Source: a virus (lineage: Duplodnaviria > Caudoviricetes). From it: a DNA stretch of 64,000 bases. A program made the translations under genes and the position numbers. Position 1 is the stretch's first letter, and every line of letters begins with the position of its first letter. Below are positions 1 through 64,000 of the stretch, piece by piece. The notes under the pieces are model-generated. The model saw nothing but the letters and a program-made list of their open reading frames with translations. It did not search any database and was not told the DNA's origin. The stretch lies in IMG/VR virus record IMGVR_UViG_3300023175_000030, positions 935-64,934 of that record, one strand, 5' to 3'.

Positions 1-498
1 CAGAAGACTTTCCAATCCAACCCGAAGTCCAACATCTGCGTTCTCAGGTTTATCTTCAACCCAGAAACAATCTGTACCAGCATACTCTAGAAGTGCTTCA
101 TCTTTGTCTGCACCAGTATCCAAATAAACATACCGTTCAAAGACACTATCTCCAAACAATTCCCGAAGGTTTTTAGTCCGTAGATGTTGTGCATACTGGT
201 CGTTACTCAAACTAGTAATTGCATGGAAAATATATCCATGTTCTTCATGAAGTTTTTTCACATATTTGATTGCGTCCCGAAGAGGAGGCAACTTTCGAAT
301 CCAAGCACTTTCATTAAACATTCGACAAAGACGCTTTGCTTCTTTTTTAGTCAAACCGTACTTTAGATTCATCTTATACTCACCTTCACAGACGGCTTCA
401 TAACCGTGGCGAGTCATCCAACAATCAAAGGCGTACTCCCAATCAAGGAGAACACCATCACAGTCAACTAATATTGTTTTTTCTTTCTTTGCTATCAT
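1..498 (-). CDS. HAD-superfamily phosphatase/nucleotidase-like protein (runs off left end of window)
   Basis: Manual translation from ATG at 498: MIAKKEKTILVDCDGVLLDWEYAFDCWM..., HAD motif I DxDGV; lies downstream of a sigma70-type promoter; absent from ORF track because it is truncated. Confidence 0.75.
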   Translation of the reverse strand, partial: MIAKKEKTILVDCDGVLLDWEYAFDCWMTRHGYEAVCEGEYKMNLKYGLTKKEAKRLCRMFNESAWIRKLPPLRDAIKYVKKLHEEHGYIFHAITSLSNDQYAQHLRTKNLRELFGDSVFERYVYLDTGADKDEALLEYAGTDCFWVEDKPENADVGLRVGLESLL

Positions 499-529
499 TC
501 ACACTCTTTCATAACTAACTTACATATAT

Positions 530-558
530 AATATAACCCTTTTCATCACAAATGTCAA
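530..558 (-). promoter_or_regulatory. sigma70-like early promoter TTGACA-N17-TATATT
   Basis: Exact -35, 17-nt spacer, A-rich upstream tract; same architecture recurs about 10 times in the window. Confidence 0.75.
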
Positions 559-587
559 GCCTTTTGATGAAAAAAATTGATTTTTTT

Positions 588-662
588 TGGAGTGAACGAC
601 AGGATTCGAACCTGCATAATACGGATTTGCAATCCGTTGCCTAACCACTCGACCACGTTCAC
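588..662 (-). tRNA. tRNA-Cys (GCA)
   Basis: Acceptor stem GTGAACG/CGTTCAC, anticodon arm ACGGA-TTGCAAA-TCCGT, GGTTCGAATCC T-arm, U73 discriminator, encoded CCA. Confidence 0.93.
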
Positions 663-666
663 GAAA

Positions 667-774
667 CTATGGTTTTTTTTGATCTTTTTCCAAACACTTA
701 CCGCATTTAGTACCTATAAGGTGATACTTACTAGTATCTCCATCCTTAACTGCGTGACAAATGCAGAGATACAT
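667..774 (-). CDS. 35-aa minimal Bfd-like putative [2Fe-2S]/metal-binding peptide
   Basis: Manual translation MYLCICHAVKDGDTSKYHLIGTKCGKCLEKDQKKP; M-Y-x-C-x-C and G-x-x-C-G-x-C match the Bfd ligand pattern; start overlaps the iscU stop (TAATG). Confidence 0.65.
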   Translation of the reverse strand: MYLCICHAVKDGDTSKYHLIGTKCGKCLEKDQKKP

Positions 775-1151
775 TAGTGTTTTTCCTTGTAGTCCTTTAT
801 TGCGGCCTTGATTGCATCTTCTGCAAGAACTGAACAGTGAATTTTTACTGGGGGAAGGGCGAGTTCTTCCGCTATTTCTGTATTACGGATACACTCGGCG
901 TCTTCAAGACTTTTTCCTTTGACCCATTCAGTAAGTAAACTACTACTAGCAATAGCACTACCACAACCATAAGTTTTAAATTTTGCATCTTCGATAACAC
1001 CGTCATCATTTACCTTTATTTGCAATCTCATGACATCACCACAGGCTGGGGCTCCTACCATTCCTGTTCCAATATCATCTTCGTCAGGATCAAATTTACC
1101 TACATTTCTAGGATTTTCGTAGTGGTCAAGAACTTTCTTGGAGTATGCCAT
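774..1151 (-). CDS. iscU: Fe-S cluster scaffold protein IscU
   Basis: MAYSKKVLDHYENPRNVG, GAPACGDVMRLQI, FKTYGCGSAIASSS, LPPVKIHC: three conserved Cys and the HscA-binding LPPVK motif; start moved to ATG 1151 (SD GAGG). Confidence 0.95.
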   Translation of the reverse strand: MAYSKKVLDHYENPRNVGKFDPDEDDIGTGMVGAPACGDVMRLQIKVNDDGVIEDAKFKTYGCGSAIASSSLLTEWVKGKSLEDAECIRNTEIAEELALPPVKIHCSVLAEDAIKAAIKDYKEKH

Positions 1152-1320
1152 AAACCGCCTCTCTAAACGCAGGGTCTTTACCAAACTGAGATGCTGCCTG
1201 AGTTCTTTTCTTAGCCAATACCAAAGGTGAGTTCGGTTTGCGTTTTGCACGATATGAACCATGCGAACTCATCTTTGCAGTTTTCCTTACCTTTCCACTA
1301 GTTTTCATTGTCTTTGCCAT
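1126..1320 (-). CDS. small basic hypothetical protein (64 aa)
   Basis: ORF with GGAG SD, Lys/Arg-rich, packed between neighbouring genes. Confidence 0.6.
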   Translation of the reverse strand: MAKTMKTSGKVRKTAKMSSHGSYRAKRKPNSPLVLAKKRTQAASQFGKDPAFREAVYGILQESS

Positions 1321-1453
1321 TTACAATTCTCCAATATTCCCAAGTATTTTTTGTCACTGAGTCAGTAGTCTTATGAGAGTAATAAAAAGTGATACCACCA
1401 AATACCATTGGACACAAGAATACTGCAAGTAAACCTAACAGACCTACTTCCAT
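1298..1453 (-). CDS. small membrane protein (51 aa)
   Basis: Manual translation MEVGLLGLLAVFLCPMVFGGITFYYSHK...; N-terminal hydrophobic helix; GGAG SD; TAATG coupling to upstream ORF. Confidence 0.6.
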   Translation of the reverse strand: MEVGLLGLLAVFLCPMVFGGITFYYSHKTTDSVTKNTWEYWRIVNGKDNEN

Positions 1454-1623
1454 TATTCTCCGTCCCAATTCAACTCAGTAACTTGTTTTTGTTTAACGAT
1501 TTGGTTCTTGTCGAGAAATAATTTACTATCTCCCTTCAAACATTTGTTGACAATTTTATCAATTCTACCACGCTTCAGAAACTTATCAATCTTTTTGAGT
1601 TTTTTCTTTTTTAAAAATTTCAT
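1453..1623 (-). CDS. small Lys-rich hypothetical protein (56 aa)
   Basis: Manual translation MKFLKKKKLKKIDKFLKRGRIDKIVNKC...NWDGE; stop overlaps the next start. Confidence 0.5.
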   Translation of the reverse strand: MKFLKKKKLKKIDKFLKRGRIDKIVNKCLKGDSKLFLDKNQIVKQKQVTELNWDGE

Positions 1624-1666
1624 ACAGGTTATTTAGTAAACTTATAAGACTACTTTTTAACTAAAC

Positions 1667-1870
1667 TTATTCGTCTTCTTCTACCGTTACACGATAGCGT
1701 TTACCATTCTTATCCCACATCAACAAAGTCTTCTTCGTTGACTGCATCCACCCAGCAGGAGCAAGGTCAAACTTAATAGGGCCGACTTCCTCAATCAACC
1801 CCTCAAAATCTCCATCTCCTGTGAGAGATGTTTTGATACGATTTGCAATGTAATCACAATATGCTAACAT
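1667..1870 (-). CDS. hypothetical protein
   Basis: ORF track; AGGAG SD. Confidence 0.75.
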   Translation of the reverse strand: MLAYCDYIANRIKTSLTGDGDFEGLIEEVGPIKFDLAPAGWMQSTKKTLLMWDKNGKRYRVTVEEDE

Positions 1871-1878
1871 ATTTTCTC

Positions 1879-2115
1879 CTAGTGGAGTACAAACTCCAAT
1901 TGTTCTGCAGTTTCTATCGAAGTGCGTTCTGAATTAATAACATTTGCGATTTCATCAAACGCTTCGTAGAATGCTTCGGAATCCTTAAAGAATTCTGAAC
2001 ATGTCCAATATGCGTCTGCATCGACAAAGTTCCAGTTAATAGAACCATCTTCATTAATATTTTCTTCTCGTTCAATTGCACAACGCATTGACGATTCTAA
2101 CAGCGAATAAATCAT
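1879..2115 (-). CDS. hypothetical acidic protein (INWNFVDAD motif)
   Basis: Start reassigned to ATG 2115 (ATGA overlap with upstream stop). Confidence 0.7.
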   Translation of the reverse strand: MIYSLLESSMRCAIEREENINEDGSINWNFVDADAYWTCSEFFKDSEAFYEAFDEIANVINSERTSIETAEQLEFVLH

Positions 2116-2465
2116 ACTAATCCTTGTTCCTTTGCTGCGTTCATTACGATTGGTGTGAATTTTTCTTCCACAAGTTCTTCGACTTGATCCCAATTACCTT
2201 GGAAATAGTTTCCATAAGCGAACCTTGGAAGGTTCAAGTCACGGGCTTTTACTCCAAGAACTCTGTTAATTTCTGAACCCCGATTGCACAAACCATTATT
2301 GAAAACATCGTAGACAACATTTTGTGCCTTGCGAAACTTTTCAAGGTGTCGATTTTTGCGAGGATTTTCAACAGAACCTTGCAGGGGAATTAGTTCAGTA
2401 AGTTTCACAGCAAGTTCCTTGGTAACTTCTGTACAACCCCATGATGCGTTTTTTGGATTCCACAT
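2112..2465 (-). CDS. hypothetical protein
   Basis: ORF track; AAGGAG SD; YDVFNNGLCNR motif. Confidence 0.75.
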   Translation of the reverse strand: MWNPKNASWGCTEVTKELAVKLTELIPLQGSVENPRKNRHLEKFRKAQNVVYDVFNNGLCNRGSEINRVLGVKARDLNLPRFAYGNYFQGNWDQVEELVEEKFTPIVMNAAKEQGLV

Positions 2466-2476
2466 AAAAACTCTCC

Positions 2477-2827
2477 TTAATCCAACCGACTTCCAGCGTA
2501 GGCAACGAAACCATACTTCTGAAGAACCTCTGCGGCAGCACGAGCACCCGCTTCTAGAGTATCAACATTTTGCGTAGGAAACTTTGAAGGATTCCACACT
2601 GAAAAAACACGTTGCCAATTTTGTTCGATACCAGCGGCTTTCAACGCACGACCAATCTTGGTGTTACCTTTGAGTTTCTGTCCTTGGTATTCGTAAATAT
2701 TTACCCAAGCGAAACCACACATACCCCAACCATTGTTTGGGAAGTATTTGTTTTCAAATTCCGAAGCAGCCTCATAAGCGGCGGTCTGAGCTTCGGTCAT
2801 CATCTGAGAAATTTGAGAAACGTTCAT
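2477..2827 (-). CDS. hypothetical phage protein (CGFAWV...SRLD motif)
   Basis: ORF track; AGGAG SD. Confidence 0.8.
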   Translation of the reverse strand: MNVSQISQMMTEAQTAAYEAASEFENKYFPNNGWGMCGFAWVNIYEYQGQKLKGNTKIGRALKAAGIEQNWQRVFSVWNPSKFPTQNVDTLEAGARAAAEVLQKYGFVAYAGSRLD

Positions 2828-2845
2828 AATATATCTCCTATCGGA

Positions 2846-3199
2846 TTAAAGGTAAAGGGGGCCAGTCCACTGAATGGTGTAACCACCATCAACGATGTTA
2901 CCACGGGCAGCGTTCCGAGCGGGAGCAGCCCAACCAGCAGCTTTCAAGATATCACCCTTGCGGAATTTTTTGTCATTTTCAGTATTGACAATAAATCCCC
3001 AAACACAATTACCAGTGATAACTTTGATGTATTTGTTACCAACTTTATAGTGAAGTTCATCATTGAAATCAGCAATCATTCGTTTGTTGATCTCAGTAAG
3101 TTCACCATCGGTATCAAGTTTCCTACGAGCACAACGACTAGTCCACTCAAAGTAGTCTTTCTTGATGTTTTCTAGAAGGGTTTCCATTTGTTCGTTCAT
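2846..3199 (-). CDS. conserved phage early protein (GDILKAAGWAAPARNAARGN motif)
   Basis: First gene after the promoter at 3233-3261; GAGG SD. Confidence 0.8.
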   Translation of the reverse strand: MNEQMETLLENIKKDYFEWTSRCARRKLDTDGELTEINKRMIADFNDELHYKVGNKYIKVITGNCVWGFIVNTENDKKFRKGDILKAAGWAAPARNAARGNIVDGGYTIQWTGPLYL

Positions 3200-3232
3200 A
3201 ATTTATCCTCTATCAATCAACCTTACATATAT

Positions 3233-3261
3233 AATATAAGGGTTTTGAACCCAAATGTCAA
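3233..3261 (-). promoter_or_regulatory. sigma70-like early promoter TTGACA-N17-TATATT
   Basis: Near-identical context to the promoter at 530-558 (TATATTATATATGTAAG). Confidence 0.8.
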
Positions 3262-3335
3262 GCTTTTTCGAAAAAAACATTTCCTTCAAAATCAATGACT
3301 TACAATTTTTTTTAATTTTTTTTTAATTTTTTTTA

Positions 3336-3980
3336 TCAAATCCAGTCAATATTGACGTTAATTACCGCTCTCAAATGCGAATTTATTGGATTTTGTCCTG
3401 TATGAAGGATAGAACCATCGAAGAAAACGATTCTGTTCTTTTTACTCTCAACTCTGTGTTCTATCTCTAGAGGAGAGTTTTTATCTTTACTTTCATCAGT
3501 AAAAAATATGGTGTGTCCATCATTATCATTAATATAATAGATAAACGAAATATGTTTATCCATAGTGTCTATATGTGGCACATTAAAATAGATAGGTTTA
3601 TTATTTGTCAATTGAGGTTGTAAGTTGCATTTTGCTCTTTGAACAGGAACTCTTTCGACACCAAAATGTGAATCTATTTTGAAAAGAATCTTAGACAAGT
3701 ACTCTTTGTAAAAATTTTGAGAAACAACTTCTCTTTCTTTGACGATATGATGAACCGCTTGGACTCCATCATTTACCAGTGGGTGGTTGTGAAGTCCAAA
3801 CGGATCGCCTTTATCGACTGTGGAAAAATTGTTTTTACGTTTTTGTTCTGCATAACCAAAGTACCAAGGGAATTCATAATCTAGGCAAAGATTTTCCATA
3901 TCGTTTGCAACTCTCTCATCTAAAAAAGAGTCAATTACTAGATATCTTTTCCCTCTGAGAATACTACTCTCATGTGTCAT
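3336..3980 (-). CDS. 2OG-Fe(II) oxygenase family protein
   Basis: HxD (PHID), IYYINDNDG, distal H (SILH) and R (RAVIN) of the double-stranded beta-helix fold. Confidence 0.85.
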   Translation of the reverse strand: MTHESSILRGKRYLVIDSFLDERVANDMENLCLDYEFPWYFGYAEQKRKNNFSTVDKGDPFGLHNHPLVNDGVQAVHHIVKEREVVSQNFYKEYLSKILFKIDSHFGVERVPVQRAKCNLQPQLTNNKPIYFNVPHIDTMDKHISFIYYINDNDGHTIFFTDESKDKNSPLEIEHRVESKKNRIVFFDGSILHTGQNPINSHLRAVINVNIDWI

Positions 3981-3995
3981 TACAAAACTTTCTTT

Positions 3996-4559
3996 TTATC
4001 GAAGACGATAATTAGTATATACTTCGATTGCATCACCTACATTATATCGTGTTCCAGTTTTCTGGCGAATCAGAGTACCATTCACATCTACTGTTACAAA
4101 GTAGTGAGTAATAAAGGTTTCTTGCTGATGTGTGTAGGTAGTAAAACAACGGTTTTGAATCTGAGTTGAAACAACTCCACCAGGCTGATACACATTACCA
4201 TAAGTGTTTGGCATTTGTTGACTTCCTATAAGTCCACCAATAACAGCACCTACATTGCGGTTATGTTTTCTGGCATCACCTCTACCGATCTGATGTCCGA
4301 TAATACCACCAATAATAGCACCACCAAGAACATTACCAGCGTTATTATTTACAATACCACCACCATTATAAATGGTTCCACCATTATAGACAGGAACTTG
4401 ATATTCACTACAAACTTGTTGCGGTACTCTGTTTACATGTGTACCGTAAATCGGGTCGACTTGTACAACTGTACCAATAACACTCTGAGCATTTACTGAC
4501 GGAGCAATAAAGAGTGCAACTAGTGCAACAACTGCAGAGAAGATTTTAAACTTGTTCAT
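3996..4559 (-). CDS. exported glycine-zipper 2TM domain protein (YcfJ-like)
   Basis: Signal peptide (..VNA/QS), LGGAIIGGIIGHQIGRG and VGAVIGGLIG glycine zippers. Confidence 0.8.
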   Translation of the reverse strand: MNKFKIFSAVVALVALFIAPSVNAQSVIGTVVQVDPIYGTHVNRVPQQVCSEYQVPVYNGGTIYNGGGIVNNNAGNVLGGAIIGGIIGHQIGRGDARKHNRNVGAVIGGLIGSQQMPNTYGNVYQPGGVVSTQIQNRCFTTYTHQQETFITHYFVTVDVNGTLIRQKTGTRYNVGDAIEVYTNYRLR

Positions 4560-4592
4560 ATCTTTTTCCTCTAAAAGTTATCATTCGTATAT

Positions 4593-4621
4593 ATGATACG
4601 ACATTATACTATATATGTCAA
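4593..4621 (-). promoter_or_regulatory. sigma70-like promoter TTGACA-N17-TATCAT
   Basis: Consensus -35 and spacing. Confidence 0.7.
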
Positions 4622-4628
4622 GCACTTT

Positions 4629-5042
4629 TTACTCATTTCTTAAAGATTTTTTCTCTAAACTCAACTTATCCTTTAGAGACATTGCATAGGCAGCGACTGC
4701 CAGAACTAAAATTGCAGAAGCTTCTGCAACTAATATCCAAGGGTCTGCCTCCTTACTATGTAATACAATCAGTCTGCACAATGCAGTCATTGCGATAATA
4801 ATAGGTAGGGTGACTGGAATTCTATTACTTACATAAAACGCACCCACCATACCAATAATTTCTGTATAGATAAACAAAAGAAATAAATCTGCAAGTTCAA
4901 TCTTCATGATTTGAATCATCTCAATTACATCAAATGATGCAGCAAGTACAGTTAAGATTCCAATCACTGCCAACATAATCTTCTCTGTGAGAACTGTTGT
5001 CCAGTGTAGTCCCTTGTTTATTTCAAAGTTTAAGATTTTCAT
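4629..5042 (-). CDS. psiE: phosphate-starvation-inducible PsiE family membrane protein
   Basis: Four hydrophobic segments; LFLLFIYTEIIGMV...RIPVTLPIIIAMTALCRLI signature. Confidence 0.85.
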   Translation of the reverse strand: MKILNFEINKGLHWTTVLTEKIMLAVIGILTVLAASFDVIEMIQIMKIELADLFLLFIYTEIIGMVGAFYVSNRIPVTLPIIIAMTALCRLIVLHSKEADPWILVAEASAILVLAVAAYAMSLKDKLSLEKKSLRNE

Positions 5043-5302
5043 TAGAGAAGATACTCATCATTTTCATTTTCCCAAATACTAACAACATTCCTCATACCAA
5101 TGGCCAACCAATCACCACCAGCATAATCAGAAAGTTCTTCATACTCTTCAATTACTTCTTCAATTTGTTCTTTGTTCAATTCACTTGGACACTCAACATC
5201 AAAGTGTTCAGTAACCAAACCGTGGGCCCAATCTGTAACTTCGTTTTCAAGCCAGTCTAACATTTTATGGGCTCTGTGTACCTTAAATTTTTCTTCACTC
5301 AT
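5042..5302 (-). CDS. hypothetical acidic protein
   Basis: ORF track; coupled to both neighbours. Confidence 0.7.
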   Translation of the reverse strand: MSEEKFKVHRAHKMLDWLENEVTDWAHGLVTEHFDVECPSELNKEQIEEVIEEYEELSDYAGGDWLAIGMRNVVSIWENENDEYLL

Positions 5303-5496
5303 TTTTTTCTACTTCCCAATATTTGTTTACATTTATCACTTGCATAGGATACAAAAAATCTTGGTGCGATTGCGTGTATGACTACTGCAATTGATGCCTT
5401 CTGTAGTTGTAAGAAAACCCACATTGCATGTTTAAAATGTTGCAGTGGTGTTTCTCCAACTTTCTCTAAGTGCAATTTACACTTCTTACTAAACAA
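5299..5496 (-). CDS. small membrane-associated protein (DUF6356-like)
   Basis: HLxxVGET..QH...A.......IHAI.P.FF...AS pattern (family recalled, not searched). Confidence 0.65.
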   Translation of the reverse strand: MFSKKCKLHLEKVGETPLQHFKHAMWVFLQLQKASIAVVIHAIAPRFFVSYASDKCKQILGSRKK

Positions 5497-5533
5497 CTTA
5501 ATATTCCTTATATCTATTTTTCATAACTAAACC

Positions 5534-6076
5534 TCAATCCCAAAGTGACTCATAGTATTTACCAAATAATCTAAAACCGTTTGAAATGCGGTTTTGATAC
5601 GCCATAAGTCCTGCTTTGTCAAACTTACTGGGGTTTTCACCACGAACCCATTCATAAAGTTCATAATCTTCCATGTCACCGTTTTCGTCTGGGAACAGAC
5701 GAAGTTGAGCGGGCCCGACTCCTTTGAACTCAAACTCAAATGTTACTTCTTCATAATCAGTAAAGTATCGATCTTCCCAAGAATCATCTACTTTATTTTC
5801 AAAAGCAAATATCATCTCGTTTATTACATAATCCCATCGTGCGAAATGTGTATCATCAGTGCCATGTTCATCTGTCTCTTTAGGTCGCAACTCTTCTGGT
5901 ACATCATCATGATCGACATAAGGTGAGCCGTGTTTTTCTTTTTTAAGTTGTTTCAACATAGGTAAAATGATTAGTGCCAGAGTATGATCCATATTCCAAG
6001 TATCCCACTTGTGGATAGTAATCTGTGTACCTATTTGATTTATTTCATCTGGATGGGGTATGTCAATTTTCATCAT
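5534..6076 (-). CDS. conserved T4-like hypothetical protein
   Basis: DTWNMDHTLA..ILPMLKQLK..KHGSP...RWDYV..EMIFAF...GFRLFGKYY..LWD pattern. Confidence 0.8.
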   Translation of the reverse strand: MMKIDIPHPDEINQIGTQITIHKWDTWNMDHTLALIILPMLKQLKKEKHGSPYVDHDDVPEELRPKETDEHGTDDTHFARWDYVINEMIFAFENKVDDSWEDRYFTDYEEVTFEFEFKGVGPAQLRLFPDENGDMEDYELYEWVRGENPSKFDKAGLMAYQNRISNGFRLFGKYYESLWD

Positions 6077-6089
6077 CTACCTATAAATT

Positions 6090-6174
6090 TGGTGGGTGGG
6101 GATGGATTCGAACCAACTCAACTTTCGTGTCAGATTTACAGTCTGATGCGACTCACCATCTTCGCCGCCCACCC
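6090..6174 (-). tRNA. tRNA-Tyr (GTA)
   Basis: Acceptor GGGTGGG/CCCACCC, anticodon arm TCAGA-CTGTAAA-TCTGA, long variable arm, GGTTCGAATCC, A73-CCA. Confidence 0.9.
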
Positions 6175-6180
6175 ATTGTT

Positions 6181-6268
6181 TGGTAGCCGCAGCCGGACTC
6201 GAACCGGCACGGCCGTTACAGCCTACGGATTTTAAGTCCGTTATGTCTACCAATTCCATCATGCGGCC
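6181..6268 (-). tRNA. tRNA-Leu (TAA)
   Basis: Acceptor GGCCGCA/TGCGGCT, anticodon arm ACGGA-CTTAAAA-TCCGT, long variable arm, GGTTCGAGTCC, CCA. Confidence 0.93.
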
Positions 6269-6274
6269 AAACAA

Positions 6275-6433
6275 TCAAGTACGCATACTTTCTGCGAACT
6301 CAGCTGCTTTATTTTCGTCAATAAAAAACTTTTTAGTGACTACTGGTTTTCCATTTCGTGACCATTTACTATTAAATTCGGTCACTTTTACTTCAAAACC
6401 ATAGATATGGTCGTGATGAACGATTGGGTTCAC
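6275..6433 (-). CDS. small hypothetical protein (GTG start; may be joined to 13-aa ORF 6430-6471 by a 1-nt frameshift)
   Basis: Manual translation VNPIVHHDHIYGFEVKVTEFNSKWSRNGKPVVTKKFFIDENKAAEFAESMRT; fills the gap between rnh and the tRNAs. Confidence 0.5.
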   Translation of the reverse strand: MNPIVHHDHIYGFEVKVTEFNSKWSRNGKPVVTKKFFIDENKAAEFAESMRT

Positions 6434-6467
6434 CTTGAAATGGACTTATAATCTTTTGAATACTTTT

Positions 6468-7361
6468 TCATAGCTCCACCATGTCGTTATAAGTTTGATA
6501 CTCTTTTTCTTTAAAGTTTTCAATTTCTTCCATAAGTAACATCATTCTGTTTTCAACAAAATAGTTGAATACTTTATTCATATTACCTTTTGGGGTTTTA
6601 GTGAACTTGTTAAGAATTTTAGCCTTGAGTTCTTCTGGAACTTTAGACAAATCTACAAGCGCCTCGTTTCTTTTCCAATACTTAATCATGTTTGCATCGC
6701 AAAAATCCTCTGGTTCTCTACTCATATCTAACCAACCACTAAGATTCTTTTTAGTGATAGGTCGTTGGCGGCGGTTTTCTACGAAAACCTCATCTTCTGA
6801 AAGAAAGTTTGGAATACCATCCGACTTGTCTCCACGAATAATATGTTCACGAAGATATTTTGTTGGATCGTTCTCCTTAAGAAACTTCTTGAGAATAGGA
6901 CTATACTGAGAAACATTTGGATATTTCTGCAACTGTTTAAAATCCTTATCACTAGATACGATTAGAATCTTTTCGCATGGAGCATATTTTTCTACAATCA
7001 CCGCAATGATGTCATCCGCCTCTGCACGTTCCTCTTCAATACACTTATAAGGAAAATGTTCACGCAATTCACGTTTGACTTCATGCATTGTGTTGAAGAT
7101 TAACCCCCAATCAACACCAGAATCCTCTCGTTCTTTCTTTCTAGAAAACTTATAAAATGGAAAAATATCCTTTCTCCAATAGTTTTTGTTGTCACAACAA
7201 ATAACTATATTACCATAATCTCCCGAAAACTTTTTCTTTATGTTTAGGATAGAATTCAGAATCATATGGCGTATAAGCCCATCGTCTATATCATCAGTAT
7301 TTTTTCCAACTTGTGTCATTAGATTGGAAATAATAACCTGACTTAAATCTATTAAAATCAT
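6468..7361 (-). CDS. rnh: T4-like RNase H (5'-3' exonuclease)
   Basis: MILIDLSQ, NYWRK..FP.YK..R, EADDIIA, SSDKDFKQLQKY, GDKSDGIPN motifs. Confidence 0.92.
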   Translation of the reverse strand: MILIDLSQVIISNLMTQVGKNTDDIDDGLIRHMILNSILNIKKKFSGDYGNIVICCDNKNYWRKDIFPFYKFSRKKEREDSGVDWGLIFNTMHEVKRELREHFPYKCIEEERAEADDIIAVIVEKYAPCEKILIVSSDKDFKQLQKYPNVSQYSPILKKFLKENDPTKYLREHIIRGDKSDGIPNFLSEDEVFVENRRQRPITKKNLSGWLDMSREPEDFCDANMIKYWKRNEALVDLSKVPEELKAKILNKFTKTPKGNMNKVFNYFVENRMMLLMEEIENFKEKEYQTYNDMVEL

Positions 7362-7395
7362 AGTTCTATAACCTGTTTTGTTTTAATTACTCTTA

Positions 7396-7424
7396 ATAAT
7401 ACCAGTACACTCGTTCAATGTCAA
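7396..7424 (-). promoter_or_regulatory. sigma70-like promoter TTGACA-N17-TATTAT
   Basis: Consensus elements upstream of rnh. Confidence 0.7.
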
Positions 7425-7981
7425 GCAGTTTTTAAAACAAACCATTCGGGTATTGGTCTTTTACTCCACACCATCTTGAATCTTTCCTGTTTAGTCTGGT
7501 AGAATGCACGATATGATTCTACTACATCTGACATCATACATTCTGGATTAGACTTCATAGCAAGAGGTTGTTGTGTTTTGTAACCAACAGGAATATTTTT
7601 TGGGGGTGATGCAAGAATTTCTCTTAACCGCAAATCTGCACCATGTTTCCTTCCATATCTAAACTCATACTCATCACACAATGCACAAAAGTGTACATAG
7701 TGCCAATTGTAGTTGTTATTAGATTGCATAGTCCACATAGTAGAAGGATGTTTGTGATGTACCGCTTTATACAACACATTCTCCAAATTACTATCTGGAT
7801 GCACCCAATAGTCAATCATTCTTTTACCAGACTTAGATGGGCGTTTTTCTACATAACCATCCAGTATACGATGTGCAGTTGACAACATCTGTGCAGATTC
7901 TGTAGGCATCTTTACAACATGTTTATCGCACTGCTCGATTGCAGAAACTATAGGGTCTCTATTGAGAACAAAAATATTCAT
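7421..7981 (-). CDS. pyrimidine-dimer DNA glycosylase/DenV-like family protein
   Basis: MNIF.L..DP...A...CDKHVVKM..ESAQMLSTAH and YK..H.KHPS..W motifs. Confidence 0.75.
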   Translation of the reverse strand: MNIFVLNRDPIVSAIEQCDKHVVKMPTESAQMLSTAHRILDGYVEKRPSKSGKRMIDYWVHPDSNLENVLYKAVHHKHPSTMWTMQSNNNYNWHYVHFCALCDEYEFRYGRKHGADLRLREILASPPKNIPVGYKTQQPLAMKSNPECMMSDVVESYRAFYQTKQERFKMVWSKRPIPEWFVLKTA

Positions 7982-8009
7982 GTGTCCCTCATTTGTTTTA
8001 ATAACTACT

Positions 8010-8038
8010 AATATATAGTAGCGTCAAACAAATGTCAA
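8010..8038 (-). promoter_or_regulatory. sigma70-like promoter TTGACA-N17-TATATT
   Basis: Consensus elements with upstream A-tract. Confidence 0.65.
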
Positions 8039-8060
8039 TAAGTTTTTTGAAATAAGTGAA

Positions 8061-8627
8061 TTATATTGAAGTAGAATACTTGCATATGAAATAAGAATCC
8101 ACTACATCTGATATAGGATTTCCTATTTTTTCTGATTTTTGTGAAAATTCTTCTATAAGGTTTCTTGATGTTTCATTGAAAAATGATTCATACATCAATT
8201 CTTTTTTTGCATTTCCTTTACCAGTTGCAAATTTTTTTATTTGAGTTGGTGCAACCAAAGTAAACTTAATGTCTGATTGCCACATTTTGTATTTTAGAAG
8301 TCCACAGTTTTCTGCAATATGGAAAACCTTTCCAGTAGAACCATAACTATAATCCTCAAGAAAGACTTCCTCAACTTCATGAGAAATTAGAATATCCATT
8401 GCCCAATCAGATATAAAATCATACCTTTCTTCAGGCGTGGAAAAGTTGGACAGATTTTCTTGTCCATCTAAATTTTTATAATTGTAATCTGAAAATTTTT
8501 TTGTGTTTGATAAGAAATATATCTTACAATTATCAAACTTTATTTTTTCAACCTCTCCCTCATATACACATACAGAAGGAGAGGTCAAACTATAATCAAT
8601 TCCTGCTATTCTTCGAATTCTTCCCAT
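8061..8627 (-). CDS. RuvC-like Holliday junction resolvase
   Basis: IAGIDYSLTSP, VFLEDYSYG, P..IKKFATGKGNAKK, SDVVDSY acidic catalytic motifs. Confidence 0.8.
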   Translation of the reverse strand: MGRIRRIAGIDYSLTSPSVCVYEGEVEKIKFDNCKIYFLSNTKKFSDYNYKNLDGQENLSNFSTPEERYDFISDWAMDILISHEVEEVFLEDYSYGSTGKVFHIAENCGLLKYKMWQSDIKFTLVAPTQIKKFATGKGNAKKELMYESFFNETSRNLIEEFSQKSEKIGNPISDVVDSYFICKYSTSI

Positions 8628-8773
8628 TCATCTTCATCCATATAGTCATCCTCTTCTATATTTATATAGTCTTCTAGAGGTTCACCACAGACTGGACAAA
8701 AACGAATTTGTTCGGAATTATGGGTTTCTATTGTATATTCTCCAGCACACAAATTACAGCCTATTTTTTGCAT
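8606..8773 (-). CDS. small zinc-ribbon protein with acidic tail (55 aa)
   Basis: Manual translation MQKIGCNLCAGEYTIETHNSEQIRFCPVCGEPLEDYINIEEDDYMDEDEWEEFEE; AAGGA SD. Confidence 0.7.
   Translation of the reverse strand: MQKIGCNLCAGEYTIETHNSEQIRFCPVCGEPLEDYINIEEDDYMDEDEWEEFEE
8659..8666 (-). promoter_or_regulatory. T4 late promoter TATAAATA upstream of RuvC-like gene
   Basis: Exact gp55 consensus about 30 nt before the start at 8627. Confidence 0.6.
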
Positions 8774-8784
8774 TTATTATTCCT

Positions 8785-10020
8785 TTATGCTGCGTAGGCT
8801 TCTTCCCAAGTTCCTTTCAACCCTGCTACTTCATATTCAGTCACACGATTCTCAAAGAAATTAGTATGATCTGCACCATTAAGAATCCACTCTAACCAAG
8901 GTAGAGGATTTTCTTTTACTTTAAAATTGGTTTTAAGGCCCAACTGAAGAAGTCTTCTGTCTGTTATATATCTAATATAAGTTTTTACATCATCGGAACT
9001 GAGTCCATCTATATCACCAAGATTATAGGCAAGGTCAATAAATTTATCTTCAAGTTCTACTGACATTCGTGCCATTTCATAAATTTCTTTTTTAAAGGAA
9101 TCATCAACAATTCTAGAGTGTTCGTTGCAGTATGTTCTGAAAAGTTTTGAAACACCCTCAACATGCATAGATTCATCACGAATACTCCATTCGACAACTT
9201 TACCCATACCCTTCATCTTACCATAACGTTGAAAATTCAACAACATTACAAATGAAGCAAATAGTGCAACACCTTCATTGAATACTGCCTTTGCAAGCGC
9301 CAAACCCAAACCTCTCACCGTAGATGGGTCAGAAGCCGTCATAAAATCAACCTTATCCGTCATTTCATCATATTCTAAGAATGCATGATATTCACTATCT
9401 GGAAGTCCAAGAGTATCATTGAGTAGAGCATATGCACGTTGGTGGATTCCTTCTCTCGTTGCAAATGAACCCAACATGTTGCGAACTTCGTTATTTTTAA
9501 ATTTTGGAATAAACTGTTCAAAATAATTTTTACCAACCTCAACATCAGATTGTGTAAAAAGTCTTAAGATGTTTGTAATATAATCTTTTTCAACTTCTGT
9601 AACTCTACCAGTTTTCCAATCAGTCACATCTTCAGAAAGGTCAACTTCATCTTCAATCCAGTGAGCCTTTTCGTGTCTAGTAGTAATTTCTACTGCCCAA
9701 GGATAAAAAAATGGTTTGTATGCAATAGATGGTTTCATCAATCCACCAGATAATTTTTTCATTATCTTTTCTGCGTTATTCATCAAATCATCATAACCAC
9801 CAAGACGTTTTCCATCCACAAAAATTTGTGGCATAGAATTTACAGGTTTTGCAGTATTTGCAATTGTTTCCTTTACACCATTTAATCTTTGATAAAATTG
9901 TAAACGTTGTTCTTCATCATCTAATACGATTTCTGAAAAACTGATACCGTGGTCATCAAACCAACTTTTTGCCTTTACACAAAAGGGACAACCTGATTTT
10001 GAATATAACTGAACTTCCAT
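8785..10020 (-). CDS. nrdB: class I ribonucleotide reductase beta subunit with N-terminal glutaredoxin domain
   Basis: N-terminal YSKSGCPFC...MPQIFVDGKRLGGYDDL (Grx) fused in frame to ferritin-like R2 (FTQSD, REGIHQRAY, EGVALF, RDESMH, NFFE.RVTEY); start ATG 10020 with GAGG SD. Confidence 0.92.
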   Translation of the reverse strand: MEVQLYSKSGCPFCVKAKSWFDDHGISFSEIVLDDEEQRLQFYQRLNGVKETIANTAKPVNSMPQIFVDGKRLGGYDDLMNNAEKIMKKLSGGLMKPSIAYKPFFYPWAVEITTRHEKAHWIEDEVDLSEDVTDWKTGRVTEVEKDYITNILRLFTQSDVEVGKNYFEQFIPKFKNNEVRNMLGSFATREGIHQRAYALLNDTLGLPDSEYHAFLEYDEMTDKVDFMTASDPSTVRGLGLALAKAVFNEGVALFASFVMLLNFQRYGKMKGMGKVVEWSIRDESMHVEGVSKLFRTYCNEHSRIVDDSFKKEIYEMARMSVELEDKFIDLAYNLGDIDGLSSDDVKTYIRYITDRRLLQLGLKTNFKVKENPLPWLEWILNGADHTNFFENRVTEYEVAGLKGTWEEAYAA

Positions 10021-10031
10021 TTTTTTCCTCT

Positions 10032-11792
10032 TTATCCTTGACATGCAAGACATTCATCTTGCGAGTCCTCTGTTGTTTGTTGTGAAGCAAAGTCTTGCAA
10101 AGCTTCTCTTTCGATCTTTTGTGCAACATTTTCTGCACGATTTGATGTTTCGGTTCTCAAATAATAAAGTCCCTTACATCCCTGTCTCCATGCCTCATAA
10201 TGAATTTTATGGAGATATGCCTTGGTTGCCCCTGCAGGGAAGAATACATTCAATGACTGTCCCTGACAAAGATATTTTTGTCTATCACCGGCTAGTTCAA
10301 TTACTTTTAATTGATCTATCTCAATTGCAGTTTTAAATACATTTTTAATATGTTCATCTAAATTCAAATGTTGAATAGAACCACCATTTGTAATAATAGA
10401 AGACCAAATCTCTTCTGTATTCATACCAACCTTTTCAAGTTCTTCTTCCAAGTAAGAGTTTTTAATCAAATGAGATCCCGCTCTAGTCCTGTGCGTGTAT
10501 GCATTTGCCTTAGATGGTTCAATCGAAGGTGATGTTCCTGCAATAATAGAACTGTTTGCGTTTGGGGCAATTGCAAGGAGATGAGAATTTCTCACACCAT
10601 ATCCTTTCATGTCTGGACACTCACCCTTTTCGATAGCAATTTCTTTAGTAGATTCTACCGCCTGTTCTTTAATTCTTTTGAACATCTCTTCATTTATAAT
10701 TTTTGCATCGTCTGATTCAAATGGAACTCTATGTCTATGTAAATATGAATGGAACCCCATTGCACCAAGTCCAAGAGATCTTTCTTGTTCTGCAGAATAT
10801 TTTGCTCTACTAATTTCATCTGGTGCATGGTCAATAAAATATTGAAGAACATTGTCCAAAAATTTAATCAAGTCTTTTACTAAAGATGTGTCTTTCCACT
10901 CATCATATAATTCTAAATTTAGTGAAGAGAGACAACACACAGCAGTTCTGTCATCTGATGTTGGCAGATGAATTTCGTTGCAAAGATTTGAACCATGGAT
11001 TTTTAAACCTTTATCTTGCATAGGAGATGGCAATGCACGATTTGCCGTATCGATAAAGTTTAAATAAGGCTCTCCTGTTCTGTATCTAACTTCTAACAAT
11101 TGTTCCCAAAGTTTACGAGCCTGTGTTGTATCTCTTACTGATTTATCAGCGGGGTCAATAAGATCCCAATTTTCATCATTCCTCACTGCTCTCATAAAAT
11201 TATCTGTAATGTTAACCGCATGATGAATATTAAAACATTTTCTATTCACATCCCCTGTTGGTACACGAATATTAAGAAACTCTATAATGTCTGGGTGATC
11301 GATATCAATATAAGCAGCGTAAGAACCCTTACGAGTGCGACCCTGACGATATGCAGTCATATCTGCATCAACAGTCCTAAGAAAAGGAATAGGGCCTGGC
11401 GCCTTATTAGATACCGACCTAACATGTGACCAGTGTCCTCCGACACCACCACCTTTAACTGACAACCATCTCAATTCAGATGAGTGGTCGATAAGTCCCT
11501 CTAGGGTATCTGGCACATATGCCAAGAAACACGAAATGGGCAACGCCTTGGCCTTCTCTCCATACTTTGGAGCGTTTGATAAAACTGGAGAAGAATACAT
11601 GAACCATCCCTTAGACACTGCATCATAAATCGACTTAGCAAGTTTTTTGTCGCCATAACTATACGCAATTGCAGCTCTAGCAAACGCATCTTGTGGGGAT
11701 TTTTCTTCTTCTGTGCAGTAGTAGTCTTTTAATAATTTTAGGGATTGTTCGGAAAAGTTGGCATCTCGTTCATAATCGATTTTTATTTTCAT
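10032..11792 (-). CDS. nrdA: class I ribonucleotide reductase alpha subunit (compact, no ATP-cone)
   Basis: PISCF, GSNLCNEI, VCCLSS, LAIAPNANSS, LYYLR and C-terminal CLACQG. Confidence 0.95.
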   Translation of the reverse strand: MKIKIDYERDANFSEQSLKLLKDYYCTEEEKSPQDAFARAAIAYSYGDKKLAKSIYDAVSKGWFMYSSPVLSNAPKYGEKAKALPISCFLAYVPDTLEGLIDHSSELRWLSVKGGGVGGHWSHVRSVSNKAPGPIPFLRTVDADMTAYRQGRTRKGSYAAYIDIDHPDIIEFLNIRVPTGDVNRKCFNIHHAVNITDNFMRAVRNDENWDLIDPADKSVRDTTQARKLWEQLLEVRYRTGEPYLNFIDTANRALPSPMQDKGLKIHGSNLCNEIHLPTSDDRTAVCCLSSLNLELYDEWKDTSLVKDLIKFLDNVLQYFIDHAPDEISRAKYSAEQERSLGLGAMGFHSYLHRHRVPFESDDAKIINEEMFKRIKEQAVESTKEIAIEKGECPDMKGYGVRNSHLLAIAPNANSSIIAGTSPSIEPSKANAYTHRTRAGSHLIKNSYLEEELEKVGMNTEEIWSSIITNGGSIQHLNLDEHIKNVFKTAIEIDQLKVIELAGDRQKYLCQGQSLNVFFPAGATKAYLHKIHYEAWRQGCKGLYYLRTETSNRAENVAQKIEREALQDFASQQTTEDSQDECLACQG

Positions 11793-11807
11793 TGTTACCT
11801 CTTTATC

Positions 11808-12824
11808 CTAACATTTTTTCCACTGAGAATATCTTAATTTTGCTTCAAGATCATCAACGGTATTTTTACTTATAATGTCCATTAATTCTAAAGTGTCCAT
11901 TCCAGACAGAATAATGTCATTAATATCTTTTTCTTTAATATTTTCTGGCCATATTACAACCTTGAAACCATCATTGATAATCTTTGACAGTTTATCCACA
12001 ATCTGTTTGTTTCTTGGTTCGTTGTCAAGTATAAAGACTACATCAGAAAAGTCACTGAAGTATGATTTGTCTATATCACTTCCTGCCATGGCAAGAGAGT
12101 TGTCCACAAATAAAGAGTCTAATGGCCCCTCTACTATATAGACTGTTTTTTCTGGGTCAACACGTTCCAACCCATAAATTTTTGGCACTTCTTTGATTTT
12201 TATTGTGATATATCTCATCGAAGAATTTGGATTGAGACTTCTACCTTGTAAGGCAATCAACTCACATTTTTCATTAAAGAAGGGTATAACAATTCTTTTA
12301 TCAAATTTCTGAAGATTATATCCTTCTTTACTAACTTTGTCAACAACAGATTTAAAATCATCTGTATAATATAACAATTCTTGATTTGGTAAATTTCTTT
12401 GATCGCAATATTTTTTCGCTGGATGTGATTGGTGCAGGTCAGAAACTTTCTCTCCACAATCAAAAGAACACTTGGATTTAAAGGTAGGAGTAAAGTCAAA
12501 CTTGTAGTCTACATCTTTTTCAAAGTTACCTTTAGTTTTACCACTCTGTCCATCTTTCCATTTTTCAATTGCATACTCTTCATATAAGGATGGGTTTACC
12601 TCTTTCATAAATTGTGCAAGGCCCATACTTGCACCGCAATTGTGGCACATGTATCTGAAGTTATTTTTCTTTTCGTAGAGAAACCCCCTCATCTTATAAG
12701 TTTTCTTTTTAGAGTCACCACAAATAGGACACCTAAAGTTATACAGGGTGTCTCTTTTTTTGGTAAAACCTTCTAGTTGGGGGGAAAGCCTTTGGATAAA
12801 GGTTCGGTCAATATAAAGCATCAA
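11808..12824 (-). CDS. gp61: DNA primase gp61
   Basis: Zn finger RCPICGDS...CHNCG, TOPRIM VEGPLDS, DNEPRN, KDIND. Confidence 0.93.
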   Translation of the reverse strand: MMLYIDRTFIQRLSPQLEGFTKKRDTLYNFRCPICGDSKKKTYKMRGFLYEKKNNFRYMCHNCGASMGLAQFMKEVNPSLYEEYAIEKWKDGQSGKTKGNFEKDVDYKFDFTPTFKSKCSFDCGEKVSDLHQSHPAKKYCDQRNLPNQELLYYTDDFKSVVDKVSKEGYNLQKFDKRIVIPFFNEKCELIALQGRSLNPNSSMRYITIKIKEVPKIYGLERVDPEKTVYIVEGPLDSLFVDNSLAMAGSDIDKSYFSDFSDVVFILDNEPRNKQIVDKLSKIINDGFKVVIWPENIKEKDINDIILSGMDTLELMDIISKNTVDDLEAKLRYSQWKKC

Positions 12825-12832
12825 TCATTCCA

Positions 12833-12869
12833 AAATAAAAAAATAGTGTAGTTTCTGTATACTACACTA
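12833..12869 (-). terminator. intrinsic terminator ending the late block; overlaps primase promoter
   Basis: Minus strand TAGTGTAGT-atacagaa-ACTACACTA followed by T7. Confidence 0.65.
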
Positions 12870-12887
12870 ATATAGGGGATAAGTCAA
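12859..12887 (-). promoter_or_regulatory. sigma70-like promoter TTGACT-N17-TAGTAT for gp61-nrdAB
   Basis: Near-consensus elements. Confidence 0.6.
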
Positions 12888-12895
12888 GTAATTTT

Positions 12896-13184
12896 TAACC
12901 CATCATGTATAAATTTGCGGCGATAGAGGAGACTGCGGCGGCAAAATAACCCAAAATGCCTTTTGGAATACTGCAGTTGTTCTAGAATTTTCTTCTACTT
13001 TGAGGGTTAAGGTGTCTAGTTTTTCTGAAAAACGATTTAGTCTTTCATATTGTGAAGCATATTTTTGTTCCATGCCAGCAAGTTTTTCTTCTGCTCTAGC
13101 AATAGAAATCATCGCTTCGGACAACTTATCAATTTTTTCTTCAATTCTATCTAGTCTGTTTTCAGTTACAGTTTCTTGTGGCAT
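12896..13184 (-). CDS. coiled-coil protein with probable C-terminal TM anchor (XhlA/holin-like); apparent -1 frameshift near 12943-12946
   Basis: Zero frame ends ...AFWVILPPQSPLSPQIYT (12903); the -1 frame gives ...AFWVIFAAAVSSIAANLYMMG* (stop 12896-12898), a TM-like helix; next to a spanin-like pair. Confidence 0.55.
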
Positions 13185-13213
13185 TTTTAAATCCTAAAAA
13201 ATATTACTTTTAT

Positions 13214-13564
13214 TTATTTATTTTTTTCATAATAATTTTTATATTCTATGATTATTACTCTCTGTTCTCCGATATACCTTTTCATATCGTTAACAACCAA
13301 TGATAAATTCTTATAAGATTCTTCATCGACTGCGAACAGGGCAACACTTTTACCACCTTCTCTGAGTTTTTTCAACACATCTTCATAATTTTCTGGGGTA
13401 ACAACCAAAAATTCAAAATCTACCCAATTTACAGGTTTTGGCATGGGAAGGTCCAAAGGAACCTTTTCTGTAAAAACCTGTTCTGTAACAATAACCTCTT
13501 TTGGCGTAAATACAGAACATCCCGCCAATAAGAAAATTGAAGACATTAGTATGTATTTATTCAT
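13214..13564 (-). CDS. lipoprotein, o-spanin (Rz1-like) candidate
   Basis: Lipobox LLAGC after a short signal peptide, Pro-rich segment, follows i-spanin-like gene. Confidence 0.65.
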   Translation of the reverse strand: MNKYILMSSIFLLAGCSVFTPKEVIVTEQVFTEKVPLDLPMPKPVNWVDFEFLVVTPENYEDVLKKLREGGKSVALFAVDEESYKNLSLVVNDMKRYIGEQRVIIIEYKNYYEKNK

Positions 13565-13968
13565 TATTTACTTTCCACTATACTTTCTGAAGTCAATTCT
13601 TCTATCCCTGCCTTTAAACTATTTTCAATATCCTTATTGATAATTCGTTGGACAAGTCCAGGCTTATTTTCAGCAAGATAACCAAGGTCATGTTCTGATA
13701 ATTTATTTCTTAGGACATCAACTTCGCCGTTTAACTTTCTACTTTCTTCCGTTACTCTACTATTTACTTCTCTAACTTGTACAATTTCTTCATTCAATCT
13801 ATTAATTTCTTGATCTTTGGAATTTACAGCTGTCTCTAACAATACATTATTTTTAGTTAGTCTGTCAACATCTTCTTGTAAATTTTTTACATATAAGTAA
13901 CCACCACCAGCAACCGATAGTAGTAATAATAAAACAGCAATTTTTGCTCCACTAAAAATACCCATCAT
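13564..13968 (-). CDS. i-spanin (Rz-like) candidate
   Basis: Single N-terminal TM helix followed by a long coiled coil. Confidence 0.65.
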   Translation of the reverse strand: MMGIFSGAKIAVLLLLLSVAGGGYLYVKNLQEDVDRLTKNNVLLETAVNSKDQEINRLNEEIVQVREVNSRVTEESRKLNGEVDVLRNKLSEHDLGYLAENKPGLVQRIINKDIENSLKAGIEELTSESIVESK

Positions 13969-14870
13969 AAATCTCTGTGTAAAATTATCATTGTTCCGTG
14001 TTGTTGATCTTGTAAAACTACTCTTTTATGAGGATTTGATTTTATATATCTTCTGATATCAGCAGCATCATCTTTTTCGATGAAGTTCTCCCATCTACCA
14101 TACTTCTTTTTACCTCTCATAAATTTGTTAAAAGAATCTGGTTTTACTTTGAATATTTTCATTCCTGCAAATTGATGTGGATCTTGAATAAACCCACCAA
14201 CATTAGAAGAATCTCCTACTACATTTGCAATATCTTCGACAACAAATTCTTCTGCTATTTCTGGATATGTTTGTTTCATAATCTTTGCAAGAGTTCTTCC
14301 ATCTACTCCAGAATATGTTTTTGCAATCTGATCAGAATAATAATTAATACTGTGTCTTAAACCTCTTCGCCCACTTTCTTTCTTTTTTCTCTGCAAAACT
14401 TTTAACAAAGTATCAAGTGCATGGTCATATACTTTCTTTTTACCAGTTTTTGATTTAACAGAATTTATCACATCATTATACCACATTTCATTTAAAGGTT
14501 CAACCTCTTTGTTATGGTATTCTTCTTCTAAAATATTAATATAGTCTAACAATGCAACTTCTAACAACTGCAAATCTTCTTGTTTTAAATTCTCTTTGTT
14601 TTCTTTAAGAAGTGCCATTGCGGCGGCATAAGTCGCAATTCTAGATCTACCGCCTGGAAACTTTTCTAAAATTCTTTTGAGATTAAAAATAATCTTATGG
14701 AAAACAGTAAATGATTTTTTTTCTGCATCTGTTTTCAGTTGATTGGATTTTTTCAATTTGTTTCCCTTATCATCAATAACACCATTCTTAAACGCCTCAG
14801 TTTCATTCCAAGGCGTTGTTAGAAGTTTAATAAATTGATATGCAAGGTAGGCATTAAATACTGATGCCAT
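13965..14870 (-). CDS. conserved T4-like late hypothetical protein
   Basis: AYQFIKLLTTPW..TEAFK.GVID..G N-terminal domain; internal PLNE/VVED junction-like sites. Confidence 0.8.
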   Translation of the reverse strand: MASVFNAYLAYQFIKLLTTPWNETEAFKNGVIDDKGNKLKKSNQLKTDAEKKSFTVFHKIIFNLKRILEKFPGGRSRIATYAAAMALLKENKENLKQEDLQLLEVALLDYINILEEEYHNKEVEPLNEMWYNDVINSVKSKTGKKKVYDHALDTLLKVLQRKKKESGRRGLRHSINYYSDQIAKTYSGVDGRTLAKIMKQTYPEIAEEFVVEDIANVVGDSSNVGGFIQDPHQFAGMKIFKVKPDSFNKFMRGKKKYGRWENFIEKDDAADIRRYIKSNPHKRVVLQDQQHGTMIILHRDL

Positions 14871-15265
14871 TATATCTCTCCTAGAATTTGTGTTATGTGA
14901 CTGTCTCTTTCAATCATACTACTATCAATAATTTTACCATTAATTCCTTCAATTTTATTTGGCAATCTGTTTAGAAACTCCAAAAAAGTTGCAAGAATAT
15001 AATGTTGGTCTTCATCAATTTTCAAAAACAAAACTCTATTACAAGGCAATGTATTTAATACATTTAGTAATACTACTAAGTGATTTATTATCAACCGTTC
15101 CTTCAAAATACCTTTAGTATGATACTTATGAAAAAGTCTCTTGACATATTTTATTCTTTTCATGTCATCAAGAAACTCTTCCATACTATGGCATTGAGGA
15201 TTATCATAATGTTTCATTTGATAGTTGGCTACATTTGTCTCCGTCAAATTTTCAAATTTTTCCAT
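14870..15265 (-). CDS. conserved T4-like hypothetical protein
   Basis: HYDNPQC..MEEF.DD.KRIKY.KRL...L.ERLI.NH motif. Confidence 0.8.
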   Translation of the reverse strand: MEKFENLTETNVANYQMKHYDNPQCHSMEEFLDDMKRIKYVKRLFHKYHTKGILKERLIINHLVVLLNVLNTLPCNRVLFLKIDEDQHYILATFLEFLNRLPNKIEGINGKIIDSSMIERDSHITQILGEI

Positions 15266-15283
15266 GTTATATTTCTTTTATTA

Positions 15284-15643
15284 TTATGGTAAAACCTCTG
15301 TTAATTCAGCGATCAAATCTTCTTTCTTTTTTCTTCTGTCCAATTCAATCCCATGTTCTCTACCAAGAGATTCTAATTCAAGTTTAGTTAAATCTGTCAA
15401 TTCGGCAGGCCTATCAGATTCCTCTGAATCGGATTCTTCAGAACCAGATTCTGGTGTTTCAACAACCTCTACCTTTTTCTTCGCAGCAGATTTTTTCTTT
15501 GGTGGAGCAAGATCATCAATCTTATCTTTTAATCCATTAATTTTTTTGTATACTTCACCAGTTTTTTCGTTTTCCCATCCACGATTGGTTGCTACTGCGT
15601 TTTTCATCCACTTCGCTGGGGATGCCCATTTAGGTAATGACAT
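15284..15643 (-). CDS. hypothetical protein with C-terminal Rho_N/HeH-like nucleic-acid-binding motif
   Basis: LTKLELESLGREHGIELDRRKKKEDLIAEL; low-complexity linker. Confidence 0.7.
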   Translation of the reverse strand: MSLPKWASPAKWMKNAVATNRGWENEKTGEVYKKINGLKDKIDDLAPPKKKSAAKKKVEVVETPESGSEESDSEESDRPAELTDLTKLELESLGREHGIELDRRKKKEDLIAELTEVLP

Positions 15644-15655
15644 TTAATTTCTCCT

Positions 15656-18469
15656 CTATTTTACATAACTTGCAATTTTTCTGGCTCTGGATTTATTACC
15701 ATACTTTTCCATTGCCATTTGTTCTACTTCTTTTTTAATTTGTTTCGTATTATATTTAGGGTTAATTTCTCTAACGATTTCTTCCATTTCCTTTGCATCT
15801 TTTTTATCTGCATTTTCAATGATTGTATTAATTTCGTTAATTTCTTCCCTCTTCATAATTTTATATGCAAGATCAACTAACTTAGGTAATGGAAGTTTTT
15901 CCATTTTAGACTTATTAGAATCATTAACCTTGTCATATATTTGAACAACTGCAGATGCAGTAAACAAATCAACCATAGTTCCTTTGATTTTCTTTGCCTG
16001 TTTATTATCAACGATATCTCTCATATCGTCAATAATAGACTCTGTAAGTTGGGAGTCTTCCATACAATGTTGTGCCATCAGAGGGCGGCCGATCATTTGT
16101 TTTTTACGAGATTTCGCAATTTTCAAGGTCTTTTTGTCTTTGATTCTCATTGGAGGGCGTTCTGCACTTGCAATAGATGACTTTGCACCCTTCTCATCTG
16201 ACGCCGTTGCAACAACTTTGTTATCATCAGCGGTATCATATACAATAAATGGTTCCTTTAACTCTACGAAAAGTTCTGCCTCTTCTTTCAGTCCAAGTTT
16301 CTTTGCAAGGTCTGCAGCATCTTTACCCATTCCGTAAGAGTTGTCTTTAATTCTCTGTTTAAACCACTTTTTAATTACTGGACGAGCATCACCCTTTGGA
16401 TTTCTCTTACCAGCAGCATAAAGGTCGTCAAACAATTCATCGTCACCCAACAGACTATAAAGTGCATCTGTTGCGTCATCTCCCTCTTTTCCAAGAGTAA
16501 TTGGTTTAGACATCAATTTCTTCAATGCAGTCACTTCGGATGACTTATCAGCAAATGCCCAAGTACCTTCTTGCAAATCTTCATTTGTTAATTGAATTGC
16601 TTTATAAACTGCAGGGTCATCAGAAAGTCCTTTTGCAATCTTTTCGATTGTTCTGACAATCTGTGTCATATTCCCACCCTTCCAACGAGGGTCGTTTAGA
16701 ACACCAAACGCCATCTTGTATTGTTTTTTGGAATATTTTTTCTCATTAAGATTTTCTAAGTCTTCAAATATCTTGGACGCTTGACGAAGGTCAATAGTAT
16801 TAATCGTACCCATATCATCTAGAGTTCTAAATCTAATACCTCTTCTATCTAATTGCAATTCAACATCATATACTTTTCCGTCCTTTCCACGAATAGAACG
16901 TATAATTCCATTTTTAAGTTTTGGATTGCCGCCTCTAATCTTAGGAGCAGCCTCTTGTAATTCTTCTTTAACAAATTTTGTTAGTGACACACCCATATCT
17001 CCCCATGCTAGTGAAGCATCTCCACCTTTTCTACTGTATAAGAAAAATTTAGTTCTGTTGCGAGGATCGGTAGCAGAACCAAGAGAAACTTTTTCTACGT
17101 CATACTTTGCACTCTTCGACTTACCCTTTACAACTAAAGTTTCCTTATGTCCTTTTTTCATCGATGAATCAAAATGTACAGTTACTTTATCACCCTTCTT
17201 CAGTTTTTCAAAATCTTTACGAGCAACCAACATCTCACTTAAAACTTCTTCTTGATATAAATCCCACTCTTCGTGAGACATTGTTCCAACTTCTTCTTTA
17301 TACATATTGAGTTCATATCTTTTATTGTCCAAGTTTGCAACTTGAATTTGGACACCTCTAGATTTACCTCTCTTATCAGTACCCATTAAACGATATGAAT
17401 TTGTTTTTCCATTGGATGGTTTTCTAGGGCCCATAGCAACTTTATCATCAATTTCTTCTGGGTCAATTTCGATTCCAAACTTTTTCTTAGCAAAATCATA
17501 TGCATGTTTCATTGCACTAGAAAAATCTTTATGATATAGTTCATATCCAGTTGACGATTTGGCTTCTTCCAACTCTTCTCCAATAAGTCTTTTTGCATAC
17601 GCATCAAACGACTTTTGGTCTTCTACAGAGTCTTTTCCTTTACCTTTACCTTGGAAAAGTTCTCTCCATGCCTTTCCGTTCTTATATTTTTTGAAGTATG
17701 CTTGCAGTTTAGCAGCAGTTTCCCTGTCAATATTTACAATTTCTTTATCATCATAGGATAAACTTCCAATTGCAGCTTTGCCGGCTTTAACTTCCCAACG
17801 TTCTTCTAAAATTTTATTAAAAATTTCTTCAGTGGTAATATCTTCTTTTTTATATCCAAGTTTCTTCAATTTCTCTTTAAATGCAGATTGTCTACCATCA
17901 AATTGTTTTTCGTTAGAAAGGTCTTTTTTACCTTGGTCTTTATACATTAATTTCTGGAGTTTTTCTTTAAAGGCCTTTGTTCTACCATCTAACTTATACT
18001 CTTCTTTTTCTACTTCGTGATATCCTTTATCATCGCAATGATCACATCCTTTACCTTCGCATTCTGGACATTCGACCTTTTCCAGTTCTTCTTTTTTGAT
18101 TTCGATAGAATCTTTTGCTGCGTTTTCTAAATGTCCTTTATCATTACACATATCACATCCTTTACCTTCGCACTTAACGCAAGGCATCTTTCCTTCTTTT
18201 ACCGCTTTCGCAACTTTGTCGGAAATTGTGACAGGATACTCTTTATCACCGAATTTAAATTTTTTCTTGCCCGCCGATTTCGCAGCACTAGCGGCCCCAA
18301 TAAAGTCAGCGACATCTTCTTCCCTTACCTTTTTTGCGACATCCTTACTGATAGTAACAGGATACTCTTTATCACCAAGTTTAAATTTTTTCTTACCAGC
18401 GGCTTGCGCTGCAGACGCAGCACCAATAAATGCGGCAATGTCTTCAATTGTCATATTCTTTTTAAACAT
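15656..18469 (-). CDS. 937-aa modular K/E-rich protein, candidate internal head polyprotein
   Basis: Tandemly repeated N-terminal modules, two CxxCxGxGCxxC Zn fingers, many small domains joined by ILEE/LEEA/LSE/LQE/LNE/LTE/IIE junctions. Confidence 0.8.
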   Translation of the reverse strand: MFKKNMTIEDIAAFIGAASAAQAAGKKKFKLGDKEYPVTISKDVAKKVREEDVADFIGAASAAKSAGKKKFKFGDKEYPVTISDKVAKAVKEGKMPCVKCEGKGCDMCNDKGHLENAAKDSIEIKKEELEKVECPECEGKGCDHCDDKGYHEVEKEEYKLDGRTKAFKEKLQKLMYKDQGKKDLSNEKQFDGRQSAFKEKLKKLGYKKEDITTEEIFNKILEERWEVKAGKAAIGSLSYDDKEIVNIDRETAAKLQAYFKKYKNGKAWRELFQGKGKGKDSVEDQKSFDAYAKRLIGEELEEAKSSTGYELYHKDFSSAMKHAYDFAKKKFGIEIDPEEIDDKVAMGPRKPSNGKTNSYRLMGTDKRGKSRGVQIQVANLDNKRYELNMYKEEVGTMSHEEWDLYQEEVLSEMLVARKDFEKLKKGDKVTVHFDSSMKKGHKETLVVKGKSKSAKYDVEKVSLGSATDPRNRTKFFLYSRKGGDASLAWGDMGVSLTKFVKEELQEAAPKIRGGNPKLKNGIIRSIRGKDGKVYDVELQLDRRGIRFRTLDDMGTINTIDLRQASKIFEDLENLNEKKYSKKQYKMAFGVLNDPRWKGGNMTQIVRTIEKIAKGLSDDPAVYKAIQLTNEDLQEGTWAFADKSSEVTALKKLMSKPITLGKEGDDATDALYSLLGDDELFDDLYAAGKRNPKGDARPVIKKWFKQRIKDNSYGMGKDAADLAKKLGLKEEAELFVELKEPFIVYDTADDNKVVATASDEKGAKSSIASAERPPMRIKDKKTLKIAKSRKKQMIGRPLMAQHCMEDSQLTESIIDDMRDIVDNKQAKKIKGTMVDLFTASAVVQIYDKVNDSNKSKMEKLPLPKLVDLAYKIMKREEINEINTIIENADKKDAKEMEEIVREINPKYNTKQIKKEVEQMAMEKYGNKSRARKIASYVK
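18010..18445 (-). repeat. intragenic duplicated modules (2x FIGAASAA..AGKKKFK.GDKEYPVTIS; 2x CEGKGCD.C.DKG)
   Basis: DNA repeats such as ACAGGATACTCTTTATCACC (about 18231 and 18357) and TCACATCCTTTACCTTCGCA (about 18042 and 18153). Confidence 0.85.
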
Positions 18470-18497
18470 GAAAAATCTCCGTTTTCTTATTATTTAT

Positions 18498-20849
18498 CTA
18501 TTTTTTAACCTTGGCCCACAAATCCGCATCACCAGTGGTTCTTGTTTTGCCACCTGTGATAAAAGAATTTACTCTCGCAAATGCCCATTGTTGTGGAGTA
18601 GTTCCAGGCCTGTGGCCACCTTTCCAGGCTGCCATACCTCTATCATATACCTTTTTTAGAATTTCATATGAAATGCCAGACTTATCTGCCTTCTTAACTA
18701 GTCCAGCAATCTTAGCTTCGTCTAGTGTCTCTGCACTATCTTCGCCGAACATTTGTTTATATTTCTTAGTATATTGCGAAGGTTTCGTTTCTGCATCCGC
18801 ATCTCCAGGCGCTGGTTTATAAGAAGAGTCTTTTCCATCTGGTTTAGACGCCTGTTTTTTAAAGTGAGCAGCTCTTTTGTCTTTTGTTGATTTTGACATC
18901 TCATCACCATCAGCATCTTTTGCATAATACTTTTTTGGTTGAGATCCATCTTTGTCTTTGATATCTGGGTCTTGAGTTGTCTTTCTTTCGTAAATAAATT
19001 GTGAAAAACTTTTTATCTCTGCATCTTCGTTAACTGCCTTCATCACATCTTGCCAACTCATTTTATATGCTAGTTTGTCTCCAATCTTTCTCGCAAGCTT
19101 GCGGCGAGCCGCAATCTTATCTTTTAAAGTTGGTTCAATAACATCTTTTTTCTTTTTAACTTTTACTGTTTTGGAAGACCCTCTTGGTCTGTGTAACCAT
19201 GCAATCTCTTCTAAATCTTCTGTAGAATAACCAAGTTTCTTTTTCAGAATGTTCATTGCAGTTGCCATCTTAACTTGCATCCACTCATCGCCGTATCTTT
19301 TCTTAAAATCATCATCTGGCAAATCTTTTGCAATCTTTTCTAAATCCTTTTCTCTTTCTGGATTCATCTTAAAATCTTCTGGAACACAATTAGGAACATC
19401 TTTACCACTCTTCTTTTTCATTCCTACTTGTTTGTAGCCAGGCCAACAATCTTCTATTTTATTACCGTCTTTGTCATATTTACCAGACTTCTTTTTAGCG
19501 ATTGCAATTGCAGCCTGTTGGGCTCGAGATACACCTTCATCTTTTCCAGTAATCCTGTCACGGAAATCTTTTTTAACTTCACCATCAGTAACTTTCTCAA
19601 CATCTTTAATAATCTTTGGATTTTTTAACATTTTGCGTAGGTTATTTTTAACTTCCCCAGCACTACTTGCATCTACATAAAAAGTGGGCAATCCTTCAAT
19701 ATCTACTTGATAATTCGCTTCTTCAAGACTTTCATATTTCAATTCTTTACTTGATGTAGAAAAATTCTTTTTACGCATGATTGTTTTATGGACAACCTCA
19801 AAATCACCATTCTTATAATTGATAACTACAGGTAAATTTAAATTAGTTGACATGTCTTTGAGAACTGCTTCAATGTCGGGGTTTGCCTTAATCTGAGAAC
19901 CCTTTTTCTTTTGAATTTTTTTGAAAAACTTTTGAAGTTCTGCTACTTTAATTTCTGGGTCATTTCTAGTATCATTCATTCTATCAACAAAGTGTCTTGT
20001 AAATGTAACATCAATATCATACTTTGCAAGCATTCTATCTGCAAACTTTTCTAAATCATCAATTTGTTTTTGAGATACTTCTTCATTATTGTATATTCTT
20101 TTATATACTGTTGCATAATCATCATCAATACCAATTTTAAAATCCAACTCTTTATAAACAGATTCTATTAACATTTCGTCTTCAATATCTTCTACAATCT
20201 CTACAAATTCTGTGTCAATAAAACGTGAAAAGTCTGAATTGGTTGCCTCAAGAAACTCTGACAATTCTTCACTTATATTCATTGACTTTCTAAGAGTATT
20301 AAATAATTTTTTTCCGTTAGACTTTTCAAATGCAGATGGTAAACCATTTTTAAAACTATCATAGTCATTTGCAGCAGCTGCAGCTCTCATCTTAGATGCA
20401 GACATTCCAGTAACACCTTCAGCATCTGGATCTCTTTCTCCTGCAGAGACTACTTCGATACCACCTTTAAAATCATAGAAACCATGACTTCCTTTTTTAC
20501 CATTGTATTTGTTAAGTGTAGTTTTAAATTCTGTAACTCTATCTCCACCGACAACCATAATACATCTCTTATAACCCATATCATATAGCATAGGCGCAAT
20601 CATAAATGCAGTTTTTGCATTTCTATTGGAGATGATATTACGAGAATATTTTGGAAACATCTTTTTCATAAAACTAACTTTAGTTTTATGATCTAAAGGA
20701 TCCTTTTTGTCATTTTGCGAATGACTAGGGAATACCATAAAATCGGCGCCTTCTTTTTTGGCAACCGATGCAAGTTTTTCTATAAGTTTTTCGTGTCCTG
20801 TGGTCGGAGGATTAAACCTACCAAATGTAAAAACTACTGTATCTTTCAT
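18498..20849 (-). CDS. HxGH nucleotidyltransferase (cytidylyltransferase/NMNAT-like) fused to a string of small modules incl. C-terminal DUF5824-like domain
   Basis: FTFGRFNPPTTGHEKL, VGGDR, SAGERDPD..GMSASKMR; later CWPGY..VPNCVP and KKVYDRGMAAW..GHRPG..QQWAFARVNSF modules. Confidence 0.85.
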   Translation of the reverse strand: MKDTVVFTFGRFNPPTTGHEKLIEKLASVAKKEGADFMVFPSHSQNDKKDPLDHKTKVSFMKKMFPKYSRNIISNRNAKTAFMIAPMLYDMGYKRCIMVVGGDRVTEFKTTLNKYNGKKGSHGFYDFKGGIEVVSAGERDPDAEGVTGMSASKMRAAAAANDYDSFKNGLPSAFEKSNGKKLFNTLRKSMNISEELSEFLEATNSDFSRFIDTEFVEIVEDIEDEMLIESVYKELDFKIGIDDDYATVYKRIYNNEEVSQKQIDDLEKFADRMLAKYDIDVTFTRHFVDRMNDTRNDPEIKVAELQKFFKKIQKKKGSQIKANPDIEAVLKDMSTNLNLPVVINYKNGDFEVVHKTIMRKKNFSTSSKELKYESLEEANYQVDIEGLPTFYVDASSAGEVKNNLRKMLKNPKIIKDVEKVTDGEVKKDFRDRITGKDEGVSRAQQAAIAIAKKKSGKYDKDGNKIEDCWPGYKQVGMKKKSGKDVPNCVPEDFKMNPEREKDLEKIAKDLPDDDFKKRYGDEWMQVKMATAMNILKKKLGYSTEDLEEIAWLHRPRGSSKTVKVKKKKDVIEPTLKDKIAARRKLARKIGDKLAYKMSWQDVMKAVNEDAEIKSFSQFIYERKTTQDPDIKDKDGSQPKKYYAKDADGDEMSKSTKDKRAAHFKKQASKPDGKDSSYKPAPGDADAETKPSQYTKKYKQMFGEDSAETLDEAKIAGLVKKADKSGISYEILKKVYDRGMAAWKGGHRPGTTPQQWAFARVNSFITGGKTRTTGDADLWAKVKK

Positions 20850-21232
20850 GACCCTGCTCTTGTAATTTTAGTGATTCTTTCAATCTGTTGATTGATAATA
20901 GCCTCTCTATTGGGCCAGTAAATATACTCTTTTTCTTTATTCTTCATTAAATTATTTAGAAGTGGCAAAATCAAATTCTCCACCTCTTGTAATTTATTTG
21001 ATACAATAACCTTTTCATTTTCATAATAATCTTTTACTGTAGAAACTTCATCCAGCATACTACCAAGACGGTCTGCAAGATTGTCCATTTTGTATTCTAA
21101 AAGTTTTACGCTCTCGCCTGTAGTCTCCAACTGAGAAGTCATCTCGTCAGTCTGTGTAGATGTACCAGATAATCCTTTAAGATCTTCTTCATCTACTGCT
21201 GTAAAACCAAAATCTATATCGTCTTGTGTCAT
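20846..21232 (-). CDS. conserved hypothetical protein (DFGFTAVDE...PLL.NL.KN..KEYIYWPNR)
   Basis: ORF track; ATGA coupling. Confidence 0.8.
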   Translation of the reverse strand: MTQDDIDFGFTAVDEEDLKGLSGTSTQTDEMTSQLETTGESVKLLEYKMDNLADRLGSMLDEVSTVKDYYENEKVIVSNKLQEVENLILPLLNNLMKNKEKEYIYWPNREAIINQQIERITKITRAGS

Positions 21233-21510
21233 GTGTCAAACCTATGAATTTTTATTTCTAATTTTCCACAGTCATATCCTTTTATGACTCTATGAAAAAC
21301 TCCTTTGTTTATTTTTAACATCATTCCTTCCAAGAGAGGGAAAGGAAATTCGTCATCATATTGAAAATGCCAATCATCAGATTTTAATATTTCAACCAAT
21401 CTAGTTTCATTGTCTCTGTGCCACACTAAATCATTTACATCAGCATCACCAGAAAATATTCTCTTTACTGTTCTTTCATCAATTACTTCTTCAATATATG
21501 GAACCATCAT
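21229..21510 (-). CDS. small cupin-like protein
   Basis: LVWHRDNE.R...W.FQ.D...P....I.KG.FHRVIKG cupin-type His motifs. Confidence 0.7.
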   Translation of the reverse strand: MMVPYIEEVIDERTVKRIFSGDADVNDLVWHRDNETRLVEILKSDDWHFQYDDEFPFPLLEGMMLKINKGVFHRVIKGYDCGKLEIKIHRFDT

Positions 21511-21520
21511 AAATCACCTA

Positions 21521-22054
21521 TTACCAAAAAAAGTTACCACCGCCACTTAATCCAAGTTGTTTTGCGTACTTTGGAAGTCTACATGCCCAATAGCCTGGTT
21601 TTGTCTTATCGTTCTTCTGATCGCAATTATGTCTTGCAACAAAACTCTTTCTTGCCTCTGGGTCATTAATTTTTGCAGTCAATCCTGTTGTATCTCCAAA
21701 AGAAACCTTAATTACATTTCCTTTATCATTTTTAACATATACATAATACTTTTTCTTTCCACCTCTCTTTGGAGAATTCAATTCTACATCTTCTTCTTCC
21801 ATCAAAGGACAGTCCAAAGGAACATATTCTTGTTCCTCAAACATCGCCCACTCACCAATATCTGTTTGTAACATTTCTATGTCGTAAAGGTCAAACTCGA
21901 CTTTACCCTCTTCGAATAATCTTCTTGCAACTCTAAAGGTCTCATAAAAATTATTTGAACCTAGACGAAAGACATTATCAATTAGTGGTATTTCATTCTG
22001 TCTATGATACAACACCATTTCTTCTATATTTTGAAACTGTTTATAAGTTTTCAT
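21521..22054 (-). CDS. DUF6321-like protein with N-terminal capsid-targeting-like sequence
   Basis: Start reassigned to ATG 22054 (MKTYKQFQNIEE, ATGA overlap); KKYYVYVKN..GNV.KVSFGD...ARKSF.ARHNC...K.GYWAC. Confidence 0.8.
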   Translation of the reverse strand: MKTYKQFQNIEEMVLYHRQNEIPLIDNVFRLGSNNFYETFRVARRLFEEGKVEFDLYDIEMLQTDIGEWAMFEEQEYVPLDCPLMEEEDVELNSPKRGGKKKYYVYVKNDKGNVIKVSFGDTTGLTAKINDPEARKSFVARHNCDQKNDKTKPGYWACRLPKYAKQLGLSGGGNFFW

Positions 22055-22554
22055 CTCAATAACTTCTCCAATTCTCTCATAGTCTTCGCTGGATTGACAT
22101 GACGAATACCAATACCACCTTTCGCTTCCCATTCTTTTATATTCTTAGGATAATCATCAATTAGAATATTTGGTTTATCATTTGTTGTAGCAAATTTCTG
22201 TTTATCTGCTCGTTGGACTAAATGTATTTTTCCATTCAATCTCAAATTTTTTGAAATCCAAGATCTTTTTCCTTTTTGTGAGTTCGAATCTCTTTTTGAA
22301 TATGCAGATAAAATATTTGCATTATATTTGTTTAACATTCTCCACATTTTTTCTGCACCAGGCATCCATGGAAGGGTATGCCAAAAATCTTTTTTGGATT
22401 TAATATCTTCCCATCTTTCTTCTTTATCAGTTGATGCAAAGTCTTTATTAAATGTATCTGTATATCCGCCTGTAAAATTACAAAGGACTTCATCCATATC
22501 GCAGTAAATTTCTGGCATTTCTTTTTCAAGAATATATTGATTGAATGTTTTCAT
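22051..22554 (-). CDS. HAD 5'(3')-deoxyribonucleotidase-like phosphatase with capsid-targeting-like N-terminus
   Basis: MKTFNQYILE leader; IYCDMDEVL (DxD), ILSA, K..W, ILIDD...N...W...GG.GI. Confidence 0.85.
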   Translation of the reverse strand: MKTFNQYILEKEMPEIYCDMDEVLCNFTGGYTDTFNKDFASTDKEERWEDIKSKKDFWHTLPWMPGAEKMWRMLNKYNANILSAYSKRDSNSQKGKRSWISKNLRLNGKIHLVQRADKQKFATTNDKPNILIDDYPKNIKEWEAKGGIGIRHVNPAKTMRELEKLLR

Positions 22555-22844
22555 TTCATCAAACCTTTTATTATTTTTAATGCCTTTTTACCATCTGGGT
22601 GGTTCGGGTTAATACTGACTTCATCTCCGTTAACAAAATCAGAAATATTAGCTGACTTGCCAAGAGCAGCAATTGCTTTGTGTAATGGATCTTTTGGATC
22701 GTATCTTCGCTCAAAATCGGATTTTCCTCTTAGTTCTACCCAACTCTTTTCCTTAGTATCCCACATTTTAAGAACATCTTGTCCTTTACCACGAATCAAT
22801 TTAAGTTTGATACCTTCAGAAAGATACTGAGTAAATCCTAACAT
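22551..22844 (-). CDS. hypothetical protein with capsid-targeting-like N-terminus
   Basis: MLGFTQYLSE leader; coupled to both neighbours. Confidence 0.75.
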   Translation of the reverse strand: MLGFTQYLSEGIKLKLIRGKGQDVLKMWDTKEKSWVELRGKSDFERRYDPKDPLHKAIAALGKSANISDFVNGDEVSINPNHPDGKKALKIIKGLMK

Positions 22845-23788
22845 TAGTCATCATCCATTTCGTCCATGATACTATAATCATAAACAGCGTCAATGTAATC
22901 CTTGGCCTTTGTCACTTTAGAAACTACCCACGCTTCCATTTCATATTCATCATTTTGTGGACTATCTACTTCTTCCATAAGTGCCTCTGCAAGTTCCGTG
23001 GACTTATTAGAAAGAATAATAAGTTGTCTTAACATCATCTCCAAACTATCTTGTGCAAATTCTGCGTCTTCTCTAAGTAGTTCTTCTTTAATTCCTCTTG
23101 CGGCCTTTTCTGCAGAAATCCACTTTTTAGCGGCACTGTTGGATGGTTTTTTCTTTGTCCATGAACCAATAGTTCTATATGCCCTCATAACATCTCTTTC
23201 AAAATCTGCACCGTCTGAGTTATCGATTACAACCATTTTTGATTTAAACGCAGACTGAAATTTTCCAATATTTCCTTGAACACCTTTCCACATAGATTCA
23301 ACTTCATTGTCTGGAAGACTTCTCGCTCTTAGTCTATTTCGGTTTAATGCGGTGTCTAAATCGGTATTGACAAAAATCATTGCGGTTTCGTAACCCATCG
23401 CCTCTAACTTGTCTTTTTGTTTTTTAATTTTGTCATAGTCTTTTCCAGTACCATCGATAACAAGTCCAAGTCTACCCTTCATGTATCCCGCTTGTTGCAT
23501 CGCAGTAAGTGCCTTTGCTTTACCTCTTACTTGTTGTCCAAGGTCAGAAAAAATATCATCTGGGTTTCCTTTATCTAGTCCGGCCTTATCCAATGCTCTT
23601 TCAAATGCAGGGTCAGAGTTTACAACTCTTAAACCAAAAGAAGTAAGTGCAGTTCTACCTACAATAAAAGACTTACCAGAACCTGGCCCACCAGCGAGAA
23701 ACACCGCCTTAAAAATGCCTGGGTCATTGATACCTTCATTTAAAGATTCTTCATTCCTAAGATTTTCGATTATATTTTTTATATCCAT
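22844..23788 (-). CDS. P-loop kinase (PNK/AAA_33/zeta-toxin-like) with extra acidic C-terminal module
   Basis: AVFLAGGPGSGKS Walker A, VVNSD, LVIDGTG, lid ALNRNRLRAR; N-terminal ..ESLNE and internal IKEELLRE junctions. Confidence 0.85.
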   Translation of the reverse strand: MDIKNIIENLRNEESLNEGINDPGIFKAVFLAGGPGSGKSFIVGRTALTSFGLRVVNSDPAFERALDKAGLDKGNPDDIFSDLGQQVRGKAKALTAMQQAGYMKGRLGLVIDGTGKDYDKIKKQKDKLEAMGYETAMIFVNTDLDTALNRNRLRARSLPDNEVESMWKGVQGNIGKFQSAFKSKMVVIDNSDGADFERDVMRAYRTIGSWTKKKPSNSAAKKWISAEKAARGIKEELLREDAEFAQDSLEMMLRQLIILSNKSTELAEALMEEVDSPQNDEYEMEAWVVSKVTKAKDYIDAVYDYSIMDEMDDD

Positions 23789-23789
23789 T

Positions 23790-25043
23790 TTACTTATCCC
23801 ATGCCTTTGCTGCAGTAAAGTTATTATAACTAAATTCCATTCGATCTACAATTTTGACGGCATTACCTTTCGTATCAATTGCAACATAACCTTCTGGATT
23901 TGTCACTTCATAACCGTTTTTTGTACGAACAAAAATCTGCGTTAATTGTTTAACACTATTTAGTTTATTTATAATAAGAGACTTAGCACTAATTAATTCT
24001 TCCATAAAATCAACAATTGCATATGCAACACTATCTAATTTAATTAATTGCTTTACTGCCTCATCTCTAATTCTCTCTTTATCTTTTCTTGCACCTTCTG
24101 TTTTTAATTTTGCAATAACCTTTTCATCAAAAAAGTTTTTAACATACATCGAATAGTCTAGATTTTTCATATTCTTTGTAGAAATATTCTGTCCTTCACG
24201 AATATATGTGTTAAGATATGTTTTAAAACTTGCACCAGCAAGTCCTTTGATGAAAGTTTTGTTTTGGAGTTGCATGAATGTTTTAAAGTCGTTTGCTTTA
24301 ATTTTCTTAAATTTTCTACCAACTTGAGACATTTGACCATTAAATGTTTTTAGTTCAGAAGAAGTAAATTTTGCAGAACCAGAAACATCTTTATATGTTG
24401 CATCATCCATCCACACAGACGAGGTTTTCTTTAGTCCAGAAATATTAACACCAAAAGAAGCTGTCATTGATGGTAAATCTTTTCCAGAATATGTTGTATG
24501 CCAAACAACTCCAATCTTTGCAGCGTTGATCGCCCTTCCTAAGTCAGAGTCTTTCTGAACTGCATACATCAATGTATTTTGTTGAAATGTTAGATATGTC
24601 TCACCGTCAAGTGTTTTTTCTGACACATCATCAGTAAACATTAAGTCTCCTTGAATAACACCCTTAATTCCCAATTTAGAAAATTCTTGAAGTGCAACAG
24701 TAAATTTTGATTTTAAGGCAGGACTGAGTTTTGTATCTGCAGCAATCTCTGCCGTACTTTTATATAACAATGGAGTCTCATTAAATACAGACTTTTTTGC
24801 AATAAAAAACTTACCATCTGATGGGTCAATTCCAGCGAATATAGCAGGAGCACCGTCCCATTTAACTGTCATGTTTACTTTAGAATCTGAGTTTCCAGAC
24901 AACATGTCTCTTAAAGATAAAAGAAATCGAACAGCAGCACGACCACCATCGACCCCAAAGTTTAAAATTTCATCTTCAAGGTGTTCTAAGTGTAGATTTT
25001 TTCCACCTTTTGATTCAGTAAGATATTTTTTAAATGATTTCAT
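23790..25043 (-). CDS. DUF6267-like protein, covalent nucleotidyltransferase (ligase) fold, with capsid-targeting-like N-terminus
   Basis: MKSFKKYLTE leader; KNLHLEHLED; motif I TVKWDG, III IQGDLMF, IV PEGYV, V AVKIVDR. Confidence 0.75.
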   Translation of the reverse strand: MKSFKKYLTESKGGKNLHLEHLEDEILNFGVDGGRAAVRFLLSLRDMLSGNSDSKVNMTVKWDGAPAIFAGIDPSDGKFFIAKKSVFNETPLLYKSTAEIAADTKLSPALKSKFTVALQEFSKLGIKGVIQGDLMFTDDVSEKTLDGETYLTFQQNTLMYAVQKDSDLGRAINAAKIGVVWHTTYSGKDLPSMTASFGVNISGLKKTSSVWMDDATYKDVSGSAKFTSSELKTFNGQMSQVGRKFKKIKANDFKTFMQLQNKTFIKGLAGASFKTYLNTYIREGQNISTKNMKNLDYSMYVKNFFDEKVIAKLKTEGARKDKERIRDEAVKQLIKLDSVAYAIVDFMEELISAKSLIINKLNSVKQLTQIFVRTKNGYEVTNPEGYVAIDTKGNAVKIVDRMEFSYNNFTAAKAWDK

Positions 25044-26404
25044 TAGTAAAGTTTCCCGAATGGCCCAAATATTTTCCCCTTCTTCTGGGCAAGATATGTT
25101 AAAGTTGTTAGTAAATCATCTCTTTTTTCGTCATTTGTAATAGAGACAATTTCACACACCAAATGCAGCTGCATCAATTTACTATGAGCATAATCTGGTC
25201 TGGATGTATTAAATACCGATACCACATTCTTTTGAAACTGGTTTTCGGTTATTCCTGTATATTGTTTTACTTTATTGAATTTATACAAGAATCTATTATA
25301 ATCATTCATAAATTCTTGTTCGGATGTAGGATAGTTTTTGTTATCGTTATCCCAAGTAAGGCCTTCATCTGTAAAAATTTTTCTGGCCATATCTAAAGGA
25401 ACTTTACCAAGTCTTGCAGAAGTCGCACCCAAGTCTGTCCCTTCAATTTTTAAATTATTAAACCCAGCACTATTTTGTCTGATTTGAAATTTAATTTTTC
25501 CCTTTTTACCTTCTACAACAATTTTGGTATCTGAGTTAATAAACTCTCCATTACCTTTTGTTTTTAAATTTATATCAATATCAGAAAGTTTAAAATTATA
25601 TTCTTTATCATCGAAAATATCCATATTTTCTAGATTCACAAGTTCCCATTTTGCAGTTCTCCCAGACATTTTCTTTAGAGAAATTCCAACGATTCTTCTC
25701 TCATGAAACATATCTCTAAGAATAGCATTAAATTCTTCTAATGAAGTTACATCGTCTAATACCTTTTCTTTCAAGGTATTTTTTACTTTATTAAGGTCAG
25801 ATACTAGCCATATATCTGCAGGATTCCAAGTATCCTTTTTTGCAATACCATATTTTTGTTTGCAAATACTAGTAATATAATCCATAAACCCACCATCTCT
25901 GGAGTAGTGTCCATATCTGGTGTTTCCGACTTCTCTATATGTGGTGAGTTGTTGCTGGAAGAATGTGTTTTCCCATTCTTCATTCATTGCAGGATATATC
26001 GTTTTCAAATCATTGCGATATAATTTCATAAAGGCGCCTTGATTAGTATACCCATTATTTTCAATACTTTTTTGTATTGCAAAAAGAGAGGCGAGTTCTT
26101 GCATCTGGGTAGTCTTCCCATCAGAACCGCCTCCCATTCCACTAAAGGGCGCTTTATCTATTTGTGTCCACTTGTATCCATTAAAAATGGGAAGGTACTG
26201 GCCACCTTTTGTTAAAGAACCTGTAACTCTAGGTTGTGATTTGTCCTTCACTGCCCCAAGAAACTTTTTCACTTCTGGAGTCAATTGAACTACGGCCTTT
26301 GATCTATCCGCAAACTTTAGTTCTTTTTTACCATTAATAACATCTGCAACCATATTCAAATATGGTTTTTCAAACTTTGCTTCTTTTGATCCAAGGTTTG
26401 CCAA
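25043..26404 (-). CDS. hypothetical protein, PD-(D/E)xK-like nuclease candidate
   Basis: QEL(S), KDTWNPADIWL, IVGISLKK motif arrangement; first gene after late promoter. Confidence 0.6.
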   Translation of the reverse strand: MANLGSKEAKFEKPYLNMVADVINGKKELKFADRSKAVVQLTPEVKKFLGAVKDKSQPRVTGSLTKGGQYLPIFNGYKWTQIDKAPFSGMGGGSDGKTTQMQELASLFAIQKSIENNGYTNQGAFMKLYRNDLKTIYPAMNEEWENTFFQQQLTTYREVGNTRYGHYSRDGGFMDYITSICKQKYGIAKKDTWNPADIWLVSDLNKVKNTLKEKVLDDVTSLEEFNAILRDMFHERRIVGISLKKMSGRTAKWELVNLENMDIFDDKEYNFKLSDIDINLKTKGNGEFINSDTKIVVEGKKGKIKFQIRQNSAGFNNLKIEGTDLGATSARLGKVPLDMARKIFTDEGLTWDNDNKNYPTSEQEFMNDYNRFLYKFNKVKQYTGITENQFQKNVVSVFNTSRPDYAHSKLMQLHLVCEIVSITNDEKRDDLLTTLTYLAQKKGKIFGPFGKLY

Positions 26405-26435
26405 TGGAATTCCCTTTTTATTAAGTTAATACCAT

Positions 26436-26443
26436 TATTTATA
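26436..26443 (-). promoter_or_regulatory. T4 late promoter TATAAATA heading the 26404-12896 block
   Basis: Exact consensus 32 nt upstream of the ATG. Confidence 0.8.
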
Positions 26444-26446
26444 ATT

Positions 26447-27097
26447 TTACATATAATGGAGATATGTGCCGACAACATACTTATCATCAGACTTTGCGGG
26501 CATACATTGATGTGGGTGTGTCCAGAAAGGCGGCCAGATTGCAAGTCTTCCCTTAACTGGATTCACACTTAGATTATAATCTGGGAAAACGGTCTCCCCA
26601 CCCTCTTCGACATCATTCAAATAAAAGAAACATGCAACAAATCTTTTTGCAGATAAGTGGTCTCCAACATCTGAATGATATTTAAAATCATCAGCAGAAC
26701 CCTTAGTATATTTTTTCATTTTAATTTCTTCGTTGACACACTGGCCAGGAAAAAACATAATGTTATTATGTCTGCGATACATTTCAGTATACTCAGAAAT
26801 AATAGTTAAAAGTTTCATAGAAAATTCTTCAAACTCTGGGAACTTTTCAGATAGTTCTGGGTCAAAGAAATTTACTTCGGTATATGTTCTCGCTTCGGTA
26901 TTTACTTTTCTGTGATGTTCGTTTGCATCTTCAAACAATTCAATCATCTTAGTACAATCTTCATCAGATAAAACATTATCCCAAACAGAAATAAATGCCC
27001 GTTGTCCATCTGGTGGTCGTATATCAAAATTATCTTCATCTACTTCAAAATGAACTGTTGTTTCTGCAGTAGTTGCAGTATTTGCTTCTTGTGTCAT
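26447..27097 (-). CDS. 2OG-Fe(II) oxygenase (prolyl-4-hydroxylase-like)
   Basis: KYHSD, FYLNDVEEGGETVF, WTHPH, KY motifs. Confidence 0.88.
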   Translation of the reverse strand: MTQEANTATTAETTVHFEVDEDNFDIRPPDGQRAFISVWDNVLSDEDCTKMIELFEDANEHHRKVNTEARTYTEVNFFDPELSEKFPEFEEFSMKLLTIISEYTEMYRRHNNIMFFPGQCVNEEIKMKKYTKGSADDFKYHSDVGDHLSAKRFVACFFYLNDVEEGGETVFPDYNLSVNPVKGRLAIWPPFWTHPHQCMPAKSDDKYVVGTYLHYM

Positions 27098-28470
27098 ATT
27101 TTTATCTCCACACTTCCAATTTTTTTCTTTCCTTCGTTTTGAAAATTCTTATAGGACGATGTACTCACCTCTTCTACGATATCATCTTGTGCAGAATTTT
27201 CTGCATCGTAAAGTCTCATCTTTGGCCTATCGATTCCAACAACAAAGCGTTTATGATTATTAATGTCATTATATCTATTCTTCAATTGTTTAACCAGAAT
27301 CTGATTCATGTCTTCCAACTCTTCAGTAGATATCAACGCAAACATCAAGTCTGCAGTCGCAGGAAGTCCAAATGACTCTGAAGTATCTGTTAAGTCAACA
27401 TCTGTATTTGAGTAACCAGAACGAGTGGTCTGTGTCGCACTGATGATAGGTACATCATTCTCAACAGCAAGTCCTCTCAGTTCTTCTGCAATTGATTTTA
27501 CAAGAGTATAAGAGTTTATACCAGCACCATATCGAATTCTTGCAGAACTACAAATATTCAAATAATCAATGAATATAACATCTGGCGTAAAGTTCTTTTT
27601 CAGATGCAATTCATTCAACAAATGTCTAAAGTGATTTGCATTTGCAACTGCAGTTGGATACTCTTTAATAATCAACTTACCAGTGGTTTTGTTTTTAATC
27701 TTTTCTATTTTCTTCTCAAATGAAGATTTCGAAGTACTTGCAACATCCGCAATAGAAATGTTAAGTAAGTTAGCATCAATTCTTTCTGCAATTTTTTCTT
27801 CAGACATTTCTAATGTAATGTATAAAACATTTTTCCCCATCATATAATGGTTTGCTGCAAGATCGCACATAAACAAAGATTTACCAACACCTGTACCAGC
27901 AAGAGCAACATTTAATGTTTTGTTCGATAGTCCACCTTTGGTAATTTCGTTGAATAATTCCAAGTGAAAAGGTATCTTTTCTTCTACTCTATTATAAAAC
28001 TCAAATCTAGTTTCAAAATCATCAACAAAATCATGTCCAATATGTGTATCAAATGATACAGCAAGTGCATCCTGTAGTAGTTTTGGTAAATCACCCTTCT
28101 GATCTTCATGGTCATTCAATATACTGATAGATTTCATAACTGCATTATATAATGCACGCTCTTGACACCACTTTTCAGTATGATCTACTTGCCAGTCAGT
28201 TTCTTTCTCATCAGTTTCTTTTAATGACTCAATAAGAGCATGTGACTCTTTAAAATTATTTTCACTCAAACTAACATCATCTAATGATATCATTAAAGAA
28301 TCTTTGGTTGGGGTAGTATTGTATTTTTCAACATGACTACGAATCAACTCAAATATAACTTTATTTGGTTCACTAGTAAAATAATCTTTTTCTAGGTATG
28401 GCAATGTTCTTCGCACATAATCTTCATTAGAATATAATGCACTTAGAATTATACTTTCACTTAATTCCAT
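27094..28470 (-). CDS. gp41: replicative DNA helicase gp41
   Basis: LAGTGVGKS, ITLEM, KEYPT, IDYLNI, SATQTTR, ESFGLPATAD. Confidence 0.95.
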   Translation of the reverse strand: MELSESIILSALYSNEDYVRRTLPYLEKDYFTSEPNKVIFELIRSHVEKYNTTPTKDSLMISLDDVSLSENNFKESHALIESLKETDEKETDWQVDHTEKWCQERALYNAVMKSISILNDHEDQKGDLPKLLQDALAVSFDTHIGHDFVDDFETRFEFYNRVEEKIPFHLELFNEITKGGLSNKTLNVALAGTGVGKSLFMCDLAANHYMMGKNVLYITLEMSEEKIAERIDANLLNISIADVASTSKSSFEKKIEKIKNKTTGKLIIKEYPTAVANANHFRHLLNELHLKKNFTPDVIFIDYLNICSSARIRYGAGINSYTLVKSIAEELRGLAVENDVPIISATQTTRSGYSNTDVDLTDTSESFGLPATADLMFALISTEELEDMNQILVKQLKNRYNDINNHKRFVVGIDRPKMRLYDAENSAQDDIVEEVSTSSYKNFQNEGKKKIGSVEIKI

Positions 28471-28789
28471 TCAATTTATCCGCTTCATCATAAAGTTTTT
28501 TTGCTTCAGACTCTAAGGTCTTCGCTCTATTATGTAGTTCTATAATCTTTTCTTCTTTAGTTAAAGTTTTTTTTTGATCGATCAAAGTAATTGTTTCTGG
28601 TTCTTTATCTTCAGTACCATAAACTTCTTTCCACTTATCTGCAGGACATCTTAGATTTGCAATCTTTGCTTTTGCAGGCATAAAACATCCACACTTTTTA
28701 CATACGAGTGCCAAACCTTGAAAGTGTTCACACCCTCTACAAGTATTAAGTCTTTGTTTATATACATGTTTAGAAGCAAAGATTTTCAT
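28457..28789 (-). CDS. Cys-rich small protein (DUF6171-like)
   Basis: R...C..C.......C..CGCF...K......CP...W pattern. Confidence 0.7.
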   Translation of the reverse strand: MKIFASKHVYKQRLNTCRGCEHFQGLALVCKKCGCFMPAKAKIANLRCPADKWKEVYGTEDKEPETITLIDQKKTLTKEEKIIELHNRAKTLESEAKKLYDEADKLNGIK

Positions 28790-29806
28790 CTAATTACCAA
28801 CTCTATATTTCTTTTTCAAGAAGTCATTGAATTTAGAATCCACCAATAAGTCTTTCCAAAACTCAGGGGTATGGGTTTCTTTTTCACGAAACTTCTTATC
28901 ATCAACCTCACCAGTTTCTGGATCAACCATTTGATACCATCCACCAGATCTAGATATTACACCATAATCTAGTGCCATGTCAAGAAGACCTGATGTTTTA
29001 TCTACACCATTATCCCAAGATACCGAAATTGGAATTTTAGATTTTTCTTTAACAAACCTAGACTTCTCCACATTGATTACAAAGTGATAACCTTGAATTT
29101 CTGCACCAACTTTATCTTGTTGTCTACCTACAATCCAAATAGTATCTGCACTATAATACATTCCAGTACCACCAGAAACTACCTTTGTTGGATACAGTCC
29201 TTGAGAATCGTATGTATGATTAATTGCAACCATTGGAATATCTTTCATTGTTAGATGCGGTGTTACCATTCTAAACAAAGACTTGAATTGTTTTGCTCTT
29301 GTCATATCGGCGGCAGACTTTTGATTCTCTGCATCCTCTACTTCTTTTTTGGATGCAAGGTTTCCCACAGAATCGACCATGATAAAAAGTTTGTCTTCTG
29401 TTTCGATTTCTTTTAATTGCGAAACTATATCAAATTTTAATTCTTCCAAATCAGTAACTGGAATATGTACAACTCTTGATGTATCGATATCGAACACATC
29501 AAAATAATTTTGCGGTGTACCAAATTCACTATCATAAAAAAGTGCAACACCTTCTGGATACTTGTCAAGATATGCCTTCATCATAATCAAACCAAATGCA
29601 GTCTTGAAGTGTTTACTAGGGCCTGCAATCATAGTCAACCCAGATGTATATCCTTTATCCAACGAACCAGAAAATGCAACATTCACTGCAGGAATGTTTG
29701 TAGGAATATTATCCTTTTCGTGTAGAAATGGAGATTCGGAAAGAGTATTAACTCTTCCGTCTTTGAAAGAAGTATTCTTTCTCAATTTACTCATTAGTCC
29801 AGACAT
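28790..29806 (-). CDS. uvsX: RecA-like recombinase UvsX
   Basis: AGPSKHFKT, YDSEFG, DSVGNLASKKE, SGGTG.YYSAD. Confidence 0.95.
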   Translation of the reverse strand: MSGLMSKLRKNTSFKDGRVNTLSESPFLHEKDNIPTNIPAVNVAFSGSLDKGYTSGLTMIAGPSKHFKTAFGLIMMKAYLDKYPEGVALFYDSEFGTPQNYFDVFDIDTSRVVHIPVTDLEELKFDIVSQLKEIETEDKLFIMVDSVGNLASKKEVEDAENQKSAADMTRAKQFKSLFRMVTPHLTMKDIPMVAINHTYDSQGLYPTKVVSGGTGMYYSADTIWIVGRQQDKVGAEIQGYHFVINVEKSRFVKEKSKIPISVSWDNGVDKTSGLLDMALDYGVISRSGGWYQMVDPETGEVDDKKFREKETHTPEFWKDLLVDSKFNDFLKKKYRVGN

Positions 29807-29818
29807 ATTATTCTCCTA

Positions 29819-32347
29819 TTAAAAAAAATCGTCTATTGTGAATATTTTTTCAACCTTCCATCCAATAGCATCAGTGATGGTTTTAATTGGATCAAGGAAG
29901 GCCTTTTCGAATTGTTTTGTATAGTCAATGTAATCATTTAATCCAAACTCATTTGGAATAACTGATGCCATCGCAATGGTATTATTGCCAATTGGATTTG
30001 GTTCTTTAAGGTAAACAAACTTAATCTTTTCACCTTCTTGAATTAGTGGGTATGTCATCTGAAGTTTGTGTTTCTTAACCAAATTATTGAAATGAATGAC
30101 ACCCTTTACATGGATGGGCGTTCCCTTCTTGTATAGTTCTGCAGAATCGAAATACTTTCGTAATCCGTTGACACTTCTAGGAAATGCAACCTCATCTACA
30201 GGAAAGGTTTTAAAGTCTTCTCTAAAAGTGTCGATAAACTGAATAAGTTCATCGTTATCACCACCCATAATAACCTTAAAGGATTCTTTCAATTTATCCC
30301 GACATGCTGCTGGGGTAGATGATCGAACCGCCTCAATGCCCATAATTTTTAGGTCTGGTTCTTTATATCGAACTCCCTCACTGTCATGGACATTTAGAAT
30401 ATATCTTTTCTTCGCAGTCCACAATCCTTTTGATGCAATAACTTCTCTTTTCATGAACATCTTCTGTTCATATGCATTCATATACGAAGCAAGTTCTTGA
30501 TAACTACGATCAATAAAAGGTTCGAATTTCTCTTGAGCGACTCTATCAAGGAAGTTAACCACTCGTTCCGTTTGTATACTATCCTCAGTTTCCTTGTCTG
30601 CAGTTCCTTGGTTAAACACTTTATGTACCAAGTCACCAAGAGTGACGTATATCGAATCCGTATCACTTGCAATAACGTAATTCTTTTCTTGTTCATTTTG
30701 TAGAATTTTGTTGACATATTCATTTACTTTCTTTTCAATCCATCTGATAGATAACTGTCCAGATAGAGTGATAGACTCCGCCTGTCTGATATCGAAATAC
30801 CTAAAGTACTGATTCCCCAACGCACCATAAGCCGAGTTGAGAAGAATCTTTGCGGCCATCTGTTTATTATTGAGTGCGGCAATCCTTTTGTCTAGTTCTT
30901 TGGGGTCGCCGTCACCATCAATTTTCTTTTGTTTTGTCTTCAACATTTCCTTCTTATACAAAACCCTGTCATCATACATCTTCTGCATAAGTTTTGGAAG
31001 GAAACCTTTTTTGTCATTATTATATAGAACACCATTAGGGGTAAGTGACAAGTTACTCTTAGAAATAATTTCCGTATTTGTTTTCATTTCTAATAAATCG
31101 TCAACGGATGTATCTACTCTGTCTGTTTCAACCAAGGTTTCTGGTGAAATGTTGTATTGCATGATAAGGTGTGGGTATAGACTGTTCAAGTCAAACGAAA
31201 GAATCCAGTCATGCATTCCGACAGTCGGTTCCTTTACATACGCACCGGCGTATGCAGCAGTTTTACTGTTATTTCTTTTTGGTGGAATGACAATATTATC
31301 TTTTTTAAGATGATTGAATGCAATCGAGTCCCAAGTTTTGATAGGAGAAAAAACCTCATCATAGTTCACTCTCGCCTCATATGCAATTGTAATCAACAGT
31401 TCTAAGAGTTTAAGTTTATCGTCAAGTCTATCAACAAGTTCAACATCTTTGATATTATAGTCAATATACTTTTGATAGTCTTCTTTGTAGAACAGATGCA
31501 TGTGCGAGAACTCTGAGTGGTCTAACTTTCTTTCACCCAACTCGACAAAGGCAATATGGTCAAGACGATAACTTTCTCTCGTAACATAGGTAAACTTTCG
31601 ATACAAGTCAAGATAATCAACAATGTTAATACCAAGTACATTGACTTGTTCTTGTAGTTGGCCACGAATGTTTTTTTGCATTCTATCTACAATACCCCAA
31701 GGAGAAAGTCTTTTGGTGTTATCTTCTCCAAGGATTTTTGTGATACGGTTTACGAGATAACTCATATCAAACTGATTAACATTCCAACCAGTCACAATAT
31801 CAATATCTGCAGCCTCCCACAAATTTAAGAAAGACTTGAGAAGTTCAATCTCACTGGTACATTTGTAATACTTAATATTGAGGTGAGACAAAGACTCATT
31901 AGTATTCTCCCAGTCTCCCAAACCAAGAACAGTATACATACCATCATACTTAAGAGTAATGGCGTTTACTCGTTCTATTGCTTCTAGGGGATTGGGGAAA
32001 CCGTTTTCACACTCGACCTCAATGTCAAGTGTTGCAATTCTAATCTTGTCCAGATCAAATTCTAAATCTGAATAGTTGTCTGCAATGTACGGATAAATAA
32101 ACTGCGTCATTCCGTAGAATGACAGAATACCATCATTTTCTTTTATCTTTGCTCTTGCCGTACGGATATCTGGAAATTTAACTTTTCTCAAATATTTACC
32201 ATCAAGAGAACGATGTGATGTTTTTTCTTTTACTTCATAAAAAAGAGATGGTGAGTAAGAAGTTCGATACCTCTTACGCTCACCATCAACAGTTTCTTTG
32301 ACAAGAATTTTATTTCCAAGATTCTGGATATTAGTATAAAATCGCAT
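29819..32347 (-). CDS. gp43: family B DNA polymerase gp43
   Basis: DIEV exonuclease motif, SFDLNSLYPH, KILLNSAYG, ASDTDS, KKRY. Confidence 0.96.
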   Translation of the reverse strand: MRFYTNIQNLGNKILVKETVDGERKRYRTSYSPSLFYEVKEKTSHRSLDGKYLRKVKFPDIRTARAKIKENDGILSFYGMTQFIYPYIADNYSDLEFDLDKIRIATLDIEVECENGFPNPLEAIERVNAITLKYDGMYTVLGLGDWENTNESLSHLNIKYYKCTSEIELLKSFLNLWEAADIDIVTGWNVNQFDMSYLVNRITKILGEDNTKRLSPWGIVDRMQKNIRGQLQEQVNVLGINIVDYLDLYRKFTYVTRESYRLDHIAFVELGERKLDHSEFSHMHLFYKEDYQKYIDYNIKDVELVDRLDDKLKLLELLITIAYEARVNYDEVFSPIKTWDSIAFNHLKKDNIVIPPKRNNSKTAAYAGAYVKEPTVGMHDWILSFDLNSLYPHLIMQYNISPETLVETDRVDTSVDDLLEMKTNTEIISKSNLSLTPNGVLYNNDKKGFLPKLMQKMYDDRVLYKKEMLKTKQKKIDGDGDPKELDKRIAALNNKQMAAKILLNSAYGALGNQYFRYFDIRQAESITLSGQLSIRWIEKKVNEYVNKILQNEQEKNYVIASDTDSIYVTLGDLVHKVFNQGTADKETEDSIQTERVVNFLDRVAQEKFEPFIDRSYQELASYMNAYEQKMFMKREVIASKGLWTAKKRYILNVHDSEGVRYKEPDLKIMGIEAVRSSTPAACRDKLKESFKVIMGGDNDELIQFIDTFREDFKTFPVDEVAFPRSVNGLRKYFDSAELYKKGTPIHVKGVIHFNNLVKKHKLQMTYPLIQEGEKIKFVYLKEPNPIGNNTIAMASVIPNEFGLNDYIDYTKQFEKAFLDPIKTITDAIGWKVEKIFTIDDFF

Positions 32348-32376
32348 GATTCCTCATTATGTAAATTACTAGGTGC

Positions 32377-32405
32377 ATTATATCACACAACGCACAATAA
32401 GTCAA
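32377..32405 (-). promoter_or_regulatory. sigma70-like promoter TTGACT-N17-TATAAT for gp43
   Basis: Perfect -10, 17-nt spacer. Confidence 0.75.
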
Positions 32406-32408
32406 TCA

Positions 32409-32753
32409 CTAAACTTTAACAAATCCGTGATTTCCACCCTTTGGTGTTTTGAGTGTTGGTGTGCTTGGTGGGAGAACTAGCCCACTACCAAATATTTTAT
32501 TGTATTCATTAGTCAACTCATTTACAGGGTCAACAATAAATCCAACATATGATTTGGCAACCGTAATTCCGTCTGAAGATTTTGTATATGGCATAAAGGG
32601 TGCCAGGCCTACTCTTGCAGTAGCGGTTGTTGTATCGGCGTAAGAAGTGGCGATCTGACATACATCTTTTATGTAGATAGTACCATCTTCTTTTTCCGAT
32701 ACATCGCCCATAATCTCTTCACCAGAAATTAGTCGCAGAACTTTAACTGCCAT
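32409..32753 (-). CDS. conserved T4-like small protein (Sm-like fold candidate)
   Basis: Start reassigned to MAVKVLRLISGEEIMG; GLAPFMPY...Y.K.FGSGL. Confidence 0.75.
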   Translation of the reverse strand: MAVKVLRLISGEEIMGDVSEKEDGTIYIKDVCQIATSYADTTTATARVGLAPFMPYTKSSDGITVAKSYVGFIVDPVNELTNEYNKIFGSGLVLPPSTPTLKTPKGGNHGFVKV

Positions 32754-33027
32754 CTGTTGTTTCTGCAGGCTCTGGGGTTTCCGCTGTCTGTGGGACTGGT
32801 TGCTGTTGAATATTTGCAAAATACTGAATTACAGTTTTTAGTTTGTCTTCTGCCATTGCAAGGTGACAAACCTGTTCATCCATTTCTGCCACAATATCAC
32901 TATGTTCACCAACACCTACAGAATTTTCAAAATATGTTTGAAGATTTGCAATTGCCATATCTCTTTCATATTCATACTTTCTAATAAGTGCTCTCAATTT
33001 CATACTATTGGAATAATCGAACTTCAT
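32743..33027 (-). CDS. hypothetical protein (VGVGEH.DI..E motif)
   Basis: Start at MKFDYS with AGGAG SD. Confidence 0.75.
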   Translation of the reverse strand: MKFDYSNSMKLRALIRKYEYERDMAIANLQTYFENSVGVGEHSDIVAEMDEQVCHLAMAEDKLKTVIQYFANIQQQPVPQTAETPEPAETTDGS

Positions 33028-33352
33028 CTGCTTTCGCTCCTCTTTTGATCCATTTCTTTTCATTTTTAATGTGTGTTCTTAAACGTTTTTGTAACTCTCT
33101 ACTTTCAGGCGAGTCACCCAACCATTTAATAACTCTTCTTTCGAACCATGCCCACTCCATGTTCAATACTTTCTGTACAACATTTGGATGGGCAATTACG
33201 ATTTTTTTGTTATTCAATAAGTCTTGAATTAAAAGGTCATTTGGCAATCCTGGCGAGAATTCAATATCTCCCAACCCTCCAGAATTTTTAGAAACCTTAT
33301 AAACCTTATCCTCACTCATTTCAATTTCGGTTTCTTGTTCTGATAATTTCAT
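33005..33352 (-). CDS. hypothetical protein
   Basis: ORF track. Confidence 0.7.
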   Translation of the reverse strand: MKLSEQETEIEMSEDKVYKVSKNSGGLGDIEFSPGLPNDLLIQDLLNNKKIVIAHPNVVQKVLNMEWAWFERRVIKWLGDSPESRELQKRLRTHIKNEKKWIKRGAKADEVRLFQ

Positions 33353-33540
33353 TAACTATCGCCCTTAACAATCCATTCTTTTTCGTCTTGAATTTCTGCA
33401 CGGCGTGTTTTACACAACTTCATCAATTCATTAAGGTGTTTTCTTGCACGAATTCCTGCAGACTTATTACCTTTTTGAAATTTTTCATTTTCTAATTTAT
33501 ACTGTTCTAACTCAATTGTTAGTTGGTCATGTGTTTCCAT
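33352..33540 (-). CDS. histone H1-like (Hc1-like) small basic protein
   Basis: EKFQKGNKSAGIRARKHLNEL.K..K..R.EIQ signature. Confidence 0.7.
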   Translation of the reverse strand: METHDQLTIELEQYKLENEKFQKGNKSAGIRARKHLNELMKLCKTRRAEIQDEKEWIVKGDS

Positions 33541-33561
33541 TTTTTAATCCTCATCAAATGA

Positions 33562-33582
33562 TGGGGGGAATGGTTCCCCCCA
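33562..33582. terminator. GC-rich hairpin after hsp20
   Basis: TGGGGGGAA-tgg-TTCCCCCCA perfect inverted repeat. Confidence 0.6.
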
Positions 33583-33587
33583 ATTTT

Positions 33588-34055
33588 TTACTCTGCCAAG
33601 AATTTTTTCTTTTTATTCGGCAGTGTTTTAGAACCACCGATATCAATTCGGCGAGGTTTCTTTTCTTCTGGGATTACATGTTCTAATTCAATAACAAGCA
33701 ATCCATTCACTAATTCAGCACCCACTACAACAATATCGGCATTTAATGTAAAGGTTCTTTCAAAGTCCTTTCCAGAAATACCTCTATGTAGGAATGCAGA
33801 ATCATTTTGTTTTTCTTGGACAGAACCTTTTACTCGTAGAATACTTTCTTTTATTTCTACTTCAAGTTCGTCTTCCGAAAATCCAGAAACTGCGATTTCG
33901 ATACGATAGTTCGAATCTGTTTCTTTGATTACATTGTAGGGGGGATAGTTTTGCGTTGTTGATTGAGTCATTGCCTCAAGTTCATTAAACAATCTATCAA
34001 ACCCGACACTGTAACGCATAAATGGGTCTAAACTTCTTAATCTTGTACTAACCAT
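33588..34055 (-). CDS. hsp20: small heat-shock protein (IbpA/Hsp20)
   Basis: VGFDRLF, NYPPYN, EIAVSGF, LHRGI...F.R.F.L, NGLL, IPEEKKPR.I. Confidence 0.93.
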   Translation of the reverse strand: MVSTRLRSLDPFMRYSVGFDRLFNELEAMTQSTTQNYPPYNVIKETDSNYRIEIAVSGFSEDELEVEIKESILRVKGSVQEKQNDSAFLHRGISGKDFERTFTLNADIVVVGAELVNGLLVIELEHVIPEEKKPRRIDIGGSKTLPNKKKKFLAE

Positions 34056-34145
34056 GTTTTCCTCCTATATTTAGCAAGGTTTATGTACTGTCCCTTTCGG
34101 TAACATGTGGATTTTACTGCGATTGCACGATGGAACCCACGATCC
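34053..34145 (-). promoter_or_regulatory. ROSE-like RNA thermometer in hsp20 5'UTR
   Basis: Minus strand CCTTGCT-aaatat-AGGAGG-aaaac-ATG: UUGCU pairs with the SD leaving the G bulged; upstream GAAA-loop hairpin. Confidence 0.65.
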
Positions 34146-34160
34146 ATATACTATATATAA

Positions 34161-34535
34161 TCAATATATAATATTATTCAAGTCTGGTTGAAAAAAATTT
34201 GGGCCTTTTAGAACTTTTCCATCATCTCTATAGATGGGTTTACCATCAAGTCCTAGTTTAGACATATTGGAACGATGAACTTCATCGAAACATTTATCTA
34301 AGTCTATACCATAGGCATGTCCAGCGCCATAAACAACATACAACAGATCAGTTAATGCATCTGCTACTTCTACTAAATCGTTGTCTAGGATTGACGCCAC
34401 TCTAAGTTCTTGTAACTCTTCTTCAATCAACTCATTTCTTAAACTAACAATTTCTTTACTTGGAAATTTTGCCTTTTGTACAACTTCTTGTCCAAAGGTT
34501 TCCATAAACTGTTTTACTTTTTCAAAATTAGTCAT
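34161..34535 (-). CDS. MazG-like NTP pyrophosphohydrolase (PRA-PH family)
   Basis: LIEEELQEL, EVADALTDLLYVVYG, EVHRSNMSK, GKVLKGPN. Confidence 0.88.
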   Translation of the reverse strand: MTNFEKVKQFMETFGQEVVQKAKFPSKEIVSLRNELIEEELQELRVASILDNDLVEVADALTDLLYVVYGAGHAYGIDLDKCFDEVHRSNMSKLGLDGKPIYRDDGKVLKGPNFFQPDLNNIIY

Positions 34536-34555
34536 TAAGTAGTTCACCTTTCAAA

Positions 34556-34945
34556 TTATTTTTTTCTACCAATATTATACTTTGGTACTAACTCCCAATT
34601 ATCTTTCTCTTTATGAGAAATTATTTTAATTTGAGAAATAGGGGCACTTTCAAATTCGTCTGTCTTAACAACATTAATTAATCCCCACTCTTTCAATAGA
34701 TTTACAACTGTATTCCTTCTTGCCCTGTCATTGTCAGAAAAGTCTGATGATTTTCCATCAAGTTTAAACAACTCTTTGAAATGAACGATGTAATATTTTC
34801 CTTGTTTATGAAGAATATGGCAAGATTGATAAAGTTTTCTGTCTTTTTTTGATGCGACACCAATTCTAGTTAATGTCTCTCTAATTTTCAAGAAGTCTTC
34901 TTGATCACCAAGTGCAACTTCCACTAAAGTTTCTAGTACTGACAT
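34556..34945 (-). CDS. regA: translational repressor RegA
   Basis: DFLKIRETLTRIG, LYQSCHILHKQG.YYIVHFKELF.LDG. Confidence 0.95.
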   Translation of the reverse strand: MSVLETLVEVALGDQEDFLKIRETLTRIGVASKKDRKLYQSCHILHKQGKYYIVHFKELFKLDGKSSDFSDNDRARRNTVVNLLKEWGLINVVKTDEFESAPISQIKIISHKEKDNWELVPKYNIGRKK

Positions 34946-34947
34946 AA

Positions 34948-35334
34948 TTATCCGCCTTTATTCATTTGACTCTTTATTTCCTCTATTTGTTTTTTTGTTA
35001 GGATATTAAGAGCCTGTTCTGTTTTTTTATTATTATATCCATAATATTCTTTTACATAATCAAAGTCATTATGAATAGTTTTTTTATGCCAAGGTGAAAA
35101 CCTTTTCCTTGGACGTATACTATTTAGTAAATAATCGAATTGTAACTTATTATCAAGATTATGATATTTGTTCATTTCGTTGGCGTATAATATAGTATCT
35201 TGGAAATTAGAGTAGTTCTTGTTTACAAGGTAAGGTTGATAGTTTTTCTCCCATTGTTCATCATCACTATCCATCAACCTCTTTTTTGTATGAGAGATTG
35301 ATGGAATGTAATCTTTAAATAAATCGTAACTCAT
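34948..35334 (-). CDS. gp62: clamp loader small subunit gp62
   Basis: Synteny; ANEMN, QFDYLLNSIR.RKRF, VKEYYGY. Confidence 0.9.
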   Translation of the reverse strand: MSYDLFKDYIPSISHTKKRLMDSDDEQWEKNYQPYLVNKNYSNFQDTILYANEMNKYHNLDNKLQFDYLLNSIRPRKRFSPWHKKTIHNDFDYVKEYYGYNNKKTEQALNILTKKQIEEIKSQMNKGG

Positions 35335-36293
35335 TTCCAGTCACACTCTACCATTAGTTCAGTAAGACATGCAACTAAATTGATTTCCTGATCAGCTACA
35401 AAGGCAGACTTATACGAATAATCTGCAATTGTTACGACTGCCTGGGGTATGGAAGATGGTTCCATATGGTCATACAGTCCATCATAGATACTTCTAAACA
35501 AAGTATTAGGGTCATTGTCTAAATTTTGATTTACCCATCCACGCATTTCGGTAAACTTTTTATCTTTTAAGGCAGATACTAACTTACCAAGATTTATTTC
35601 TCCAACATCAGTGAGAAGGCCTTCGTCAATCTCACCACCTATAGAATATCTTTGCAACTCATTTAAAACTCTTCTCCAATCTGGAAAGTGTTTCATTACA
35701 AGTTGTTGAATGACTTTTTCTTTATACTTGATATTCTCACTATCAAGAATCTTAAGAACCCTAGTGTAAAAACCAGATGCAAGTTTTGGTTTGTCTTTTT
35801 TTGCAATCTTAAATTCTACTAGAGAGCACCGACTATGAAGTGGTTCGATGATACGATTTTTAAAATTACAAGTGAGAATAAATCTGCAATTGCCTGAGAA
35901 TTCTTCGATAAACCCACGCAAAGCAGGCTGAGTCGATTGCGGATTGAGATAATCTGCCTCATCTAAAATAATAACCTTTCCAAATTCTGCATTATCACTC
36001 GCACTAAAACTTACAGTTGATGCATAGTTTCTAATCTTGGTTCTAAGAGTGTCGATGTTTCCATCTTCTGAACCGTTCACTAATATATAGTCAACATTCA
36101 GTTCTTCGCATAATGCTCTAGCGACAGTTGTTTTACCAATACCAGGCCCTCCTGCAAGGAGTAGGTTAGGAAGACTACCGTTTTCTACGAACTCTTTGAA
36201 GGTCGCCTTTAGGTCGTCCGGCAATATGCATTCGTCAATGGTTTTAGGACGATATGACTCTACCCATAGATAATTTTCTGAACCCATCCTCAC
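35331..36293 (-). CDS. gp44: clamp loader large subunit gp44
   Basis: LWVE.YRP, GPGIGKTT, DEAD, PLHSRC. Confidence 0.95.
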   Translation of the reverse strand: MRMGSENYLWVESYRPKTIDECILPDDLKATFKEFVENGSLPNLLLAGGPGIGKTTVARALCEELNVDYILVNGSEDGNIDTLRTKIRNYASTVSFSASDNAEFGKVIILDEADYLNPQSTQPALRGFIEEFSGNCRFILTCNFKNRIIEPLHSRCSLVEFKIAKKDKPKLASGFYTRVLKILDSENIKYKEKVIQQLVMKHFPDWRRVLNELQRYSIGGEIDEGLLTDVGEINLGKLVSALKDKKFTEMRGWVNQNLDNDPNTLFRSIYDGLYDHMEPSSIPQAVVTIADYSYKSAFVADQEINLVACLTELMVECDWK

Positions 36294-36988
36294 TCTCCAT
36301 AAACAGAATCTTGTTCAAGTGTAATCCAATACTGAATAGGAAGTTTCTGATGGCGGAAAGTTGAGATTTTGTTCTTCGAAATACTTACAGAATAATCACC
36401 TTCGATAAGTTTCAAGTTCTCAGACTTGAAGAACATTCTAAAGTTTTTATCACTCTCGCCAACTGGTTCTTTTGCAACATTAGAGGTATCATCTTTCTTA
36501 TCCAATGCACACAAAAATACTTTTTCATCATCACCAGTTTCCAAAGAAAAATCTGGAAGTCCACTTATCGATGCCACTTTATTGATTGTCGAAAGTGTTG
36601 TATTAGGAATATTAACATCAATATCCCAAGTTGGAGATGGTTTAGAACCTGATGGATTGTTTTCCGAACCATCTAGTTCAAATGTATTTTCTGTATATAC
36701 AACAATAGATGGTTCTGCAGCATAGAACTTATAACTCTTTTCCCCATTGGTCATCATCACATACTTTTCGTGAAATTCAAGTTCTGGGTATACTGACAAT
36801 AGGTTTAAAAACTTTGTCAAATCATAGATACAAAAATCTACTGGAAAGTCTTCTGTTACATCTGCGGCTGCAAGGATATTTCGCATCACGGAAATAGTCG
36901 AAAGTCGATTACCTTTTTTAAGATAAATCGACTGATTAATAGTAGAATAATTTTTTAGAATATTCTGGGTTGTTTCACTCAATCTCAT
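36290..36988 (-). CDS. gp45: sliding clamp gp45
   Basis: MRLSETT..ILKNYSTINQSI, IYDL..FL; synteny. Confidence 0.92.
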   Translation of the reverse strand: MRLSETTQNILKNYSTINQSIYLKKGNRLSTISVMRNILAAADVTEDFPVDFCIYDLTKFLNLLSVYPELEFHEKYVMMTNGEKSYKFYAAEPSIVVYTENTFELDGSENNPSGSKPSPTWDIDVNIPNTTLSTINKVASISGLPDFSLETGDDEKVFLCALDKKDDTSNVAKEPVGESDKNFRMFFKSENLKLIEGDYSVSISKNKISTFRHQKLPIQYWITLEQDSVYGE

Positions 36989-37271
36989 TTATATTTTCTC
37001 CATAAGTTAAATCATGATTATGTAATGCCAGTAAACCATAGTGGATCACCTTCAATAGATCTTTTCTATGATCTTCTGGTGATCCCTTTTTACCATATCT
37101 TTGTGTATATTTCAATACATTTCCTAAACAAAATCCTTCGCCTAAACCATTATCCATAATGAATTCGGTCGATTGGAATCTGCCTTGCGAATAGTGTTGG
37201 TTGTATGTATTATCGATGTATGCCCGAATCTCTTCGAGCAATACATCTTCGTTGAACTTATAATCTATCAA
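36975..37271 (-). CDS. DUF3310-like protein
   Basis: HY....QSTEFI...G.GEGFCLGNVLKY..RYGKKG...DL.KV.HY. Confidence 0.8.
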   Translation of the reverse strand: MIDYKFNEDVLLEEIRAYIDNTYNQHYSQGRFQSTEFIMDNGLGEGFCLGNVLKYTQRYGKKGSPEDHRKDLLKVIHYGLLALHNHDLTYGENINEIE

Positions 37272-38410
37272 AATGGTTCCTCATTGAATAGTTCTTCATC
37301 ATTCGTTCCCATGTTTGTGACATCTTCACCACCGTTAATCTTGGTGAACAGGTCAACAAAGGATGACTTTGTATCTTCATCAAAACGATTTGTACAAAGT
37401 TCTACTGCCTTGAACACATCACCAAATATTGAATATGTCTCGACAATGTGGACTAGACGGCGAGTAGAAATGATTTCATCGATACCACCTTCTTCAAAGG
37501 TTCGGCGAATTGCGGAAGCCCAAGTGGTAAGGTCTTCGATGATTTTTGTTTCTTCAGAACCAACCTTACCAAAGGAAGTAAGATGGTTTGTAAGAATTTT
37601 CTTCTCTACCGATTGAGAAGGATACTCCTGTTCAAAGGTAACTTTGAATCGTTCCAAGAACGCCTCGTTCAGAACATTAGTACCGATGAACCGTCCATCA
37701 TCAGAACCTTTACCTTTTGTGTTTGCAGTTGCAATAACTGTAAACCCAGGCGCAGGACGAACCATGCGGTTATCTTTCTTTAGATAAACACCCTTACCAT
37801 CAATGATAGACTGGAGACACATAATCTTATTTGATGCAAGGTCAATTTCATCAAGAATAAGAACTGCACCTCGTTCCATTGCATCGACAACAGGGCCTTG
37901 TGAGAAGACTACATTACCATCAACAAGGGTTTTATCCCCCAACAAATCTGACTCATCAGTTTCGATAGTAATTGGAACTGTAATACACTCACGTTTCAGT
38001 TGAGCACAAAGTTGTTGCGAACCGTAGGTTTTACCGTTTCCAGAAAGTCCAGTAATGAAAACAGGATAAAAGATTTTTGATGAAAGAATCTTTTTCATGT
38101 CATTGTAGAATCCGAACTTAACAAAGTTTGGATCTTTTTCTGGAATCAATGATTCTGTATGACGTTCTGGCATTGACACCGCCGACTTTTTTGTTTTTGT
38201 AATAGGAACAACATTACCTGTAAGCATATTAAACACATTACTTACATTGTAGGAACCATGTCCTTGGCGGTTTTGTGTTTTACACAACCATTGGGGAGTT
38301 GCCTCACCAAACTCTTCTGCCTCGGCAAGAATGTCTTTTTTACGGACAACACTACCATACTTGGTTTGGAGTTTTGAAAGGAACTCTACCTTTTTGTCTT
38401 TATTCCACAT
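37268..38410 (-). CDS. cobS: MoxR/CobS-like AAA+ ATPase
   Basis: GLSGNGKT, LDEID, ATANTKGKG, NVLNEAFLERF, STRRLVH. Confidence 0.88.
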   Translation of the reverse strand: MWNKDKKVEFLSKLQTKYGSVVRKKDILAEAEEFGEATPQWLCKTQNRQGHGSYNVSNVFNMLTGNVVPITKTKKSAVSMPERHTESLIPEKDPNFVKFGFYNDMKKILSSKIFYPVFITGLSGNGKTYGSQQLCAQLKRECITVPITIETDESDLLGDKTLVDGNVVFSQGPVVDAMERGAVLILDEIDLASNKIMCLQSIIDGKGVYLKKDNRMVRPAPGFTVIATANTKGKGSDDGRFIGTNVLNEAFLERFKVTFEQEYPSQSVEKKILTNHLTSFGKVGSEETKIIEDLTTWASAIRRTFEEGGIDEIISTRRLVHIVETYSIFGDVFKAVELCTNRFDEDTKSSFVDLFTKINGGEDVTNMGTNDEELFNEEPF

Positions 38411-38457
38411 TATATATTCTCCACAGGGAAGGTTTCACAAATCATCATTACAAGTAC

Positions 38458-38486
38458 ATAATACCAAAAACTACTAGGGTTGTCAA
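38458..38486 (-). promoter_or_regulatory. sigma70-like promoter TTGACA-N17-TATTAT
   Basis: Consensus elements upstream of cobS-like gene. Confidence 0.7.
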
Positions 38487-38499
38487 TAGTTTTTGGCAA

Positions 38500-40761
38500 T
38501 TATTTCACCAGATCGACAAATTTATTTAGAAGTTGGCGACTGGTTTTTTTCTTGGATTGGAATTTTGCAAACTGTTTTGCAATTTTTGCATTAGTCATAT
38601 CATCACTAACTTCCAATTCATCTTCACTACCTTGGTTACGCATATCAAGAATGTAATATTCATCATATCCACACTTAGTAGCTGTCAAGAAACCATTTTT
38701 ACGAGACTCTTTTAGGTATTTTCCAGTATCACACCACACATTTCCTTTACCCATGTAATTATAGATAGCGGATTTTAAGTCCCGAAGGTTATTCACAACA
38801 TAAAACCCAATAGAAGAGGCATTATGTTTATTTTTCATATAATCCAAATATGCATCAGTTTGACTATGTTTTTTTGTGTCATACGAAAAGAATGTTCCTG
38901 TATTCTTGTCCTTTACAAAAACTGTACTGGAATTGAGAGTCCGGCGCCAAGAAAATCCTTTATGAGAAATCCACTTTTGTCCATCGGGGGTTTCATCAAC
39001 ATATTGGAAATGATCTCCTGCCTCACCATCTGTCAGAACTACAAAACTCATTTTCTGAACTGAGTTTTCTTTACGAAACTTACCTACTACTTTATCAAGA
39101 ATAATCAAAGAATCGTTAAGAGGAGTTCCACCCATGCGGTATTGATCCAGTTCATAAGTTATACCATAAATATGATATACATTTGCATATGCAAGATTGA
39201 TATATTGCCGACATGCTTCATAGAATTCAGACTTTTTCATTTTATGAGACAACATGCAATGAAGTTTTACATTTGGACTAAAAACATGTTCACCTACTTC
39301 TAGCGATTCCAAAATTTCATATTTGTCAACTTTAGAACGATTTTGATCACTGAAGTTGTAAACCTCAAAAGGAATTCCAACACGGCGGCAAAAAGTTGCA
39401 AGAATAATTGTTTGTTCTACCGTCTTAACCAACTGACGATGCATAGAACCTGACCAGTCAACAAGCATAACCATACCATGGTTTTTGCCTTCTGGAATGA
39501 CATTTTTCTTTTTAAAGATATCTTCATTCAACTGGAAACTCCAAAGTTTGTTGGAGTTGATATTACCAGACTTCGCAATATAACTTTTCGCATACTCATC
39601 TGCAGACTTCTTCATTTCAAATTCTTTTACAAGATAAGAAATTGTTTTGTTATGTTTTGCAAGAAGATTAGTATATGAGTTTGTCCAGTAGTTCTTCATT
39701 TTTTCAGTTGTAATCAAGCTCATATCCAACTTCTTCGCAAGATCATCACGCACTTCTGTCCACTGAATAATATAATCATTTGCATTGAATTTTGGGATAT
39801 CAAGATATGTGATAGACGCTTCATGATCTATCAATTCTTTAAGTGCATCTGCAAGGTCGGTTGCTGTCTGAGACACAAACTCATTATCATTAATTCCAGA
39901 ACCACCTTCTTTCCCACCAGTAGATGTTGTAGGTGTTTCTTCACTATCTGATGGTTCTATTTTATCACCACCGTTTGCAGAAACTTTTTCTTCTGAAGAA
40001 GATTTGGAATCATCATCATTTCCGTTTTCTGAATTTTTTTCCTGATCAGCATCACCATCACCATCAGTCTCTTCAATCTCTTCAGAACTGTCAGAAGAAA
40101 TATCAATACTTTGTGCATCTGGATTTTCTTCTTCATCGGATGGTGAAACAGAATTTTGCATTTGATTTTCTTTTTCTTCTTCTACTTTCTCAGAAATGAA
40201 GTTAAAGATTTTTTCTGCAACATCCGCAACTTCTGCAAATGTTTCAGTTTCTGCAACCATTTTTACATATGGAAGTTCTTCTGTAGTAAAGTAACCCTTT
40301 AGATCATACTGGTTCGAAGGGTACTTAAAGAACACATTGATTTTATCGATAAATGACATATTACCGAAATCGGATTGTTGAATTCCGAAAAAGTCTTTGT
40401 CATGAAGTTCATCATAACCTTTGAAGAAAGATGAACGCAAGCCAGGAAACTTTCGTTTCATCAATTTTTCAATTCGAGCATCTTCTACAACATTAACAAA
40501 CGCTTTGTTAGAACGTTTGATTGCATTTTCTAAAACACCTTCTTCTGAAGGAGTATATAAAGCATGTCCCACCTCATGTCCTACCAACAGGTCATAAAGT
40601 GTACCAGACATATCTTTCCAAAGAGGGAGGGCAAGAACACGATTTTTTACATCAAAGTAAGCAGTCTCAATATTCTTGTGTTGAACCGAAATGTCTTCTT
40701 CTGCCATTAGTTTAGCAAGAAGACTTTTCGAATTCTTTGTGAACATCACAACATCATTCAT
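38500..40761 (-). CDS. metallopeptidase-like + VWA (CobT-like) partner of MoxR ATPase
   Basis: HEVGH Zn motif, NVVEDARIE, acidic linker, MIDAS DWSGS...GGTPL...LTDG. Confidence 0.85.
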   Translation of the reverse strand: MNDVVMFTKNSKSLLAKLMAEEDISVQHKNIETAYFDVKNRVLALPLWKDMSGTLYDLLVGHEVGHALYTPSEEGVLENAIKRSNKAFVNVVEDARIEKLMKRKFPGLRSSFFKGYDELHDKDFFGIQQSDFGNMSFIDKINVFFKYPSNQYDLKGYFTTEELPYVKMVAETETFAEVADVAEKIFNFISEKVEEEKENQMQNSVSPSDEEENPDAQSIDISSDSSEEIEETDGDGDADQEKNSENGNDDDSKSSSEEKVSANGGDKIEPSDSEETPTTSTGGKEGGSGINDNEFVSQTATDLADALKELIDHEASITYLDIPKFNANDYIIQWTEVRDDLAKKLDMSLITTEKMKNYWTNSYTNLLAKHNKTISYLVKEFEMKKSADEYAKSYIAKSGNINSNKLWSFQLNEDIFKKKNVIPEGKNHGMVMLVDWSGSMHRQLVKTVEQTIILATFCRRVGIPFEVYNFSDQNRSKVDKYEILESLEVGEHVFSPNVKLHCMLSHKMKKSEFYEACRQYINLAYANVYHIYGITYELDQYRMGGTPLNDSLIILDKVVGKFRKENSVQKMSFVVLTDGEAGDHFQYVDETPDGQKWISHKGFSWRRTLNSSTVFVKDKNTGTFFSYDTKKHSQTDAYLDYMKNKHNASSIGFYVVNNLRDLKSAIYNYMGKGNVWCDTGKYLKESRKNGFLTATKCGYDEYYILDMRNQGSEDELEVSDDMTNAKIAKQFAKFQSKKKTSRQLLNKFVDLVK

Positions 40762-40798
40762 ATCAAAAATCCCATATAGAGAACCAAATCACTATATG

Positions 40799-40827
40799 AT
40801 GATCTCATATTACAGGGGGTTTGTCAA
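40799..40827 (-). promoter_or_regulatory. sigma70-like promoter TTGACA-N17-GATCAT
   Basis: Exact -35 with upstream A-tract; weaker -10. Confidence 0.5.
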
Positions 40828-40834
40828 GCACTTT

Positions 40835-42169
40835 TTAAAAAAAACTATCTAAACTTATCACTCTTTTATGTCGAAACATGTCGAAATCGTCCTTATCCTT
40901 TTGAAAACACCAGACATTTTCCATATAAATTTTATTCATAAAGGTATTCATTTTTTCTTTATCGAAGTTACCATCTTCATCAGAAAACACCGCCTTTCCT
41001 TGTGGCCTTTGCATAATTCGCATACCAACCTGTCCAGTAAACGAATCACTCAACATATCCACAAGTTCATCACCAGAACGATACCTTTTACCCTTAATCT
41101 TGGGATCCATGATGTTTATCAACATATGTCCACCACTTCTAAGAGAATCGAAGGTGTTTTGAGATACTGGTAAATAAAAATCATCTCTCCATGCTTCATA
41201 TTCATTAAATTTTGCCCAAGATTGATCTTCGGAATGTTCTCCACCTTCATTATATCTTTCTGTTGAAAAATATGGAGGCGAAGTAAATGCACAATCAATG
41301 TCACCAATATCATGCCAAGGCAGATTCTCTGCACCACAACGATAAAATACACAAGTTTTCTTATCACCATAAAGTGCGAAATAATCTTCTTTATCTACGA
41401 TTTTATAAGTGTTACCTATTAACTTAGAGTATTCTTGTGCCTGAATTTTATAATTCTTGAATGTGTTTGGATTTGGATCACAACCAATATAAAGTGTTGC
41501 ATTAGAACAAAAGAATCCTGCAAGTCTATCTCCCCAACCCATCGAAGTATCCAAAACTCTCTTTGCGGAAGTCATTTCATATATGCACTTTGCAACTAAC
41601 GGTTTAAACTGCGTAGCAATGTATGTACCGAGTCTAAACGCCATCATGTACTGTTTGTTAGTTAGTTCCCAACTATCGTTCACACCTCGCCATATGGGGC
41701 CTAGCACACCCCAAATGTTATCACCCTCGTTCCACCTATCTACTGGTGATTTATACCCATAGGAACCACAGGACATTCTTTCTTTGTTTTGGAAATAATC
41801 ACTCACTTCATTGAAAACGGATGGGGCATCAATCAATCCAATACCATATTCTTTAAAAGAATATTTGTAATCATCGTATTTTTCAATAACCTCTTTTTGT
41901 AAGTTTTCTACTGGAGAAATATAGTCCGAATAATCTGCAGACTTTAATTTTCTAAATTTAGAAACAAGTTCATCATATGAAAACTCTTTATATGGAAATA
42001 GAGGTTTTTCGGTTGTTATGTACTCTGCAACCGTTGATCTAAAAACATCACGACCATATTTTTCTGTCGCAATAGTAAACAGTGTACTATCCATAACAGG
42101 CAATCTATTTTCATTCGTAATGGTTTTTAAAAAATTATAAAGTTCTTTATTACTATCTGTCTTCATCAA
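40835..42169 (-). CDS. amino (N4-C/N6-A) DNA methyltransferase-like protein
   Basis: SAM motif VLDTSMGWGDRL, YIGCDPN, catalytic FTSPPY. Confidence 0.8.
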   Translation of the reverse strand: MMKTDSNKELYNFLKTITNENRLPVMDSTLFTIATEKYGRDVFRSTVAEYITTEKPLFPYKEFSYDELVSKFRKLKSADYSDYISPVENLQKEVIEKYDDYKYSFKEYGIGLIDAPSVFNEVSDYFQNKERMSCGSYGYKSPVDRWNEGDNIWGVLGPIWRGVNDSWELTNKQYMMAFRLGTYIATQFKPLVAKCIYEMTSAKRVLDTSMGWGDRLAGFFCSNATLYIGCDPNPNTFKNYKIQAQEYSKLIGNTYKIVDKEDYFALYGDKKTCVFYRCGAENLPWHDIGDIDCAFTSPPYFSTERYNEGGEHSEDQSWAKFNEYEAWRDDFYLPVSQNTFDSLRSGGHMLINIMDPKIKGKRYRSGDELVDMLSDSFTGQVGMRIMQRPQGKAVFSDEDGNFDKEKMNTFMNKIYMENVWCFQKDKDDFDMFRHKRVISLDSFF

Positions 42170-42819
42170 AAATGTCCAATCACTGTGTTGCGTTCGTCTG
42201 CAATTCTCTCAAGAGATAAAAGATATGTCTCTCGTAAAAGTTCCGAACCATAATATTGTCTATCACTTCTAATACATGCAACTGCAGTTGTGCCACTACC
42301 CATAAAAGGATCATAAACTATATCATTCTCTTTAGTATAATTCAAAATGCATCTTTTTGCAATAGATATTGGCATTCCATATGAATATTTTTTATATTTT
42401 TCACCATATCCATCGAACCATACATCTGGTTTAAATTCTTTTGACATGTATTGTTTCACTTTACCTTTACCAAAAGTCATTACATTACCGTATGTCAATC
42501 TATATAAATCAACTTTATCACTCTTAACCCATATCTTATGAGTCAGTAATTTATAACCCAAACAACTCATTGAGTGTTTCAGAATACTAGATTTGGGTAC
42601 AATAGTTCCATTGTATTTTCTGTCGGTAAAGGCAACAGTAAATGCATTACTTTTTGGTTTTGCAGCACTAAAAACTTCAATTAAAAAATCTTGATAAAGG
42701 TCTGGTTTAGATGGATCTATACCTATTTCTTCAAAATCTGGTGGACTTGTAAAAAGATAATCATATTCCAACTCACCAATCCATTCTTTGTAATCACCTA
42801 ATAATAATTTACTTGTCAT
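42166..42819 (-). CDS. beta-class N4/N6 DNA methyltransferase-like protein with atypical SPPD motif
   Basis: FTSPPDF precedes VYDPFMGSGTT...YYGSEL. Confidence 0.75.
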   Translation of the reverse strand: MTSKLLLGDYKEWIGELEYDYLFTSPPDFEEIGIDPSKPDLYQDFLIEVFSAAKPKSNAFTVAFTDRKYNGTIVPKSSILKHSMSCLGYKLLTHKIWVKSDKVDLYRLTYGNVMTFGKGKVKQYMSKEFKPDVWFDGYGEKYKKYSYGMPISIAKRCILNYTKENDIVYDPFMGSGTTAVACIRSDRQYYGSELLRETYLLSLERIADERNTVIGHF

Positions 42820-44537
42820 TATGTATTTTGTCCAATCCTACTAAATCCTTTTACCTTTTCAAATCTAACAACACTGTGGAACTTGTCATATAATATATCA
42901 CCCTTATGACTGATAACAAAAACATTGTTACCACCTAAAGTATTTAGCAGTTTTAAAAATTCATCTGTACCAGTTGCATCCAAAGAACTATCAAACACTT
43001 CATCAAGAATAAGAAGATTGGTGTTGACACTATTCTTCATACGAGCGATTTCTCTCCAAGTAAACAGAAGTGCAAGGTCAATACGCATTTTTTCGCCTTC
43101 AGAGAAAGAAGGATATGTAAAGTTTTCCCTTGCTCTAGACTTAATATTTTCAGAGAATTTTTCATCTAAGGTAAAATTAATATAAAAATCCATTTCTTGT
43201 AAATACTTGTTTATCAACTTATTCATAATTGGTAAATAGTATTTTACAATAGAAGTCTTTACTCCAGTATCCTTTAGAAACTGAGAGGCAACATTATAAT
43301 AATTTCTAGTATCTACTAATTCTCTTCTCTTGGAATCTAAATCCTTTGCTAGTTTTCTAAGTTCTTTCAACTCATCCTCTAAAGAAATCATATTGTCATT
43401 ATTGTTTTCTGCATCTTCGATTTCTTTTTCAATTTCATCGATACTATCTTGGATAAACGAAAAGGTATTCATGTTAGAGTTCTTCTTATTGTTTAACTCT
43501 AGTATTTCCTTTTTAATAGTCTCAATTTCTTGTATTCTTTCTTGTGTCGTATCTAACTCTTTTTGAAGATCCAATAAGGCACTCTCTATTTCTTCTTTCT
43601 TAGTATTTTTAGAAGAGATTATTTCGTGTTTATGTTCATCTTCAATATCTTGTTGACATGAAGGACAAACATCTTTACTCTCAAACCAATTAATATCACC
43701 TTCTATTTTAGAAATATTATTGTGCAGTTGAGTGTCTAACTTTTCTAATTTTTTATTCTTTGTTAATGCCTTTACTTCATCACCAATCGAAAGTGCAAGT
43801 GTGTTTAATTGACTATCATACTCTTCGTTTTCAGATAGTATTTTTTTCTGTTGAAGTCTCTTGTCTTTAATTTTCGTTTTGTTCTGTTTGATAGATGCAG
43901 ACTTATCTTCATTCAACTGTTGAATGTTTCTTTCTTGCAAATCAATTTTATAATCTTGTAATTCTCTCTCCTTTTCATTCTCAAACAATTCATCTTTCAG
44001 TGATGTAGATTTTGTTTTAAGAATTTCATTCATGGCAGAAAATATTTTGATGTCGAGAATATCTTCGATAATATCTCTTCGATCATTTGCATTCAATTGC
44101 ATGAAAGGAACAAAGGTTGCACTGCCCAAAATAACTGTTTGGGTAAAAGATTTAAAATTTAGTTTAAGAATATTTTCTTCTAGATAAATTTGACTATCTC
44201 TAATTTTAGAGTCTTGGTCTAACATCTTACCATCGATATAAACTTCAAACTTGTTTGGTTTGATCGCTCGTCTTACCAAATACTCTCGTTTACCTATCGA
44301 AAACTCAATTTCGATCACACAATCTTTTTCATTTACAGTATTGACAAGTTGTGGTTTGTTAATTTTACGGAAAGGTTTGCCAAAGAGTCCAAATGTAAGA
44401 GCATCCAGTATAGTAGATTTGCCTGCACCGTTCTCTCCAACAATTAAAGTTGATGAAGTCCTGTTTAGTTGTATCTCTGTAAAATTGTCTCCTGTCGATA
44501 AAAAGTTTTTCCATCTAATCTTTTTAAATTCAATCAT
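42819..44537 (-). CDS. gp46: recombination endonuclease ATPase subunit gp46 (Rad50/SbcC-like)
   Basis: GENGAGKST, CPSC hook, FSEGEKMRIDL, LDEVFD, ISH. Confidence 0.96.
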   Translation of the reverse strand: MIEFKKIRWKNFLSTGDNFTEIQLNRTSSTLIVGENGAGKSTILDALTFGLFGKPFRKINKPQLVNTVNEKDCVIEIEFSIGKREYLVRRAIKPNKFEVYIDGKMLDQDSKIRDSQIYLEENILKLNFKSFTQTVILGSATFVPFMQLNANDRRDIIEDILDIKIFSAMNEILKTKSTSLKDELFENEKERELQDYKIDLQERNIQQLNEDKSASIKQNKTKIKDKRLQQKKILSENEEYDSQLNTLALSIGDEVKALTKNKKLEKLDTQLHNNISKIEGDINWFESKDVCPSCQQDIEDEHKHEIISSKNTKKEEIESALLDLQKELDTTQERIQEIETIKKEILELNNKKNSNMNTFSFIQDSIDEIEKEIEDAENNNDNMISLEDELKELRKLAKDLDSKRRELVDTRNYYNVASQFLKDTGVKTSIVKYYLPIMNKLINKYLQEMDFYINFTLDEKFSENIKSRARENFTYPSFSEGEKMRIDLALLFTWREIARMKNSVNTNLLILDEVFDSSLDATGTDEFLKLLNTLGGNNVFVISHKGDILYDKFHSVVRFEKVKGFSRIGQNT

Positions 44538-45563
44538 CTACACACCTCTCAATGCAGAAACATACAAGTCTTGCATGATACCCTTTAACTTGTTTTTATC
44601 TACATCGATTTCGTAATTATCAATATAATTTGTCAATAGTGACATTGTATCTTCGGTTGCATCAATATCAGATGCCTCTTCAAAATCCCATTCAGTCGAA
44701 TCATCAACAATCGACAAATCAGCAACTTCATTTCTGTAAAGTTCATCCACAAAAACATCAAACTTATAGGAGTCTGTTCTATTTTTTACAATTAACTTAA
44801 CATATTTGTCTTTGTATTTACTTGCAGAAAGTTTCTTATCTTCGTCATAATAAACTTTATGAAACATTTTATATGGGTTTATAATGTGTTCTAGTTCTAA
44901 TGTTTCAGTGTCAAAAATATGAAAACCTCTTTTATCATTACAATCAACCCATGTAATTTCATATGGATTCCCTAAGTAATGAATGTTTCCGTTGTGAGAT
45001 TTGTGATGGAAGTGGCCAGACATCACAATATCGAAATTCTTGAATAATTTTTTATCCATGCCATCATGACACATCAATCCTGCGCCCATTTCAAATCCTG
45101 CGATTTCAAGATGTCCCATCGCAATTTTTGCTTTGGTTTTCTTTAAATGAGATATTGTGTTATCATAATTTTCTGAATTAATCCAAGGAATAAAACATAC
45201 ATCGGTTCCGTCAAAATTTAGAGTTGTAGTTTCAGTGTAAATTTTTAATTGATCACCAAATAACTGTTCCATTGAGTTAATGCGATTTGTATTCTTATAA
45301 TACACATCATGATTACCAATGATGAAATATGTGTCGTACTTCTTAAGACGCTCAATAAATCTACTTTTAAACCCATCTAAGATATTATAGTTAATAAACT
45401 TTCGTCTATCGGTTACATCACCCAAATGAATAACCGTGTCAATTTCATTTTCATCAAGATAAGGGAAAAATACATTATCATAGAATTCCAAAAAATAATT
45501 ATGAAATAGAATAGAGTCGCCTCGGGCACCAAAATGGGTGTCCGTAATCAATGCAATTTTCAT
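44538..45563 (-). CDS. gp47: recombination endonuclease nuclease subunit gp47 (Mre11/SbcD-like)
   Basis: DTHFG, HLGD, GNHD, SGHFH. Confidence 0.95.
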   Translation of the reverse strand: MKIALITDTHFGARGDSILFHNYFLEFYDNVFFPYLDENEIDTVIHLGDVTDRRKFINYNILDGFKSRFIERLKKYDTYFIIGNHDVYYKNTNRINSMEQLFGDQLKIYTETTTLNFDGTDVCFIPWINSENYDNTISHLKKTKAKIAMGHLEIAGFEMGAGLMCHDGMDKKLFKNFDIVMSGHFHHKSHNGNIHYLGNPYEITWVDCNDKRGFHIFDTETLELEHIINPYKMFHKVYYDEDKKLSASKYKDKYVKLIVKNRTDSYKFDVFVDELYRNEVADLSIVDDSTEWDFEEASDIDATEDTMSLLTNYIDNYEIDVDKNKLKGIMQDLYVSALRGV

Positions 45564-45569
45564 TATAAA

Positions 45570-46124
45570 TTATACTTCCTTATTCTGCATTCTTTTCTCT
45601 TTTGCCTTCTCTTTCTTTTTTCTTTGAGTTTCTTCAAATTCGGCAAGAAATTCATCCATGTTACTGTGTATAAAATCTAAGACACCTCTTTTTACCTGAC
45701 TATTATCTGGGCCAGCCATTACTTCATCAAGAAGTTCTTGATTTTCTAGAGACTTATACTTAACATAAGATTGTTTCTTTTCCTTTTGAATTCTTCGAAT
45801 AAACGCATAGTAAATGATCTGAGTAAAATACGCAAAAGGGTTCGATGATTTTTCTGGGTCAAAATTGTCAATGTACAACAAACAATTTTCTATCCCATCA
45901 GATATCATTTCATCTTTATATGTGTAGTTAATAAAGTTTGGTTTATAGGAAAGATGTTGGGCAATTTTCATAATGCACTCACCTATGTAGTTAGGCACTC
46001 TAGGGCGTTCTGTCCCATCTTCCTTTGACTGGTTGACTGCATCCTTATACTTCCTCATTTCTTGGAGTAGGAGTTTGTTGTCAACATAATGATTTCTCTT
46101 GGTTTTGTCTTTAGTTCTTGGCAT
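45570..46124 (-). CDS. gp55: late sigma factor gp55
   Basis: HYVDNK, YIGEC..KIA..LS..PNF.NY...EMI.DG, NPFAYFTQI...AF.RRI.KEK; start moved to MPRTKDK. Confidence 0.93.
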   Translation of the reverse strand: MPRTKDKTKRNHYVDNKLLLQEMRKYKDAVNQSKEDGTERPRVPNYIGECIMKIAQHLSYKPNFINYTYKDEMISDGIENCLLYIDNFDPEKSSNPFAYFTQIIYYAFIRRIQKEKKQSYVKYKSLENQELLDEVMAGPDNSQVKRGVLDFIHSNMDEFLAEFEETQRKKKEKAKEKRMQNKEV

Positions 46125-46152
46125 AATATTTTTTCCTAATAAAGTTATGTTC

Positions 46153-46181
46153 ATATTAACACAAAATAATTGGAGTGTCAA
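46153..46181 (-). promoter_or_regulatory. sigma70-like promoter TTGACA-N17-TAATAT for gp55 operon
   Basis: Consensus elements. Confidence 0.75.
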
Positions 46182-46205
46182 TTAATTTTTTTTTTATTTT
46201 TTCTC

Positions 46206-46234
46206 TTGACAAGTTCTTGACAACCGTGTATTAT
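46206..46234 (+). promoter_or_regulatory. divergent plus-strand sigma70-like promoter TTGACA-N17-TATTAT (antisense orientation)
   Basis: Near-consensus, back-to-back with the gp55 promoter across a T-tract. Confidence 0.55.
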
Positions 46235-46258
46235 CCACTATGTGGATGGTTAAGGATA

Positions 46259-46678
46259 TTAATGTATTGTCTTATTAGAATGCTTCACTAACATCTCTAA
46301 GAAGTCATCTTGAGAGTATTCTTCCGTTTCATCCAAACTTACACTGTTCTCTACAGGAGAGGTATCGACTTCTTTCTCCATCTGAGTTTGAAATTTTTTA
46401 TTGTTTAGAATCATTTGATAATGGTCAACTAAATCTTTACTTGGTTCATTAACGGTAATTATATCATTAAGTGCGACTTTTGTAAAGTTGTCTGTTGAAA
46501 AATTTAACCAATCAATGAGCGTAGTGCTAAACTCACCGTTCTGAGGGTTCATGAACGATTTAATTTCATATGGATTATGAAAAATTATATAACCCTTCCC
46601 TTCTATTTCTTCGGGAGTGATTTGAGTGATTATATTTTCTTTTGTTATGAGTTTAATTAATTTATACTCAACATTCAT
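46259..46678 (-). CDS. conserved hypothetical protein between uvsW and gp55
   Basis: YKLIKLITKENII N-terminus; syntenic position. Confidence 0.75.
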   Translation of the reverse strand: MNVEYKLIKLITKENIITQITPEEIEGKGYIIFHNPYEIKSFMNPQNGEFSTTLIDWLNFSTDNFTKVALNDIITVNEPSKDLVDHYQMILNNKKFQTQMEKEVDTSPVENSVSLDETEEYSQDDFLEMLVKHSNKTIH

Positions 46679-46701
46679 TTCGGAAATAATCCTTTTCTAA
46701 A

Positions 46702-48192
46702 CTACTCAGAAATCTTAACTTCATGAATTTTGAAGTCAAATTTCTCTTCGTTGTAAATATTTAGTCTTTCATAAAAGTGCCTCAGTGCAAAATTCATATG
46801 TGATTTGTACTTCATATCATCAGCGATATCATACAACACGGCACTTTCTTTGTTGTTTCCCTTCCTCAGTCCTCTTCCTATTGATTGAAGATTTCGTACT
46901 CGACTCTTTGAAGGAGATGTAAAAATTACATTATGTAAATTACGAATATTGACACCAGTAGAAAATGTGCCGTAAGAAGCAACGATAATTGCGTTTTTCT
47001 CTTTTTCCGTAATTCTTCGTATTTCTTCTCTAATTTCTGCGTCAACTCCTCCATGCACAAAAAAGACTCTTCTGTTTTCATCTGCACCATCCTTTAACAA
47101 ATTATGTAGTGGGATTCCATGTTTTTCCACAAAATTAAATAAGACAAGTGTGTTGCCCTTTAAATCAAGAACCAGATTCTTGATGAATTCATTTCTGCGA
47201 TTATTTGTGACAATCCACTCTACTTCATCTGCGTATTTGGTTCCTTTCATTTCCTTGCATATCTTCTCTGGATATTTTAATACTATACACTTGATACTGA
47301 AGTCTGCAAGGGTTTTGCTATCGATTAGTTTTCTTGTAGTGGTAACTTGTTTTACATCACCAAACAATCCAGTCAGAACTAATTTATGAGTTTTACTTCC
47401 ATCCAAAGTTCCAGTAGTTCCAAATCTATATTTACAACTAGTAAGTCTGTCCATAATCTTATTTAATGAGTTCGCTTTGAATAAGTGACACTCATCACCT
47501 ATTACAACATTAAACTGATCCCAATAATCTCTAGGCATTTTATAAATGGACTGCCATGTAGATATTACAACTTTTTTGTCGGTTTCTTTACTTTGTCCTT
47601 GGAATATTTTATGGCAATATTTTTCTACATTCCAACCATAATCTGCAAAGTCAGAATACATCTGGGAAACCAGAGATGTTGTTGGTACAATTATCAATAT
47701 CTTCTTTCCCTTTACATTAGGATGCATATTATAAAATCTTACCAATGTGTATATAATTAAAGATTTACCTGATGCAGTAGGAGAAAGTAGTAGCGCTCGG
47801 TTGTAGTTGATTGCATGTTTGATAGCATCAAGTTGATAATCTCTATAATCAATCTTCTTCCCCTGACTATGTGGATCGATGTATTTACACAACTCTTGTA
47901 AATTATTATCTGTAAAATTTGTGTCTGTTAAATCATCTTCAAAGGAGAGTTCATAACCATTTTTATCACAGAAAAATTTTAATTGATTTAGTAGTCCAAC
48001 ATACAACTTACAATTGGTTGGATTGAACAATCGTATTTTACCATCCCAATACTTATTTTTATATGCAGGCATAAATTCGGCGCCAGGGACTTTAAATGTG
48101 AAGTAGTCCACAAGTTCCTTTAACATATGAAGTTCGTCTGCGTCTACTTGCAAGTAAACCTCATTTAATTTAGCAGCATAAAATTTAGACAT
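46702..48192 (-). CDS. uvsW: DNA helicase UvsW
   Basis: WDGKIRLF, SPTASGKS, GDECH, LQSIGRGLR. Confidence 0.95.
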   Translation of the reverse strand: MSKFYAAKLNEVYLQVDADELHMLKELVDYFTFKVPGAEFMPAYKNKYWDGKIRLFNPTNCKLYVGLLNQLKFFCDKNGYELSFEDDLTDTNFTDNNLQELCKYIDPHSQGKKIDYRDYQLDAIKHAINYNRALLLSPTASGKSLIIYTLVRFYNMHPNVKGKKILIIVPTTSLVSQMYSDFADYGWNVEKYCHKIFQGQSKETDKKVVISTWQSIYKMPRDYWDQFNVVIGDECHLFKANSLNKIMDRLTSCKYRFGTTGTLDGSKTHKLVLTGLFGDVKQVTTTRKLIDSKTLADFSIKCIVLKYPEKICKEMKGTKYADEVEWIVTNNRRNEFIKNLVLDLKGNTLVLFNFVEKHGIPLHNLLKDGADENRRVFFVHGGVDAEIREEIRRITEKEKNAIIVASYGTFSTGVNIRNLHNVIFTSPSKSRVRNLQSIGRGLRKGNNKESAVLYDIADDMKYKSHMNFALRHFYERLNIYNEEKFDFKIHEVKISE

Positions 48193-48653
48193 TAATTACC
48201 TTCTAACCACTTTTTCCAGTCTATGTAATTTTTTATAGTCCATTTCTTTTGGTCTATTAATATGTCTAGCGTCTTACTAATTAAATCTAAAATTTGATTT
48301 TGAAGTAAAACATTTTTCTTTAACTTTAAAACATCTGGATCACTATCCATCCAAGAACCAACATCAGATTTAAGAATTTTCGTTCCTTCTATCTGCCATC
48401 CTTTGGATATGATTTCATCTTCAGACATCTTGCCTGTATAGTATTTCATTTTATCTCCGACTAATTTTTTATAGTCGAGTTCAATAAACTGGAGTTTTGT
48501 CTGATTTACTTGTTGGTAGGTCATCCACTTACCAATTAGATTCTGATTGTGAACTAGTTCGTCTTCTAGTCTCAGAAAATCAATCTTAACATCCTTTTCG
48601 GACTCTTTGGTAAGTTCTGCTATTTTTGATAATAAGTTAGAGTATTCACTCAT
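48192..48653 (-). CDS. uvsY: recombination mediator UvsY
   Basis: YYTGK, W.IKN.IDW.K; synteny between gp3 and uvsW. Confidence 0.85.
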   Translation of the reverse strand: MSEYSNLLSKIAELTKESEKDVKIDFLRLEDELVHNQNLIGKWMTYQQVNQTKLQFIELDYKKLVGDKMKYYTGKMSEDEIISKGWQIEGTKILKSDVGSWMDSDPDVLKLKKNVLLQNQILDLISKTLDILIDQKKWTIKNYIDWKKWLEGN

Positions 48654-48679
48654 AATAAAAAATCCATTCAATTAATAAT

Positions 48680-48687
48680 TATTTATA
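48680..48687 (-). promoter_or_regulatory. T4 late promoter TATAAATA
   Basis: Exact consensus upstream of uvsY. Confidence 0.65.
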
Positions 48688-49195
48688 ATCGTTCCACCAC
48701 ATAGTTTCTGTATTGAAAATCTGCCTGTGCGACTGGTGGGGCCGACTCTGTTGCAGATGTTGTTAATGGGATATCTCCAATAGAGATTGGAAATGCATCT
48801 TTAAATGTGACTCTTATAATTGGTTGCTCTTGATTATTATTTACAAGAATTGTAAGGTCATCAAATACAGACTTTAAGTTAATTCTTTTTGCGTTTTGAA
48901 AGCTTCCATATTGTTGAAAATTTTCTGGAAATCCAAGAGCGGTAATCCAGTCATAAACTTCCAACCAGTTTTTCATATCTTCATCTACTGTAAATGAAAC
49001 ACCCAAAGGAGAATATACTAACTTATCTCCTGGCTCTTTTCTTGCAACGAAAGGAGTTTCTGCAATTGCTTCTCCTAACTGTATGCCAGGCAAAGTTAAT
49101 TCTTGTACATATGGGCCTAATGATGGACATATATTACTATTAAATGTAAAGTTTTGTGTATTTAAAAAATTTACAGAATTTGATACAAGATCCAT
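48683..49195 (-). CDS. gp3: tail completion/sheath stabiliser gp3
   Basis: LPGI.LG, PGDKL.Y..L...F.VDE...NW.E.Y.W, F.DAFP; synteny. Confidence 0.85.
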   Translation of the reverse strand: MDLVSNSVNFLNTQNFTFNSNICPSLGPYVQELTLPGIQLGEAIAETPFVARKEPGDKLVYSPLGVSFTVDEDMKNWLEVYDWITALGFPENFQQYGSFQNAKRINLKSVFDDLTILVNNNQEQPIIRVTFKDAFPISIGDIPLTTSATESAPPVAQADFQYRNYVVERL

Positions 49196-49226
49196 TGTAA
49201 TCTCCTTTTCACCTAATATTTATGCC

Positions 49227-49253
49227 AAAAAAAGGGGGAGTAAAACTCCCCCT
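49227..49253 (-). terminator. intrinsic terminator after gp23
   Basis: Minus strand AGGGGGAG-tttta-CTCCCCCT followed by a T-run. Confidence 0.85.
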
Positions 49254-49280
49254 AAGTACTATCAATCTATTTTATAGTTA

Positions 49281-50660
49281 TTATACAGAATTGATATTGT
49301 CTACACGGAAGATTCTGTAGTAGGTATTTGCACGAGCTGTAAGAGCACCGCTACCAACTGTTGTACCTTCTGCATATGGGTTAGCAACCAATCCATAACG
49401 AGTCTTGAACCCGATTTTTGGTTGGAAACTGTTCTCACCAACCGCACGAACCATCTGAAGTGGAACATATGGGCAATAGAAGAATCCAGCGTCATATGGA
49501 GATGTACCTCTGAATCCAACCATTACGAAGTCGGTGTTGTTTGCAGACGAGAAGTATGGGTCAATGTATACTTTGAAACGTCCGTTAAGTGTTCCAGCAA
49601 ATGTCGAACCAGTGTCATCAACATTCAAACCTGTTGACATTTGTGGGTTGTAGTCAAGAAGACCTGCCATTGCAAGTGCGGAAGCAACGTCTGAAGAACA
49701 AACGATTACGTTACCCTTACCACGGCGAGTTTCTTTAGCAATTGTGTTTGCTTCTCTCTCAATGTGGAACATAAGTCCTTTGAACTTCTCAACAGACCAA
49801 CGTCCGTCAGCGTCTGTTGCAAGGTCATAAACACCTGTGTTAGTTACTTGAGACTGAGCACCAAGTTTTGCGATACCGTACATTGTACGAAGAACTTCAC
49901 GGTTAATTTCTGCAGTGATTTCTGTAGAAAGAATTGTTGAAAGTTCTGCTTCTGCATCAAGTCCATGAACTGCTTTCAAGTCTTGTGAAAGTTCAGTTGT
50001 GTACTCAGCTTTCAATGCTCTTGTTTTCGCAGTTACTGATACTCTCTCAATTGAGAATGCCATTTGGTTGAAGTGACCGTCTGCAGTCATTGTAGAACCG
50101 TTACCTAACAATTCACCCTGTGCAGTTGCACCAGCGACACCAGTTGTTACTGTTGAACCAGTTTCATCCAATGCACCAGTAGCAATAACAGCACCAGCAA
50201 ATGGATCTGTACCTGAGTGATTTGGTCCTGCAACATCACCAGAAAACTCTGTGTTAGCTTCATCGAATGATGCTTCTGTACCAGTCTGAGAAGAATAACG
50301 TGAACGCATCGCAAAGATAAGTCCAGTTGGTCCTGTCATTGGTTGTACACCACAAAGGTCATATGCCATTAGGTTTGGTGCAGTTCTACGAAGCATCGAA
50401 ATGATGACTGGGTCTGCATACTGGATATTACCAGAAGCAGCACCTGTAGGTGCAACACTTGTTGGTGTTTCGTTAAGTTGATCCAAAGAAGAACGTCCTA
50501 AGGCGTTTTCCTTGATTGTGGCTTGTTCTGTATTCTCAAGAAGAATAGCAGTTACTGCCTTTCTGTATGGGTCTGTAATCTCGGCATGTTCACCATGGTC
50601 AAGAACAGGTGCCCACTTTTCTTTTAACTGTTGAACAAAGTTCTCGTTATAGTCGTGCAT
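49281..50660 (-). CDS. gp23: major capsid protein gp23
   Basis: EKWAPVL, GVQPMTGPTGLIFAMR, TRALKAEYT.EL.QDL.AVHG.DAE, YCPYVPL, FQPKIGFKTRYG; propeptide ends ..QLNE/T. Confidence 0.97.
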   Translation of the reverse strand: MHDYNENFVQQLKEKWAPVLDHGEHAEITDPYRKAVTAILLENTEQATIKENALGRSSLDQLNETPTSVAPTGAASGNIQYADPVIISMLRRTAPNLMAYDLCGVQPMTGPTGLIFAMRSRYSSQTGTEASFDEANTEFSGDVAGPNHSGTDPFAGAVIATGALDETGSTVTTGVAGATAQGELLGNGSTMTADGHFNQMAFSIERVSVTAKTRALKAEYTTELSQDLKAVHGLDAEAELSTILSTEITAEINREVLRTMYGIAKLGAQSQVTNTGVYDLATDADGRWSVEKFKGLMFHIEREANTIAKETRRGKGNVIVCSSDVASALAMAGLLDYNPQMSTGLNVDDTGSTFAGTLNGRFKVYIDPYFSSANNTDFVMVGFRGTSPYDAGFFYCPYVPLQMVRAVGENSFQPKIGFKTRYGLVANPYAEGTTVGSGALTARANTYYRIFRVDNINSV

Positions 50661-50699
50661 TTTTTTCTCCTTAAATAGATAATGTTTGTTCTATAATAT

Positions 50700-50707
50700 T
50701 ATTTATA
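50700..50707 (-). promoter_or_regulatory. T4 late promoter TATAAATA for gp23
   Basis: Exact consensus. Confidence 0.8.
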
Positions 50708-50712
50708 AAATT

Positions 50713-51843
50713 TTAATCTTTAGGTTTATTTAGTGCTCTCGCATAAATATCCATAACCGATTGAAATTTATTTTCCTCTTTAACCACTGGCGAATCCTCT
50801 ACAGAAGTTTCTAATGCACTCTCAGCGAGAATACTTTCGCTTTCCACACTTGTTTCAGATGGAAAATAATTATCTCTGATCAATGTAATCTTATTTCTCA
50901 TATCATCGGCGTTCACGAAATCAACACTTTCAGAAAGTGTTCTTACTTTTTCAACCTGTGAAACTGTAAGACCTTCTGTTACATCCTTTAGAATGATCTC
51001 GGTCTCTAGAGATTCAATTTTCTTTGTCAATTCGATATTTTTTTGAACTGACTCATCTAATTTTGTCTCTTTTTCCTCAAGAGAAGATAACGCATCCCCA
51101 TAAAGGTCAATTTTATCTTCTGGCACATCAACATAATTTTCCTCAAACAGAGTTTTGAGTCCTGACATGAAGTTTTCCATAACTTCTAATTTCAGTTTGT
51201 TTTCAACGGCGAGTTTATTTTCTTCAACCCACTCTTTAGCGACATAAGTAAGATACTCATTCACTTTTTCTGAAATATCTTCACGGATATGAGAAACTTC
51301 CTCATGAAGTTCTTTTTCATAATCTTCATACATTTTTTCCAACTGTTCGTTTACTTTAGCAACTACAGCTGCTTCGAAAATGGTTTTAACTTGTGACTGG
51401 AACTCTTCAGTAAGTTCTTGTCCAGCAAGCATTGCATCGACATCTTCTTTTACATCGATATCTTCTTTGGCGACTTTGTAAGATGCATTCATTTTTTTCT
51501 TAGGAGATTCTTTGACTTCTTCTTCGTCTTCATCATCCTCTTCATCATCTGCCATTTCTTTCTTAGATGATTTAGACTCTGCGACTTCATCTTCGTCTTC
51601 TTCTTCTTCATCATCTGCCATTTCTTTCTTAGAAGATTTAGACTCTTTCTTTACTGATTCCTCAGCTTCGTCCTCTTCTTCTTCGTCTTCATGGGCATCC
51701 TCTTTTTTAGAAGCTTTTGCCTCAGTGACATTTTCTTGATCTTCTTGAAGGTCGTCAATTAGTTCTTCAACCTGAGAATCAATCTCTTCGGCTTCAGAAG
51801 CAACAACTTCTTCAATCATATCTTCGTTTTTTAAATCTTCCAT
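50713..51843 (-). CDS. gp22: prohead core scaffold gp22
   Basis: Acidic coiled coil, F..K.KTIFEAAV, YL.YV..EW..EN; synteny. Confidence 0.9.
   Translation of the reverse strand: MEDLKNEDMIEEVVASEAEEIDSQVEELIDDLQEDQENVTEAKASKKEDAHEDEEEEDEAEESVKKESKSSKKEMADDEEEEDEDEVAESKSSKKEMADDEEDDEDEEEVKESPKKKMNASYKVAKEDIDVKEDVDAMLAGQELTEEFQSQVKTIFEAAVVAKVNEQLEKMYEDYEKELHEEVSHIREDISEKVNEYLTYVAKEWVEENKLAVENKLKLEVMENFMSGLKTLFEENYVDVPEDKIDLYGDALSSLEEKETKLDESVQKNIELTKKIESLETEIILKDVTEGLTVSQVEKVRTLSESVDFVNADDMRNKITLIRDNYFPSETSVESESILAESALETSVEDSPVVKEENKFQSVMDIYARALNKPKD
51525..51650 (-). repeat. 66-bp tandem duplication in gp22 (ESKSSKKEMADDEE.. x2)
   Basis: TTCATCATCTGCCATTTCTTTCTTAGA.GATTTAGACTCT at about 51541 and 51607. 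Confidence 0.85.
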
Positions 51844-51874
51844 TTTGTTTCTCCTTAGAGTTTTAATTTATATT

Positions 51875-51882
51875 TATTTATA
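51875..51882 (-). promoter_or_regulatory. T4 late promoter TATAAATA for gp22
   Basis: Exact consensus. Confidence 0.75.
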
Positions 51883-51886
51883 ATAT

Positions 51887-52522
51887 TTAAAGTTTTGACA
51901 CAAAATCTTTGAAAACTCTCAGTTTTGTTTCTTCTAATTGTTGCCTTTTGGCCTTTTTGAGAGAGTCTTGGTATTCTGCAATTTGAGCTTCTCTAATAAT
52001 ACCGTTGTCCCAAACCCACTCTCTACCTTCCATAATACCCTCTACAAATGCATTGGGCGCAGAAGGGTCTGCAACGATGTCTGCGGCGGTTGCAAGATAA
52101 AAATCATCTTGAACAACATTTGCACCACCAGACTGTTTTACACTACCCATACCTCTAGAAGAAACACCTAAAGATGCACCTTCTTTAATAAGGTTATTAA
52201 CGATAGCACCATAAGGAGTGTCTGTCATAATTTTTGCTTTGCCAACAAAATTATCACCATCTCTCTTAAGCTCTTTAATCATATGGGAAACTCTTTCCAG
52301 ATTGATAGTCGGGCCTTCTGGGTGTCCAAGTTCTCCAAATGCTCTATTTTTTTGAATGTAGTTTTCGTTATATCTCTCAACTTCTCTTTCGAGAACTTCT
52401 GTGGGATACACTCTACCATTTCTATTTTTGACATTTGATTGTAAGAAAATACCTTCAATAAAAAGGTCTTTTCCTTTGGATTCTACCAGAATGTCTTCAA
52501 CTACTTCTGTAATTAGTTTCAT
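51887..52522 (-). CDS. gp21: prohead protease gp21
   Basis: IEGIFLQ...NRNGR.Y, GELGHP, GVSSRG.GS, DIVADPSAP.A. Confidence 0.95.
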   Translation of the reverse strand: MKLITEVVEDILVESKGKDLFIEGIFLQSNVKNRNGRVYPTEVLEREVERYNENYIQKNRAFGELGHPEGPTINLERVSHMIKELKRDGDNFVGKAKIMTDTPYGAIVNNLIKEGASLGVSSRGMGSVKQSGGANVVQDDFYLATAADIVADPSAPNAFVEGIMEGREWVWDNGIIREAQIAEYQDSLKKAKRQQLEETKLRVFKDFVSKL

Positions 52523-52785
52523 AGTCCTGTCCTTCTTTGAAGTGATCTTCTTCTACGGAGATTTGCAACATTAACCTTGCCTTTTCTTTTTCTTGCGGAA
52601 CGAGTGTTTCTAATACTCATTTTTCGCATATCGCCTGGATTAATCTTGATCTCTCTCTTGTTAATTACTTTATAACCGGCCTTATCAGACACATATTTAA
52701 TTTTTCTCTTACCTTTTCTAATGACTATTTTTCTTTTAACAGCTTCATCTAAGTCATCTTCCAAGAATTCTAAAAAAGAATGCAT
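52519..52785 (-). CDS. gp68: prohead core protein (gp68-like)
   Basis: Position between gp67-like and gp21; basic; leader MHSFLEFLE..LDE. Confidence 0.6.
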   Translation of the reverse strand: MHSFLEFLEDDLDEAVKRKIVIRKGKRKIKYVSDKAGYKVINKREIKINPGDMRKMSIRNTRSARKRKGKVNVANLRRRRSLQRRTGL

Positions 52786-52805
52786 CTTTTAAACCCTTTT
52801 AATAT

Positions 52806-53009
52806 TTATTCTTCACTTTCAACATCACTATGCGCTGGATTATTAAACATTGTTTTTGCAAAATCCTGCTTGTAATTGTCGATTTCTTCCTGTCTCTTTG
52901 CATCAAGTACTGATTTAATATTATCAGCAACAACGGACGCTTTGCCTAAAACAGAATTGTCTACAATATCTATTGTTTTATTATTTATATTATCTTCATT
53001 CTCTGTCAT
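52806..53009 (-). CDS. gp67: prohead core protein (gp67-like)
   Basis: Small acidic ORF immediately after portal. Confidence 0.55.
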   Translation of the reverse strand: MTENEDNINNKTIDIVDNSVLGKASVVADNIKSVLDAKRQEEIDNYKQDFAKTMFNNPAHSDVESEE

Positions 53010-54512
53010 TTAAAAACCCTCATCTTCTTTTGGTTTACCAAAAAGCGGATCATCCGCCTCTTTCGTAATTTCATCTTTCATATTTTTAATTTCGTCATCA
53101 CTGAGTTTTAGAATGTTTCTCTGCACCCAAGTATTAGAGTAGTATTTACCGATTTGATCTGCCATCTCACCAGCAAGTGTAATTCTATCTCTAATCATTT
53201 CAGAATTTTTAATTTCTGAATAATATGAATCTTGTGTAAAATCAAAAATCAATTCTTGTGATATTGATTTCCACTCTTCTGATGTAATCACACCTTTCAA
53301 AATCAATTGTGTCTTAAGTAAGTCTAAAAATAAATTACTAAATTGATTTCTAAGTCTAACGATAAATCTGTTAAATTTATATTCATCTCTAGAAATTTCT
53401 GTCGCTCTTCCCAATGCAAGAGACTGATCTGGTTCTAATCTAGATGCAGGAACATTTAAAGATTTATATAACTTTTTCTGGAAGTATAGTACATCTTCCA
53501 TCTCCCCAAGATTTGTTCCGCCAGGCAGAGTCTCAATTTCTGTACCCCTACCACCTTCTCTTCTAGGGAACCAAAAATCTTCCAACATAGACATATGTTT
53601 GCGTTCATCCTTAATTTCACCAGTAGATGAATCATACGCAACTTTATTCTTATATCTATTCATAATGTCGGCGATATATTGTTCCGCCTTCACTTTGGGA
53701 AGATTGCCAACATCAATGTAGAAAACTCTTCTTTCTGGTGCTCTTGTCCATCTGTATATTACTACAGAATCTTCCACCATTTTTAGTTGGTTCAATGCCT
53801 TGATTGCTTTATGTAGATACCCAATTGTATAATTTCTTTTAGCGTCTTTTAGTCCAGAACTCACATATGCAATCGCATCAGGAGAAATGGGAATGCCTGT
53901 GGTTTTATCTGCACCATTAATGACACCCTTTTCATTATACAAATAAAATTCTTTTACTGATTTGATTAATGTTGGCCCACCAGGCTTTTCGTCCTTTTCT
54001 ACTTCTTTAACTTTTTTGATAGTGCGTGGGTCAATTTTTCTGAGTTCTTTGATACCTTCTTTTGGTTTATTTTCATCAATAATGATATGGAAATAAAGTC
54101 TTCCATCTATATACCAAGAACGAAAGATATCGTATCCTTGATTTTTAAAATCAAGAATATTTAAAACGTTATTGAATTCTTCTGTGATTTTATTTTTTAC
54201 AGTTTCTGTTTGCTCAAGATTTTTAGTTAATAATTTAACTGGATAATCATCCGTTTCATTAACTATTGCTTCAGAAACAATATCGTCAATCGCAACCTCG
54301 ACTTCTGGATAGATTGACATATCTCTATATCTATCGATAAGTTCTTGATCGCTTCTTGCGGTATTTTCTAAATTTAAAAATGTGCTGTAAAAATTTGAAG
54401 AAACTTCTAGAGAGTCTTCATCATTCGCCCCACTTGGTGGGACGAATGATTTAAGATTTTTGTTTTCCTCTCCAGTCTTTAGAAGAGTGAAGCCAAATAA
54501 TTTAATTTCCAT
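53010..54512 (-). CDS. gp20: portal protein gp20
   Basis: YLHKAIK..NQL.M.ED..VIYR..RAPERRVFYIDVGNLP, EDFWFPRREGGRGTEI.TLPG. Confidence 0.97.
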   Translation of the reverse strand: MEIKLFGFTLLKTGEENKNLKSFVPPSGANDEDSLEVSSNFYSTFLNLENTARSDQELIDRYRDMSIYPEVEVAIDDIVSEAIVNETDDYPVKLLTKNLEQTETVKNKITEEFNNVLNILDFKNQGYDIFRSWYIDGRLYFHIIIDENKPKEGIKELRKIDPRTIKKVKEVEKDEKPGGPTLIKSVKEFYLYNEKGVINGADKTTGIPISPDAIAYVSSGLKDAKRNYTIGYLHKAIKALNQLKMVEDSVVIYRWTRAPERRVFYIDVGNLPKVKAEQYIADIMNRYKNKVAYDSSTGEIKDERKHMSMLEDFWFPRREGGRGTEIETLPGGTNLGEMEDVLYFQKKLYKSLNVPASRLEPDQSLALGRATEISRDEYKFNRFIVRLRNQFSNLFLDLLKTQLILKGVITSEEWKSISQELIFDFTQDSYYSEIKNSEMIRDRITLAGEMADQIGKYYSNTWVQRNILKLSDDEIKNMKDEITKEADDPLFGKPKEDEGF

Positions 54513-54540
54513 ACTATATCCAACTCTTTAATTATTTAAA

Positions 54541-55089
54541 TTAAGAAGTTACAACGTTATCGTGCTGCCAATAGTCATATGCGAATGTTGCTGTAAATTC
54601 TTCCAACTGATCGTTTGCGTCCCAAGAAAGTTCTACTGCACCTAGTTCAGTTGGGAATAATCCTCTGAACTCATAGCGAGCGATAACACTTCCTTGTCCA
54701 TCCTTACCGTAGTGTTCTACAAATGCGTTTGATTTGTAGGCGGCAAGAGAATTTGATGCAAACTGTTGTGTATTCAAGTTATGCTGATTGATTGCGTTCA
54801 TCCACTGTTCTAATGAATTTCTTACTGCAAACTCTTCAGTATTAATTACTGTAACAGTCCATGGTTCAAATGTTCTATTACCAGCAACCCTTACCTGTCT
54901 ACCAAAGTAAGGGACATCAATCTGAGCGATTGTTGCTGAAGGAATCTGAGCAGCCCTTACAACGAATGCAAGTTCTGTTGGGGCGGCAGCACCTACCCCA
55001 GCAGGAAAATTCATTCTAACTCTAAATAAGTTAGGACGAGCGCCACCATCTGCAAAGTTTGACTTAAATTGTTCTATGTTGAATGCCAT
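54541..55089 (-). CDS. gp19: tail tube protein gp19
   Basis: GARPNLF.V, GR....AG.RTF..WT.TV.N, EEF..TF.YDYW. Confidence 0.93.
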   Translation of the reverse strand: MAFNIEQFKSNFADGGARPNLFRVRMNFPAGVGAAAPTELAFVVRAAQIPSATIAQIDVPYFGRQVRVAGNRTFEPWTVTVINTEEFAVRNSLEQWMNAINQHNLNTQQFASNSLAAYKSNAFVEHYGKDGQGSVIARYEFRGLFPTELGAVELSWDANDQLEEFTATFAYDYWQHDNVVTS

Positions 55090-55115
55090 TGTTTATTTTC
55101 TCCTGTTTTCTAATC

Positions 55116-55123
55116 TATTTATA
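55116..55123 (-). promoter_or_regulatory. T4 late promoter TATAAATA for gp19
   Basis: Exact consensus. Confidence 0.75.
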
Positions 55124-58100
55124 TTAAACTGCACCAACAATTTCATCAAAATCAACACCAGTTCTAACTGCAACAAAGTTGAGTTGAATGAAGTTGATCG
55201 ATCTTGCAGGTTTAATGTAGATGTCACCCACGAATTGATTCTGATCAATCACTTCGGCAGTGTTGTTTGTTTCATCACAAACTACTCTGAAGTCGTAAAT
55301 ACCTCTTCTTCCTTGCACTTCACGCAAGAATGGTTCGATGAGAGATGTAAACTGTGATCTAGTGAACTCATCATTGAACTCAAACAGAGTGAACTTGGCA
55401 GCAGCAGCAATAGACTTTTCAAGTACAATAAACAATCTTCTAACATTGATTCTACTAAATGCAGAACTCTTGGTAGTGAATGTCTTGTCACCAAATAATA
55501 CTGTTCCCTGTCCAGAGAAGTTAACGACTGGATTGATTGCATTTTTATACAACGAATCTCTGTCTGCTTTGTCTTGTGTTTGAAGTGTTTTAACAACATT
55601 TTTGACATTACCACGGTTAAATCCAGCAGGAGAATACCATGCATCTCTTTCTTGTTCACTTCTAACCATCAAACCAGCAACATCTCCATTGAATGGAACC
55701 CAACGGAACTTGTCAGCGTACTTATCATACTGATATTTATAGTTCGAATCTACAAATGCATAGTTATTTGAACCAACACTTCTCCAGAATGCGATTTGTG
55801 CATCTGAACTTCTTGCATTTGCATCAGTAACTACATCTGCATATCTTGGAGACAGACATGCAACCGTATCTTTTCTATCAGAAGCAACTTGGATAAGTTT
55901 TGCAGCTGCAGCTCTTGCAGCATCTACACTAGATGCAATTTCAAGTGCTTCACCAGCAAGTAAGAAGGCGATGTCAACATTTTCAGAATCAGCAAATAGA
56001 TCTGTTCCGTTAGAGAACGCACCAGTAGTAGGTGCAATTCCGTTTCTACCGTTTCCAAACTCTCTTTCAACATATTGTTCTGCACCAGTTGCGGAACCTG
56101 TTGTATTAAGTCTTGCAAAACTTGTCTTTGTTAGTGTAATATCTTGACCCCAATCGGTAGTACCTGTTGGATGGTTAAGGACATAAACATAATTAGACAA
56201 ATTATTAATACGGTCAACATAATAGATGTTTGTACCATCTTCTGTCTTACCGTTACTTGCTTTTGACATATTTTCTAAAACTTCTACTACTGTTTCACCA
56301 GCAGGAGACATTTCAGTAACAACGATTGAAATACCTTGTGAATCATTAGTTACTGGGTCAACAGTATTATCATCAGCATTCGGAGCACCACTAAGAACTG
56401 CAGCAATTGATGGTTCGTTGATTACAAAGTTATCATATGAAGATTCGTCTACAAGATAAATTTTGTATCTATTACCAACGGCACCAGAATCTTTAAATGC
56501 AAATTCGTGGCCACTAAATCCAGCATTACCAAACCCAAGTGCGTCAAACGCATCTTTGTTTGGAAGATATACTGTTGTACTAAATGTATATGTTGTTTCT
56601 TCTGGTAAGTTTGTTCTTACAACGATGGCGTCACCACCAGCAGGAGCGGTTGCAAACAAGATTCTTGTTCTATCTCCAACCAAACTAAATCCATTATTTG
56701 TAGCACCTTCTGTGTATGGAACACCATTAACAGTAACCTCTACAGTTTGTGTCGCAGTAACAGCTTGTCCAAGTGTAAATGAACGTCTTGCAGGAACAGT
56801 AATAGTTACTGTTTCACCTGTAAGTGGTGCATTTGAAAGGAAAGTAAAATCTGCACTATTCGCAGCGATACTATAGTCTGTTGCAGCATATACACCATCA
56901 ACATCATTTGTTGCAGCGATAGATTGATTTTCTACTGCATATGTACCTGGCGCATTTGACAATGTGAACACAGTTTGTTGTGCAACATTAATTACAACTT
57001 GGTCGTTTGCATCTGCGAACAATTTAATTGCAGTGTTTGCAGGAGCAGCTGCGGTTGCAGTATTTTCAAACTCATCTGGCATATACCAAACTTTATAAAT
57101 GTTACCACCAGCGACATTTGGAGAAAGTGTATCTACTGAAATATCAACAGCAGAACCAGCAGTATTTGCTTGGAAGTCAAAAGTTGCAGAAAGTCCGATT
57201 GTTGCAGCATTTACAGATGCAACATAATAAATCGTTCCGTCTGTAAGACCTACTGCGGCACCAGCATTTTCTACATACACAACTGCATCACCAACTTGGA
57301 AACCATGGTCTGCGTTATCTAAAGTAACAGTATCGTTTGTGTCAGAAGTCAGTGTAATTCCACCACCATACTTTTGGAAGAAGTATGCAACGGCGACTCC
57401 ATCACCATTATATGTTCCTGCATCAGCGATTTCTGCGTCAGAAACTCTGTCGTATACTGGGTAATAAAAACCAGAACCAAGATTTGTTGTTGCTGCACCA
57501 ACTGTAGCACCATCCGCTGAATGGATGTAATATGGCCCAGAGTTTGCAGTTTGTCCAACTGGTGTTTCAAATGTAATTGCTTGTCCAGATAGAGAGTAAC
57601 GTGCTGTTGGAACGAGTCCACCAGAAGTTTCATTTACACCTCTTACGGAAACTTGAACATCTGACCCAGAGAGAATGCGAACTGGAGTATCAGTACCAGC
57701 TGCGGCGCCGGAACTAGTAACTAGTGCGTTACCAGTATCCTGTCTTGGTAAAAGATAGTTTCCTGCACTATCTGCAGTTGTATGTAAATCAACACTTGCA
57801 GTTGGTGCTGTGGTACTAACTGCATAAGTGAATGCTTGTGCAGATGAACCAAATACTGTATCAGTTGTTGAAGACTGTCCAGTAAAATTGTCTGTTCTTG
57901 CAGTTGCAACTGTTGCAGCGGCAATACCAGATATTGCGTTTTTAATTCTATTTGCGTCATTTGAATCATCATCATTCGCAACTCTAACAACTTTCAATGA
58001 ATTTGAATATGAAAGGAAGTTAGCCGCTGTGAACCATGATCTATAGTTGTCTTCAGCTGGATCGCCAAAGTGATATCTCAATTCTTCAACGCTACTTACG

Positions 58101-58231
58101 GTTACGATTTCGTCAATTGGGCCTTTACTAAACCTACCAACCAAACCACCAGTATTGGTGGCTAATGCTGGAACACTAGTAGAAGCATCAATCTCTGAAA
58201 TGTTAACGCCAGGACTTACTTGGAATGCCAT
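55124..58231 (-). CDS. gp18: tail sheath protein gp18 (1035 aa, large beta-rich insertion)
   Basis: SPGV...E.D N-terminus, WYSPAG.NRG, INVRRLF, FEFNDEFTR, IKPARSINFI.L.F. Confidence 0.95.
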   Translation of the reverse strand: MAFQVSPGVNISEIDASTSVPALATNTGGLVGRFSKGPIDEIVTVSSVEELRYHFGDPAEDNYRSWFTAANFLSYSNSLKVVRVANDDDSNDANRIKNAISGIAAATVATARTDNFTGQSSTTDTVFGSSAQAFTYAVSTTAPTASVDLHTTADSAGNYLLPRQDTGNALVTSSGAAAGTDTPVRILSGSDVQVSVRGVNETSGGLVPTARYSLSGQAITFETPVGQTANSGPYYIHSADGATVGAATTNLGSGFYYPVYDRVSDAEIADAGTYNGDGVAVAYFFQKYGGGITLTSDTNDTVTLDNADHGFQVGDAVVYVENAGAAVGLTDGTIYYVASVNAATIGLSATFDFQANTAGSAVDISVDTLSPNVAGGNIYKVWYMPDEFENTATAAAPANTAIKLFADANDQVVINVAQQTVFTLSNAPGTYAVENQSIAATNDVDGVYAATDYSIAANSADFTFLSNAPLTGETVTITVPARRSFTLGQAVTATQTVEVTVNGVPYTEGATNNGFSLVGDRTRILFATAPAGGDAIVVRTNLPEETTYTFSTTVYLPNKDAFDALGFGNAGFSGHEFAFKDSGAVGNRYKIYLVDESSYDNFVINEPSIAAVLSGAPNADDNTVDPVTNDSQGISIVVTEMSPAGETVVEVLENMSKASNGKTEDGTNIYYVDRINNLSNYVYVLNHPTGTTDWGQDITLTKTSFARLNTTGSATGAEQYVEREFGNGRNGIAPTTGAFSNGTDLFADSENVDIAFLLAGEALEIASSVDAARAAAAKLIQVASDRKDTVACLSPRYADVVTDANARSSDAQIAFWRSVGSNNYAFVDSNYKYQYDKYADKFRWVPFNGDVAGLMVRSEQERDAWYSPAGFNRGNVKNVVKTLQTQDKADRDSLYKNAINPVVNFSGQGTVLFGDKTFTTKSSAFSRINVRRLFIVLEKSIAAAAKFTLFEFNDEFTRSQFTSLIEPFLREVQGRRGIYDFRVVCDETNNTAEVIDQNQFVGDIYIKPARSINFIQLNFVAVRTGVDFDEIVGAV

Positions 58232-58272
58232 TTTTTATCTCCTTTAAATTATTTTATAGTGTATTTTCTATT

Positions 58273-58280
58273 TATTTATA
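58273..58280 (-). promoter_or_regulatory. T4 late promoter TATAAATA for gp18
   Basis: Exact consensus. Confidence 0.8.
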
Positions 58281-58304
58281 AAAACAACAAATTCACCTAA
58301 TTAC

Positions 58305-59930
58305 CTAATTGGTGTCTTCTGTAGTCCATCTGTCTCCATCAGCATCAACAAAAGATTCGAAATCATAACTGGATGAAATAAATCCAAATGGTAACATATT
58401 TTCCTCAATATTTCTTAACCTCTCCTCATAAATTTCGTTTCTTGTGTCAATATCAGATAATTCTTTAAAATAGTCATCAGTTGTCATCCAAGAGAACAAA
58501 ATTAATGTGTCCACCAAATCGTCATTTTTACCAACATCTGCTTGATATTTATGACCCTTCGAAATAAAACTTGTTAATTCATTGATTGTATCAAAATCTT
58601 GTATTAAAATTTTATCTTCCTCAACTAAACTCTTAAGATTTAAACATCCTATTTTTTTAGTTGCCTTTGTTGTTCTAATTCCTAGTGTAGTTCCGCCTCT
58701 TCCACCAAAGCCTCCACTAACACTTTGACCTTTTCTTGTGTCGTTGTGAATACTTATCATATTTTCATATTCTAACTCATGATATAAGATGTCCGAAACT
58801 TGTTGTCCGACATCATTTACTTCTATCAAAACATAAGAGTCATTATATATCTGACACATCTTTTTGATTACAGTAGGATATACCATAGGAGGAATTAAAT
58901 TCGACCTAAAAACTGCAACCTGTTTATACGGAACTTCAGACGCATCAAATATAGAGAATGCAGAATAATCTAATCCTCTACCTCTAGATACATCTACTGT
59001 AGTAAAATATACTCTTCCTTCTCTAGGCTTCTCATATATTTTTAGACTTCCATTTTCTAATTTCTCAAGTGGATTTCTATATGCCAGAGTTTTTAATTTT
59101 GTTGGACTAATTAAAGTATTTGAACTTCCTAAAAACTCAGTTTCAAATTCTTGTCTGAACTGTTCTTCAGATGTATTTTTAATTGTTGTTTTTTTCCACT
59201 CCTCATCCCTGCCTGGCACTTCACTCCAGTGTACAGAAATAGGATTATATGTATTTCTTCCTTCTTCTGCATCAACCCACAATTTATAGAAATGATTCAT
59301 TCCTTGCGGAGTTGATACAATAAGAACTTTAGTTGATTCACCAGATGAAATTGTAGGATACACAGAATTAAAAAATTCCTCTGCAATTTCATTTGGAACG
59401 AATGCGAATTCGTCCAAGAAAAGAATATTAAAAGAACCACCACGAATTGCACTTGATGATGTTGCAGCTGCAAGTACCTTTGCACCGTTCTCTAATTCGA
59501 TAGAACCTTTATTCCAAACCATCACGCCTTGTTGTAACCATTTTGGAAGATTCTCGTATGCTCTTTGTAGTCTACTTAATAATTCCCTTGCAGTGGCAAG
59601 TTTGTTTGCAAGTAATGCAACAGAAACATCTTTGTTGAAAAGAATATAGTGAAGAAAGAATGCAATACATGTAATAGACTTACCAGACTGTCTCCCAATT
59701 TTACAAATAGTAAATCTTTCATCATGAAATGATCTAATCATCTTTTCTTGGAATGGATATAGGTCAAAGTTTACCAAACCCTTGTCAACATTGACAATCT
59801 TCATATATGTCTTAATAAAATGTACAGGGTCTTCCATACACTTGACATATTCTGCGGCCTGTTCTTCAGTCCATTCAATCTCAACCCCAGCTGCTTTTAG
59901 ATTGGGGTTGTTGTGATATACTTCACTCAT
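58305..59930 (-). CDS. gp17: terminase large subunit gp17
   Basis: RQSGKS, LDEFAF, STPQG.NHF, QEF..EFLGS, DVSRG.G.DYS, DDLV. Confidence 0.97.
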   Translation of the reverse strand: MSEVYHNNPNLKAAGVEIEWTEEQAAEYVKCMEDPVHFIKTYMKIVNVDKGLVNFDLYPFQEKMIRSFHDERFTICKIGRQSGKSITCIAFFLHYILFNKDVSVALLANKLATARELLSRLQRAYENLPKWLQQGVMVWNKGSIELENGAKVLAAATSSSAIRGGSFNILFLDEFAFVPNEIAEEFFNSVYPTISSGESTKVLIVSTPQGMNHFYKLWVDAEEGRNTYNPISVHWSEVPGRDEEWKKTTIKNTSEEQFRQEFETEFLGSSNTLISPTKLKTLAYRNPLEKLENGSLKIYEKPREGRVYFTTVDVSRGRGLDYSAFSIFDASEVPYKQVAVFRSNLIPPMVYPTVIKKMCQIYNDSYVLIEVNDVGQQVSDILYHELEYENMISIHNDTRKGQSVSGGFGGRGGTTLGIRTTKATKKIGCLNLKSLVEEDKILIQDFDTINELTSFISKGHKYQADVGKNDDLVDTLILFSWMTTDDYFKELSDIDTRNEIYEERLRNIEENMLPFGFISSSYDFESFVDADGDRWTTEDTN

Positions 59931-60381
59931 CAGTATCTTCTTCTCTATTTTTACCTCTTAGTCTTTCTAAGAGTTCATTGGTACTTCCAACCAATATTGC
60001 GTTATTCACTACTTTTTGTGGAACTCCACCGTCTTTAGTGTTTTCTATTTTATTCATTGTCAATTGAAGTTCTATTAAATCTTTTGCTAAATCGCCAGTA
60101 GTTTTCAAAAGTCCTGCAGTCACTTCATATGCTCTGGGATGTTCACTTTCCCTTGCAATCATCATCAAATTTTGTAAAGATTCTTGTCCCATAGAAACTA
60201 AATCTTTTAAAAGTTCTCTGTGATATTGATAGTCTTCTTCAATATCTTCGTTTCTAGATTCTTTGTCTTTATAAATTTCTACATTATTTTTTTGACGCTC
60301 TATTATTTCTTGTGATTTCTTTTCTATTTTGTTATCGATTTCAAGAAACTTACTTAACTGCTCATCATCTAGTTTCTTCAT
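59923..60381 (-). CDS. gp16: terminase small subunit gp16
   Basis: EDY...R, A..SEHPRAYEV, NNA..VGST.EL. Confidence 0.9.
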   Translation of the reverse strand: MKKLDDEQLSKFLEIDNKIEKKSQEIIERQKNNVEIYKDKESRNEDIEEDYQYHRELLKDLVSMGQESLQNLMMIARESEHPRAYEVTAGLLKTTGDLAKDLIELQLTMNKIENTKDGGVPQKVVNNAILVGSTNELLERLRGKNREEDTDE

Positions 60382-60383
60382 TG

Positions 60384-61151
60384 TTATTCTCCAAAGTCTT
60401 CATTAAATGTGGTCAAAAATTCATAGTTATCTGTTTGAAGTGCATTACTAGGGTCAGTTGTTACTGTTGCTTCCGCATATGTTACTTCTGAACTATCTAA
60501 GTCGCCCACTGTTGCAGTACTTGTTCTAATGATTTTTTGTTCTCTTGGAACACCATAGAAAAATCCATTTAATGTAAATTCTAATGTCCACAGAAGCGCT
60601 CTTCTAGATAGAAAGTCTCCTTCATAATCATCCTCATATGATACAGAATTTAATGTCAGTCCTGTATCACGAATTACACTTAACTCATTCGCTTCTTTTA
60701 TTGGTATATTAAAGGTAGGAGTAAAGTATGGTAATATCTGTTCTACTATTTGAGTTGCGTCATCCGCATTTTTTGCCATGACTGTTAGAGTGAATCCAAT
60801 ATCATAAGGGACTGGATTATACACATAATTTTTAGTATTCGGGTCTGCAGAATTTGGTCTAGACATTTTTTGTGTCTTAGAAAATTTTCTTTCTGGTGCG
60901 TATGTAAATCCAGAAATTTCAAAGCTCATTCTAGGCAAGGTGATTGCAACAGAATCTCCAAGATTTCCTGCTGGTTGATTTATTCTTGCCAGATATTTTT
61001 GTGAAGGGCCGTATGCAAGGGGAACCTTAATCGTTTCCAACACATCTCCATTGGCGTTTCTTCTATCGATAGTAATATCATCGAATATAGAACCAAATGC
61101 AATAACATAGTTTCTAATTGTACTTCTATAATATGGACTATTACCTAACAT
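60384..61151 (-). CDS. gp15: tail sheath stabiliser/terminator gp15
   Basis: FG..F.DI, VPLAYGP..K, LPRMSFE, QIVEQILPYF.P. Confidence 0.92.
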   Translation of the reverse strand: MLGNSPYYRSTIRNYVIAFGSIFDDITIDRRNANGDVLETIKVPLAYGPSQKYLARINQPAGNLGDSVAITLPRMSFEISGFTYAPERKFSKTQKMSRPNSADPNTKNYVYNPVPYDIGFTLTVMAKNADDATQIVEQILPYFTPTFNIPIKEANELSVIRDTGLTLNSVSYEDDYEGDFLSRRALLWTLEFTLNGFFYGVPREQKIIRTSTATVGDLDSSEVTYAEATVTTDPSNALQTDNYEFLTTFNEDFGE

Positions 61152-62032
61152 TAGTAATCCTCACTGAATGGGTTTCCAACGGTAAAGTCGATAACCTTTT
61201 CTACATTTGAACTTGAACCAGTGAATACTGTGTCTTGTCCAGAAGTTCCATCTGTGGTGTCTGTTGTCTTGTTTTCTGTATATACAATTTGTTGCGTTGC
61301 GCCCAATAGATAATTCGCACCACTGTCTCTACCAACAGTATTTGTGTTTTGTGCAAAACTCCCTGTGAGGTTTGAAAGTTTCAAAACCTTAGTTCCAGAA
61401 TTCCAAGTTTCTACTGTACCTGTTGCTGTTGCTGAATCGAAGTTTGCACCTTGATATACTATTTCACCTACGGTAAATTCGCCAGTTCCAGTACCCAAAG
61501 TTAAATCAACAGTAACAAATGTCTGTTGTTGAATGTCATCAATCTCATCAATTCCTGTATTAAACTTCTCACTTGAGAATTCGAATGATTCTGTAGATAG
61601 TCTATAGACATATCTTTTGCCTAATTGCCAGAATGCAACTTCGTCTTCTACAAATTTAATTTCATAAACTTTATCTTGTAGAGGCCAGTATACTAAATCG
61701 CCTTCTTGTGGATATTGCATAGTGGATTCTTCTTCCCACCTTTTAATAGATACAATAAGATTTAATTGATCTCTAATCTCTAAACCAAACTTTGATAAGA
61801 AGTCGCCCTCTCCTTGGAAACCATCTGCATCTTCAATATACATTTCAATAGAGAACGCATCATTGAATTCGGATATAGTTGACTCGTTAAAAACAGTATC
61901 TTCGTTTACATCAGTTCTTTTCAGATAATACATATCCTGCCCGTGAATCTGAATTGATTCAGCAACAAGATTTTCTGTTAAGGATTGCTCTGGTGCAAAT
62001 GATATAGTGTTAAAATACTGATTTGTAGCCAT
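61151..62032 (-). CDS. gp14: neck protein gp14
   Basis: L..ESIQIHG...YY, SKFGL, EGDL.Y.P, E.F.TG..EID, NPF. Confidence 0.92.
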   Translation of the reverse strand: MATNQYFNTISFAPEQSLTENLVAESIQIHGQDMYYLKRTDVNEDTVFNESTISEFNDAFSIEMYIEDADGFQGEGDFLSKFGLEIRDQLNLIVSIKRWEEESTMQYPQEGDLVYWPLQDKVYEIKFVEDEVAFWQLGKRYVYRLSTESFEFSSEKFNTGIDEIDDIQQQTFVTVDLTLGTGTGEFTVGEIVYQGANFDSATATGTVETWNSGTKVLKLSNLTGSFAQNTNTVGRDSGANYLLGATQQIVYTENKTTDTTDGTSGQDTVFTGSSSNVEKVIDFTVGNPFSEDY

Positions 62033-62036
62033 ATGA

Positions 62037-62783
62037 CTATCCCACCATAATGTCTACAGGAAGTTCATAACTTAAAGACATTTCTTGTTCCAGTTGTTCT
62101 ATTTCTTGATTTGCTTCATCAAGAATTCTGGAACCGTTGAAGGTCACACCTCCAGGCATCGAAATGCCTTCGTACTTCGATAAATTTTCTCCCCATTGTT
62201 TTTTAATCAGTGCGGTTGCATATCTTTTTAACCATCTGTCATTCCAAACATCTGTATAAACATCAGGGTCAAGAACCCTCATCGCTTCTACGATAATAAA
62301 CTCACCAACAACTAGCGCTTCATCCCAATCAATATCAAGATGAAGTTGGTTTTGGTGTCTATTAAATCTGATAGGAACTTGTCCAGTAATCATATCATTG
62401 ACTAACTGAATATGACTTTGAGTCAATTCATATGATAACATCTCTGTACTTCTTAAATTATAAACATCATTTAAGAACATTTGATATCTAACATCAAACA
62501 TGTTTGTACTGTGACTGAATTTTTCGTAAAGAGGAATTACTCTTTTAACTCCAATTACTAAGTCATTAATAGGAATATATCGATTTGTAATATCGTCTTC
62601 AGTTATTTGGTGCTTGAGAAAAACATCCTCTACCGCATCAAAATGATAGTCACGATAAAACTCTAGTGCATCGTCTACACGATCTTCTACTTGTTCATCT
62701 GCGACATTTATTTGAATAACTGGAGAACCTAGTTTTCTAAGACAATATTCTTTAAATTCAGCTCTAGATGTAACTACGGCCAT
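62037..62783 (-). CDS. gp13: neck protein gp13
   Basis: YCLR.LG.PVI.INV...Q..D, WLK.YATA..K.QWG.NL.K..G..MPGGV..NG. Confidence 0.93.
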   Translation of the reverse strand: MAVVTSRAEFKEYCLRKLGSPVIQINVADEQVEDRVDDALEFYRDYHFDAVEDVFLKHQITEDDITNRYIPINDLVIGVKRVIPLYEKFSHSTNMFDVRYQMFLNDVYNLRSTEMLSYELTQSHIQLVNDMITGQVPIRFNRHQNQLHLDIDWDEALVVGEFIIVEAMRVLDPDVYTDVWNDRWLKRYATALIKKQWGENLSKYEGISMPGGVTFNGSRILDEANQEIEQLEQEMSLSYELPVDIMVG

Positions 62784-62807
62784 GTCATACCTCTCTTTTG
62801 ATATGAC

Positions 62808-62815
62808 TATTTATA
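62808..62815 (-). promoter_or_regulatory. T4 late promoter TATAAATA for gp13 operon
   Basis: Exact consensus. Confidence 0.75.
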
Positions 62816-62826
62816 TGTTTTTTAAG

Positions 62827-64000
62827 TTAACCTTTTAATGGTTCTGTGGGTGGTGTAAAGTTTGCGGTATATCTTGCGAGTCCTTTAGTGATACGAACGT
62901 CAGACATATATCCTTGAAACAACTCTGTGTTGTCGGATCTACCGCCTATTGCAAGAGCGGTAGAATTATTATATACAGATCCACTTATAGTGGTACTATA
63001 ACTGCTTACGCCATCTTTATAAACTGTCCAAGTATTCCCGCTTCTAGTTAAAGCTAGGTGATACCAAGTGTTTGTTGAAAGCGCACCAAAACTATTACTA
63101 ACAGCCCAACTAGTTCCATTTGTAGATCCGTATAAGTAACCATTGCCATTTGAATTTCTATATAGAGCGAACGGAGAATAAATGCCGGAAGCGCCTTTGC
63201 CGACTAGGATCTGCCAAGTGCCTGGATCGCCAGTACAATAAACCCATAATTCAACAGTGAAATCAGCACTCCCCATTTCATAAAGATCATTATCAGGACT
63301 CGTTATATAATCTCCAGTTCCATCAAAATACATTGACTGTGAACCAGCAAACTTAACCTGAGTCGTTGAACCAGTAGCGTTTCCAAAGAGTTTTAGATTA
63401 CTACTTTGGGACTTATCTATAATCGAAGCGTCTGTGCCTTGGATGTGTAACACCGATCCAGTTGAAGATAGAGGAGCAGTTGGTGGAGTAAATTCGTCAG
63501 TATAGTGTTCTGTTGGTAAAACCCTAATATCAGAAATATATCCTTGATAGTAATTCCCTGGCGATCCACCGTTTGCTGCATCAAATTCTGTGCCTATAGA
63601 AAAAGTACAATTTGATAATGCGGTGCTTGGTGACCAAGTTTTAGTTTTAGAAAGCTGGCCGTTCATATATATTTTAAGAACAGTTCCATTGTAGACTACT
63701 GCAAGATGGTTCCATGCATTGTTCTGTGCCTTTATGCTATAATTTTCGTCAACTCCAACATTCCACGTGCCCGTAGTCGCAATAAAAATATTAGCGCCGG
63801 ATGCAACGGTATTAACACCAAAAACAACATCATTAATCGTTCCCCCAGTAGCTGGAGCAGCTCTTGATGGATTAACCCATGCTTCCATTGTCCACGGATC
63901 AGTAGTTGAAGTAAATCCATCAAGTGCCGTATCTGCCCGTAAATAATCGCCACTCCCATCAAAATAAACAGACCCGCCGTGATTAGTTGTTGAGTATATT
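62827..64000 (-). CDS. LamG/concanavalin-A-like repeat virion (tail fibre-associated) protein, 5' part outside window
   Basis: Frame is open to 64000 (GSVYFDGSGDYL...); repeated S.YFDG.GDY, FT.E.WV, W.HLA.., GY..D.RI..G.A.Y...FTPPT modules. Confidence 0.85.
   Translation of the reverse strand, partial: IYSTTNHGGSVYFDGSGDYLRADTALDGFTSTTDPWTMEAWVNPSRAAPATGGTINDVVFGVNTVASGANIFIATTGTWNVGVDENYSIKAQNNAWNHLAVVYNGTVLKIYMNGQLSKTKTWSPSTALSNCTFSIGTEFDAANGGSPGNYYQGYISDIRVLPTEHYTDEFTPPTAPLSSTGSVLHIQGTDASIIDKSQSSNLKLFGNATGSTTQVKFAGSQSMYFDGTGDYITSPDNDLYEMGSADFTVELWVYCTGDPGTWQILVGKGASGIYSPFALYRNSNGNGYLYGSTNGTSWAVSNSFGALSTNTWYHLALTRSGNTWTVYKDGVSSYSTTISGSVYNNSTALAIGGRSDNTELFQGYMSDVRITKGLARYTANFTPPTEPLKG

Follow-up and report, generated by a model that had tools for sequence, protein, structure and literature searches.

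The locus considered here raises the question whether an open reading frame (ORF) of 35 codons, which lies between a phage iscU gene and a tRNA-Cys gene, is a gene at all, to which protein family its product belongs, and whether the three features act together. An earlier note on this DNA had regarded them as one iron-sulfur (Fe-S) module, in which a minimal peptide similar to the bacterioferritin-associated ferredoxin (Bfd), with a spacer of 17 residues between its cysteine pairs, is combined with an IscU scaffold to a split NifU and the tRNA is part of the module.

The window, i.e. the whole stretch of 64,000 nucleotides that was analysed, belongs to a record of 64,934 bases which is 40% complete, and represents a fragment of a T4-like myovirus with genes for a gp43-type DNA polymerase, a UvsW-type helicase, a gp46-like nuclease, tail sheath, terminase and portal. 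All 37 window ORFs of at least 200 aa are located on the minus strand and the GC content is 0.32-0.37. The portal protein shares only about 51% identity with its counterparts in pelagimyophages and in cyanomyophages, equally in both. The record encodes a class I ribonucleotide reductase (RNR) and a 2OG-Fe(II) oxygenase; no ferritin or ferritin-like gene, A-type carrier, radical SAM protein, Nfu or cysteine desulfurase was found in this 40% complete record.

The features of the locus are compiled in Table 1, and the three that the earlier note had read from the letters were confirmed together with their coupling. The iscU gene starts with the ATG at 1151 and ends with the TAA at 776-774, the last base of which is at the same time the first base of the ATG of the short ORF (774-772), resulting in a TAATG junction. 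The stop codon of the short ORF is separated by 4 nt (663-666) from the 5' end of the tRNA-Cys. The deduced peptide reads MYLCICHAVKDGDTSKYHLIGTKCGKCLEKDQKKP, and its cysteines are arranged as C4-x-C6-x17-C24-x2-C27. In a consensus scan no promoter or terminator of note was detected between iscU, the short ORF and the tRNA-Cys, and judged by this geometry the tRNA is probably located on the same transcript as the two genes. The 64-aa ORF upstream is possibly the first gene of this unit. The promoter-like site would drive the next gene (start codon at 498) and likely marks the 3' boundary of the unit.

Table 1. Features at the iscU locus of the window (positions within the window).
Feature	Position	Strand	Evidence
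Basic ORF, 64 aa, overlapping the iscU start by 26 nt	1126..1320	-	ORF list; no Pfam family
iscU (125-aa Fe-S cluster scaffold, gammaproteobacterial type)	774..1151	-	PF01592 NifU_N, E 3.9e-54; phrog_8429
mini-Bfd, 35 aa, C4, C6, C24, C27, 17-residue spacer	667..774	-	ORF list; profile homology; pN/pS
tRNA-Cys (GCA)	588..662	-	ARAGORN
Sigma-70-like promoter, TTGACA-17-TATATT, 11/12	530..558	-	consensus scan only

A degenerate DNA motif consisting of M-Y-[aliphatic]-C-[aliphatic]-C, a gap of 12-22 codons and C-G-x-C was used to scan IMG/VR. At least 118 stretches were retrieved, and among the matches listed 116 of 118 keep the frame; the spacer comprises 21 aa in 77 of them, 17 aa as in the window in 32 and 19 aa in 7, and the two out-of-frame matches are chance-like. 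A second scan with the gap set to 17 residues revealed 37 loci. Many of the family members comprise 34-42 aa in total and are very similar to the window peptide, e.g. MYLCICNAVKE.DKDRYHLIGTNCGKC. Some other members form in-frame N-terminal extensions of larger proteins. Over the 17 codons which were left free by the search motif (codons 7-23; 19 distinct sequences) the pN/pS ratio is 0.28 (pN 0.22, pS 0.79), with synonymous sites near saturation. This ratio in motif-free codons indicates purifying selection on the reading frame, and together with the in-frame recurrence among the matches listed it places the cysteine motif beyond chance.

The same family was obtained on the protein level. When 5.8 billion proteins were searched with a profile from an alignment headed by a natural 42-aa member, 50 related clusters were obtained; none of them has a precomputed Pfam domain, and seven carry the JGI label 'bacterioferritin-associated ferredoxin'. 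The window peptide itself is found letter for letter in public gene calls (cluster P0017, 2 members, 26 contigs) and in the ESM Atlas, where its entry is without a usable feature match. With HMMER, run over 1.84 billion representatives, 267 clusters were assigned at E<=1e-3, of which 49 reach E<=1e-10. Spacer lengths in 189 retrieved proteins were 17 aa (68), 21 aa (88), 19 aa (6), 22 aa (6), 18 aa (3), 24 aa (2) and 16 aa (1), and the canonical spacer of 30-33 aa occurs in nine of the 189, all of them among the weakest matches. The ORF is a genuine and conserved gene, which is called mini-Bfd in the following.

Contigs from RNA libraries also cover the locus. Two of them (638-1270 and 646-1124, 4 differences each), recovered in the metatranscriptomic libraries of two separate studies, bridge the junction of iscU and mini-Bfd, and the former as well as a contig spanning 923-1316 reach into the 64-aa ORF. 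Since RNA libraries can contain DNA, these contigs document the presence of the junction in RNA libraries and not proven transcription. Positions 532-619 are uncovered in four of four runs, and the long contigs stop within the tRNA, at 638 and 646; these ends are not readable as transcript end or tRNA processing. The tRNA junction is bridged by fewer than 31 letters.

By primary sequence the assignment of the peptide to a known family is not straightforward. With the Fer2_BFD profile (PF04324) it scores 12.4 bits (E 0.2) and does not reach the gathering cut-off of 26. Four further members of the family lie at 12.5-21.2 bits, the Bfd-like ORF of locus L032 has no Fer2_BFD match, and a cellular Bfd used as control reaches 52.4 bits. 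In a six-frame search PF04324 aligns to the ORF in two pieces, namely profile positions 1-12 and 30-43, so that the failure with Pfam is explained by the absence of the middle of the domain. The best Pfam match of the ORF is a weak one to zinc_ribbon_6 (PF14599; 14.5 bits, E 0.034). The ORF does not qualify for that family, as the score is below the cut-off of 27 bits and the first cysteine pair is C-x-C instead of C-x-x-C.

Profile comparisons gave a clearer picture. When a profile of 59 family members was compared with the PDB, the four best matches were all Bfd chains from P. aeruginosa (4e6k_G, E 4.2e-7; 6e6r, 6e6q and 6e6s, E 1.6e-6 to 6.1e-6). An hhalign comparison of the 17-spacer family with 55 cellular Bfds resulted in a probability of 97% (E 8.8e-11) and located a gap of 13+1 residues in the mini form between the cysteine pairs; both alignments were collected with one N-terminal motif, which inflates the match at that end, and the PDB match is independent of that. 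The earlier note's description of a minimal Bfd-like peptide is borne out by these comparisons. On the grounds of the PDB matches, the hhalign result and the two-piece alignment of PF04324, the peptide is by homology a miniaturised Bfd. The four cysteines are invariant in the family alignments, being fixed by the motif in most rows, and are separated by 17 residues in the window peptide versus 31-32 residues in cellular Bfds, in which C4, C6, C38 and C41 are invariant. The peptide is conserved, and it recurs beside iscU with overlapping stop and start codons. According to the alignments, the mini-Bfd retains both cluster-binding loops as well as the region of the first helix; approximately the second helix has been lost, and so has the helix at the C-terminus. 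AlphaFold2 predicted from the family alignment a model with one short helix at residues 14-19 (mean pLDDT 77.4, pTM 0.37), for which Foldseek found no match in the PDB, a negative that is uninformative with a model of 35 residues and such a pTM.

The search for mini forms was extended to cellular genomes and to cultured phages. In 185,579 prokaryote species, represented by one genome each, the motif scan gave 75 matches. Seventy of these are out of frame and comprise 56 distinct proteins which are ordinary Bfds with spacers of 28-36 residues, the rest being duplicates or unrelated short frames; the five in-frame matches are unrelated junk. No true mini-Bfd was found in the 185,579 cellular genomes with this strict motif, which divergent cellular forms could escape. 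Against 50,697 GenBank phages, tblastn with the 35-aa peptide yielded chance matches only (E 5), and a 53-aa member with a spacer of 21 residues had no match. For three mini-Bfd members no PHROG family was found. As far as searched, the forms with spacers of 17-21 residues are confined to uncultured viral and metagenomic sequences.

The tRNA-Cys does not accompany the family. Among the matches listed, none of the 118 family loci carries a tRNA-Cys, and any tRNA is found in 10 of the 118. Informative is one of the closest relatives among the best 80 of 589 IscU loci, L004, whose IscU is 90% identical to that of the window (tied with L002 and L003). It has the order of Gly-zipper protein, 2OG oxygenase and iscU in common with the window, and a tRNA-Trp together with a tRNA-Cys is found about 430 nt downstream of iscU. 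The mini-Bfd is absent and its slot is occupied by an unrelated 54-aa ORF with a CxxC...CxxC pattern. The family tally and the arrangement in L004 identify the tRNA-Cys as part of a local tRNA cluster of this lineage. A role of the tRNA in serving a cysteine-rich module was ruled out by the family tally, and the proposal that it belongs to the module had to be abandoned, the more so as it lies near iscU in L004 without a mini-Bfd.

The linkage to iscU, which the earlier note had expected in related phages, depends on the side from which it is approached. We examined the best 80 of 589 confirmed IMG/VR loci with IscU relatives (IscU 78-90% identical). A mini-Bfd directly after iscU was found in none of these best 80 loci, so that the check proposed in the earlier note has a negative outcome for the nearest IscU relatives. 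A Bfd-like ORF is present within 3 kb of iscU in five of the 80, about 800 nt downstream in three (L032, L033, L037) and upstream in two (L069, L071). The gene following iscU is highly variable in the best 80 loci and encodes RNR beta, A-type carriers and many other proteins.

Approached from the mini-Bfd, 24 of the 116 in-frame family loci among the matches listed encode IscU within the fetched stretch, and 92 do not. In each of these 24 loci iscU and the Bfd-like gene share one strand, with the latter downstream in 22. For the short forms with a 17-residue spacer (<=42 aa) IscU was found in 10 of 13 loci, in one of the 13 at a distance of 4.2 kb, and for the long-tail 17-spacer forms (>=51 aa) in the stretches of none of 24 loci. 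The iscU and bfd genes abut with TAATG or TGATG in five loci (L143, L164, L150, L281, L192; 3 distinct peptides), and four further loci (L154, L162, L166, L282) show the order iscU-iscA-bfd, the middle gene encoding a PF01521 protein (E 3.8e-14). An overlap of this kind with the preceding stop recurs after iscU, iscA and a MazG-like gene, and 19 of 73 distinct family genes among the matches listed start with a one-base overlap. The coupling of the mini-Bfd gene to iscU or iscA is therefore a recurrent feature. The linkage to iscU is real, but it is limited to the short-form clade.

The neighbourhoods of the 73 distinct genes (matches listed) were also inspected. Upstream neighbours encode NifU_N (3), Fe-S_biosyn (2), the RNR large subunit (4), TauD (4) and JmjC (2), furthermore cytidylyltransferase (5), SNase (4), MazG (3) and T4 core genes. 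Downstream neighbours include heme oxygenase (2), an IscA+Nfu-like protein (L084), IscU and a radical SAM protein (L143). The immediate neighbours are diverse with an iron theme; these are raw tallies, and auxiliary genes generally cluster in T4-like phages. None of five large mini-Bfd contigs carries a ferritin-like gene, and IscU is encoded elsewhere on two of them. One genome of 162 kb, which is 100% complete, contains a mini-Bfd and no IscU, which fits a partner provided by the host.

In the phage IscU the residues C37, D39, C63, H105 and C106 as well as LPPVK are invariant across 46 viral homologues. An Alteromonadaceae MAG, in which a canonical bfd is followed by bfr, encodes an IscU with 87% identity to that of the window. 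Of 400 sampled genomes from the class of this MAG, 173 match at E<=1e-20. As the top matches are all 83-87% identical, IscU is too conserved to resolve the host, and a host assignment on its basis was rejected.

What could such a small protein do in an infected cell? Cellular Bfd docks on bacterioferritin (Bfr), electrons pass from its [2Fe-2S] cluster via the heme to the ferric core, and Fe2+ is released. In the Bfd of P. aeruginosa the residues M1, Y2 and L5 fill a pocket on Bfr (PMC11303784), and the loss of Bfd is described to lock iron in BfrB and to cause an acute intracellular iron limitation (PMC7760384). The mini-Bfd of the window carries M1, Y2 and I5 as putative docking residues. 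Among the 68 profile-retrieved proteins with a 17-residue spacer, 53 start with MY and position 5 is I, V or L in all 68, values which are inflated because these residues were in part prescribed by the search motif, which had also selected the sequences behind the profile. Y2 is replaced by Ile in nine of these 68 proteins and in 25 of the 88 proteins with a spacer of 21 residues.

We tentatively favour the reading, with a confidence that falls just short of even, that the mini-Bfd is a [2Fe-2S] electron shuttle which raises iron for Fe-S assembly, most likely by unlocking the bacterioferritin of the host. The mini-Bfd would be made together with the gammaproteobacterial-type phage IscU via the one-base overlap of stop and start codon, would bind a [2Fe-2S] cluster and act as a one-electron shuttle, and would dock on the host bacterioferritin via the retained face formed by M1, Y2 and the hydrophobic residue 5. 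The released Fe2+ could then feed the co-expressed IscU and the iron enzymes of the phage, i.e. the class I RNR and the 2OG-Fe(II) oxygenase. Which metal is bound, which partner is used and in which direction the electrons pass is inferred. A more far-reaching version, according to which the mini-Bfds of 31-42 residues would be the smallest natural [2Fe-2S] ferredoxins and a Bfr key invented by viruses which empties the iron store of the host on demand, with the iron going to the co-translated phage IscU, appears possible to us but rather doubtful.

The strongest competitor, which we consider possible though unlikely, assumes that the mini-Bfd acts as part of a split NifU or in the manner of the ISC ferredoxin Fdx, and reduces persulfide or a cluster on IscU directly, without bacterioferritin. 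It is suggested by the one base which the mini-Bfd gene shares with iscU, both in the window and in the five abutting loci, and with iscA in the iscU-iscA-bfd loci; because of this tight coupling, IscU fits as a partner at least as well as Bfr. The order iscU-iscA-ferredoxin also resembles the bacterial isc operon, and the genes after the mini-Bfd in L084 and L143, encoding the IscA+Nfu-like protein and the radical SAM protein, point in the same direction. Furthermore, the central [2Fe-2S] domain of NifU has been proposed as electron donor to the IscU-like domain, equivalent to the ISC ferredoxin (PMC13066941). However, IscU is lacking in the fetched stretches of 92 of 116 family loci among the matches listed and of 24 of 24 long-tail loci, and in the complete genome, and the start M-Y-x-C-x-C is that of a free-standing Bfd, unlike that of an internal domain. 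A prediction of the complex of IscU, two [2Fe-2S] and mini-Bfd, run without controls, gave ipSAE values of 0.00 and 0.00, which speak neither for nor against such a complex. The split NifU of the earlier note can be kept as an analogy only, since the peptide starts like a free Bfd and neither an Nfu domain nor a cysteine desulfurase was found in the 40% complete record. Unlocking of bacterioferritin and electron donation to IscU are not mutually exclusive.

Distinctly less probable is that the peptide is a structural or regulatory knuckle in which the four Bfd cysteines are kept and bind zinc or, as in rubredoxin, a single iron, and a [2Fe-2S] cluster is no longer carried. The loss of 13-14 spacer residues, which make up much of the Bfd fold, would agree with such a role, as would the weak zinc_ribbon_6 match, the unrelated CxxC...CxxC ORF in the slot after iscU in L004 and the occurrence of family members as N-terminal extensions of larger proteins. 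The retained loops, however, are the Bfd-specific C-x-C and G-x-x-C-G-x-C and not two CxxC knuckles, the profile homology is to Bfd and not to zinc ribbons, and the neighbourhood consists mostly of iron and Fe-S genes. It is very improbable that the mini-Bfd is a decoy or inhibitor which fills the Bfd site on the bacterioferritin of the host, or obstructs another Bfd partner, transfers no electrons productively and thereby shifts the iron homeostasis of the host in favour of the phage: the docking residues at the N-terminus are kept and the remaining fold is trimmed, but the invariant cluster cysteines (motif-fixed in most rows) would be superfluous for a pure decoy and locked iron conflicts with the co-expression of an iron-consuming scaffold.

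The Bfd-type ferredoxin is known as a kind of protein, some relatives of the mini-Bfd are already labelled as such by the JGI pipeline, and viral genes for IscU and A-type carriers are known as well. What is new is that the miniaturised forms make up discrete subfamilies, that within the searches made these are restricted to viruses, and that their genes are repeatedly coupled in translation to iscU and iscA. In the main texts of the literature searched no description of a phage-encoded Bfd was found, the listed papers that name this ferredoxin concerning host genes. The family has fallen into a blind spot of annotation, as it is below the Pfam cut-off, without a PHROG and without a cultured-phage member in the collection searched. 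Iron is limiting in much of the ocean, and phage replication relies on RNR, 2OG oxygenases and Fe-S proteins. If the more far-reaching version is true, the mini-Bfds would represent a previously unrecognised class of auxiliary genes that gives marine phages access to stored iron where the sea is poor in it. If a cluster is bound, the lower size limit of [2Fe-2S] proteins would be at about 31-35 residues, which would provide a minimal scaffold for protein design, and the question how phages acquire iron inside the cell could be put to a direct test, with a peptide accessible by synthesis.

In comparison to known systems, the locus resembles NifU in that an IscU-type scaffold and a Bfd-type four-cysteine module are produced together. 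The central domain of NifU belongs to Fer2_BFD, and the window IscU has the NifU_N domain with the conserved cluster ligands as a separate gene. In contrast to NifU there is no fusion; a TAA stop lies between iscU and mini-Bfd and the two ORFs are in different frames, resulting in two polypeptides. The module is half the size, and neither the C-terminal Nfu domain of NifU (PF01106) nor NifS/IscS (PF00266) was found in the 40% complete record. Fdx of the isc operon, a small adrenodoxin-type [2Fe-2S] protein whose gene follows iscU and iscA, serves as reductant for cluster assembly. Its fold and family are unrelated to the mini-Bfd, with no sequence relationship in any search.

The window fits the group of T4-like marine phages described by Nishimura et al. 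2017 (PMC5332604), in which gammaproteobacterial-type IscU and A-type carrier genes are located beside genes of Fe-S clients. Radical SAM, Cas4, Grx, PaaD and ClpP are named there, and the words 'ferredoxin' and 'Bfd' are absent from the main text of that paper (PMC5332604).

The closest counterpart is the cellular Bfd itself, as known from P. aeruginosa (4e6k, 6e6q-s). It differs from the mini-Bfd in length (35 aa in the mini-Bfd versus 56-73 aa in the PDB chains and about 62-89 aa in cellular Bfds) and in gene context, since the mini-Bfd gene adjoins a phage iscU whereas cellular bfd adjoins bfr. Both are small stand-alone proteins related at the profile level, and both have the C-x-C...C-x-x-C arrangement, the N-terminus M-Y-x-C-[ILV]-C and the loop G-[TS]-x-C-G-x-C.

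All 37 ORFs of at least 200 aa in the window (1-64000) lie on the minus strand, and the GC skew is negative across its whole length. A second pair of tRNA genes was found besides the tRNA-Cys gene, and several auxiliary genes are encoded near the module formed by iscU and the mini-Bfd, the 35-aa four-cysteine Bfd homologue that directly follows it (see table). The genes of the oxygenase and of the glycine-zipper protein are syntenic with those of the viral locus L004.

Two small ORFs are located upstream of iscU, and for the basic one no Pfam family was found. RNA-library contigs from two libraries (X2 and X3) join position 1316 to position 1450 and skip 133 bases (1317-1449), which comprise most of the hydrophobic ORF. 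This junction looks like a strain variant without that ORF.

Features of the window and of related viral loci
Feature	Location	Strand	Remark
64-aa, very basic ORF	window 1126-1320	-	overlaps iscU start by 26 nt
56-aa hydrophobic ORF	window 1298-1468	-	
2OG-Fe(II) oxygenase	window 3336-3980	-	
Secreted glycine-zipper protein	window 3996-4559	-	
PsiE (phosphate-starvation-inducible) homologue	window 4629-5042	-	E 1.1e-18
tRNA-Tyr(GTA) and tRNA-Leu(TAA)	window 6090-6268	-	5.4 kb from tRNA-Cys
54-aa CxxC...CxxC ORF	L004:3395-3556	+	between iscU and tRNA-Trp/tRNA-Cys
IscA and Nfu fusion (NfuA-like)	L084:9105-9683	-	next gene past mini-Bfd
Mini-Bfd-extended, 648-650 aa	L096, L136, L155, L190		
Mini-Bfd-extended, 529 aa	L197		
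Mini-Bfd-extended, 249-254 aa	L156, L172, L185		
Mini-Bfd-extended, 161-162 aa	L113, L160, L278		
Mini-Bfd-extended, 141 aa	L102, L128, L141, L195		

Judged by its IscU, L004 is a close relative of the window (90%, in a tie with L002 and L003). Its 54-aa ORF occupies the slot of the mini-Bfd and is unrelated to it; a search of Pfam assigned it to no family. The presence of a small four-cysteine protein 3' of iscU may be a pattern that recurs, with one such protein able to take the place of another.

In some larger proteins the mini-Bfd module forms an in-frame N-terminal extension. Several of these contain a methionine shortly past the CxxC motif, and therefore part of the extensions may be abutting genes which are not separated by a stop codon. 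The part of the L197 protein beyond the module resembles, by eye, a helicase of the T4 UvsW type.

The NfuA-like gene was observed at one locus, L084, whose mini-Bfd has 21 residues between the cysteine pairs. With this neighbour all three NifU-type modules therefore occur around mini-Bfds, distributed across different phages.
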